From contig OX597833.1 of NCBI GenBank assembly GCA_951406725.2, positions 62,310,001 to 62,374,000 on the forward strand: a stretch of 64,000 nucleotides of DNA, read 5' to 3'. A program made the translations under genes and the position numbers. The first letter of the stretch is position 1; every line of letters starts with the position of its first letter. Shown in pieces: positions 1 through 64,000 of the stretch. The stretch comes from Octopus vulgaris (Eukaryota). A model generated the notes under the pieces. It made no database searches. It was not told the origin of the DNA and saw only the letters and a program-made list of their open reading frames with translations.

Positions 1-329
1 TCCTCCTTCACCTCCTCCTTCGTGGCTGCTGCTGTTGTTGTTGTTATTGCTGCTGCTGCTGTTGTTTTTGTTGTTGTTGTTGTTGTTACTGCTGTTGTTG
101 TTTTTCCACAATCTCTTCCCAGTATTTCGTGTCTTGCAACAGACACCGCACTGTTGCAAAATCAACAGCAGCTGCAGCAGCAGCAGCGGTAGTAGCAGCA
201 GCAGCACTAGTAGTAGTAGTAGTACTAGTCGTAGCAGCAGTAGTAGTAGTAGTAGTAGTAGGTCTTGCCCTAATTGCTGATGTTCCGACTGTAGCATTTT
301 ATTAAACAGCAGCACAAGGACGTGGTTGT

Positions 330-1774
330 TCGATTCCCAAGATCGGCCCCCGAACGAGCAGACCCCGATCTATGATCAACGCTGTTCCAAACATGACCAA
401 CCAGTTGATTTCATTATATATATTTCCCCCCCCCTTTCATTTTGCAACTACGTTATCTATCCAACGTCGCCTTCCATTTCTAAGGTAGTAAGATGTAATT
501 TGAAGGGATATTTGGCTTCTATTTCTAGCCGGTTTGAACGAACGAACGGTTGACAACTCAGATACCCCCCCTTATTGGTTTGTTATGGAATTGTTGTTTG
601 GCCCCAGGTTACCCTCCTACTTAAACAAATCTATGATCAAAGAGACTCCAGCTGTGACCTTTCCATCTTGCTTTCAGAGACGACATTAACATGGAATGTC
701 CTTCATTTTTCAAGGCGACAGGTGATAATTTGAGAGCGATTTGACTGTCATTTCTAACAGCTCGAACGACCTCGTAAAGGCTCCTTCGTTCATTTGTGAG
801 GGCGGTGGCAGTTGTTGTTATTATTGTTATTGTTATTTAACCCCAGGTCGGGCCTGGTCGAGATGACCCATGATCAAAGATTCCAGCTGTGACCATCCAT
901 TTTTTTTTTTATATGAGCAGGGTACTTTTTTCTGATACAGCAGCGGTGGCCGGGGATGCTGTGATTCAAGGGATATTTGACTATTATTTCTAACGGGTGG
1001 AGTGACCACATAGAAGCCCTCGTTTGTTTCATGAGGAAAATGTGGGCGGTGGAGGTGGTGGTGGTGGTGATGGTGTTCTGTATTCCTCCTGATCCGTCAA
1101 ACACATGACATGGAGCTAGCTAACTGGTCACTTGATAGCCTACTCATGACCCCCAGAGGTCAAGTGACCGAACACCCTCCCCCTACACCACCACACCCCT
1201 TTAATACTACGGTCCATTTGTTTCGAGACCGACTTGTGTAACAGAATATATATACAAAGATGTGACTTTCGAGGTTGTAAAAAAACCCAGGTCAGCTCGC
1301 ACCCAGCAGACTTTGAAGTTCACCAGCGCTCCAGCCGTGACTATCTCATCATTTGTATATCAAGAATTTACATTTCAAATTATACCCAATGTCAAAACGA
1401 TCGCGTTTGATATGGTGAAAATGTGGCTGTTATTTCCAGCGTTATGTTGTTGTTGGTGGTGGTGGTTAATTCCAACTTAACCATAATCGAGCTGGTTTAT
1501 GATCAAAGTCGTTCCAGCCGTGACCATTCGCCGTTATTTAATTATCTTTTTAAATATTTTTTATTTGATTTTTTTTTAAATACTATATCTAAGATGGTAG
1601 GGTGCGTGATTTGAGAGTGATTTTGGCTGCTATTTCTAACAATGCGGAGCAATTAACGTAGAAGGTTGTCATTAGGGGCGACGGCGGCGGCGACGTTAAT
1701 GGTTATTTGGAAGTGTGACGGATGTAGTATTGCGGGTGGTGATCTGAATAGAAATGTAGTAATGGTAGTAGTAA

Positions 1775-1813
<39 letters not shown>

Positions 1814-2129
1814 AAGCAATTGTAATAGTGGTGGTGGTGGTCACAGTGTTGGCGGTGGTGTCGGTGGCTGTTGGGGAGATAACGATGAAAGGTTGGTGGT
1901 GAGGGCGGCGATGGTGGTAGTGGTGGTGGTAGTGGTGGTGGTGGTGGTGGTGGCGTACACAGCAATGATAAGTACACATGTACTAGTAATTCCGGTGTCA
2001 ATGTTGATATTTTAACCCCGAGGCAAAACCTGTTCGAGAAGAAATGATCAAGAAAAACAAAAAAAAAAAAACCATTCCAGATGTGATTACTTCACCTTAA
2101 TATGATACAGAATATCCCTGACTGGATGC

Positions 2130-2165
<36 letters not shown>

Positions 2166-2430
2166 TCACACACACACAATCATATATATTTATATACACA
2201 CTCACACACACATACAGTGAGAGATTGGACTTGATCACAGACGTTACCGGCATGGCCATCTCGTCTTATTTCTTTTTGGTAGGGGTGGGGTAGGTGTACC
2301 TAGGGGTACATTATCTAATAATGACGATGATTGATGATGGTGTATTCTCCTTCTTACGATGCTTGCGTGTGATGAAGATTCAGTGTAGGATTTGGGCGTT
2401 ATTTCTAGCAGGTCGTCCAGACCTCATGCA
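330..2430 (+). repeat. Cluster of old diverged copies of an interspersed repeat interleaved with trinucleotide microsatellites
   Basis: Recurring motifs CCCCAGGTC..., ATGATCAAAG..TTCCAGC.GTGACCAT and GATTTG.CTG.TATTTCTA.C at about 370, 601, 840, 1285, 1498; also near 27870, 27970, 44460. Confidence 0.55.
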
Positions 2431-2515
2431 ATGCATATGCACATATACACACATATATACACATATATATGTATGTATGTAAATGTATATATGTAAATGT
2501 ATATATATATATGTA

Positions 2516-2553
<38 letters not shown>

Positions 2554-4244
2554 TAGACACGTCTTTATACAGGCCAGCTACCAAGTTAAAACCTGGCACC
2601 AACTAAATAGGCGGACATGCAGAGAGAGAGAGAGAAAGAACCATGCAAGCACCGTATTTACCACCACCACCACCATCACTGCTACAACTACCACTACATC
2701 CACAACAACAACAACCACCACCACTACTACTAGTACTCGTACTACAACAGCAACAGCAACAACAATCCTTTTCTGCTAGTTGCACCACGACTGCTGCTGC
2801 TACTATTACTATTACAAAAAAAAAAAACTCCGCTACTATTACTACTGCTGCTACTACTAACCACCACTAACTATTACTACTACTACTACTATTACTACTA
2901 CTACTATTACTATTACCGTTACCATTTCTCCTCCCCTTCCTTTCCTCCTACTCCCCTTACATTCTACAATGGTGGCGGCAGACCTTTTACCAATCTGCTA
3001 AAATAACTGGAGAAAGAATTGAATATTCTATTTATAGAACATTGAAAACGGTGATTTTTGTTTTTATTTAGTTTTTTTAGTTTTTTTTTTCTTTAACAAA
3101 TCCCACAGCTGAAGAAAAACAACAACAATAATAATAATTATTATTATAAATAATAATAATAATAATGGTGATTATGGTGTGAAGGTGCGTGGAGGGCGAG
3201 GTGATGAGGAAGAAGAACAAAGTAACGAAGCTGCAATCATTTTAGTAGTGAGACTGAGTAAAAAATAAAAGCATGTCTGGGCTTCAAGTAGTATTTGTGT
3301 GTGTTTGTATGTGTGTAGTGGTTTGGTTCTGACGGTTGAGTCTCTCCGGCGCTACTCCGAGTTTTGGGTTAATTGTGGTTAATTGTGACAAATCCCTGAA
3401 GACCCTCTTAACATTATGTATGTATGTATGTATGGCAAGGACTCTCTCAGTAAAGTAGGTAGCTAAAGGGTTTCAGGGTTTTCAGTCATCGGTTTTGAAA
3501 AGAATAAACACTTTACTTATTATGTATGGACTTAACTCGGATCTTCACTCACACTCACACTCTTTTATACGAGTGTGAGTGGGAGTGAAGGTGGCTGGTC
3601 GTTTCGTTTCATGCTGGTATGAAAATGCAAATAATTGAGTCACAACGAAAATTTTGTTTTAAAAAAAATATGCAACACTCAATACTATGAGTTAGACTGC
3701 AACAATAACGATGTTATTTATTGAAGACTGTCTTCTTGAGTGGTTCCTCAGAGTATCTCATTCCTGGACATCGAGTGACACTATAATATATATATATATA
3801 TATATATAGGGGTGAAATTAATTAATTTGGAATAATCATTAATTTCACCAAGTAGATTTCGGCATGTAAAAGCCCCATTCAAGGAAGGTTTAAGTAATAC
3901 TAAGTAATTAAGGGTTTAGCAACGATTTGTTTGCCTTTTTAAGTGCTGTGGTTTTACTGGGATCTCCCTTTTTAAGTAGAAAGAATAAGCCATAACTCTT
4001 TGACTGCTATTTCTAAATTCGGTGTGTGGTGAGGCAAATCGTTGCTAAACCCTTAATTACTTAGTATATATATATATTTAGTGAGGGAAGAAATGGAGCT
4101 GAACGAAGATTTTGCACTAAGGCACGGTTGCGATACCCCCATGGTCGTAACCTCAACCGTGATTTTTCTGTTGTGATTTTTGCTACCCAGGTATCGGTTA
4201 TAATTTGAATAATCCGTAACAAGATAATTCATTTATCCATTTCA

Positions 4245-4289
<45 letters not shown>

Positions 4290-4320
4290 TTAGTGTATGT
4301 ATGCACGCGCACACACACAC

Positions 4321-5290
<970 letters not shown>

Positions 5291-5604
5291 AGCTGTCTGT
5301 CTGTCTATCCATATATACATACATACACACACGTCTGTGTAAACTGAGAGGTTATACACTTTAAGTACACCAAAGGAGAACTAAATCTTATCAGGATCTT
5401 TGGTCACAGCTCTTCATTTGGTTGATGTCACTGCACTAGTTAGTGCATTAATAGATATGTGAATAGTGCTCAGGTGTGTGTCACAGTGTCATTGTAGTGA
5501 CCAGGTTATTAGATGTTATACATCACTGGCCACAATGCGCTTCACATTGTTTTAGCCTTCAAATGATGCCACCCCTATTGGCTATATATAATCATCATCT
5601 TCAC

Positions 5605-5890
5605 TCCTGCCCCAGAGCATGGGCTGCGGGGTCACTCCGAAAAGCTCTATCTACGACGATTTCATTTCAATCAAAGGAGAGGGGCTTTCTCTGTCCGGAT
5701 TGCGGATCCGTGGAAAAAGCTGCCGGACGAGATAGTGAAGATGCCAACGACCGCTTGGTTCAAAGTCTCTCTTGACCGGAAATGGCCTGAACTCTTTGTA
5801 TGACCACCCTCCCTGTACGTAACTCCCTGTCACCCTACATGACCTTGCTTTTGCTATTTGAACCAATAAAAATTAAATTAAATTAAATTA
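5605..5890 (+). mobile_element. CR1/L2-group LINE 3' end (ORF2 C-terminus, 3'UTR, (AAATT)n tail)
   Basis: Translates LRGHSEKLYLRRFHFNQRRGAFSVRIADPWKKLPDEIVKMPTTAWFKVSLD, matching the RGH..KL...FS.R...W..LP......FK..LD motif of CR1-type ORF2. Confidence 0.75.
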
Positions 5891-8001
5891 AATCATTGTT
5901 TAATATCCACTCTCCATACTGGCATGGGTTGGATGGTTTGACATTGGAACTGGCCAGCCAGAGAGCTGTCCAGACTCCAGCTGTCTGTTGTGGCATGGTT
6001 TCTATGGCTAGATGCCCTTCCTAATGCCAACCACTTAGCAGAGTGTACTGGGTGCTTTTTAAGTGGCACCAGTACCTGACAGGAGAAGCCTGTGTGTGTG
6101 GAACACAGTGATTTTACTTAGCTTTACATGTCTTATCAAGCACAGCAAATCACCACATCTCCTGGCCCCTTGTCACTTCCTCAGTGAGGCTATATATATG
6201 TCTATATATATTTCTATTTTTCTTTCTATTCTTTTATTTGTTTCAGTCATTTGACTGCAGCCATGCAACTGGCCCCTCATAGACAGTCATTATTTTTTTT
6301 TTAATCCTATTTTTATAATTATTATTAGGAATTGTTTTTAAATAATTTGTTAAAATATTCTGTGCATTGTAGAAGTATAACCAAATTACTGGACATAAAT
6401 TTTAATGACAAAATCTAATATGGATTCCCAAGGGTCAGCTGGACCCTGGTTGAGGACCCCTGAATTAGGTGGGAGTTAAGGTGTGAGAGAATAGGTTGGG
6501 AGTAGAGCAGATTTGTGTAGTAGAGGATCCACAGAACTATTGACATTTAAGAGTGAGAGAGAGAATGATGGGCTTCTTTCAGTTTCTTATTTCTTTACTA
6601 CCCACAAGGGGCTACACACAGAGGGGGAAAACAAGGACAGACAAACGGATTAAGTCAATTATATCGACTCCAGTGCATAACTGGTACTTATTTAATTGAC
6701 CCTGAAAGGATGAAAGGCAAAGTTGACCTTGGCGGAATTTGAACTTAGAACGTAGCGGCAGACGAAATACCTATTTCTTTACTACCCACAAGGGTCTAAA
6801 CACAGAGGGGGAAAACAAGGACAGACAAACGGATTAAGTCAATTATATCGACTCCAGTGCATAACTGGTACTTATTTAATCGACCCCGAAAGGATGAAAG
6901 GCAAAGTTGACCTCAGCGGAATTTGAACTCAGAACGTAGTGGCAGACGAAATACTGTTAAGCATTTTGCCTGGTGTGCTTAATGATTCTGCCAGCTCACC
7001 GGGCTTCTTTCAGTTTCTGCCTACCAGATCCACTCACAAGGCATTGGTCAGCTTGAGGCTATAGCAGAAGGCATTTGCCCAAGGTGCCATGCAGTTGAAC
7101 TGAACTCGGAACCATGTGGTTTGGAAGAAAACTTCTTACTCCACAGCCATGCATGCGCCTGTGTGTGTATATTTATATATTTACACACACACAAACACAC
7201 GTGTAACGTTGTCATTATCCTTTGATGTCCATTTTTCCATGCTTGCATGGGTTTTACAGAATTTGGTGCCATGATAAACACACTAAACCAGTAATGAAGA
7301 CGGCGAGCTGGCAGACACGTTAGCACGCCAGGCGAAATGCTTAGCGGTATTTTGTCTTTACGTTCTGAGTTCAAATTCCGCCAAGGTCGACTTTGCCTTT
7401 CATCCTTTCGGGGTCGATAAATAAAGTACCAGTTTTGCACTGGAGTCGATGTAATCGACTTAATCCCGTTGTCTGTCCTTGTTTGTCCCCTCTGTGTTTA
7501 GCCCCTTGTGGGTAATAAAGAAATAGGTATTTCGTCTGTTGTTACGTTCTGAGTTCACATTCCGCCGAGGTCGACTTTGCCTTTCATCCTTTCGGGGTCG
7601 ATAAATAAAGTACCAGTTTTGCACTGGGGTCGATGTAATCGACTTAATCCCTTTGTCTGTCCTTGTTTGTCCCCCCTATGTTTAGCCCATTGTGGACAAT
7701 AAAGAAATAAATACACTAACCCAGTACACACTGTAAAGTAACTGGTTATAAGAAGAGCATCCAGCTACCCGTACCAAACCAGAAATGAAAGATAGGAGGG
7801 AAGAGATGTTGTTCTCCAACTTATTTACATGATAAATCCAAACAAGGATTAACTTGCAGTATAAGAATCCATTTAATCAATTCTAGCATGGAAAGTAGAT
7901 GTAAAATGATGAGGATGATGATGATATACATAAGGTGTAAAGCACATTGTTTTGATTTTCTTGTAAAAATGCTATTCTATACACTGCTGCAAGGAATCTC
8001 A

Positions 8002-8422
8002 TAATGGTGCCGCACAAAGAGCACTGGTGATTGTGCCATACAAAAAGCAATGGTGATTGTGCCACACAAAAAGCACTGGTAATGGTGCCACACAAAAAGT
8101 ACTGGTGATTGTGCCATACAAAAATTACTGGTGATTGTGCCATACAAAAAGCAATGGTGATGGTGCCACACAAAAAGCACTGGTAATGGTGCCACACAAA
8201 AAGTACTGGTGATTGTGCCATACAAAAATTACTGGTGATTGTGCCATACAAAAAGCAATGGTGATGGTGCCACACAAAAAGCACTGGTAATGGTGCCACA
8301 CAAAAAGCACTGGTAATGGTGCCACACAAAAAGTACTGGTGATGGTGCCACACTAAAAGCACTGGTGATTGTGCCACACAAAAAGCATTGGTAATGGTGC
8401 CATGTAAAAAGCACTGGTGATG
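8002..8422. repeat. Minisatellite, 26-bp unit, about 16 copies
   Basis: Unit variants of AATGGTGCCACACAAAAAGCACTGGT / GATTGTGCCATACAAAAAGCAATGGT, tandem with no spacers. Confidence 0.9.
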
Positions 8423-11400
8423 GTTGATTGATTTATTGCGTATTGTCAAAGACAAGGGAGAATCTGTCATTTCTTGCTAATCTAGAATTGCCTGTTAGCG
8501 TCATCGTCATCATTGTTTTAATGCCCACTTTTCCATGCTAGCATGGGTCAGACAGGATTCGTTGAGGCAGGTTTTTCTACAGACGGATGCCTTTACTGTT
8601 GCCAACCCTCACCTGTTTCCAACCAAAGTGATATTTCCCCCATGGCCACACGTTTCTCACACAGAAGACTAGAAAAGAATGATGTTGCTTGTATGATGGT
8701 GGCACTCAACCATCATGTGACATCAGTACAAGTTGACAAACACACACACACACACACATTTACATATGGATAGGTAGTCAGGTAGGTAGATATAGATATA
8801 AATATAAGTTTAGCAAAGAATTCTTGATATAACCACAATACTTAAAAATAAGGTACCAGTCACATATTGAGTCAATGCTCTTATGCCAAATTTCAAGTGG
8901 CAATCTTACACGTAATATATTTTTCACTGTTGGTGGCAGCTCCAGGTAAGATAGACCCCTGTTTTACAAGGTTGTTTCATGGAGTAAAAAAACCCCAAAG
9001 AAAACAGCTCAATTTCCCATCTGTAGTAGGCATAAGTTTTGTTATTGATTTTGGGTGAGTGGGGGTGGGATTACATTTTAATTGCTGACAAAATACAGTA
9101 TTTACACACACGTGTGTGTGTGTGTATGTGTATATATATATGTTCTACATTGGTATATAAAGGATATAGATTTGCTTATAAGTACTGAAGTTTTTCCCTC
9201 TTCTTTGTTAGTAGGCACAAGCATTTTCATACACACATATACGCACACGCAAGGATAAGAACTGGGCTTACAAAGAATAAGTCCTGGGTTCGATTTCCTC
9301 GACTAAAGGCGGTGCTCCAGCATGGCCACAGTCAAATGACTGAAACAAGTAAAAGAGACAGCTCAGTTGGTCAGGCCATGTGTCATGTATAGACAAATCC
9401 GAACGATGTGGGGGAGGCACAGCGCAGTGCTCAGGGGTGGAGGTGTGGAAGACAGCATCCAGACTGCTTCAAGCAGCTGTAGAGAATAAGAAATGCCCCA
9501 CCACTTCCTACATTTGACCAAAGCCTACATATTTGCTCAAAGTGCACCTGGTTTCCTTACATGGCCACTTAAAGGCTTGATGTCCTTCCTCGTGATCTTT
9601 GGACACAAAGAACTGCCGTCGTGTGATAATGAAGCAACTCATTAAAACGTTCGTGGAGTCTGCTCTGGTGTGTTATGGCCTTCTCTCTCTGGTTGGATAA
9701 TGAGATGAGTCATGGCACCATGTCATTGATGTTTAGCACCCCAGGTCAACCTAATAGATTTGAGGACCAATGACATTCTAGCCACAAGCACCCTCTTTTA
9801 CTCTTTACTCTTTTTACTCTTTTACTCTTTTACTTGTTTCAGTCATTTGACTGCGGCCATGCTGGAGCACCGCCTTTAATCGAGCAACTCGACCCCGGGA
9901 CTTATTCTTTTGTAAGCCCAGTACTTATTCTATCGGTCCCTTTTGCCGAACCGCTAGGTAACGGGGACATAAACACACCAGCATCGGTTATCAAGCAATG
10001 CTAGGGGGACAAACACAGACACACAAACATACACGCACACACATATATATATATATACATATATACGACAGGCTTCTTTCAGTTTCCGTCTATCAAATCC
10101 ACTCACAAGGCATTGGTCAGCCCGGGGCTATAGTAGAAGACACTTGCCCAAGATGCCACGCAGTGGGACTGAACCCGGAACCATGTGGTTGGTTAGCAAG
10201 CTACTTACCACACGGCCACTCCTGCGCCTTCTTATTATTTTTTTTTTTTTTTTGCAGTCTTCATGTACGTCTCTAGGACTACATCTAGCTAGTTTGTTCT
10301 TCTTTTTGTAGATTATGAAAGCTTTCACTGCTATTTCTAGCGATTTGGTCAATCACTCAGAAGTTCTCAATGTCCTGTATCATTCCAGAGGTGAAACATT
10401 GTCAGTTTACATGTAACTTTATCCCTGTGACCACCCCATCTTAATGGTGTGTCCTGTCGTAAGATGATTATTTCATGGTTTAATAATCAGGTGGCGAGCT
10501 GGCAGAATCGTTAGCAAGCCGGGCGAAATGCATAGCCGTATTTCGTCTGCCGTTACTTTCTGAGTTCAAATTCCACCGAGGTTGACTTTGCCTTTCATCC
10601 TTTCGGGGTCGATAGATTAAGTACCATTTACGCACTGGGGTCGATGTAATCAACTTAATCCGTTTGTCTTTCCTTGTTTGTCCCCTCTGTGTTTAGCCCC
10701 CCTGTGGGTAGTAAAGAAATAGGTATTTCGTCTACCGTTATGTTCTGAGTTCAAATTCTGCCGAGGTCGACTTTACCTTTCGTCCTTTCTGGGTCGATAA
10801 ATTAAGTACCAGTTACGCACTGAGGTCAATATAATCGACTTAATCCGTCTGTCTGTCTTGTTTGCCTCCTCTATGTTTATCCCTTTGTGGGCAATAAAGA
10901 AATAAGAGAGTTATCTATCAACCTGCCTAAATGAAACTGTGGCTGCACAAGGGTTAAGATCTTAAAATTTGAAAGAAGTTTGTTAGCAAGCCGGGCGAAA
11001 TGCGTAGCCGTATTTCATCTACCGTTACGTTCTGAGTTCAAATTCCACCGAGGTCGACTTTGCCTTTCATCCTTTCGGGGTCAATTAAATAAGTACCAGT
11101 TACGCACTGGGGTTGATGTAATTGACTTAAAACCTATGTCTGTCCTTGTTTGTCCCCTCTATGTTTAGCCCCTTGTGGGTAGTAAAGAAATAGGTATTTC
11201 GTCTACCGTTACGTTCTGAGTTCAAATTCCGCCGAGGTCGACTTTGCCTTTCATCCTTTCGGGGTCGATAAATTAAGTACCAGTTATGCACTGGAGTCGA
11301 TATAATCGACTTAATCCCTTTGTCTGTTCTTGTTTGTCCCCTCTGTGTTTAGCCCCTTGTGGGCAATAAAGAAACAGTTTATTTCATGGTTTAATGGTGG

Positions 11401-11842
11401 GAGGAGAGGCAGGGGCGTGCCCCTAACCATTGCAGTCATCATAGATGGTTCATGTTGATGCAGTTCATGGCTGCCTCGAACATCTGTGTGTTGGTAAATG
11501 CATAAAAAATGTATGGAGGTGGGAATTCCCAAAAAGGCCAACATTCTGTGGTGATGGGATTGGCCCCTCGAATTCTAAAACCGTTGCAAAATTGTTTTTC
11601 AACAGTAACTTAGTTATTCCAGCTGTTATCATCATCCCAGTTCATACATACATACATACATGCATGCCATTGGCACCATTGTGTGGTTAGAAGTTTGCTT
11701 CCCAACCAACTGGTTTCAGGTTCAGTTCTACTGTGTGGCACCTTGTGAAAGTGTCTTCTATTATAGCCCTAGGCCAACCAGAGCCTTTTGAGTGGATTTG
11801 GTACACAAAAAGTGATTGATATTATATATATATATATGTGTG

Positions 11843-12146
11843 TGGAGGCACAATGGCCAAGTGGTTAGGGCAGCGGACTCGCAGTCGCAGGATCGCGGTT
11901 TCGATTCCCAGACCGGGCGTTGTGAGTGTTTATTGAGCGAAAGCACCTAAAAGCTCCACGAGGCTCCGGCAGGGGATGGTGGTGATCCCTGCTGTACTCT
12001 TTCACCACTTTATCTCTCACTCTTTCTTCTGTTGGCCTGCTCACTTAGCCAGCAGGGTGGCGTCATTCGAAGGCTAAAACAATGCAAACGCATTGTGACC
12101 AGCGATTGTACCAACATCTGATGGTCTGGTCAGTCACGTGATCACA

Positions 12147-12150
<4 letters not shown>
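11843..12150 (+). mobile_element. tRNA-derived SINE, family D
   Basis: GGAGGCACAATGGCCAAGTGG...GGTTTCGATTCCC head; a related element with the same head but different tail at about 51948-52227(-); 3' fragments at about 5490-5585(-) and 30865-30927(+). Confidence 0.7.
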
Positions 12151-12194
<44 letters not shown>

Positions 12195-15100
12195 TCATCA
12201 TCATCGTTCCACTCATGAGGGAGAGAGGATCTTTTCTGCACCACCACTACCACCACCTCATGCGCATGCACCCCTCTCCACACACACACCCAGAAAGAAT
12301 GAAGTAAAAGTGACCCACAGAGCCACATAAACAACATAACATGGGTGGAACTATATATGTTATGCGTTTGTCTCCATCATTGCTTGACAACAGGTCTGGC
12401 TTGTTAATGCCCCCTGTAACTTAGCAGTTAGACAAGAGAGAGCAATAAAATGAGGACCAGACTTCGAAAAGCAGAAGTTCTGGGGCTTATTTGTCCAACT
12501 AAATTTTTCAAGACGGTGCCCCAGCATGGTCACAATAACTGATACAAGTAAAAAAATACACACACACACACACACACGCATATACATACACATGCACTTG
12601 TTGATTAATGAGCTGGAGAAAGAGTACTCAATATAGACATAGAGTACAGTTGTTTATTTAGGCTGGTCCTCTCTCCAGTTGTCCGTTTTGGCAGGATTCC
12701 TATGGCTGGGTACCCTTCCTAATGCCAGCTACTTTACGGTGTACCGGATGCTTTTTATGTGATGCAGGCAGGACTGCTTCTTATGTGGCCCCAGAACAGG
12801 TGTCTCTTACGTGGTGCTAGAATGGATACCTTTTACATAGCACTGGCACAGGTGCTCTCCCACATGGTGCCAGCACAGGTGCTGTTTATGTGACTCCATG
12901 GGTCACTTTTATTTCATTCTTTCTGGGTGTGTGTGTGGAGGAGGGTGCAAGCGCATGAGGTGGTGGTGGTGGTGGTGGTGCAGGAAATATCCCCTCTCCC
13001 TCATGCCACCCATCCTTCGCTAATTTTCCAAGCTTTTATTTGAAATCTCTGTCATTACTTGTGGAGATATCAGCAGCACCTTTGAAATAATAATGGCACA
13101 GGTGTGTGTGTGTGCATCCTCATCATCATCATCGTTTAACATCTGTTCTCCATGCTAGCATGGGTTGGACGGTTTCACTGGGATCTGGGAAGCCAAGAGG
13201 CTGCACCAGGCTCCAGTCTGATCTGGCAGTGTTTCTACAGCTGGATGCCCTTCCTAACGCCAACCGCTCCGTGAGTGTAGTGGGTGCTTTTTACGTGCTA
13301 CCGGCACAGGGGCCAGAGGGGGCTGGCAAACGACCACAATTGGTTGGTCCTTTTTACGTGTCACCAACACAGATGCCAATCAGGCAATGCTGGCATCAGC
13401 CAGGTTCAGATGGTGCTTTGTCCCTATCCTTCATATTCTCACACATCTTTGCTCATTCCTTGTCTCTCAGTCTCACTTAAACTCTTACAACTTCTACCCA
13501 TCCAACGCTCCTGGTTCCTCTGTCCCCATTTTCTTCTACTCACTTCATACCTTAAGGGTCCACCCTAACACCTCATCACCACATCCTCTCATCTGAAATG
13601 TCAGTAGCCACATAGCTACTCAGTGCATTTCTCTCATACTTTAACCCCTTCGACTCTTAGCATAACCCCTACCCTTCCTTGAGAGTTTCCAGTCTTGTGA
13701 GTTGCATGGTGACCTCACTTATATTGATGGCACAAAAATGCACCCAGTATGCGTTGTCAAGTGGTCAGCACTAGGAAAGACATGTAACCATAGAAACGAT
13801 GCCAAAGCAGATGCTAGATCCAAATGCAGTCCTCGGACCTGTTTGATCCTGTCCAAACATCCAATCCATGGAACATGGATGTGAAGTGATGAGGATTATT
13901 TATGGCTGTGTGCTTGCCAACCACCTGGTTTCAGGGTCATTCTCACTGCGTACTGCAACGGGCAAGTGACCAAAGCCTTGCGAGTGACTCTGGTGGATGG
14001 CAAATGAAAGCAGTTCATTATATCATCATCATTGTTTAACGTCCGCTTTCCATGCTAGCATGGGTTGGACGTTTCAACTGGGGTCTGGGAAGCCAGGAGG
14101 CTGCACCAGGCTCCAGTCTGATCTGGCAGTGTTTCTACAGCTGGATGCCCTTCCTAAACGCCAACCACTCTGTGAGTGCAGTGGGTGCTTTTTACGTGCC
14201 ACCGGCACAGGTGCCAGGGGAGTCTGGCAGCGGCCACGATCGGTTGGTGCCTTTTACATGCCACCGGCACAGAAGCCAGTCAAGGCGGTGCTGGCATCGG
14301 CCATGTATATACATGTGATTGTATATTTTTGCATGTGTGTGTCTATGTACATTCAGATGCATGTGTGTGTGTGTGTGTGTGTGCATATCTTCTCTTTTAC
14401 TAGTTCTTCAGTCTTTGGGCTGAGGCCATGCTGGGGCACTGCCCTGAAGGGTTTAGTTGAACAAATCAACTCCAGTGCCCATTTTGTTTAAAGTCTGGTT
14501 TAATTCTATTGATCCCTTTTGTTGAACCACTAAGTCAGGGAACCAACACTGGTTGCCAAGGGGACCAACACTGGTGGAGGACATGCACACACACACATAT
14601 GTCAGGCTTCCACACAGTTTCCATGTCCCAAATTCACTTCACAAGGCTTTGGTCAACCCAGGATTATAGTTGAAGACATTTGTGCAATATGCCATGCAGT
14701 GGGATTGAACCTGAGACCATGTGGATGAGAAGCAAGCTTCTTAACTACACAGCCATACTTGCACCTTTGTCCACAAACACGTTTTTTTTTATCTTTTTAC
14801 TTGTTTCAGTCATCTGACTGCGGCCATACTGGAGCACCACCTTGAAATATTTTCAGTCAATTGAATCGACCCCATTATTTATGTTTCTAAGCTTGGTACC
14901 AGTAGAATCTACAGGTCTCTTGCTGAGCCTCTAAGTTACAGGGACATAAACAAACCAACACTGGTCAACAAGTTGCAGTGGTGGGAGGGCACAAACAGAG
15001 ACACACTCTTTTACTTGTTTCAGTCATTTGATTGTGGCCGTGCTGGAGCACCGCCTTTAGTCGAGCAAATTGACCCCAGGGCTTATTCTTTGTAAGCCTA

Positions 15101-15987
15101 GTACTTATTCTATCAGTCTCTTTTGCCAAACCGCTAAGTTACAGGTACATAAACACACCAGCATTGGTTGTCAAGCGATGTTGGGAGGACAAACACAGAC
15201 ACACAAACATACACACACACACACACACATACATATACTCCATGGGCTTCTTTCAGTTTCCCTCTACCAAATCCACTCAGAAGGCTTTGGTCGGCCCGAG
15301 GCTATAGTAGAAGACTATAGTGGTGCCCAAGGTGCCACACACACACAAATTTTTTTTTGAGATGGTAGTGTGTGATTTGAGGGAGATCTAGCTGTTATTT
15401 CTTGTAGTCTCATAGATTCCAAATTTTATCAACTCAATCTGTAGGGGTTCTAACCATGACTACCCCATGTTTATTGTGGGCCCTGTTTATCTTTGAATTT
15501 GAGGTATAAACTGGCATCTAACTTCAAAGAAGTGAATTGTCTAGCAATAGACTGAAAGGAGCCCCAAGCTGACAGGATCTGTCAGACTTTCCACTCATGA
15601 CCATCATGTCCTAAGATGCAGTTATCTCATGTGCATTTCCCATTTTGTTTTATTTAAAGCAGTGTGATGTTAGTTTAGGGTGACTTGGTTCCTATTTCTT
15701 GGAAGGACACATTGGATAATTTATTCTCGGGTATATATTGCCTGGTAAAAGTAGACAGGATGGGCATAGCTGGAATGTCTTTGATCACGTTTACCTAAAC
15801 ATGGTTTTGCAATGAGGCTAAACAACTGTTGAGTCTCTATCTCAATGTGTATGCCTCTCTCTTCCTCTCCACACTCACATGAATATATCCATCTATCTAT
15901 ATTTTTATCGTATTAAATCTATCTCTATCTATCTGTCTGTCTGTCCGTCACTCTATCTCTGTCTTCCTATGTTTGTCTCTCTCTCTG

Positions 15988-16021
<34 letters not shown>

Positions 16022-16175
16022 CATACATACACACCCACACACATACACACATATATATATATATATATCTGTCTCCCTCTATGTCTCTCTCTTTATGCTT
16101 GCCTCTCTCTCTCTCTCTCTCTTTCTCTCTGTCTGTCTGTCTGACTATCTGTCTTTCTATGTTTATCTCTCTGTC

Positions 16176-16232
<57 letters not shown>

Positions 16233-16656
16233 CTGTCTCCCTTTATGTCTCTCTCTTTATGCTTGCCTCTCTCTCTCTCTCTCTCTCTTCTCTTTCTCTC
16301 TGTCTGTCTCTCTCTCTCTCCCTCTGTCTGTCTGTCTGTCCTTCTCTCAGAATAAGAAAATATATCGCAATGCCTCAACATTTCACTCTCTCTCTCTCTC
16401 TCTCTCTCTGCCAATGTGTCGGTATAAACAACACACACACACACACACACACACTCACACACACACACTCACACACACGTGTGTGTGTGTGTGTGTGTGT
16501 GGCATTTCTGTGTTGTGTGGTTCAGTGGAAAAGAAATGGTGAAAAAAAACTAACTGTGGAATACTGGAATTGTTGGATTGATTAGTAATAGTGGTTCTTT
16601 AGACTGGTGAGCGAAGCGAGTGAGCGACTGAGTGGAGGCAGTGCTTGTAGCTCTGC

Positions 16657-16694
<38 letters not shown>

Positions 16695-16720
16695 GTATTA
16701 GCATTTAAAGCAACGCAGGC

Positions 16721-16758
<38 letters not shown>

Positions 16759-17039
16759 CTTAAGATATCTGCATGGGAGTGGATGTGAACTCTCTATGAT
16801 ATATACATACACACACACACACATCACACACGAGCAGCCATGTTGTAATAGTAGTAGTAGTAGTAGTGGTGGTGGTGGTGGTGGTGGTGGTAGTAGTAGT
16901 GGTGGTAGTAGTAGTAGTGGTGGTGGTAGTGGTGGTTGTAGTAGTAGTAGTAGTAGTTATATTCTTCAACATTAGCTTGCAGTCTCACAGTTGCTGCTTG
17001 TACTACCACCACCACCACCACTACTACTACTACTAACTA

Positions 17040-17074
<35 letters not shown>

Positions 17075-17556
17075 GCTGTTATACAAGCATATTGTCTGTG
17101 CAGTCTCTATGGTATGTCTATATCATTGTGACATTGGAACCTTTTGTGGGAGCCCCCCCCCCTCCCCCCGTAAGGGGGTGGGGTGTGGGCGTTTGTTTGC
17201 CGTGAAGGGGGTTGTAGGAGGGGCGGGGTACGAGTAGCTGTTGACTAAATTGAAATTCCCAGAAATGTCGTCGTCGTTGCCGTTGCCATCGTCTTGATGT
17301 GCAGTTTTCTGCGCTTGCATGGGTCGGGCGGAATTTGTTGAGACAGATTTTTTTTTTCTCTCTCTGGCCGGATGCCCTTCCTGTTGCTAACCCTCCCCTG
17401 TTTCCAAGTAAGGTGTGGATATTTCTTTCTCCTTGGACAGATATATGTTTCCAATGGAAAAATCGGAAATGAAGGACAACCACTTGTTTACAACCATCAT
17501 GCGATATCAAAAGCAAGGTGACAAGAAGGTGCACTCGTGAACAGACACGTGCACAG

Positions 17557-17619
<63 letters not shown>

Positions 17620-18119
17620 AGGTAGTCCTGAAAAATTCCTGGTTTTAAGGGCCTGGCAGAAACATTAGCACGCTGGGCGAAATGCGTAGCCGTATTTCGT
17701 CTGCCGTTACGTTGTGAGTTCAAATTCCGCCGAGGTCGACTTTGCCTTTCATTCTTTCGGGGTCGATAAATTAAGTACCAGTTACGCACTGGGGTCGATG
17801 TAATCAACTTAATACCTATGTCTGTCCTTGTTTGTCCCCTCTATGTTTAGCCCCTTGTGGGTAATAAAGAAATAGGTATTACGAAAGGCCTGGTTGAAGG
17901 TCCAAATTCCTGAGCTTTTTATCAGGGCTTAGAAAAACTGAAGGACCACAAACAATAAGTGTGTAAGTCTGAGAGGATAAAATTGTTGAATAAAATCATA
18001 ATTAACTGATCCTCCTGTATTTTCTTTTGCCCAAAGCCAGGAACTTTTCAGCACCTCCTCATGTGTATGTGTGTGTGTTTTCCTCCGTCTTCCCTTCTCT
18101 GGATCTTTCCTTCTCCTAT

Positions 18120-18154
18120 GTTTCCGACGAAGAGCTCCGCTCGAAACGTAAAAC
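18120..18154 (+). ncRNA. Degenerate minimal hammerhead motif in a short Penelope-like remnant (about 18075-18258)
   Basis: GTTT-CCGACGA-A-GAGC-TCC-GCTC-GAAAC-GTA-AAAC: stems I and II pair; one core substitution (CCG for CTG). Confidence 0.55.
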
Positions 18155-18590
18155 CCTCCTTCTTCTCTTCCTTCCTGAGCGTCCAATAATACTATATTTG
18201 TTCCACGTCCTCGTGTTGTGTTTTCTCTTTGTGTTTTCATATTTGGATTAACTATATATCATCATCATCGTTTAATGTCCGTTTTCCACGCTAGCACGGG
18301 TTGGACGGTTCAACCGGGGTCTGGGAAGCCAGAGGCTGCACCAGGCTCCAGTCTGATCTGGCAGTGTTTCTACAGCTGGATGCCCTTCCTAACGCCAAAA
18401 TACAAAATGGGACGAGAACGAAAACATCCAGAAGACGATACAAGAAACACGGACAGGTCATTTGAAGCCTTTAATCTTCAGTCAAGAACCGGATCATCCC
18501 CGCAATTTCGGCTGATTAAGCTACTATAGCCTTGGGCCAACCAAAGTCTTGTGAGTGGATTTGGTAGACAGAAACTGAAAGAAGCCTATC

Positions 18591-18657
<67 letters not shown>

Positions 18658-20359
18658 ATCTCTGTTTGTCCTCCCCCTCCATCACCACTTGACAACTGGT
18701 GTTTGTCTGTTTATGTCCCCCATAACTTAGCAGTTCGGCAAAAGAGACCAATGGAATAAGAGGCTTGAAAATAAGCACTGGGGTTGATTCATTCAGCTAA
18801 AATATATTGGATGCCGATCGTTGTGATTAGCCATCTCTGGAAATCAACTGAGGTCTAATATGGTATCCACCCGGATGATATATCCCTTCAAACTCACTTT
18901 TATATAATATATGCATACATACATACATACATACATACATACATACATACATACACAGTAATCCCTTGACTATTGCGTGTGTTATGTTCCAAAACCCCTG
19001 CAATTATGATATTGAAACGGTACTGTACTGTATATTTTTTTTAATTATTTTTATAATTTACTCTTTACTCTCTTTACTCTTTTACTTGTTTCAGTCATTT
19101 GACTGCGGCCATGCTGGAGTACCGCCTTTAGTCGAGCAAATCGACCCCAGGACTTATTCTTTGTAAGCCCAGTACTTATTCTATCGGTCTCTTTTGCCGG
19201 ACCGCTAAGTGATGGGGACGTAAACACACCAGCATCGGTTTGTCAAGCAATGCTAGAGGGACAAAAACAGACAAACATATACACACACATACATATATAT
19301 ATATATACACATATACGACAGGCTTCTTTCAGTTTCCGTCTACCAAATCCACTCACAAGGCTTTGGTCGGCCCGAGGCTATAGCAAAAGACACTTGCCCA
19401 AGATGCCACGCAGTGGGACTGAACCTGGAACCATGTGGTTGGTTAGCAAGCTACTTACCACACAGCCACTCTATTTATTTTATTATAAATGTCAAACAAC
19501 ACCACGGAGGAATCGACTTAAGCTTGAATAATAAACCGCAATAGGTGAACCGCGATATGGCGAGGGATTACTGCATCAACCTGACTATCAGATGTTATTC
19601 CTCATTGGTCACAATGCGCCTTTTAGCATTGCCTTTGCTTTAAAAGGGTGCCACGTACCAAGGAGCGTACTGCTATGAGCGAATCGCTTGTGTGCCTAAT
19701 GGCTGTGGGTTGCAACAAGACCTGGAGGGACATAGCTAGGTGAATGGTATCAGTCAGACCCTTGGGTTGCTCCTAATTGATCATAGATAGGTAGGGCTGC
19801 AACAAACCTGTTGATTTGGGAGTGCAAAGGGCTTTGTACAATGTGTGCTGGATGATGATGATGAGTGGTCTGGGTAGTGACAGCAAAGCAGAGGCCGTAT
19901 GACTTCGTAATCTGATGAATGTAGGGGTGGTGATGGTTTGGGAGAGGCTCAGTTTTTGGAGGTAAGAAAGAGATGAAGGTTGTTTGGTGTGTGTGTGTTC
20001 GACATGTATGAGGTGGGGATAAGAGTACCTAGAAGATTTGGTTTCTGCACCGGTGACATCTGTATGGGGGAAGGGTTTGAGCCTAGAAGAATTTTTAAGC
20101 ATTAACCCTTTAGCTTTCAGATTACTTTATCAAATGTAAAACTTATTTATTCACTTTGTTTTGAATTAATCATCCGTTACCTTGTAGCTTTGAGATTTCA
20201 ATGATGTTATTGTTTATTTTTAGAATGGCATTGTTGAGTAGGTGTGATAAGCTGGATAAAACAAAAGAGAGAGAATATTTGGATTAGATATGGCTGGTTT
20301 AAACACTCCACTGAGGAGAAGGGTTTTGGGAAGAAATAAAGTGAGATGGATGTCCTTAA

Positions 20360-20550
20360 CCCTTTCACTGCAAAATTAAATTTCATGGTTATTCCAGCAA
20401 TGATGCTCAGTATTGCCTCAACTTGGCATATGTCGACAGAAAATAGTTTTGGACATGATATTCCTCAGAAAAGGATAGATTGATAAAACTAGTTTCCACA
20501 GTTAGGTTTCCACGTTTGAGTGGATATATCTGGTTTCTACAGTAAAAGGG
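20360..20550. mobile_element. Second piggyBac-like MITE
   Basis: TTAA|CCCTTTCACTGCA...TACAGTAAAAGGG|TTAA; interior differs from the 34477 element. Confidence 0.65.
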
Positions 20551-21094
20551 TTAATGAAGGAAGAGAGATGGTCAAAGGGTTGCTGTTAGTGGTTTGAAGG
20601 ATTCAGAGAGAGGTAGAGGAAGGAGATGTGTTAGGAGTAGGGAGGAGTAAGGGAAAGACTTTGAAAGAGAGGAGCTGAAAGTCTTCCCTGTTGATACCCA
20701 GATAAGTGAAGGGTAGAGTGGAATCTACACATGTGCAGGGGGGGGGGGTACCACCTACTTCTTTCGAAGTGACATTTGAGTAAAGAGAGTGTCCTGGATG
20801 GCGGAGAAGGGCTCACAGATAAAAAAAAAAAGGGTGGGAGATTTATCTGTTAGCATGAGGTGGTGTGTGGGGAATCAAAATTGGATTGGGGTCCATGAAT
20901 GTTTGAGGAAAAGTGAGGAAATTGCCTGGCAGGTTTTTGTGCTGCTTGGCTGAGACATTTTTGGTTTGAATATTTGCAACAGAGGAAACTCTGCTAAATG
21001 CACCTGATAGCTACCAGGTGGCATTGTTATCAGACGCTCACATACATAGAATTTTCACAGATTTAAATTAAGATTTTCCACTTCCACATACACA

Positions 21095-21132
<38 letters not shown>

Positions 21133-21567
21133 CCTCTCTCTCTCTTTCGGAGAGGCACTCAGCAGCTATAGACACACATACACACACGGCAGTAACTCCC
21201 GCCTACCGAATTCAATCACAAAGCTCCGGTCGGCTCAGGGCTATAGCGGGAGACACCTATCCAAAGTGCCACGCAGTGGGACTGAACCCGAAACCATGTA
21301 GTTAGGAAGCAAGCTCCCTAACCACATATATATATATATATATCATCATCATCATCATCGTTTAATGTCCACTTTCCATGCTAGCATGGGTTGGACGATT
21401 TTGGCTGAGCGCTGGCGAACCAAATGGCTGCACCAGGCTCCAATCTTGATCTGGCAGAGTTTCTACAGCACAAGATTGGAGCCTGGTGCAGCCATCTGGT
21501 TCGCCAGCCCTCAGTCAAAATCGTCCAACCCATGCTAGCATGGAAAGCGGACGTTAAATGATGATGA

Positions 21568-21612
<45 letters not shown>

Positions 21613-21671
21613 ATGCTGGATCGTTAGCCCCTACACGCACTTTTTTTCTCTCCTTGTTTCTTTTCTGTGTA

Positions 21672-21709
21672 TCTTTCTGTCGAAGAGCGTAGGCTCAAAA
21701 CGTAAAAGA
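21672..21709 (+). ncRNA. Degenerate minimal hammerhead motif in a short Penelope-like remnant (about 21610-21810)
   Basis: TCTTT-CTGTCGA-A-GAGC-GTAG-GCTC-AAAAC-GTA-AAAGA: stems I and II pair; two core substitutions; element ends in (TA)n. Confidence 0.5.
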
Positions 21710-22324
21710 CTTGTTCTATTTCTATTCCTGAGCGCCAAACTAATACATTTGTTTGTTTGTATTCCACCTGCCTTCGTCTTTTGTTTATTTTTGTAAACCT
21801 TCCCGTTATATATATATGTGTGTGTGTGTATCTGTTATACCACCTTATTTGTTACTAAAAAAATATTTACTACTCGTGTATACACACGTGTGTAGATAGA
21901 TATTGATCGTCATTGTTTGATGTTTGTCTTCTGTACTGATATGGGTTGGACAGTTCAACTGGCGCTGGTAAGTTGAAGGACTACATCAGGCTCCATTGTC
22001 TGCTTTGGCAGGGTTTCTACAGCTGGAAATAAGGGAGTCAGAAGCTATATGGAGCAACCTAATGCTGGATTGTACCTGCAACTCAAAGGGGTCACTGTTA
22101 TACAGATGGGCATATTCGTGTGTGTGTGTGTGTGTGTGTGTGTGTCTATACAGAAAAGTGGTACCTGATATTTGTTTGAAAGAATATCTGAAGAAGATGA
22201 AAATGAAGGTCAAAATTATCTGTTTTACTCTCCAGTGTATTACTGGTATGTGTTGTATAGCTATTTCTAGTTACAAGGACAGAAAGCAGACAACTTGAAA
22301 TTTTGTTAAGTAATGCACAGTGCA

Positions 22325-22870
22325 CTTTCATAATATACTGTCGTAATACAATGTACAGTCATAACATTGTCATAACACACTATACCATCATAACGCATTG
22401 TCATAATACATTGTACTGTCATAACATTGTCATAACAACTGTACCATCATAACATACTATACCATCATAATACACTGTCATAACATTGTACTGTCATAAC
22501 AACTGTACCATCATAACACACTGTCTTAATACATTGTAATGTCATAACATTATAACATACTATACCATCATAATACACTGTCATAATACATTGTACTGTC
22601 ATAACATTGTCATACCATCATAACACACTGTCTTAATACATTGTAATGTCATAACATTATAACATACTATACCATCATAATACATTGTACTGTCATAACA
22701 TTGTCATACCATCATAACACACTGTCTTAATACATTGTAATGTCATAACATTATAACATACTATACCATCATAATACACTGTCTTCATACATTGTACTGT
22801 CATAACATTGTCATAACAACTGTACCATCATAGTATTGTCATAACATTCTGATATAACTATACTGTCACT
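22325..22870. repeat. Compound minisatellite (TGTCATAACAT / ACCATCATAATACAC subunits)
   Basis: Short subunits reiterated into longer higher-order blocks. Confidence 0.85.
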
Positions 22871-24049
22871 GCTCATTATCCTGTCAACCCAGTTATGACC
22901 AACTGTCATAATAATCCAATATACCTGTCATAATCCACTGTCACAACACTTTCTACTACTGACATTAGACAGTTTTCCCATGCTGCCAGGGATCTGATGG
23001 ATCATCACAGACCAAGTCAGTTCTCATTCAAAGCTTTTCTCCTCCGAGAGGGATCTCCATCAGACTTGTCATTTTTGACTTGTTTCCTTCTGCTGGGTAA
23101 CCATTCCTTGCACCAACCACTTTACAGTGTCTATTGGGTACATTTAATGGCACCAACAATGTGTGTGTGTCCATGTTTGCACTTAGACCATTTTAAAACA
23201 TGTTGCTGTGTTTTTGTTGTGTCCTGTTATCTCCCATAACTTAGCAGTTCAACAAGTATAGATCAATTGAATAACTAAGCAGACTGGAATCAGAAGTGGG
23301 AGCAATAAAATCAACTAAATCCATGGTGTTCTGACATGACTGCCATTCAATGACTGAAACTATTAAAAGAATAAAACAAAAGACCTTGGACAGTAAAAAA
23401 GCAGAAAGCTACGTCCAGGCCTTGAACCCTGCATCTATGCCAGAGTTAAGGATTGAAGGGGTACCCAACTACTTGAAAGTATACCTGTTAGCTGGGTGCT
23501 CTACAATATCAGCTCTTCCCAAATGGTACATAAGTATTTAAGAGTACATCTGTTAGCCAGGTACTCTACAATATCAGCTGTTTCCATAGAGGAACATGTA
23601 CTGCTGTAGCATCCAGTTTTTGTTTTTTCCTTTACTTACGCTGAATATCTCATTTAGTTATTCCCTCGTCAATAGTTCAACAGTGAATTCATTCTACAGT
23701 GAAGAGGTCGAATATGATTGAAACATGTTCAGGGTTGTCTCCCTTATTTACCCCCCAATTTTTTTTTTTAGAAAGCATTAGTCATTCAGCAAATGATGTG
23801 CTTTCTTCACCATACAATTATTTATAATTAAGATATTTAATACTCATTACTTTAAATATGTTAACTTAAGTATTGTTTCTTATGCAGGCAGCATCTCTAA
23901 GTAATTAACGGCAGTGGTTTATTTTTCAAGTTGGTTCTGGCATTGTTCCAATTCAGTTCTGAGATATATGAAATTAAATCCTACCGTACATTCACCAGTT
24001 TTCACATGCTGTTTTGGATAGTTCCATAACCGTTCCTTTCCAAATTTTA

Positions 24050-24057
24050 TTTATATA

Positions 24058-24129
<72 letters not shown>

Positions 24130-24236
24130 TATATATATATATATACACACACACATATACATATATATACACACATATACATATATATATACACACATAT
24201 ACATATATATATATACACATATACATATATTTATAT

Positions 24237-24324
<88 letters not shown>

Positions 24325-24330
24325 ATACAC

Positions 24331-24414
<84 letters not shown>

Positions 24415-24424
24415 ATATACATAT

Positions 24425-24457
<33 letters not shown>

Positions 24458-24458
24458 G
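24050..24458. repeat. (TA)n/(CA)n/(TACA)n microsatellite
   Basis: Directly visible; similar tracts at 15890-16500, 49020-49390 and 57520-58635. Confidence 0.95.
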
Positions 24459-24926
24459 CATTGGAAATCTGTGTAGGTTTAGATAGTGGTGGTCGTGGTG
24501 GGAGGAGATAGTAGTTTAGAGAATCACAGACTATCAGGGTTAGCTGTTAGAGGAGAGCATGAAATGGGGGTGGGGCCCTACTGAGCTATTGACCAATAAC
24601 TGTTGAGTATCGCTTAACTACAAACAGGTAGAAAACTTCTATTTTTTTTTTTCATTTCTCTTCCTTTTCCTTCTCCTCCACCATTGTGGGGGGAAAAGTA
24701 CCATGTCATCATCATCATCATCATCATCATCATTTAGTACTGCTTAGTATTCTTGCAAATTGAATAGGTCTGCTGCACTGTTACCACTGAGGCTTTTCAA
24801 CCTCTCGTTCTTGTGTCCTAAGACCTCATATACCACCACCACCATCACCGTTTCTTCATTGGTTTTGTCTCTGCCAGGGGTTGGTACTTTACACCAACAG
24901 TACCTGTTAGTTTTTTTTTTCACATA

Positions 24927-25314
24927 CTAGCAGTATCGCCCGGCGTTGCTCGGGTCTGTTTCGACCCTTTAGAATTGGAATTTTCGAAAAGTGAAAATTT
25001 TGCATTATGTAGCTTGTTATTCTCTTTAAGTGAACATTTTTCTGGTTGAAATACACTGAAAAATGGCGACACAGCCGTCAAAAAATCGTAAAAAAATTGG
25101 GATTTTCATAGAAAAAAAAGCACCTTTTTGATGTAAATAATTTTTGGTGTTAACATGGTCCGATTTGAATTTTTTCTTCTACAGAAGGAAGAGCAAGCCT
25201 TCTTCTATCATACTCTCAATTTTGGTCAACTTGCGCCGCAGGGTGTCGGAGGAGATAGTGTTAGTTGAAGGCTACCAAACCTGCCATACACAGACAACTT
25301 CAGCTTTATATATA
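24927..25314 (-). mobile_element. Non-autonomous Helitron, different internal sequence, 5' end disrupted by a SINE
   Basis: Same 3' hairpin + CTAG terminus as the other two copies (ctagcagtatcgcccggcgttgctcgggt on +); interior unrelated. Confidence 0.7.
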
Positions 25315-25525
25315 CTCTTTACTTATTTCAGTCATTTGACTGCGGCCATGCTGGAGCACTGCCTTTAATCGAGCAACTCGACCCCGGGACTTATTCTTTT
25401 GTAAGCCCAGTACTTATTCTATCGGTCTCTTTTGCCGAACTGCTAAGTAACGGGGACATAAACACACCAGCATCGGTTGTCAAGGAATACTAGGGGGACA
25501 AACACAGACACACAAACACACACGC

Positions 25526-25556
<31 letters not shown>

Positions 25557-28179
25557 TACGACGGGCTTCTTTTAGTTTCCGTCTACCAAATCCACTCACA
25601 AGGCTTTGGTCGACCCGAGGCGGCGAGCTGGCAGAAACGTTAGCACGCCGGGCGAAATGCTTAGCGGTATTTCGTCTGCCGTTTCGTTCTGAGTTCAAAT
25701 TCTGCCGAGGTCGACTTTGCCTTTCGTCCTTTCGGGGTCGATAAATTAAGTACCAATTACGCACTGGGGTTGATGTGATCGACTTAATCCGTTTGTCTGT
25801 CCTTGTTTGTCCCCTCTATGTTTAGCCCCTTGTGAGTAATAAAGAAACATATAGTAGAAGACACCTGCCCAAGGTGCCACGCAGTGGGACTGAACCCGGA
25901 ACCATGTGGTTGGTAAACAAGCTACTTACCACACAGCCACTCATTCACACTACTGCATTGTGAAGTCTTCTGTGTTGAGTGTGTGTGTGTATCTTTGTCT
26001 CTCTTTCTCTCTCTCACACATTGGCTAATATCTTTAATGCTCCCACCCACGGATCATACTTGTCTTTAATTCTCTTCAGCCTTTACAGAGCTAACGACCG
26101 TGGAGCATGATACCCCTTAATACTTGTTACATACATCAGATGATCGGCAGATGGAGTCTGGTGCAGTCATCTGGTTCGCTAGTCCTCAGTGAAATCGTCC
26201 AACCCATGCTAGCATGGAAAGCGGACGTTAAATGATAATGATGATGATGATGATGATGACTACCCAGCTGGCCAGACAAGCAGGCCAACATTCCCCCTGG
26301 TCGGAAGGTAATTCTGTCACATGGTTACCTTTTTACAGCTGAGTGGACTGGGGCAGTATAAAATGAAGTGCCTTGCTCAAGAACACAATGTGCTGCTTGG
26401 TCCAGGAATCGAACCCATGATTTAGCAATTGTGAGTGCAATACCCTGACCACTGGACCACGTGCCTTCACAAATATAATTCTTGTTTACTCATGCTGTTT
26501 TAGATTAATCACGCGTTATGTTGTAGCTTTCAGATATCAATCATCATCATCATCTTTGAACGTGCGTTTTCCATGCTAGCATGGGTTGGACGGTTCGACC
26601 GGGGTCTGGGAAGCCTGAAGGCTGCACCAGGCTCCAGTCTGATCTGGCAGTGTTTCTACAGCTGGATGCCTTTCCTAACACCAACCACTCTGTGAGTGTA
26701 GTGGGTGCTTTTTATGTGCCACCGGCGCAGGTGCCAGGCGAGGCTGGAAGCAGCCACGATCGGTTGGTGCTTTTTATGTGCCACCGGCACGGAAGCCAGT
26801 CAAGGCGGCGCAGGCATCGGCCACGTTCGGATGGTGCTTTTTACGTGCCACCAGCACAGGGATCACAACTACAATTTTCCATTGATTTTTGATGTTGATG
26901 TATTTGAGTCAATAGGTCTCCTCAAGCACAGGGTCGAAACGGTGTTTCTTTACTTGCCACCTGGTCCAGCAGCACTGGCACCTGGATCTGGCCATATCAC
27001 TGATTATTTATTTTTTAAACTGACATTGTAGGGTAGGTGTGACAGACACCTACCCTACAATGTTTGAACATCATCATCATCATCGTTTAACGTCCGCTTT
27101 CCATGCTAGCATGGGTTGGACGATTTGATTGAGGGCTGGCGAACCAGATGGCTGCACCAGGCTCCAATCTTGATCTGGCAGAGTTTCTACAGCTGGATGC
27201 CCTTTCTAATGCCAACCACTCCGAGAGTGTAGTGGGTGCTTTTTACTTGACCATAAAGCACATAAGAATATTTGGGCCTGTGATATGGCTGGTTGAAATG
27301 CTAAGGGGTTACCACACATGTCCGCATCAACCATCTTGAAATATTTTAAGATTTTTTTTTTTAATTTTTTTTTTTTTTAAGAAATCTTAGCAAAAAGAGG
27401 CAGTGTTGGGCGATGTTTCGTGGTTTGATGTCAAAAGCCAACTCTGCTAAAGTAGTATGTTTTAGAAACCATCAAAGATTAAGATTTTTTTTTTTTTTTA
27501 AAGCCACTACAAAATTGGAGGCGATAAAAACTAGGCGGTTGCTTACATCTTTCATCTTTTAATTTCATTTACCGTCTTTTTTTTTCTTTCTTCAAGTAGC
27601 ATGGAATTACTAAATAAAACACTTAATTAAATATAAATTATATTCCAATAATTAGATTTTTTTTTTGTGTGTGTTATTTGTTTATAAATAAAATATTTAA
27701 ATTTGGATAATTTAGAAGAAGAAAAAAGTCTGTGTGAGTAATGACTGTTAGAGTTTGAATTATGAGTGGTATTGATTGTGTGAGAGTGACTTACCAGCAA
27801 TAATACCTGGAGCATTGTTGTTACCAATTACTCTATCATAATATGATTAAATGATGTTGTTGTTATTTAACCCTAGGTCAGCCAGATATGACCATCTTGT
27901 CTTTTATTTTCAGACTAAATGTATCAAAGGATACATTGTCTAATATGTCTCACCTTTTTGCTGTTACTTAGCCCCAGGTCAGCTCTGAGCCAGCATACCT
28001 TTGATCAATGACATTCTAGCCATGACCATCTTGTTTTTCTTTTATTTTCTTCCTGCTCTTACTCATACTTGCTTTTTCAACTCAGAATTGTATAATGAGT
28101 TTAGATTTGAATGCTATTTCTAGCAATTTGTGTCACCACTTACAGCACCTTCCTTAAGCTGTCAGAATTGTTGGGTCAG

Positions 28180-28583
28180 AAGGCGGCGAGCTGGCAGAAT
28201 CGTTAGCACACTGGGCAAAATGCTTAGTGGTATTTCATCTGCCGTTACATTCTGAGTTCAAATTCCGCCAAGGTCGACTTTGCCTTTCATCCTTTCGGGG
28301 TCGATAAATTAAGTACCAGTTACGCACTGGGGTCGATATAATTGACTTAATCCGTTTGTCTGTCCTTGTTTGTCCCCTCTGTGTTTAGCCCCTTGTGGGT
28401 AGTAAAGAAATAGGTATTTCATTTGCCGTTAAATTCTGAGTTCAAATTCTGCCGAGGTCAACTTTGCCTTTCATCCTTTCGGGGTCGATAAATTAAGTAC
28501 CAGTTATGCACTGGGGTCGATGTAATCGACTTAATCCCTTTGTCTGTCCTTGTTTAGCCCCTTGTGGGCAATAAAGAAATAAG
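28180..28583 (+). mobile_element. tRNA-derived SINE, family B, dimeric form with MetaSINE-like central domain
   Basis: GGCGGCGAGCTGGCAGAA head, GAGTTCAAATTC B box, GCCTTTCATCCTTTCGGGGTCGATAAATTAAGTACC core; flanked by agaattgttgggtca/agaattgttggatca. Other copies at about 6586-6995(-), 7297-7710, 10490-10905, 10978-11376, 17650-17880, 25619-25849, 29042-29270, 30149-30390, 52310-52600, 62014-62425, 62887-63118. Confidence 0.85.
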
Positions 28584-28855
28584 AATTGTTGGATCATTGC
28601 ACAAAGTACCTTGTGGTATTTTCAGGCCTTTACATTCTGTGTTAAGATTTTGAGGTCAGCTTTTCTTTTCATCCTTCAGAAGGTAACGAAATAAAGTCAG
28701 TCAAGTATTGGAAACTCTGCATTTGATCTAAGGGTCTGCTGAGTCAAGGCTGACCTGGGGTTAAGCAACAATAACAATAGTATAATGTTTTCTAACGTTT
28801 TTCTGTGATTTCTGTAATAATAGTAATAATTTTATTTTTATTTATTTCTTTTCAG

Positions 28856-28910
28856 TTTTTTAGATAGAGTTCATATAGTAAAGTCTGCAGACTATACACC
28901 AACAGAACAG
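28856..28910 (+). CDS. GNAS: G-protein alpha-s subunit, internal coding exon (55 bp; equivalent to human GNAS exon 7)
   Basis: Polypyrimidine tract + ttttcag acceptor; CAG|gtaaat donor; reads (Y)FLDRVHIVKSADYTPTEQ, matching Gs FLDKIDVIKQADYVPSDQ; joins the next exon in phase 0. Absent from the ORF track because it is too short. Confidence 0.93.
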
Positions 28911-30962
28911 GTAAATATCACTTCTTAATTACTCTCTGTTTGTGTGTGTGTATGTGTGTACATCCATCACAACACATAGGAAAATACAAACACCTCCCAA
29001 CAAGCTGATACGACTGGATCAGTACAGTTTCTGGCAGCTCATGGCGGTGAGCTGGCAGAAACATTAGCACGCTGGGCAAAATGCTTAGCAGTATTTCGTC
29101 AGCCGTTACAATCTGAGTTCAAATTCTGCCGAGGTCGAGTTTTCCTTTCATCCTTTCGGGGTCGATAAATTAAGTACCAGTTACGCACTGAGGGTCGATA
29201 TAATCGACTTAATCCCTTTGTCTGTCCTTGTTTGTCCCCTCTGTGTGTAGCCCCTTGTAGGCAGTAAAAAAAAAATGACAACTGATACAATATACATACA
29301 TTACATAACAAATGAAACAATAAACTAACAGAAAAAACCCAAAAAACTGATGTATAATAAACATCATTATCTTCATCATCGTTTAAGGTCCGTTTTCCAT
29401 GCTGGCATGGGTTGGACAGTTCGACTGGGGTCTGAGAAGCCAGGAGGCTGCACCAGGCCCCACTTTGATCTGGCAGTATTTCTACTGATGGATGCCCTTC
29501 CTAATGCCAACCACTCCGAGAGTGTAACTGGGTGCTTTTTACGTGCCACCAGCACAGGAGCCAGAGGAGCTGTATAAAATATTTTATACATTGTAGAAAT
29601 ATAACCAGTTTATTGCACATAAATTTTAACAACAAAATCTTATGTGGCCCCTGGTTGAGAACCACTGCCCTGCAGCTAATCATATTTACCTCTGACCCCC
29701 ATCTCTGTCACAGCACATCTCCCTGCTTTCTGATCTTTCTATAGATTTATGACACTGCTGAGAGCTCCACTCCTCTTCTGTAGACCACTTGTCACCTCCT
29801 CCTCCTTGACCCACTTCTATCACTCATTTTTCCCCCCCGCCCTGCCCCACCCCACCCTACCACACCCCACCCTACCATACTGATATTTCCCTTCAATCAC
29901 ACCTCCACCCTCGTTCGTCACTCACTACATTCATCTCTGCCCCCTCCCCATTGTCCAACCCTCTGTTACTCCCTCTTTCAATCTTATGAAATTATCCTCC
30001 CACCTCCGCTGTATGGTTTCTTTCCTGCACTCCCCTTCTTGTACCTGGAGAGTTCACTCTGGCCTTTCATCACACCTTCTTTATCTTCTTTCAAAGCACT
30101 CTCACCGCCCTCACATAATGTGAGGGTGGCTATCTTTCCTTCCCCCAAAGGCGGCGAGCTGGCACAAACGATAGCACAAACGATAGCACGCCGGGCGAAA
30201 TGCATAGTCGTATTTCGTCTGCCGTTACGTTCTGAGTTCAAATTCCACCAAGGTCGACTTTGCCTTTCATCCTTTCGGGGTAGATAAATTAAGTACCTGT
30301 TTCGCACTGGGGTCGATATAATCAACTTAATCCCTTTGTCTGTCCTTGTTTGTCCCGTCTATGTTTAGCCCCTTGAGGGCAATAAAAAAATATATATATC
30401 TTCCTTCCCCCATAGCAAGACACCTGTGTGTGTCTCTCTATCATACTTTAAGGCTTTCAACACCTGGCATTTAGCTTCCTCTCTCTCTCTTCAATACCTC
30501 CTTGCCCTAGTCAAAGAGACTTTTCCTTTTTCTGCCTTGCAAGTTACTTGGCAACCTCACTAGTGCTGTGGCTGGTATTAAGGAAGGGCATCCAGCCATA
30601 GAAACCCTTACCAAAGCTGACATTGGAGGAACCTGCGGCAGCCCTGCAGCTCGTTTGATCCTGTCAAACCATCCAACACATGCAACCAGATAGACATTGG
30701 AGCCTGAGGCAGCCCTGCAACCAGATAGACGTTAAATGATGATGACGACAATGTATGTATTTGCATGCACACACACACATATATATAGATGTTGCTTAAC
30801 TAATTAAACAATTTAGTTAAGCAGTTTGGGTCAAGGTGGAGAAGAATGGCACCAACAGGATGGATTTGGAAGTGCATTGTGACCAGCAGTGTGTAACAGC
30901 CTCTTATGGTCTGGTTGATACTGTGATGTGTGTGTGTGTATAACTCTACATGTATGTGTATG

Positions 30963-30997
<35 letters not shown>

Positions 30998-31513
30998 TAA
31001 TAAATAAAACATATGCATATATACATACATATATGTACGTACCTACCTCTACATGTATATATACATGCATATATGGGTACAGGACACCAAAAAAACGTCG
31101 AACACAATGAGAAACGAGAACATAAACACAAAACCAAGGAAATGGACATTTTTCTTAAACAACAAAAAAATAGAGTACAGGACAAATAACACAAGGAAAA
31201 TTCCCCTTCTTCAGTCGCCATGGTTTCATCTACTCTGCGTTTCGAGTATATATGTGTATATCATCATCATCATCATCATTGTTTAACGTCCGTTCTCCAT
31301 GCTAGCATGGGTTGGACGGTTTGATCGGGGATCTGGGAAGCCAGAAGGCTGCACCAGGCTCCAGTCTGATCTGGCAATGTTTCTACAGCTGGATGCCCTT
31401 CCTAACGCCAACCACTCCATGAGTGTAGTGGGTGCTTTTTACGTGCCACCTGCACAGGTGCCAGGCGAGGCTGACAACGGCCACAGTCGGATTGGTGCAT
31501 TTTACGTGCCACC

Positions 31514-31558
<45 letters not shown>

Positions 31559-31700
31559 TAGGTATAAATACATGGGTACATGTATACATGTGTGTATGTA
31601 TACATGTAGTTATAAATATGCATGCACACTCACATACATATATGTGCATATGTATATATACATATATACTCATTTATGAATATATACACATATACATATA

Positions 31701-31777
31701 CAGGGGGGGGCAATAAAGTAACTTTACAGTTACTTATAATAAAAAAGTAACTGCAAATTGACTTTATTGCCACCTTG
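31701..31777. mobile_element. Tiny TA-flanked hairpin MITE (Tc1/mariner-like ends)
   Basis: TA|CAGGGGGGGGCAATAAAGTAACTTTACAGTTACTT...AAGTAACTGCAAATTGACTTTATTGCCACCTTG|TA imperfect palindrome. Confidence 0.55.
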
Positions 31778-32317
31778 TATACACATACACCCACACACAT
31801 ATATACACTCATATGTATATACACATACTTGGAGTGAGAGAGGAGGGGAGGGAAAGTTTCTCGAATGGTTCAGTGGTTAGAGATCTGTTAGGATTATTTA
31901 TTATCATGAGTCTCTTATAAATAAGTTTGTTGATGAACCAGTGTCAAAGCACCTACACAGCAGTTCAACCGGCTAGAAAGAGCAGTCAAATCTCCCTCCC
32001 TCCCGAATCCACACCTTCACTGGCTTAAAAAAAAAAAAAAAGGATGCCACGCTGCAAAAAGGGGAATGCCAAAAATGACGGAAGATATCCACAGGTGGAA
32101 TGTGTAAGGTGGAGCACAATGAGGCCTGACCTTGGGTTAAACAATAACAACACTAACTGCTTGTTGTGTTGACAACCACTACCATATATGGTATATTTAT
32201 AAACAGGTGAAATCATCAATAGAATTAGTTCAAGGAGATTTAAATGTGAAAATGAGGTGTGCACAAAATGTTAAACAGGCCTTGTATTATGCATTTATGT
32301 GTGTGGGTGTATACATA

Positions 32318-32736
32318 TAGGCGCAGGAGTGGCTGTGTGGTAAGTAGCTTGTTTACCAACCACATGGTTCCGGGTTCAGTCCCACTGTGTGGCACCTTGG
32401 GCAAGTGTCTTCTACTATAGCCTCGAGCCGACCAAAGCCTTGTGAGTGGATTTTGTAGACGGAAACTGAAAGAAGCCTGTCGTATATATGTATATATATA
32501 TATATGTATATATATATATGTGTGTGTGTGTGTGTCTGTGTTTGTCCCCCTAGCATTGCTTGACAGCCGATGCTGGTGTGTTTATGTCCCCGTTACTTAG
32601 CGGTTTGGCAAAAGAGACTGATAGAATAAGTACTGGGCTTACAAAAGAATAAGTCCCGGGGTCAAGTTGCTCGATTAAAGGCGGTGCTCCAGCATGGCTG
32701 CAGTCAAATGACTGAAACAAGTAAAAGAGTAAAAGA
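32318..32736 (+). mobile_element. tRNA-derived SINE, family A (representative full copy)
   Basis: Head GGCGCAGGAGTGGCTGTGTGG...GGTTCAGTCCC (A/B boxes), internal (TA/TG)n, tail (GTAAAAGA)n. Other copies at about 9793-10228(-), 15006-15320(-), 19058-19470(-), 25314-25941(-), 36203-36565(-), 39126-39435(-), 43072-43467(+), 45765-46169(-), 53867-54190(+). Confidence 0.85.
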
Positions 32737-34476
32737 GGTCTTATATTATGCATGTATGTGTGTGGGTGTATATATACATATATATATATGTGCACATATA
32801 CACACCTATATAGGGTGGGCCAAACGTCAGGCATATAATAAGTTCAATACACTTAGAAATTGCTGAAGACCGACTTAAGTTTTTTTTAAAAATTGAATAA
32901 AGAAAATAGAATAAGGATGAATACGCTCATACTTGTATGTGAACCTAATGAATGATAATAATTATAATAATAATAATATGCCCTGATGCAGTACCAGGCA
33001 GTGGCTCTCGTGGCTTCTGATCTTAACTGATTGGAAGTATTATCATGTACATTGTTTTGTCTTGGTATAAAAAGATGGGCTACAGCAAATATTCTGCTCA
33101 ATACCACAGATTTGCTTGTCAGTTGTTTGACCTTAACCAGTTGAGCATGTCCCTTGGTGGCTGATGATTTGTGCATCTCTGATCACGAGCAGAAGTAGTG
33201 GGGGAGCATCATAGCCATGTGTTAAAAGGAATTCTTTGGGGTTTAAATAATTCACCTCTGGAAACATGGGTGTTTCATTCAACATCCTTAACCCTTATTC
33301 AGGGACCTTTTGAGCGGGATGGGCTACTTGAACAGAAGAAAATTCTAACTGGGCCCTACCTACAAGGTCATGTGCTGTTTATCTTGATATGAGATCACCA
33401 TGTCGTGCACATATGGTTGTGATGCATGTGCCTGGTGAACCCTTATCACACGGGTAGTCATGATGGATACACTGGGCTTCGTATATTTTAACCCAGTGTC
33501 GCTTTGATGGCATGTACTGCTCTCTCACTCAATAATAATAATGTAATTTGAACAAAATGTTAAATGTTTTAGTGCATGACTTTTGGCCCATTATGCAGAT
33601 CATTTAATGTCAGTCTAATAAGGTGGTGAGCTGGCAAAATCGTTGGCATGCTGGGAAAATTGCTTAGCAGTATTTTGGCCATCTTCATACTCTGAGTTCT
33701 AATGTCACAGGGGTCCACTTTGCCTTTCATTTTTTCCGGGGTCAGTAAAATAAGTAGCAGTTCATTACTGAGGTCGATGTAATCGTCTTAACTTACTCCT
33801 GGGTAGGAGTATAGAAGCTCCACCCCCCTCTGCCAATCCATGTCAAACCAGTGTGACAGAGTAGGCTCATCAAACCGGTATGATCTCAAGCTCAAATTCA
33901 CATGCCATTAAAGAAAAGCCAGAACAACAAACATACACACACACACACACACACTATTGTGGGCATGGATGTGTGGTTAAGAAGTTCACTTCTCAACCAT
34001 ATGGTTTCAGGTTCAGTCCCACTGCATGCCATGTCGGACAAGTGTTTTTATTGAGAACAATTTATGTTTTGTTTAAATATGAATATAAAATTATATCTTT
34101 ATCTTTTCATAAAAATATATCCACCCTCTTTTCTCTCTGGGGTAGCCATATGTCTCTCCCCTGCAGCAAACACCTGTTCCTGTCCCCTCTTTCCTAGTTA
34201 ACCCTTTCTACACCTGGCACTAAGCCACTTCCTTCAGTACTACATCCTCCCCTCTGTAAAGGGGTTTTGTTTTGCAAGTTGTTTGGTAACCCTACTGATG
34301 CTGCTGCTACAAAAAAAAAAATGCACCCAGTGCACTCTGTAAAGTGGTAGGCATTAGAAAGTGCATTCTGTCATAGAAACCTTGCCAGTGTAGACAGTGC
34401 ACCCCAATGCAAGCTTCAGGCTAGCCAGATCTTGTTGAACTATCCAACCCATGTGAGCATAAAACATGAATATTAA

Positions 34477-34696
34477 CCCTTTAATCTTCAGATTACTCTG
34501 TTAATTGTAATGCTTTTTCACTCAAATTGTTTTGAATTAATCTTGCATTATCTCATAGCTTTGAGGTTTCAATGATGTGATTATTTATTTTTAGAATGTC
34601 AATTTAGGTTTGATGTGAGAGGCCAGATATGGCTTGTTCAAATATAAAACATGTAGAATATTTGGGCCGAATGTGGCCGGTTTAAACGCTAAAGGG
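34477..34696. mobile_element. piggyBac-like MITE
   Basis: TTAA|CCCTTTA...TAAAGGG|TTAA termini; related partial copies at about 20102-20303 and (interrupted by SINEs) about 26490-27310. Confidence 0.75.
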
Positions 34697-34972
34697 TTAA
34701 AAGATGAGATTAAGGTCTTACTGTTGATGTTGGTCCTGGACATGGGGAGGGGGGATCGATGTAAGTGACTAGTTCCCCACCACCATCACTACCTTCAGCA
34801 CAAGATTTCAGGCCTTGTGCCTACAGCAGAAAAGATAATTGTTCCCAATACTGAAGATGTTGCTGAAAACTGGGTTTTCGGATTCGTTAGTGTCATTACA
34901 TAACTTTATGTAGTGCCTCCCCAAAGTCGGCCTTTAGTGGTGTAGCCTTTGTTTTTTGTTTGTTGTTTGTGA

Positions 34973-35064
34973 GGTAGCGTGGCCGAGTTGGTCTGGTCTA
35001 AGGTGCTGGTTTTAGGCGCAAGTCTCTTCGGACGGAGGCGTGGGTTCGAATCCCATCGCTGCCA
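34973..35064 (+). tRNA. tRNA-Leu(TAG)-derived gene, probably a pseudogene (92 nt, two internal micro-duplications)
   Basis: GGTAGCGTGGCCGAG...TAAGG...CTGGT-TT-TAG-GC...GTGGGTTCGAATCCCATCGCTGCCA closely follows the metazoan tRNA-Leu(TAG) sequence. Acceptor and T stems pair; T5 tract at 35073-35077. Extra TGGTC in the D-arm, extra CGGA in the variable arm, G-A mismatch in the anticodon stem. Confidence 0.85.
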
Positions 35065-35522
35065 AACGATAATTTTTAAATTGGCGGTGCCCCAGCATTG
35101 CCACAGCACACCACACGTGAGCTGAAATAAATAAAAAAAAACAAAAAAAAAACACACGAAGTGAAGGTGAGTGGGGGGGGATGGTTGTTAATCCTTCAAT
35201 ATTAAAAATAAAGATATATTGCAAGCATAAGGCGTTTTGCCTTCTTCAAGTCTCGCTGGGTTTTGCTCACACTCGTTCTTAATCAACCTCTTAGAACCCC
35301 CCCCCCCCACCTCATCCCCCCCACACACACACACGAGACTCGCATAATCAGACACATGCATTTAAGTGGAAGTCGGCACGTGATCCGCTCCCCCCACCCC
35401 CGATCGAAACATTCAGAGTTCGTTGGCCTTCTTTATCAAGGGAGATAACTTTGCTTTTGTAGAATTATTTTCTGTCGTGTCTGGGGAAGAGTCATTTTCT
35501 GTTTATTGTGCCTTATTAATAA

Positions 35523-35914
35523 CTAGCAGTATCGCCCGGCGTTGCTCAGGTTTGTAAGGGAAATAACTATATAAGCATTTTTAGAGAGTTACAGCCAAAA
35601 AATAGCAAAAAAATGCATTAAAAATGGAAACAAAATGATAGTAATTTTTTTTTTAAATCGTTGACTCATCGTAGACATTTTTAGAGAGTTACTTCCCTTA
35701 TATAATAGCGAAAAAATGCATTAAGATGGGAAAAAATTATGGTAAATTTTTTTTAAAATCGTAGACTCATCGTAGACGCGCGCTAATACCCAGAAGGGCT
35801 CGATATGAATGACGACTATAAGATACCCGGTTTTGGCTAAACTGCACCGCAAAATGTAGTTAGGAATCTAAATCGTAGGAGACAGACACACAACCTTACT
35901 TTTATATATAAAGA
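35523..35914 (-). mobile_element. Non-autonomous Helitron
   Basis: Minus strand begins TC(TTTATATATAAAAG) and ends with a GC-rich subterminal hairpin (CCTGAGCAACGCCGGG) followed by CTAG; sits between host A and T with no TSD. Canonical Helitron termini. Confidence 0.85.
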
Positions 35915-36316
35915 TGTAACACACTCACCGGTAAAAATAAAAATAAGAAATAAGTGGAAATTTTACCGGTGTGCGTGTGTGTGTGTTACATTATAAGGCA
36001 CAAAAAGAAAATGATTCCCCCCAGACACAACAGAATATGCTTCAACACACGAACTCGGATCTTTTCGGTTTGAACGGCAGTTTTTTCTAGCGGTGTCATA
36101 TGAAATTGTCACCCATAATTATGACCCTGGTATCGATCTATTGCATTTCAATCTGTGTTAGGGTTAGGGGAAGGGTATCATTTTTTCTTCAGACAAACAT
36201 CATTACTCTTTTACTTGTTTCAGTCATTTGACTCTGGCCATGCTGGAGCACCGCCTTTCAAGCGGTTGTCAAGCGATGTTGGGGAGACAAACACAGGCAC
36301 ACAAACATATACACAC

Positions 36317-36407
<91 letters not shown>

Positions 36408-37726
36408 TATGACAGGCTTCTTTCAGTTTCCGTCTACTAAATCCTCTCACAAAGCTTTGGTCGGCCCAAGGCTGTAGAAGAAGACACTTGCCCAAGGTGC
36501 CACGCAGTGGGACTGAACCCGGAACCATGTGGCTGGTAAGCAAGCTACTTACCACACAGCCACTCTCTATGACCAGATGCTCTTCGTGCCGTTAAATCTC
36601 ACCTGTTTCCATGCAAGGTAATATTTGCACCTCGTCTTCAAATATTAAACAGCTCAATCGCTGAACTTGTATCCACAGAAGATTGCATACAAATGACAGA
36701 TCACTTGTATAATGGTGACATTTGTTTATGGTCAGTTCACAGTCGATATGAACACACACACGTGATAATGATAACAATAATAAAATCTATTTTCTATATT
36801 TTCTGGTCATTGCAGAATTAAATTGAAGAATTTGCTTCATAGCCACTGGATTTGGTTAAAAAGAGACGATGAGCAATGGCTAGAAGGATATTGAGCTTAA
36901 TTTGATAAGCAGCTGATCTAGCGAGCAGGGCCTCATATCAGTGAGAGGGTCCAGTGCGCATTGTTGCAGTTGAGACGTAGGCCCCGAAACGGTGCGCATT
37001 CTCTCCTGATGACCCCATACACTTGCTGGCTTCCAGTATACGGAACTTTTGACTGGTAGCACTTGCATGTGCAAGTTGTTTGCAAGACATCACACAAATA
37101 AATATTCTCATGAAGAAAAATTCCAAACTAAACAGAACAATACCATAACTAATCAACGCACACACACACATATGGAGCGAGACATGGGCATAGTTGTGTG
37201 GTTAACAAGTTTGCTTTCTAATCACAAGGTCTCTGGTTCAGTCCCACTGTGTGTCACCTGGGACAGGTATCTTCTACTGTTGACTCCAGGCTGACCAATC
37301 CCTTGTTAGTGGATTTGATAGATTTGGTGAATGGAAACTCAGTGGAACGCTATCGTGTGTGTGTGTGTGTGTGTGTGTGTGCGCATGTGCATATACATGT
37401 GTGCATATGCACACACGTACATGTTTGTGTTTGTTTCCACACCTGTTGACAACTGGTGTTGGTTTGTTAACATCGCATACTAGTTGTCCAGCGATTCAGC
37501 AAAGGAGCCCAATGGAATACATAACATACTTACAAAGAATATGTATTGGATTCATTTTGTTCAACCAAACCAGTAGTTTGCAACCACTTTCTTTTTTTTT
37601 TTTCTTCTTTTTTTTTCCAGTTATGGACCTCTTTGGTTACTGTTTCGCTCTGGCGGACCCCCATCGCCATTCAATGTTTAAAAACTTATTTTATACATAC
37701 TTCTTTCAAAATTCCTATTTTGTTTA

Positions 37727-38150
37727 TCACATCATCATCATTGTTCGACTGTGGTCGAGACAATGGAATTTACTATGTTACGTCAGACTTCACGGTCCAT
37801 CATAGCATTACGGAGGTCCTGTTGCTGGATACCTGTATCCCTGGAAATTACATCAGGGTAGGAGAGTGTCCGCCCTCTGGCATCGCGAGCAGATGGCTTC
37901 CAGAGGAGAAGAGTAGAAATTACCTCATTTTCAGCTCTACAACAATGTCCATCAAACTGGATTCTTCTACCTTTCACAATAGATGATACAGGTGGTAATT
38001 TCCCATATATTTGTACTTTGGTTGGATGACGCTTCCATGAGAGATTTTGAGCTCTTGTAAGGAGGCAAGGGTAAGTTCCATCCAACCGCCTCTCAAGCTT
38101 CTTTTATAACGTCCAGGTTTCTGAGCCATATAGTAGAATTGGGTTGACTG
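37727..38150 (-). mobile_element. RTE-clade LINE 3' fragment (degenerate)
   Basis: Minus strand LLYGSETWTL*KKLERRLDGTYPCLLTRAQNLSWKRHPTKVQIYG...RRIQFDGHCCR...LLLW...DLRNAMMDRE, typical of the RTE post-RT region; in-frame stop; (GAT)n tail. Confidence 0.75.
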
Positions 38151-38583
38151 TTTATCACACATTCCCTTGTCTAGGCTGAACTATGGAAAACATCAGAGAA
38201 AGGAACTGTTTCTTGCAATAAAGACATCGAAAACAAAATATTTCTTGTGGACCCATAAAAATTCTACTGTGAATCCAAAGAACTATTTTGTTTGCATGGA
38301 CCCCCCACAAAAAAAAAAATCTTATATGGACCCCAGTTGAGAACCGCTGAACTAAACCCTTCAATGCAGTGCCCCAGCATGGCCACAGTCTCATGCATGA
38401 AACAAGCAAAAGAATATAAGACTCTCTCAAAGAACTTTGCCATTTTTGTAGTTCCTTATTTAAATGCCTTCTTCTCTTGTAATCTTCGCTTGTCTTCCTT
38501 TTGTATAAAGATGTCCAATTTGTCTTTTCCTTATGTAAAAATATGTCTGAATCATCTTTTATTTTTCTTCCATTATTTTGCAG

Positions 38584-38657
38584 GATATATTAAGGTGTCG
38601 TGTGTTAACATCTGGAATCTTTGAAACCAGATTTATTGTTGATAAAGTAAATTTCCA
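38584..38657 (+). CDS. GNAS: G-alpha-s coding exon (74 bp), switch I
   Basis: ttttgcag acceptor, CA|gtaagt donor; [24 protein letters not shown](H) contains the catalytic Arg (R201 equivalent, cholera toxin ADP-ribosylation site) and the G2 Thr. Confidence 0.97.
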
Positions 38658-39551
38658 GTAAGTTCTTCATTTTATTTATTTATTGCTTGCTTTTTTGTGT
38701 TTGTTTGTTTTTTAATATTTTCACATGAATATTTGTTGAGCAGTGTCCGTCATTTCCAAGCTTCCATGTAAACCTGTCTGGCGTTGGGGGAAATGTTACC
38801 TGACTTGGAAACAGGTGAGGATTGGTAACAGGAAAGGCATCTGACCATAAAAAAAATCTGCTTCAACAAATTCCATCTGACCCATGCAGGCATGGAAAAG
38901 CGAACGTTAAAACAACGATGACAGTGTTTTGGCAGTGAGATGGCAGAATTGTTAGCATACTGGATGAAATGGTGACCGGCATTTCTTCATGCTTTATATT
39001 CCGAGTTCAAATGCCTCTGAGGTTGACTTTACCTTTCATCCTTTTGGGGGTCAATAAAATAAGCAACAGTTGAGCATAGGGGTTGATGAAATTGTGCCAA
39101 AAAGTTTTTAATATATTTTCATATTTTACTCTTTACTCTCTCTCTTTTATTTGTCTCTGTCATTTGACTGTGGCCATGCTGGAGCACCACCTTCAGTCAA
39201 GCAAATTGACCCCAGGACTTATTCTTTGTAAGCTTAGTACTTGTTCTATCGGTCTCTTTTGCCGAACCGCTAAGTTACGTGGATGTAAACAGACTAGCAT
39301 CGGTTGTCAAACGATATTGAGGGGACAAACACAGACACACAAACATATGCTCACACACACATATATATATATATATATACGACAGGCTTCTTTCAGTTTC
39401 CGTCTACCAAATCCACTCACAAGGCTTTGGTCAACCTGAAACAGGCAAGGATTGGTGAAAGAAGGGCATCATGTCACAGAAAATCTGCCTCAAGAAATTC
39501 CGTTTGACTCCTGCAAGCATTGGAAAGGTGGACATTAAATGACGATAATCA

Positions 39552-39584
<33 letters not shown>

Positions 39585-39669
39585 TGCATAGATGTTGCAC
39601 ATTTGCACAAACATATATACATGCACATCCTTCTATTCTATTCTATCCGGTTTTGTTTTCTCTTTGCAG

Positions 39670-39849
39670 TATGTTTGATGTAGGCGGCCAAAGAGATGAA
39701 AGAAGAAAGTGGATCCAATGTTTTAATGATGTAACAGCCATAATATTTGTCACTGCATGTAGCAGTTATAATCTTGTACTACGAGAAGATAACACTCAAA
39801 ATAGACTTAAAGAATCTTTAGAATTGTTTCAAAGTATTTGGAATAACAG
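39670..39849 (+). CDS. GNAS: G-alpha-s coding exon (180 bp), G3/switch II-III
   Basis: tttgcag acceptor, AG|gtgagt donor; [59 protein letters not shown](R); DVGGQ with the Q227 equivalent and Gs-type [14 protein letters not shown]. Confidence 0.98.
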
Positions 39850-39888
39850 GTGAGTACAACCTCTCGTTTACTACTCTTTACATATTTC

Positions 39889-40326
39889 GGATCTTTTCAG
39901 TTTGAATGGCAGTTTTTTAAAAATAATTTCCACATAACTAAACACTTTTAAACTTTGTAAACTGGTAGAATGTATTTATAAAACATCTTTTTCTCTTGGC
40001 TTTATTGAGAAAATTCTATAGTTTGTACGATATTTGTTGTTGTTTTTTTCTTCAATTTCTGCAATTTCAACCAATCAATGACATCTATTGAGGTGAAAAC
40101 ATTCTGTGCATATGAACATTCTGTGTATGAAAGTGTCCCTCGTTTAAGAAACAGATTGGGTTTATTTACATTTGTGAAGAAAAAAAGATACCCTTCCCCC
40201 ACCCCTAACCCCAACTAACCCTAACCCAGATTGAAATGCAATAGATCAGTACTAGGGTCATAATTATGGGTGACAATTTCATATGACACCGCTAGAAAAA
40301 AACTGCCGTTCAAACCGAAAAGATCC
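39889..40326. mobile_element. Non-autonomous DNA transposon (MITE) with about 30-bp TIRs, 40 bp downstream of a GNAS donor site
   Basis: GGATCTTTTCAGTTTGAATGGCAGTTTTTT ... AAAAAACTGCCGTTCAAACCGAAAAGATCC; imperfect flanking repeat catatttc/cataattt; internal (CCCTAA)-like run. A truncated second copy lies at about 36057-36200. Confidence 0.8.
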
Positions 40327-40600
40327 CATAATTTTCCTCCCCCTTCTCCTTCTTGCTTGTTTTCCCCCTTTTCCTTAAGAAGGGCTTGGGTTGGGTCCTA
40401 GCACTTCTCAAGCAGTTCTATATATTTCATAAGAAAGAACAATAATATTATATATACATACATATATACACTTGGTCATTAGATATATTCTTTGAAGTAT
40501 CTTTCTTATACTGTATTGCAACATATACACAGAATTACATTTTATACCTAAAAATGAGTATTTTTTTCTAATTCATCATTTTTTCAACTAAATCATGATT

Positions 40601-40743
40601 CATTGTTTACATTCATTATTTACATTATTTACATTTGACGGATATTTGTCCTCATCTTGTTTGTTGCTATCACAACGTTTCAGCTGATATACTCTCCAGC
40701 CTTCTTCAGGTGGGTTCTCATTCCTAAGGTATTTTTCGATGTA

Positions 40744-40779
<36 letters not shown>

Positions 40780-41114
40780 ATCACTGCCTGGAATCGAACT
40801 CAGAATATCTTGGGGTTAGTAGCCTGTGCTCTTAACCACTATGCCATGGGCACATATGGCGTAGTGGTTAAGAGCACGGGCTACTAACTCCAAGATACCA
40901 AGTTCGATTCCAGGCAGTGACCTGAATAATAATAATAACATCAAAAAATACCTTAGGAATGAGAACCCAGGTTGGAAATTTCCCCAGGACGCCTGAAGAA
41001 GGCTGGAGGGTATATCAGCCAAAAGGTTGTGTTAACAACAAACAAGATGAGGACAAATATCCATCGAATATAAATAGTGTAAATAATTCATTATCTCTCA
41101 ATTATATAACTGTA
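40601..41114. mobile_element. Palindromic (head-to-head) non-autonomous retroelement with tRNA-like head and minimal hammerhead, Penelope-like
   Basis: Arms about 40617-40846 and 40856-41086 are reverse complements. Each has A-box/B-box-like motifs (TGGCGTAGTGGTTAAG...AGTTCGATTCC) and CTGAAGA-A-GGCTG-N10-CAGC(C/T)-GAAAC-GTT. Direct repeat TAAATCATGATT at 40589-40600 and 41115-41126. Confidence 0.7.
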
Positions 41115-41436
41115 TAAATCATGATTTCAACTAGATATAACTACTTACATCATCAGGGGAAACCCATAGAAAGAATGGAAACTGATAGATTTATAGCTGC
41201 CGCTGTTTGCCAACTGGGTATTGACAGATTTTAGCAAAATCTTCCAAATTAATTATTTTTCTGTTCTGCCTCGCCAGTGGCATCTAAAACGCACCATTCA
41301 AGCATGGTCAATGCCAGTGCTACCTGACTGGCTTCTGTGCTGGTGGCACGTAAAAAGCACCATTCGAGCTGATATGTACATACATACGTACGTACGTACA
41401 TACATACATACATACATACATACATACATACAGACA

Positions 41437-41654
41437 TACGAAGGGCTACTGCAAAGTTCCTGGTTTTGGGTAAAAGAAAATAAAGGAGGATCAGTTAATT
41501 ATGATTTTATTTAACATATTCCCCTCTCAGATTCACACACCTATTGCAGCAGTCCTTCAGTTTTTCCAAGCCCTGTAAAAGAACTCGGAAGGTTGGGCCT
41601 CCAGTCAGGCCTTTCGCAAAACCCTTAAAGCTAGGAATTTTTCAACATCCCCTT
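41437..41654. mobile_element. Tc1/mariner-like MITE
   Basis: TACGAAGGGCTACTGCAAAGTTCCTGG ... CTAGGAATTTTTCAACATCCCCTTG imperfect TIRs; opposite-orientation copy at about 17618-18060 interrupted by a SINE. Confidence 0.6.
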
Positions 41655-41738
41655 GAATGCTTGTGTCTGCGTATATATGTATACTCATGTTTTGATGCTA
41701 TTGTATATTCATACTTGTCATTGTTTTTCCCTCCTCAG

Positions 41739-41869
41739 ATGGTTGAGAAGTATCTCAGTAATTCTATTCTTGAATAAACAAGATTTATTGGCCGAGAAAG
41801 TGAAAGCTGGAAAGTCAAAAATCGAAACATATTTTGCTGATTTTGAACGTTACGTAACACCTGTAGACG
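41739..41869 (+). CDS. GNAS: G-alpha-s coding exon (131 bp), G4 box
   Basis: ctcctcag acceptor, G|gtaagg donor; [43 protein letters not shown], with NKQD guanine-specificity motif. Confidence 0.97.
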
Positions 41870-42904
41870 GTAAGGAATCTCTCTCTCTTCCCTTCTTGGA
41901 ACCATCTCGTTACAAAATGAATATTTTAAACTCCTACCTGTGCTTGAACCTGTCTCTTGTATTTTCTTTTTTAATCTCTTGATCAGGAGGGACTTTTGCT
42001 GTTGTAATGACCTATAGCACTCACATTGTTTATTACCTTTGAACTGGCACTGACCTCTGTGGTAGTTTACAATGACCTCTGTGGTAGTGTCAGTGACCTT
42101 TGCAGTGTCCTTGACCTTTGCAGTATTTTTACCTTTGACCTGACAATGACCTCTACAGTGGCGATGATCTTCACTTTGTCTTTGACTTTTGCAATGACCA
42201 TAGCCTTTGCAATGACCATGGCCTTTGCAGTGCCCATATCTTTTGAACGACCCTACTTGAGGCAGTATTCTGTGGTTGGGTGCCTTTCCTGGTTTTCCCT
42301 AAACCCTTACTCGCTTTCAAGTATGGTACTCCACATCTTTGCACACCAAACCACCCAGCTGCCAGACTTTTTGTTTTACCCAGAAGGTAAGCAGTATTAT
42401 AGCTACCCAGTTGGTGTCAGTGAAAAAGATACAGTAGCACAAACATACATTTGATGTGCTTCATTACAGTTTCCATCTACCAAACTTTACTGACAAGGTG
42501 TTGGTCAATCCAAGGCTATAGACGAAGACATTTGCCCTCCAGTGGGATTGAACCTGGAACCATGTAGTAATGCTTGTACCTATAATTACTGAAAGGGGTT
42601 TGGCTACGATACAACTGATATTATTATTGTCTGTGTTATAGACCTCGGTGAGAAAATGCTGTCGTTTCTACTGGGATTGCTCTGACAAAATGTTTTTGAG
42701 TCATCTCTCTGTCTGACGCACTCCCAATAAGCCAGATATCTCATGCCTTCGGCTGTCAGATTTTGTTTAACTTCATACGACACAGTCCTTATATATGCTG
42801 TTACCCCATCATCAATATAAGTCAAACATCCTTTCTAACACAAACAGTAAAGTGAAATGATAATTTTAGTCCAGTGGTCATTTTATTTTCCTTCTTCTTT
42901 CTAG

Positions 42905-42972
42905 CCCATACTGAACCTGGTGATGACCCAGAAGTTGTCCGAGCAAAATACTTCATTCGTGATGAATTTTTA
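42905..42972 (+). CDS. GNAS: G-alpha-s coding exon (68 bp), Gs-specific alphaG-alpha4 insert
   Basis: ctttctag acceptor, TTA|gtaagt donor; (A)[22 protein letters not shown] matches Gs [23 protein letters not shown]. Confidence 0.97.
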
Positions 42973-45900
42973 GTAAGTATACCCCAAATATTCTTTCCTC
43001 CTTTCTCTCATTCCCCCATCCCCCAACTGCAGGAAAACCTCCAGCTTAAGAATTGTGGATTTTATACAACATAGGCGCAGGAGTGGCTGTGTGGTAAGTA
43101 GCTTGCTAACCAACCACATGGTTCCGGGTTCAGTCCCACTGCGTGGCATCTTGGGCAAGTGTCTTCTGCATTTTTAACTCTATTTTCTTTTCTTATATAT
43201 AAATATAAATATAAATCTTATATATATCTTGGGCAAGTGTCTTCTGCTATAGCCCCGGGCCGACCAATGCCTTGTGAGTGGATTTGGTAGACGGAAACTG
43301 AAAGAAGCCTGTCGTATATATATTGTCCCCCTAGCATTGCTTGACAACCGATGCTGGTGTGTTTACGTCCCCGTCACTTAGCGGTTCGGCAAAAGAGACC
43401 GATAGAATAAGTACTGGGCTTACAAAGAATAAGTCGCGAGGTCGATGACTGAAACAAGTAAAAGAGTATACGTCTTCCAAGCGACACAGCTGGTTTATCT
43501 CGTATGAAGATTATTGTTGAACCAACATGGAGGTACATGGCTCCATGGTTAGACTGTTTGACTCCTGGTCGTAACACTTTGGTTTCAGTTCCTGGATTGG
43601 GTGATGTGTTGTATTCTTTAGCACAATACTTCATTTCATGTTGCTCCAGTCCACTCTGCAGGTAAAAATATGTAACCCCGAGACAGATCAGTGTCCGTCG
43701 AGGGAGGAGGGGAGAAATATATACACCAGAGAAGCTGGAAGAAGGGCCCTATGCTCCTTACAGAATAATGTAGACTAATCAAAATCAAAATCAAATTCGA
43801 TGACTGGCATCTGTGCTTGCGGGGTGCAAAGAGCACCATACGAGTGTGATCATTGACAGATCAGCTAACCGGCTTCCGTGCCAGTGGCACATAAAAGGCA
43901 TCATTCGAGTGTGATCGTTACCAGCGTCGCCTTACTGGCACTTGTGCCCGTGCTAATAGGGTGCCAAGAGCACCATCTGAGCGTGATCGTTGCCAGAGCA
44001 GCAAACTAGCTTCCGTGCCGGTGGCATGTAAAAGGGCACCATTCGAGCGTGATCGTTACCAGCATCGCCTTACTGGCACCTGTGCCAATGGCATGTGTAA
44101 AAAAGATTCAAGCAAGGTCATTGCCAGTACCGCCTGACTGGCCCCCGTGCCGGTGGCACGTAAAAAGCACCCACTACACTCTCGGAGTGGTTGGCGTTAG
44201 GAAGGGCATCCAGCTTTAGAAACTCAGCCAGATCAGATTGGAGCCTGGTGCAGCCATCTGGTTCGCCAGCCCTCAGTCAAAATCGTCCAACCCATGCTAG
44301 CATGGAAAGCGGACATTAAACAATGATGATGATGATGAACCAACAGACCTGTGCTCAAAATCACTGTTATTGAGTCACAGTGTATCAAGGACTACGCTAT
44401 GCAATGTGCTCTTTGCACAATTGTCTATCCCCAAGTTGGCTCTAATTGAACTAATTTATGATGAAAGACGTCCCAGCCATGACCATCTTGTCTTTTTCCT
44501 ATAAGTAGGACAACATTGTCCTCTGTGTCCTTCCTTTTACTTCAGGCAGCACGTCGTGTTTTGAGAGAGAATTAGTTGCTATTTCTTATGCGGCAAGCGA
44601 CCTAGTAAATGCTTCTTTTTACCTCGTATAGAGAAGGGCTTTTACATTGATAATTCAATAATAATCTCAAATATTCTGATTCTGTTTCCTGTCTAAGAAG
44701 GCTTCATTTTATTTCGTTCACAATATTTTCAAATTCAGAAATATTAAATTTCTAAATATCTCATAGAGATATTTACGGTGGTGGGGCGGTAGAGTGGTTG
44801 TATACTGTCAACTTAACGTGACAGTAAGGGAATTACACCACCGCTGTTTAGCCCTAGGAAGCATCGACGCTTCCTGTCGGCCTTGACACATTTCCTGTGT
44901 CCTTATATATTTACGAAGGGAGACAAATACCCCCAACAGCTAGGCCTGCATCGAGAGACATGCATGTTTCAGGGTCTTTGCCCATCATTGGTCTAGAGTA
45001 GCAGAAGCCTGCTAGCTGAAGATATCTGTCTAGACTTCGCAAATATATATATATATATATTTTCAGTGAAATTTATTCACTGATCACCAAAATCAGAAAT
45101 ATTAAATTTCTAAATATCTCGTAGAGATATGTACGGTGGTGGGGTGGTAGAGTGGTTGTATACTGTCAACTTAACGTGACAGTAAGGGAATTACACCACC
45201 GCTGTTTAGCCTCAAATTCCTCCTTAAATTTTCCAGAGAAAAATTCGATTGCAAGGGAGACAATTCTTTATACTCCATAGATTTTGTGTCTGCATTAACG
45301 TTTTACTTGTATAAACATACGATGATTTCCCGCCTGACTAAAACCCCACAGGGGGAATAGGAGAGGGCCGAAAGAAAAAAAATAAAATACATGTAGTCCA
45401 TCAGACAAGCTTCAGCAAAGCCTTTACTTGGAATCACATAATTGTGAATTGAGTCAGTGGGTTTGCAGTTTGTCATTACAAATCTGCTTGATAAAGATCT
45501 CAGCTTGTCATCGTCTCCTAGATCACCTTTTTGAAGGCCTTGAATACTTTGTACTACTGGAAGGATCAGTGAGAAAATGCACCCAGTGCACTCTGTAGAG
45601 TGGCTGGTGATAAAAAAAAGGCATCCAGCTGTTGGAACTAAGTCAAATGCTGCTTTGCACAAGCGCCAGTCTTTGGAAGCAGTGACTCCCGATAAGACAT
45701 TACTTGGACTGTTCGTCTGACCAACACATGTTGGTTTGGAAACTGGATGTAAAATGGTGATGATTCTCTCTTTCTCTCTCTTTTACTTGTTTCAATCGTT
45801 TGACTGCGGCCATGCTGGAGCACCGCCTTTAATTGAGCAACTCAACCCCGGGACTTACTCTTTTGTAAGCCCAGTACTTATTCTCTATCGGTCTCTTTTG

Positions 45901-46189
45901 CCGAACCGCTAAGTAACGGGGGACATAAACACACCAGCATCGGTTATCAAGCAATGCTAGGGGGACAAACACAGACACACACACATATATATATACATAT
46001 ATACAACGGGCTTCTTTTCAGTTTCCGTCTACCAAATCCACTCACAAGGCTTTGGTCGGCCCGAGGCTATAGTAGAAGACACTTGCCCAAGATGCCATGC
46101 AGTGGGACTGAACCCGGAACCATGTGGTTGGTAAACAAGCTACTTACCACACAGCCACTCCTGCGCCTATGATGGTGATGATGATGATG

Positions 46190-46770
46190 ATGATCATCAT
46201 CATCATCGTTTAACGTCCGTTTTCCATGCTAGCATGGGTTGGACGGTTCGACTGGGGTCTGGCAAGCCAGGAGGCTGCACCAGGCTCCAGTCTGATCTGG
46301 CAGTGTTTCTACGGCTGGATGCTCTTCCTAATGCCAACCACTCCGTGAGTGTAGTGGGTGCTTTTTACGTGCCACCTGCACTGGAGCCAGGCGAGGCTGG
46401 CATCAGCCACGGTCAGATTGGTGCATTTTACGTTCCACCTGCACGGAAGCCAGTCGAGGCGGCACTGGCTTTGGCCACAAATCGGATGGTGCTTTTTACG
46501 TGCCACCGACACGGAAGCCAGTCGAGGCGGCGCTGGCATCAGCCACGATTTGGATAGTGCTTTTTACGTGCCACCGACACGGAAGCCAGTCGAGGCAGCA
46601 CTGGCTTCAGCCACGATTTGGATTGGTGCATTTTACGTGCCACCTGCACGGAAGCCAGTCAAAGTGGCACTGGCTTCGGCCACGATTCGGATAGTGCTTT
46701 TTACGTATCTCCAGTCCAGGGGTCCTGGCATCTGCCGGGTGCCAGTCATAGGATTGGTTCAATTTCGATT
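46190..46770 (-). mobile_element. Retroposon family C with (GAT)n tail and internal approx. 68-bp tandem units
   Basis: On +: (CAT)n-CGTTTAACGTCCG..CCATGCTAGCATGGGTTGGACG...CTGGATG(C)..TTCCTAA.GCCAACCAC. Other copies at about 13118-13420, 14021-14303, 18258-18397, 26540-26900, 27069-27247, 29362-29565, 31261-31514, 60735-61050, 63423-63662 (all -) and 26150-26258, 43780-44338, 61424-61577 (+). Confidence 0.8.
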
Positions 46771-46797
46771 CCGATTTCGATTTCGATTCGAAATTGA

Positions 46798-47103
<306 letters not shown>

Positions 47104-48110
47104 TGTGTGATGATGTCGACGACAATGATGACGATGATGATGATGATGATGAAGACGATGACGACGACGACGATGACAGTGGTTATGGCGGCGGTAGCGA
47201 CGACGATGACAATGAAGATGGAGATGAGGATGATGACAATGAGGAGGAAGAGAATGATGATGATGATGACAATGATAACAATTATGACGACAATGATGAT
47301 GATGATGATGAGGAGGATGATGATGATGACGATGATGATGATGATACAAACGTCGTCGTCCCATCATGCTCTCTGTTAGACTTGATGTGCGGCAACTTTT
47401 TATCTGTTAACAAACAAAACGAAACAAAATGACAAAAAAAAAAAACAAAAACAAAACGATAATGCGAAGGAAAAAAAAAATGAAATACGCCATACACACA
47501 CACACACACACACACGCACGTGCGCACACACAATGTACACACACACACACACACACACGCAAAGATGAAAAGAAAAGAAAGGAATTTTATTTATTTTTTT
47601 TTTCCATCAACCTGACAGGTCATATTGGCCTCGTTATTGGTACTCAGTAATTATATTTAATAGGATTTGACAATGACCAGGAGAGAGAGAGGCAGATACG
47701 ACATCCCAATGGTGATGGTGGTGATCATCATGATGATGATGATGATGATGATTATGATGATGATGATTATGATGACGACGATCATGATGATGATGATGAT
47801 GATGATGATCATGATGATGATCACGACGACGGTGATGTGATTTTGAGGCAATGCAGTGTGACGGCGGCGGCGGTGGCAGTGGTGGTGGTGGTGGTGGCAG
47901 TGGTGGTCGAGGAGGTGATGATTATGATGGTGGTGGTGGTGGTGGTGGTGGCCATGGTCGTGGTGGGTGGTCGTGCTGGTGGTGGTGGTGGCATTGGTGG
48001 TGGTGGTGGTGCTGCTTTTGGTAATTGGTGTTTCTTGAGGAAGATTAGATGGTAGCGCTGGGGCAGAGAGGTATTTGGGACGATAGGGGTGACGATGATG
48101 ATGGTGGTGT
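47104..48110 (+). repeat. Trinucleotide-repeat-rich proximal 3'UTR of the Gs gene: (GAT/GAC)n, (CA)n, (GAT)n, (GGT)n
   Basis: Starts immediately after the TGA; degenerate GAY tract at 47104-47345. Confidence 0.8.
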
Positions 48111-48327
48111 GAAGGAGGATGATCGTTTCTGAGTAAATTTCATTCTGTGAGCCTTTTCAATTTTTCTAAACCGGTTGAATTTTTTTATATTATTTACTTC
48201 ATTTTTTTTTTTTTTGTCTGTGGTAGTACTAATAGTAGTAGTAATAATACTAGTAATAGTAGTAGTAGAATAGTGAATAGGTTATGCTGCCCCTTCCCCC
48301 AAACACTTATACACACACTGCTGCTAT

Positions 48328-48376
<49 letters not shown>

Positions 48377-49167
48377 TATATGTATCTACTACTGAGCACA
48401 GGCTTGGCTGAGTGGTTAAGAAGCTTGCTTTGCAACCACAGAGTCCTGGGTTCAATCCCATTTGCACAACAGTTTGGGCAAGTTGTTATTTACTGTAGCC
48501 ATGGGTCGATTTGACTCCTTATGAGTGGAATTTAGATTTTTTGGGGGGGAAATTGTGTGGAAGCCTTTTTGCGTGTGCCCGTGTGTGTGGTTGTATATAG
48601 GTGTGTATGTGCTTACTTGTGTAATGCGGTGTAAATCGTTGCGGTATTGATTCCATCAGGGGGAGGTAACTCCCCGAATCGGTGAACTCGGGCGTTTGTT
48701 GAATAGAGATTCGGTTTGGAATGAATGATTTGCCTGTCTAGATACTCACTGCAATGAGTATGGTTATCCTAACACTTTCTCAAGGGGCATCTTTCAATAG
48801 GGTACAACTCAGTGGCTGACATCAGTAGCAAAATACATGCAAATAGAAGGCTATGCTGCCACAAACACACACACACATCTCTGTCTCTCTTTGCCTTTCT
48901 CTCTCTTTCTCTCTCTCTCTCTCTTTCATGCCATCCTCCCTCATACACACAGACACACACACATACCATTATCTTATTAAAAAATGCATGCAACTAGGAC
49001 ACTACCATCCCTCTCTTTCTGTATGGTGTATATATGTGTGTGTGTGTGTGTATATACATACATATATATATATGTTTTACTGTAAATCTCAACTATATAT
49101 TACTGTGTGTGTGTGTGTGTATGTATATATGTATGTGTGTATGTATGTATATGTGTGTATATGTATG

Positions 49168-49200
<33 letters not shown>

Positions 49201-49332
49201 GTATATATATACACATATATATATATGTTTTATTGTAAATCTCAACTATATATAAATGTGTATGTGTATATGTATGTATGTATATGTGTGTCTATATATA
49301 TGCATATATATATGTATATATGTGTGTATATA

Positions 49333-49392
<60 letters not shown>

Positions 49393-49770
49393 AACACTAA
49401 TGATAGTGACTTCAGAGCAGCAGCCAGTTAAGCCATCATCAGACTACCACATGATGCCTTAACTGGCCGGAACTTCGAAGTCATTATCAACAATGTCCTT
49501 GGTCAAGAATAATGAATTTGTGCTCTACAAAAGCAAAGAGTAACCCATCAGATTAATACGAAATTGTTTTTATTACAACTGGACGTAAAAACACATATAT
49601 GTATATATATACAAAATGAGAAAATGGAGAAATATACCTAAATCAATCATCAACCATCAGATAATACCCAATCAATACTTTATTAAACCATTACACAACA
49701 GCAGTTATATTATACATAATATATTACAAATATAACAAGACATAGAAATAGAAATAGAAAATACATTTAT

Positions 49771-49894
49771 ATTATAGCTGACAGCTGTTTCGGCCGTGAA
49801 GACAGGTATGTCCCATTTAACCTATTAGCTATATAAAGCAGGTATAAATGAGACATTAACAAGAATGTCTCACGGCCTCTTCAGAGAATATAAT
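49771..49894 (-). ncRNA. Type I hammerhead ribozyme motif, intact core
   Basis: Minus strand: ATTATATTCT-CTGAAGA-GGCCGTGA...TCACGGCC-GAAAC-AGCT-GTC-AGCTATAAT. Perfect 8-bp stem II, palindromic stem III (ACAGCTGT), GUC cleavage triplet, bulged stem I. Confidence 0.8.
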
Positions 49895-50364
49895 GTAAGT
49901 ATGAAAAAAATTTACATACACCAGCATATAGAACACAAAGAGATGTGTATATAGATATGTGTGTATGTCTATATATGTATATATATATATATATATACAC
50001 ACACATATTGGTGAAAGAGTACTTGGTACATGATTTTTTTTTTCCTACATTGCTCTGTTTTTAGCCAGCATGGAGCATGGACTTTAAATGGTGATAATGA
50101 TGTATATGTGTGTTTATATATATATATATACATATAAAATACATAGGTTTGGTGATACAGACGGGATAATGGGACTCAAAGCATGAATGTACAATTATAT
50201 TTTTGTTTTTATTATCATCAGAAGTTATAGAGTCACTCAAGGACAGATAGGTTCATTCATTGGCGCTTATCAAGGTGATCCCTTGAGTCACTCTGAAACC
50301 TCGGCTGATTAATAATAACAACAATAATAATAATAATGATAATAATAATAATAATAATAATAAT

Positions 50365-50708
50365 GACAACGTGTCTCTAAAAGAAATGGAGAAACTTTCA
50401 AAATACAAAGACCTGGAAATAGAGGTAACTAGAATGTGGAATCTGAAAACAGAAACAATTCTTATCATAGTAGGTGCATTAGGCATGATAAAAAAATATT
50501 CAGACAAATACATAATAAAAACACCAGGACTTACAAACACATATAACATACAGAAAATTGCACTACTGGGCATTGCACACATCCTACGCAGAACACTTTC
50601 AATACAGTAACCATCAGAGCATCACAACAAATCACAGCACATACCTAAGGCACACAGAGCTGTGCTCGGTAGTGAAGTGAAAGCACGATATAAAAATAAA
50701 ACTATTGA
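50365..50708 (+). mobile_element. R4/Dong-like non-LTR retrotransposon 3' fragment (restriction-like endonuclease C-terminus + 3'UTR) inserted in (TAA)n
   Basis: ORF 50371-50610 KEMEKLSKYKDLEIEVTRMW...IIVGALG...IQKIALLGIAHILRRTL shows the K..KY..L / IVGALG REL signature; (AAT)n on both sides, the known Dong target. Confidence 0.75.
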
Positions 50709-53307
50709 ATAATAATAATAATAATAATAAATATGATAATCATAATATACATATATAGTTTTCCTGATGCAAAGATGAAGATAGAACTGAAAACATGAGT
50801 ACATTTTTTTTTTGTTTTATTAATATTTTTTTTAATGGAGCCAAAACAAGGCAAGCTATGAAAAAATTAACGATACAGGTCGATGGTTAGAACTATTACT
50901 GGTGTTTCAATATTTCAGATTTAGGACCCCTTCTTCAGGAATTTCCTGAAGAAATATTGAAACATTGCAATATCAGGTAATAGTACTAATTACTAATTTT
51001 TTTTTTTGTTTTGTATAACTTGCATTGTTTTGGCTTTGTAAAAAGAATATTTAAAACATATATATATATATCAGACAGTGCTTCATGAAAACTAGACAAC
51101 TCTTATTACTCAATAATTAATAACCAGCAGAAAAAACAACCGTGGAACAGATTAAACGAGCCCAGGTAACCAGCAGGAGGGACCCCTAAAAAACCATGAG
51201 CAAAAGGGTTAGGTAATATCTGTAGCCTTTGTTGGCCATGTCTGTGAATGCAGTCAGATTATATGTTGATGGTCACTTCTGATAGGACCCTTTGGAAAGC
51301 GGGCATTTCTGAAGATCCTGGCTTGTACACACATACGCAAACACAAACTATACCAAGCTACACATACACACACACACACAGCTGTACCTTAACCTCCTTG
51401 TTTTTCTAAGCTTTTGCCAGAAATATTGAAGATTAGGGTGTGTGTGTGTTTGTGTATATATATGTATATAAATTTGTTGGTGTCATAAATGTAGGGTTAT
51501 ATATATATTATATTTATATTTTATATTTTATCTAGTTTCAGCTCACGAGCTGTGGCCATGCTGGGGTACCGCCATTCGTTGTTTAGCATTTATATAAAAT
51601 AGAGATGGCATCTGTAGAAAAAGAAAATATCCTTATGTTAAGAAATTCAATATTTAATATATGGAAGATTAAAACGCTAATTATATATATCTTTAGAACT
51701 TTCTGGTTCAGAGAGCCGCATGTCATCATGCCCCTTTTCCCCTTCTTTTCCTGAGTCACACTTAGGTTATTGTTGTCCCCACTACATCACTTAAGCAATC
51801 CCTGAGAAATAACCAGCTAATCTCTTTTTATACTCCACAAATCCAGTAAATATAGAAAACTGGGGTTACTGATTTGTATCTCATGTTTTAACATTTTATT
51901 TAAAATATGTATACACATAATTAGTTATTTCTCTGTTTGACTTTAATGTTTGTTCCTTCTCGAGCCATGCCTGGCTCATAAGGGCCGGTTTCCTGGTTTC
52001 CTGGACGGCACGCTGGTCTGTCACAGGTGAGCTGCAAGATGCAGGAGGAAAGAGTGAAAGAATGTTGTGGCGAAAGAGTCAGCAGAAGTTCGCCATTACC
52101 TTCTGCCGGATCCGCGTGGCGCTTAGGTGTTTCGCTCATAAACACACACATCGCTCGGTCTGAGATTGAAATCCACGATCCCTCGACCACGAGTCCGCTG
52201 CTCTAACCACTTGGCCATGTGCCTCCACTCTGTTTGACTTTCTGTCAATGTAGCTCTCTTTTACATTGATTTGGTGATACATAATATTCTGTAAGTCATA
52301 ATATTGATATGGCGAGCTGGCAGAAATGGTAGCACGCTGGGCAAAATGCTTAGCGGTATTTCATCTGTCTTTACATTCTGAGTTCAAATTCCACCGAGGT
52401 CGACTTTGCCTTTCATCCTTTCGGGGTCGATTAAATAAGTACCAGTTACGCACTGGGGTTGATGTAATCGACTTAATACCTATGTCTGTCCTTGTTTGTC
52501 CCCTCTGTGTTTAGCCCCTTGTGGGTAGTAAAGAAATAGGTATTTCATCTGTCTTTAATTCTGAGTTCAAATTCTGCCAAGGTCGATAAATTAAGTACCA
52601 GTTGCATACTGGGGATCGATCTAATTGGCTGGTTTCCTCCCCAAAAGTTACAGGCCTAGTGTCTGGATTAGAAAAAATTATATGGAGAGGACAATAAATG
52701 GTAGAGTTAGTAGCGTGATGGGTAAAATCTTGGTGTTTAGTTAAGACCGTTTACATCTTGAGTTCAAATCTTAGTGGTGTTGATAAATTAATTAGCAGTT
52801 AATTACTGATATAGAAGGGACCTTATTTATCTATATTCTTCTGCTAATATTTATCATTTACATAATAAATCATTACCATCATCATTTTTAATTATCGTTG
52901 CTGTCATTGCAATAAGCACTGGAAGTTGCCAGGTAGTGATATGGTTGCCATGGAGTCAGGTCATGTGGGCTTGCTTGACAGAACCATTTCAAATCCCACC
53001 ACCGAGGTGGACGTGGACGTGGTGGTGGTGGGTGTGTTAGCTTTTCCTTTTCATTTTCTCCGACGTTGAACAAATTTAAATACCAGTCATATATTGAGGA
53101 ACGGCTGTTTACACACACACATCATCCAGAGTGTGGAGCTCTGTGATGACGTGCGATAACATTGTATTATATTTGAGTTACGCTGAACGATAGTACTGCT
53201 GCTGTTGACGATGATGATGATGATGATGATGATAGTAGTGATAACAAGGATACTAATGATGATGATGATGGTGGTGGTGGTGGTGGTGTTGAACAATCTA
53301 AATCAAT

Positions 53308-53472
53308 GTTAAGTTAATTTTTTGGCTCAAAAAGCAAAAAGCAAGGCCATGTAGGGGGACATGGGGTTATGTACAGGGTGGTGTTCATACAAAGAGTTCA
53401 GGCCATTTGTGGTCAAGGGAGACTTTGAACCGAGCGGTCGTCGGCATCTTCACTATCTCGTCCGGCAGCTTA
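53308..53472 (-). mobile_element. Short 5'-truncated copy of the same CR1-like LINE 3' end
   Basis: Reverse complement of about 5715-5875 (agctgccggacgagatagtgaagatgcc...tttgtatga). Confidence 0.7.
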
Positions 53473-53707
53473 TCTATAAACTATATATTGGCACAGTAAA
53501 TTTTAAAAACATTCAGTATTTAAATTAAAATTTAATTAAATTATTTTTTTTCTTAACTGATTCAGTTAAAATACACCTTGATAGTTCACGTTCTCAGAAT
53601 GCCCTCTACTCTTGAAAAACTCTTAGCTAAGCATTAATACCAATGTACTTGACTGCCTCATACACACACTTTCCAAAATTTTAGGCCTTGTACCGATAAT
53701 TGAAAAA

Positions 53708-53743
<36 letters not shown>

Positions 53744-54507
53744 AAGGGTAGTGAGCTGTCAGAATTGTTAGTATGCTGGACAAAATGGTTCGAGACATTT
53801 CATCCACCTTTATGCTCTGAGCTGAAATTCCACCAAGGTGGACTTTACCTTTCATCCTTTCACGCTATAGGCGCAGGAGTGGCTGTGTGGTAAGTAGCTT
53901 GCTTACCAACCACATGGTTCCGGGTTCAATCCCACTGCGTGGCACCTCGGGCAAGTGTCTTCTACTATAGCCTCGGGCTAACCAAAGCCTTGTGAGTGGA
54001 TTTGGTAGACAGAAAGTGAAAGAAGCCCATCGTATATATGTATGTGTGTGTATATGTTTGTGTGTCTATGTTTGTCCCCACCAACATCGCTTGACAACCG
54101 ATGCTGGTGTGTTTATGTCCCCGTAACTTCGTGGTTCGGCAAAAGAGACCGATAGAATAAGTACTAGGCTTACAAAGAATAAGTACTGGGGTTGATGTAA
54201 TCGATTAACCCACTCCCCCGAAATTACAGGCCTTGTGCCTATAGTAGAAAGGATTGCTATTATTATTAGGGTATCCTTGTCCTTAAAAATTACCGTTTCT
54301 ACTAATTATGATGAATAGTGCATTGCAGCCCTTATCAAAACGATAAATTACACCAAACCAAAAGACAAAAAATTTAATTACTTATTTCAATTAATTCTGA
54401 TCTCTTTTTCCCCCGCTCCTCCTTTCTCTTCACCAAAATCTAGAACGTAATAGAAATATTCCAAGGGAGATAATTTTTTTCTATTTGTGTAGTATGACAG
54501 AAAATAA

Positions 54508-54540
<33 letters not shown>

Positions 54541-54810
54541 TATATGTATGTATAGAATATGGGATGACGGCATTAAGCAGTGTGCAAAGGAAATTTATTA
54601 CCAGTTCAAATATGCTTGGGGTATATTTGAACCCATAAGAAAACCATTTACTACTTTTTTATCGTGGGAAAAAATTCTCTTTGTAGACGGGAGTAAACAC
54701 ACTGAGTCAGTTCTCAGAGTTCCCTAACCAGGCTGTTGGATATCTATCTATCTATATATATATGTATATATATATATAATCAAAATAAGCAACAAGGATA
54801 TCCAAAGGTA

Positions 54811-54900
54811 ATGCAGTACGATCGTTTCATGCCACTCCATTTAATTAAGCAAAGCAAGTATTACATCAGTTTTAAAATGTAGACCAATCTTCAGCTGCAT
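54811..54900 (-). ncRNA. Type I hammerhead ribozyme motif, intact core with eroded stem II
   Basis: Minus strand: ATGCAG-CTGAAGA-(about 59 nt)-GAAAC-GATC-GTA-CTGCAT. Perfect 6-bp stem I, palindromic stem III (ACGATCGT), GUA triplet; stem II pairs poorly. Confidence 0.65.
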
Positions 54901-55521
54901 ATAAATATAGAATTTAGTTAAATTGAAAAGATACATTTTTATACTTATTCCATTTACCAACATCACAAAAAGGGTCTATATTTGCTTGTTTCAGCCATAG
55001 TTCTATGGCCCTGCTATTATATATAGGCATGTTGATTGGGACTTAAAGTTTAATTAGCCATCAGCTCTGGCTGGTCCACTCTAAATGTATAAATTTGACT
55101 GTACTTGCAGTCAGTATTGAGTACCTCCACATCACTAAATGCTCCGTTTTTGTTTTTTTTTTCTTAAACTTGCTTTGAAATGATAACCTCAATCAAACCT
55201 AGACAGGCATACTTGTGTGGTATACATCAGAGTTGTTGGTATGTGAATGCATTGTTTGCGTGTGCATGCGTGCGTGCGAGCGTGTGCCCCACAGCTACTG
55301 CTATTTCTAATTATAAACAAGCAGCCTACCTTCCAAGCTACCACCTTCTTCACCTTAATAGTTCGCTGTAACCCTTTCATTGTAGGCCAACAAGTGCAGT
55401 AGAGTAGCGTAGACGTAAGCCCCCCCTACCCCCTCCCCGGTGATATTCAGGTCAAAACAGACCCAGTTCCTATCCCCAGTCGTAGCTGTTTCACTTCTTC
55501 CCATCACATCGCAACACTTGA

Positions 55522-55582
<61 letters not shown>

Positions 55583-56093
55583 CTGTATATGTTTGAGACA
55601 AAAAGAAAACCAAAAAAAAACAGAAAAAAAACTTTGTCGTCGTCATCATTGTAAAACAAGATCATTTTTCTCTTTTTCCATCTGCTAGAAACCTGAGGCC
55701 CTCGTTCTTAACTAGGAAATTATGATTATTATTGTTGTTATTGCTATTGTCATTGTTAAGGCATGAAGGACGGTAGAAGCGTTACGGAGCTGAACTTAAT
55801 GCTTTGTGGCATAGTTACATCCGCTATACAATTTTTTCCGCTGTCTTCGTTTGGAAAAGGACTGAGGCAGTGGTCAAGAACATGAAATAGTAGCGTTTTA
55901 TATATATGATATTAGGGAGTAAATCCAAACTTACAGGGAAAAAATTAGATTTAGGATTAAATCTAATTTTACAGTATAAATATATATATATTAAATTAGA
56001 GATAAAAACCACTATTAGGCAAATCAAACGGTGAAATTGTATTGGTTTATGTTTTTCACTGTTTGATTTGCCTAATAGTGGTTTTATCTCTAA

Positions 56094-56148
<55 letters not shown>

Positions 56149-56527
56149 ATATACTTTGGAGTTGCGCATGAGGTGTGTGTCTGTGTGTGTATATATATAT
56201 GTTTGTACGGAATTATATATATATATGTGCATGTATGTATATACGTGTGTGTGTGAGAGAGAGAGAGAGTGGCAGAATGTCGCAACTTGTAGACCGTTTG
56301 ACACAAAGCACTTCATGGAATTTAGCTGCTTTCTCCCTGGAGTTCTGAGTTCAATCTCGACTGAGGCTGATTTTTAACTTCTCATCGTTCCCAGAGTCGA
56401 TGAAATACCAGTCACCACATCCTGGGGCCTGATGCAAAAAAAAAAAAAATTTGACTAAACCCTCTTTCTGTCTGTGGGGAAAAAAGTTGGTGACTTTGTG
56501 CCAATGTTAAATAATAATGATGATAAA

Positions 56528-56563
<36 letters not shown>

Positions 56564-57673
56564 TCTCTGCTACAGGCAGAAGGCCTAAAGTTTTGGGTGG
56601 AGGAGGATAGTTGAACGTTGACACCCCCATTCTTCAACTGGTACTTTTATTTGATCGACCCTGGAAGAATGAAATGCTAAGTCGACCTCGGCAGTATCTG
56701 AACTCAGAACATGAAACAGCTGCTAAGCATTTTGTCCGGTGTGATAACGATTCTGCCAGCGCGCCACCTTAACGATGATGATAATAATATAATAATAATA
56801 ATAATAATATTAATATTATTATTATGGTTAATGTTGACAGCACAATCTAATGAGGAGAGAGCTGTGTTTTAATCCGACTTTCACTGTACCACACCACCAC
56901 ATCATAACTTCCAGAGGCAAAAATTTCTTAGCGGGATCACATCACGGTCACATCCACTTCCCTCCTCCAACACCTTCCCGCCTCCCCCACTTCTCTCCGC
57001 ACTCCCGCACTGCACCGTGCCCATCCCAACCCCCCTAAACACACACACTTCAGACACAAAAAAAAATGTTTAAAAAAAAAAAAAAGAGAAAAAAAAAGAC
57101 AGAACGTCTTTTTTTTTTTTTTCTAATGGAAAAAGAAGAGAAAAAAAAAACCACACACAAATAACAATTTCTGCCTCTTTTTTTTTTTTTTTTTTGTAAT
57201 TTTATTATTTTTTTTTTTTTTCCATTACCCCCCTTCTGACCCCTTTCTCATGTTTTTTTTTTTTTTTAATTTACCCCTCCCCCACTCATATGTATGCTAT
57301 GGAGACTTTGAAGAGAGAGAGAGAGAGAAAAAAAAAAAAGTACAGCAGAACGTCAAAATAAAATGGACTATGTTTTTTTTTCTATGTACACATTGTGAAA
57401 TGTTTCCTTTCATTATTTTTTCAACTTGTCTTTTGTAAATGCTAATTCCTTCACTTCTTGTTTTATATAAAAAAGAAACATTTCTTTTGTTACTCATTCT
57501 TTAAAAGAAGAAAAATACAATTACACACACACACACACACACATTCACACACACACACACGCACACACACACATAATAAAAGTATGTGGTTATATATGTA
57601 TATTTATATATATATATATATATACATGTGTATGTGTTTGTATGTATATATATATATACACACAAACACACCC

Positions 57674-57726
<53 letters not shown>

Positions 57727-57731
57727 TATAC

Positions 57732-57770
<39 letters not shown>

Positions 57771-57819
57771 TTCACTGCAGTGAATTATTTATGCAGTATA
57801 TATATGTATATATATATAC

Positions 57820-57885
<66 letters not shown>

Positions 57886-58020
57886 GTGTGTGTGTGTGTG
57901 TATGTATGTATACATATTATTAGTGTGTGTACGTGTGCATACATACATATAAATTGTGTGTATATATATATGTATATATATATATACATATACACGCAAA
58001 CATGTGTATGATGTATAGAT

Positions 58021-58057
<37 letters not shown>

Positions 58058-58433
58058 GATAATGGCTGTGTCAATTCCTAAACAATGTTTTGTTTTTCTA
58101 TATAACTTAAAATTTTAAAAAAATAACTGGTTTTTACACACATACACACACAGAATACACACTCACATGAATATGGAGATATCTGTATTATGTAAATATA
58201 TATATATATATATATATATGATGATATATGTATATGTAAGAATAGCATTCGTGAAACCACTTACAAACTCTTACGATATATATTAATGTATTTGTATGTG
58301 TGTGTGTAAACATATACAAATAAATATATATACACACATGTACACACACATACACACCTACCCATATATATATATAATGGATAAAAGCATAAATATACAT
58401 ATATGAAATTATACATGCACACATGTATGTGTG

Positions 58434-58467
<34 letters not shown>

Positions 58468-58527
58468 TATATATATAAATATATATATACACACACGCAC
58501 ACACACATATACATACATGCAAACATA

Positions 58528-58609
<82 letters not shown>

Positions 58610-58890
58610 GTATATATATATGTATATATATATATTTGTACATGCCTTCTCTCAGCAATGATTTTATTTGTGTTTATATATAAGGTAATTTATAAATGAG
58701 TCGAGTTATCATCTGCAAAAATACATGACTCTGCATCATTAACTACACACCTGTGCTATACCTGGAGGCAGAATTTGTTTCATTGAAGAGGAAAAAAAAA
58801 ATGAAATATCTTTAATAAAAATATAATAATGAAATAACAGTATTGAACTTTAAAACATTGTGAATAACCAAAACAAGTGGTGTGTATATA

Positions 58891-58934
<44 letters not shown>

Positions 58935-59558
58935 CACACAGTGTTATAGATCCATTAGAGCCGATCTTACCAATCAGTTTTGCACAGGGCATTAAAACCA
59001 GGTGTTAGATAATAGCATGGTTAAGTAATACCAGATACTCTTCAGAGATGGCAGGTATGGAAAAAAATGTGGCAACTCTCTAACATCTGGTTTTAGTACT
59101 GAGTGCAAAGTTGATTGGCAAGATCAGCTGTAATGGCTCTATAATACTGTATACTGTGATTAATATACCCAATCTATTGACAAATATATATAAGAGCATC
59201 TTTTTTCTGACTTACGGGTTCTTAGACCACTATGTATATATATATATATTATATATGAAATGTAGTGTCACAGACATTGGGTTCCACAGAAAATGTCATA
59301 AATGGTGCTTGACTATCGGCAAATGTGAGAAACGTGAAAAAAAGCTGAAGGAATAAATTTCAGATACATCGTACAAAGAACATACGTCTATGTTTACCTC
59401 GATAGTTCTCTGCTGCAAAGACCTTGTTTCACTTCATGATTTGACTTCATCACATGGAAAGGTAGTGTGTCCTGAATGCAAATTATGCGTAACAGTTGAG
59501 TATAGTAATGTTATGTGTAGCCAAGACAATCTCCTGAATTGAATGGATTTATATCTAA

Positions 59559-59862
59559 CTAGCAGTATCGCCCGGCGTTGCTCGGGTTTGTAAGGGAAAT
59601 AACTATATAAGCATTTTTAGAGAGTTACTTCCCTTATATAACCCGAGCAAAAATCATTAAAAATGCAGAAAAATGATGGTAAATTTTTTTTAAATCGTAC
59701 ACTCATCGTAGACGTGCGCTAATACCCAGAAGGGCTCGATATGAATCATGACTATAAGATACCTGCTTTTGGTTAAACTGCACCGCAAAATGTGGGAGTA
59801 GTTTGGAATCTAAATCGGAGTAGACAGACACACACACATAACTTTAGTTTTACATATAAAGA
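59559..59862 (-). mobile_element. Non-autonomous Helitron (same family as 35523-35914, shorter)
   Basis: A|TC...CCCGAGCAACGCCGGGCGATACTGCTAG|T termini; internal sequence shared with the 35523 copy but without its internal duplication. Confidence 0.85.
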
Positions 59863-60365
59863 TTGGTCTGGTCCTGTACAGTGTAATGAGATGGAAAAGG
59901 AAGAATTTCTAATCCACTTAACTCTGGGTACATTTCAAATGAGTTGGTGTGACTGCGTGGTAAGATGTTTGCTTCTCAACTACATGGTACTGGTACTTCT
60001 ATAGTTTGTGGCTGACCAAAACCTTGTGGATCTAATAAATATACATGTGCGTGTGTATTTATACACATACATTTGTGTATGTGTGTGTGTATATATATAT
60101 ATATATATAGCAAATAAGAAAATGGAGGAGAACAATAGGTGGTTCATCAACTTTTGGACATTAAAATGTTAACTTATTTATTTATTAAACTGATAATTAT
60201 GATAACATACATATATGTATACATGTGTGTGTGTGTATACTTGATTTAGAAACTTTGAGAATGTGAAATAATTCTTTTTAGGAACAGTGAATCTCAAAGG
60301 AAATATTGGAGTTAAAATCCTTTTGGATACATAAATATATATACCTATATGTATATATTTATATC

Positions 60366-60396
<31 letters not shown>

Positions 60397-61132
60397 TTGT
60401 GTGTGTTTTCTACAATTATTTAGTAAGCAGTGCCGATTTTACAAATCTGTGAATAATAATATTTTATGATCTTATGAGTGATCACCTTGCATTGACTAAA
60501 GCAGATAGTCTAATATTGGGGCAGATAAGCCCTTGAAGTAAAAATGTAGGGTTTGTGTACAACAAACCCTACTTTATAAAATTGAGGGTTTATGTGCCCC
60601 AATATTTGACTATCAACGTTAGTCGATGCACAGTGATTACTTAGAAGCTTTAAGCTTATGAAATATTATTATTTACAAATATATATATATATAATATACT
60701 TTATATGTGCGTTAACAAGGCTACCATTGGTTTTCATCATCATCGTTTGACGTCCGCTTTCCATGCTAGCATGGGTTGGACGGTTCGGCTGGAGTCTGGG
60801 AAGCCAGGAGGCTGCACCAGGCCCAGTCTGATCTGACAGTGTTTCTACAGCTGGATGTCCTTCCTAACGCCAAACATTCCGTGAGTGTAGTGGGTGCTTT
60901 TTACGTGCCAGACGAGGCTGGCAACGGCTACGGTCGGTTAGTGCCTTTTACGTGCTAGTGGCACGGAGGCCAGTCGGGGTGGCACTGGCAACGGCCACGT
61001 TCGGATGGTTCCTTTACGTGCCACCGGCACTGGTATCCCAACTACAATTTACAATTTAAGAGGAAAATTTCTCAGCAATTATCAAGCCTGTCAATGGGAT
61101 GTTGGTACTCTTCTTTATCTTGGATGAGAATA

Positions 61133-61181
<49 letters not shown>

Positions 61182-61584
61182 CATTTGTGTTTTGTATTCA
61201 TTGCTATATGCATGTGAGACCTGGCTTACTAATCAGAGACATACAGAAAGACTGGAGAGGTTTCACTAACAGTGTCTCTGCTTTGTGCTGGGTACCCGAT
61301 GGCAAGTGTCTGTAAGTAATGTTGGTGTCCTCACATTCTGTCAGTCTACCAATATAGAATCCCTTGTACTTTAACACCGATTATTATAAAATGGTCATGA
61401 GATCCAAAAATGGTCATGAGATCCACTCTCGGAGTGGTTGGCGTTAGGAAGGGCATCCAGCTGTAGAAACTCTGCCAGATCAAGATTGGAGCCTGGTGCA
61501 GCCATCTGGTTTGCCAGCCCACAGTTAAAATCGTCCAACCCATGCTAGCATGGAAAGCAGACGTTAAACGATGATGAATTAGAA

Positions 61585-63160
61585 AGAAATTTTCCATGTA
61601 TAGAAGCAAAACCTGGAATCGAAGGGCCTTAAAAGTTGATTAGCAAAAACCAAAGTTTTCATAAGCAAAAAACAGACAGAACTCTATTCCTTCAGAAAAA
61701 TGGTCCTGCTTGGTATGTAGGAAAGGTGTCGGCAAGAATTCTGTATGGTGTCTCCAGTGTAAATTTTGGACTCTGAAGAGGTGCAGCGGAATCACAGGAA
61801 GATTAATGGAGAAAATAGTATTTGTATATGGAAGATGTGCAGGAGCAATAAACAAAAGGCCACAGGGAGAATAGATCTAATTAAGTGTGCAGGAGGATCT
61901 TTAGAAGAAATAGCTAGTTTCTGTTACCTAGGTGACCTAATTAGCAGTGGAGGTGGTAGTTTTGAAAGTACAGTTGCTTGAACAGAATTGACAAATAGAA
62001 TAGAATAAGAATAAGGCGGCGAGCTGGCAGAAGCGTTAGCACACCGGGCGAAATGCTTAGCGATATTTCGTCTGCTGTTATGTTCTGAGTTCAAATTCTG
62101 CCGAGGTCAACTTTGCCCTTCATCCTTTCGGAGTCGATTAAATAAGTACCAGTTATGCACTGGAGGGGTGATGTAATCGACTTAATCCGTGTGTCTGTCC
62201 TTGTTTGTCCTCTCTGTGTTTAGCCCCTTGTGAGTAGTAAAGAAATAGGCATTTTGTCTGCTGCAACGTTCTGAGTTCAAATTTCGCCAAGGTCATCCTT
62301 TCGGGGTCGATAAATTAAGTACCAGTTATGCACTGGGGGGTGATGTAATCGACTTAATCCCTTTGTCTGTCCTTATTTGTCCCCTCTATGTTTAGCCCCT
62401 TGTGGGCAATAAAGAAATAAGAATAAGGATTGACCAGAGAAAAATTCAGCCAGCTTTTACCTCGATTAATAATGAAAAGTCTCCCTCACACTGAAAAGCA
62501 GATTGTATGATTCTTCTGTATGAATAGCAATGCTGCATGGTTGTGAAAGGTGGGCCCTGAATGCAGAAGACTTGTGAAGACTAGAAAGAAATGAAATAAG
62601 CATGTTCTGTTGGATGTGCAGCATCAGTGGGCATAAGTGATGAAGTACAAATGTGACAAGTGACAAAACGAGGCAGAAGGGGAATCGGAGATGATGTACA
62701 AGACAGAAGAACACTGCAATGTATATGGATAGAGAGGAGGTCAGCTGTATAAAGAAGTGTTGGTCACTTAATGTGGATGGAGCTTACGGAAGAGAGATCC
62801 AGGAAGATATTGGATGAAGTTGTGAAGGCTTACCACAGGACTTGGAAACTCATGAATGAGATGACAAACGATATGGTATGACTATAAGGCGGCGAGCTGG
62901 CAGAACCGTTAGCACACCTGACGAAATGCGTAGCCGTATTTCGTCTGTCGTTACGTTCTGAGTTCAAATTCCGCTGAGGTCGACTTTGCCTTTCATCCTC
63001 TTGTGATCGATAAATTAAGTACCAGTTACACACTGGGGTCAATGTAAACGACTAAATCCATTTGTCCTTGTTTGTCCCCTCTGTGTTTAGCCCCTTGTGG
63101 GTAATAAAGAAACAGGTATGGTATGACTAGTGATATGTGGTACTCAAAAAGACCTGTCCA
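61585..63160 (+). mobile_element. Degenerate RTE-like LINE ORF2 fragment interrupted by two SINE insertions
   Basis: Fragments CLVCRKGVGKNSVWCLQC...KRCSGITG, FCYLGDLISSGGG and AMLHGCERWALNAEDL*RLERNE across frameshifts; SINEs at about 62014-62425 and 62887-63118. Confidence 0.65.
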
Positions 63161-64000
63161 ACTTAGGCACAATACACACTCTCTCTCTCTCTCTCTACCT
63201 ACCTCTTTGTATCTCTATCTATCTACATCTCTCTATCTTTCTATCTCACTTTCACACACACACACACAACTGGTATCATCACGCTGAATCTCCCTGAGAT
63301 TAAGGGTACACGTTTCTGTGGAGTGCTCAGCCACTTGCATGTTAATTTCATGTGCAGGCTGTTCCATTGATCGCATCAGCTGGGACCCTCGTCATAGTAA
63401 CCGACGGAGTGCTCCTTAATAACATCATCATCATCATCGTTTAGCGTCCGCTTTCCATGCTAGCATGGGTTGGATGGTTCAACTGGGGTCTGGGAAGCCA
63501 GAAGGCTGCACCAGGCTCCAGTCTGATCAGGCAGTGTTTCTACGGCTGGATGCCCTTCCTAACGCCAACCACTCCGTGAGTGTAGTGGGTGCTTTTTACG
63601 TGCCACCCGCACAGGTGCCAGACGGAGCTGGCAAATGGCCACGGACGGATGGTGCTTTTTACATAACTGTTAATTCATTTGCTGGTTTGAATGATAGTCA
63701 ACTTAACGAAATAAACCTGCGATGCAGGATAAATACCCATTGCTTCATGGGTATGTCAACAATATGCAAATAAATTGAACCCATAACCTTACGATCATGA
63801 GCTGAATACCCTAACCGCTAAGCCACATGTCTTCACTACATTATTCCTTATGCCACATATACAAAACTCCTAGCGTATTATCTATCAGATAAAATTTAAG
63901 CTAATTAATGAAGTGTTTTGCTCAAGAACACAACGTGTCACCAGGTCCAGGAATCGAAACCACAATCTTACGATCATGGTGCTGACACCCTAACCACTAA

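Follow-up and report, generated by a model that had tools for sequence, protein, structure and literature searches.

A tRNA-like head in the terminal repeat of an octopus Penelope/Poseidon-type element as a candidate Pol III promoter

As reconstructed from its copies, a repeat family of Octopus vulgaris is an autonomous Penelope/Poseidon-type element whose pLTR begins with a tRNA-like head, and sequence comparisons put at about two in three the probability that this head is used as a Pol III promoter. Two observations, a pile-up of copy 5' ends at the head start and the absence of T4 runs, point to transcription by Pol III, perhaps extending over the entire coding unit. A more far-reaching proposal is tentative, and the odds lie somewhat against it: the whole 2.6-kb coding unit would have adapted to Pol III, with a captured tRNA promoter, an ORF purged of T4, a Pol III RNA that serves as template and possibly as uncapped mRNA, and tens of thousands of SINE-like copies shed.

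An inverted pair in a Gs-alpha intron

The family was met at 40589..41126 of the window (the whole 64,000-nt stretch analysed), where direct reading of the sequence finds two copies of one ~250-nt unit diverging from about 40845. The initial annotation had described two head-to-head units with A and B boxes, (AAT)n and hammerheads, and re-reading confirms the arrangement and its coordinates. The plus arm (40844..41112, +) is a solo pLTR copy with a tail, 92.7% identical to the family consensus over 40853-41112. Its tRNA-like head has an A-box at 40857..40867, seen in the sequence and backed by a regular-expression check on the consensus, and a B-box at 40901..40911; a (AAT)n microsatellite follows at 40925..40938 and, at unit position +115, an ATG (40959..40961) that in full-length relatives starts an 835-aa ORF. 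A minimal type I hammerhead at 40988..41033, in which GAAAC has become AAAAG, lies within the first codons of that ORF, and the arm ends in the optional Penelope tail (41088..41112, ~25 nt), the second RT start site. The minus arm (40601..40847, -) is an inverted solo pLTR copy with an A-box at 40836..40846 that carries one C-to-T-type change, a B-box at 40790..40800, an expanded (AAT)n and a 22-nt deletion before its minimal type I hammerhead (40671..40712), which keeps an intact core but only 3 bp of stem I. Both hammerheads had been described in these terms. Matching segments of the two arms at 40601-41112 are 89-96% complementary. The tail, a correction to the first description, is present on the plus arm only. 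In MFE structure predictions neither local hammerhead stands out (z -0.7 and -1.4), and the minus one does not adopt a hammerhead shape.

A direct-repeat search places 12-bp target-site duplications at 40589..40600 and 41115..41126 (+), again as annotated. Such flanks are typical of the family, with target duplications of at least 8 nt around 31 of 45 inverted pairs vs 4.7% of mismatched flank pairs. A hammerhead-like word on the minus strand of the right flank (window 41115-41160, at 41156), beside the palindromic target duplication, is probably there by chance; the flank is single-copy. Host exons lie on either side on the plus strand, one upstream at 39671..39850 and one downstream at 41740..41869 (ends approximate), whose translation continues the upstream exon and which we take to be Gs-alpha from its protein sequence; the last coding exon of the gene stands at 46980-47103 (+). 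The reported placement in a GNAS intron is therefore upheld. The unit at this locus is almost certainly the pLTR of a Penelope/Poseidon element, and 40589..41126 is a dead, ordinary insertion of that element, unremarkable in itself; the interest lies in the family.

The autonomous unit and its short copies

The closed consensus unit measures 2,646 nt and runs from head through (AAT)n, ATG, hammerhead, tail, RT and GIY-YIG to the stop codon, after which 24 nt lead to the next head. Its 835-aa ORF, with RT and GIY-YIG, opens inside the repeat and reads through the hammerhead, which lies at +149 with a predicted cut after +184. Upstream of the head, many copies enter the C-terminus of a GIY-YIG-type domain, and the partner ORF was found by walking upstream. 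Thirty RT-anchored copies yield one consensus ORF; 23 of them reach the stop codon, 21 of which continue across the head beyond +60, while two have part of the head. The initial annotation had proposed a tRNA SINE that borrows a Penelope end, with identity to an ordinary Penelope pLTR as the contrary outcome. The head itself proves to be part of the autonomous pLTR, and the borrowing is given up. A match between the unit and the pLTR of an autonomous RT + GIY-YIG Penelope, sought in the same genome, is indeed found, but a pLTR with a tRNA-like head is not an ordinary one.

The join between repeat and ORF recurs in 30 loci anchored at the ORF N-terminus, where a pLTR segment (hammerhead/tail) abuts the ORF in 23 by alignment and a tail-like end is seen in 28 by a loose pattern. 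Sister families include P0001 and P0003, at 66-75% identity, and P0005, at 57%. The N-terminal peptide encoded across the hammerhead is conserved in P0005/P0124/P0138, that is, down to relatives at 57% identity, and length variants of a 9-nt repeat before the tail preserve the frame in 79 of 82 copies. The consensus protein shares 37% identity over 796 aa with an 836-aa Anolis protein vs 29%, in the RT only, with a Neptune-like ORF of the same genome; in a midpoint-rooted tree of 23 proteins it stands with the Anolis protein, and two Neptune-like ORFs stand apart (100/100). The labels Neptune-like and Poseidon_Ac on the tree proteins are our own identification rather than database calls. Relatives carry PF00078 and PF26215, and a Pfam search of three single-copy fragments gave no significant match. 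No intact full-length copy was seen among the copies examined, the longest open stretch being 321 aa, and the 15 of 85 RNA-seq read joints listed include no spliceosomal-intron-type joint near the pLTR. A genome search with the Pfam GIY-YIG domain leads to other, Neptune-like families, with the pLTR at 0 of 50 loci examined, nested solo copies apart. One second PLE family (L109:2464-4806, L110:2439-4781), presumably Neptune-like, appears young, with a 781-aa RT + GIY-YIG frame that is open in 16 of 150 listed matches and is preceded by an ORF of up to 479 aa overlapping it.

A DNA search of the 2.8-Gb genome returns 3,684 candidate copies. Exact genome matches number 2,633 for a 35-nt hammerhead pattern (0 for the reversed control), 3,475 for a head pattern (0 for its control) and 405 for the 32-nt segment that immediately precedes the head (again 0); with thousands of matches against none in controls, the head and hammerhead patterns are not products of chance. 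Corrected by the exact-match rate in copies picked otherwise (9/89, 36/156 and 11/49 for hammerhead, head and upstream segment), these counts give rough estimates of ~26,000 hammerheads, ~15,000 heads and ~1,800 upstream segments. The family is thus mostly short, with about 8 short copies to 1 ORF-linked copy. Its copies have diverged by 5-9% at non-CpG sites, alike in boxes, hammerhead core and spacers; change has accumulated in the A/B boxes and the hammerhead as fast as expected under neutrality (4.6-9.4%), so that no selection is visible after insertion. Family samples come mostly from one chromosome and include a few local duplicates, as do the 90 hammerhead-anchored loci used below, the first places listed on one chromosome.

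An adjacent inverted copy accompanies 54 of these 90 loci. The tail is found on one arm in 46 of the 54 inverted pairs and on both arms in none, 3' ends fall into two clusters near +242 and +267, and the 90-locus sample shows no poly(A) tail at the 3' ends of short copies. Inverted or single copies dominate the sample, direct tandems of the short unit being rare; one such tandem is L019. The inverted pair, the one-sided tail and the short target duplication are ordinary Penelope signatures, in keeping with published PLE insertion anatomy, where inverted pLTRs, an optional tail and short duplications are described in the accessible parts of PMC3846280 (Adineta Pen2a), PMC8557442 and PMC11167929. 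The earlier attribution of the insertion to Penelope machinery is supported accordingly. A MITE was considered and rejected, as the inverted partner occurs in only 54 of 90 loci and 5' ends vary, instead of the fixed TIRs and fixed length of that class. As 54 of the 90 sampled copies stand in inverted pairs, many long hairpins would be expected in introns, where they might serve as substrates for A-to-I editing. Many copies (L302, L303, L306, L310, L322-L326, L329, L330) consist of a pLTR and only ~200-400 nt of the ORF N-terminus, and some copies of the set then jump to another pLTR beginning at the head, which suggests template jumps between short transcripts.

The consensus hammerhead has the conserved core, stems I and II and a palindromic stem III, and is of the minimal Penelope type that had been proposed; its core, on which the earlier interpretation depended, is intact in the consensus and, among 114 copies chosen independently of the motif, in 52, and the motif is alike downstream of related ORFs. 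The suggested search with hammerhead models was unsuccessful, since Rfam finds neither a tRNA nor a hammerhead match in the element. Read ends from two RNA-seq runs form no pile at the hammerhead cut site or at the head; read ends at the hammerhead site are likewise absent for the anole Poseidon in the available account (PMC11167929).

The tRNA-like head and the polymerase question

Right at its 5' boundary the pLTR consensus has canonical A and B boxes, spaced as in a tRNA gene. Against 25 distinct genome tRNA sequences, sampled under 7 isotype labels, the head aligns best with tRNA-Arg (z 7.7 and 7.0), with Thr close at 7.4. ARAGORN calls no tRNA in the head even at relaxed thresholds, and the head no longer folds as a tRNA. 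By the sequence evidence the head is tRNA-like in its boxes and alignment only; to that extent the original description stands, though ARAGORN and Rfam make no tRNA call. Head and hammerhead are linked family-wide, as had been anticipated: all 30 head-anchored copies enter (AAT)n and 23 reach the hammerhead, and among them no parent SINE with the family head on another body is seen. A/B boxes are absent from all 27 relatives in which a hammerhead-like motif follows the ORF match, so the head appears to be an acquisition kept in the master.

The 5' ends of the copies gather at the same boundary. Among hammerhead-anchored copies that reach the head, 39 of 51 have their 5' ends between -15 and +30; truncation at the head runs at 0.0166 per nt vs 0.0018-0.0033 elsewhere outside the microsatellite, about 8-fold, and 29 of 30 copies anchored on the head begin within -14 to +34. 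In 23 of the 90 copies the end lies at the (AAT)n tract, and 5' ends are therefore also shaped by sequence. An explanation of the pile-up by reverse transcriptase stalling or fold-back at a structured, near-palindromic head start on a longer transcript is very improbable. The head-to-head junction at the locus is indeed near-palindromic (40842-40852), palindromic junctions and self-priming are discussed for PLEs in the accessible text of PMC3846280, and 5' ends are spread over -2 to +12, but copies without an inverted partner start at the head too, and neither the missing T4 runs nor the coincidence of the boundary with the start of a tRNA gene would be explained.

T4 is the metazoan Pol III terminator. 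The sense strand of the 2,646-nt consensus contains no T4 run and 30 runs of four A's. The consensus ORF has 0 vs 3.0 expected under codon-preserving shuffles (P=0.026), a modest deficit under this stricter null, and 0 vs 8.3 expected under AT-biased synonymous choice (0 of 3,000 draws). Relatives are not depleted: two Neptune-like control ORFs contain 8-9 runs, 74 related ORFs together hold 235 observed vs 220 expected, the seven related ORFs longer than 2,300 nt have 4-14 each, and one of 21 longer than 1,200 nt has none; the comparison sets a family consensus against single copies of the controls. Decayed family copies have 0.29 T4 runs per kb. One control ORF (L096) is also low in T4 under the AT-biased null (P=0.006), and G4 runs too are rare in the consensus unit, with one occurrence.

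A search of sequencing runs lists 20 entries that contain the stretch, under five organism labels, none of them recorded as RNA. Of the two RNA-seq runs compared, one has 9,277 records out of 12.9 M that match the element and the other 7,533 out of 12.0 M; the libraries are apparently unstranded, and 82% of matching reads continue into unlike sequence. The pattern fits read-through from host genes, and such libraries are blind to short Pol III RNA.

An ordinary pLTR transcribed by Pol II, with the tRNA-like head as a passenger and the start set there by a TATA-like word at -29 or by an internal LINE-type promoter, is unlikely, though far from negligible. It is a general consideration that the need to translate a protein favours a capped RNA, and besides the TATA-like word an Inr-like word is found near -14 relative to the head. 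Similar motifs are described for the Adineta pLTR (PMC3846280), and Drosophila Penelope has an internal TATA-less promoter (PMC2377424), as far as the available text of either paper goes. Against this reading stand the canonical boxes that the consensus keeps, at tRNA spacing, precisely on the 5' boundary, and a unit that lacks T4 throughout when its relatives have it; the box-less state of all 27 hammerhead-bearing relatives points to a head acquired and kept in the master. Improbable for other reasons is the idea that the short pLTR copies form an independent Pol III SINE, re-amplified from solo masters by the Penelope protein in trans. It would accord with the ~8-to-1 excess of short copies, with the tandem of short units in L019 and with slightly lower divergence of solo heads (5.9% vs 7.4%, a difference biased by the choice of loci). 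Yet 65 ORF-linked and 141 solo repeats have the same majority base at every head position compared; their differences are mostly CpG decay, including one decayed CpG site further down that differs in frequency. The separate SINE family once proposed is thus contradicted by heads with no fixed difference between ORF-linked and solo repeats. The 3' ends, moreover, correspond to two internal start sites and have no poly(A) tail, and the anole Poseidon template, according to the accessible part of PMC11167929, needs ORF sequence beyond the tail, which solo copies do not contain. As to the class of tRNA-derived SINEs, the family has the 5' A/B-box head but is not a separate non-autonomous lineage sharing only a 3' tail, although its short copies resemble a SINE and might be transcribed in the same way.

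Use of the head as a Pol III promoter in the autonomous element, the favoured reading, would work as follows. A tRNA-Arg-like gene or SINE head, inserted into a pLTR, is the probable source of the head. In a tandem or full-length copy, transcription would start at the head, cross the hammerhead and tail and enter the ORF without encountering a T4. The element protein, which might be translated from an uncapped Pol III RNA or from a separate Pol II read-through, would nick AT-rich DNA and prime reverse transcription internally at the tail, as is shown in vitro for the anole Poseidon. For that element, as set out in the available part of PMC11167929, reverse transcription begins at two internal sites, which delimit the tail, and ORF sequence past those sites is required in the template; the ORF and the hammerhead overlap, and cleavage by the hammerhead is aided by the protein but not essential in vitro. 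Since the first priming site would lie only ~240-270 nt from the 5' end of a head-initiated RNA, most products would be short, SINE-looking pLTRs. Two cDNAs, one per start site, could then be joined head-to-head between target duplications, and full-length copies would require a longer RNA, primed at its next pLTR. Solo copies lack the part of the ORF that follows the tail and would serve poorly as templates; they are therefore better regarded as by-products than as a self-propagating SINE.

Comparison with known elements

In what the accessible accounts describe, the closest counterparts are Poseidon_Ac of the green anole (PMC11167929) and Adineta Pen2a (PMC3846280), which share with the octopus family a single RT + GIY-YIG ORF of ~835-840 aa, which begins within the pLTR and overlaps with the hammerhead there, an optional tail that results from two 3' ends, inverted pLTRs, short target duplications and AT-rich targets. 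The octopus family differs from both in its tRNA-like A/B-box head, in copies that start at the head and in having no T4 run; its hammerhead cut also falls ~70 nt after the ATG, not 26. Minimal type I hammerheads of metazoan PLEs (PMC4209133) have the same CUGAUGA core, extra base before stem II, G-C closing pair and palindromic minimal stem III as the octopus consensus, and the same 5-bp stem I. Mostly they are dispersed single motifs from truncated PLEs, as here, and the available part of that survey describes no tRNA head.

Among non-coding elements, SINEs, TRIMp3 and Sm-alpha are known to have Pol III promoters. Schistosome Sm-alpha/Sj-alpha (PMC6765202, PMC2770079) likewise combine a Pol III-type, tRNA-related promoter with a following hammerhead at high copy number, but, in the sections consulted, they are non-coding and often tandem, with no ORF, whereas the octopus repeat terminates a coding PLE and has a minimal hammerhead. 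TRIMp3 elements (Cassandra, Helenus, Ajax; PMC10886601) share a Pol III promoter derived from a small RNA within the terminal repeat, for which insertion of a SINE is proposed. By the same partial account they are non-autonomous LTR elements of up to ~1.3 kb, whose autonomous partners are expected to use Pol II; the octopus carrier, in contrast, is an autonomous PLE. Non-LTR retrozymes (PMC7229834; bioRxiv 10.64898/2026.07.22.740005) share type I hammerhead repeats and are non-coding and pLTR-related. They form head-to-tail tandem arrays that give circular RNA, unlike the mostly dispersed or inverted octopus copies. The bioRxiv source proposes retrozymes as pLTR derivatives, and its accessible text mentions neither tRNA nor promoter. 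The octopus family was not placed among non-LTR retrozymes, as head-to-tail arrays with a hammerhead per unit are not its arrangement.

For an octopus genome, 190 Penelope-like families are listed in PMC13282606. No report of a tRNA-headed pLTR, or of a Pol III promoter in the terminal repeat of a coding Penelope, was found in the papers and preprints searched, which were mostly open-access. The claim of an undescribed hybrid thus survives, within that literature, for the tRNA-headed pLTR and fails for the pairing of Pol III head and hammerhead, known from Sm-alpha/Sj-alpha as far as the schistosome sources show. What would be new, by the literature searched, is that a coding Penelope element has a tRNA-type promoter in its pLTR. 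If this promoter is used, the family would represent a retrotransposon switching polymerase, internal priming on head-initiated RNA would explain the excess of short copies, and a route would be open from pLTRs to hammerhead SINEs and retrozymes. If the whole unit is adapted to Pol III, the family may be a snapshot of the birth of a Penelope-dependent SINE or of an Sm-alpha-like element. For annotation this is a warning that, in genomes of this kind, what looks like a SINE family can be the end of a Penelope element.

Other abundant tRNA-headed repeats, with heads 63-68% alike and different bodies, are present at 11853-11908 of the window and in L019, L035, L091, L220 and L309. A well-conserved interspersed repeat with coding-like sequence (L261-L299) is unrelated to the pLTR family and was left out of all counts. 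Elsewhere in the window, ARAGORN calls a tRNA of undetermined type at 34973-35064 (+), and open frames at 37783-38103 (-) and 50287-50610 (+) may represent C-terminal remnants of non-LTR retrotransposons, which they resemble.
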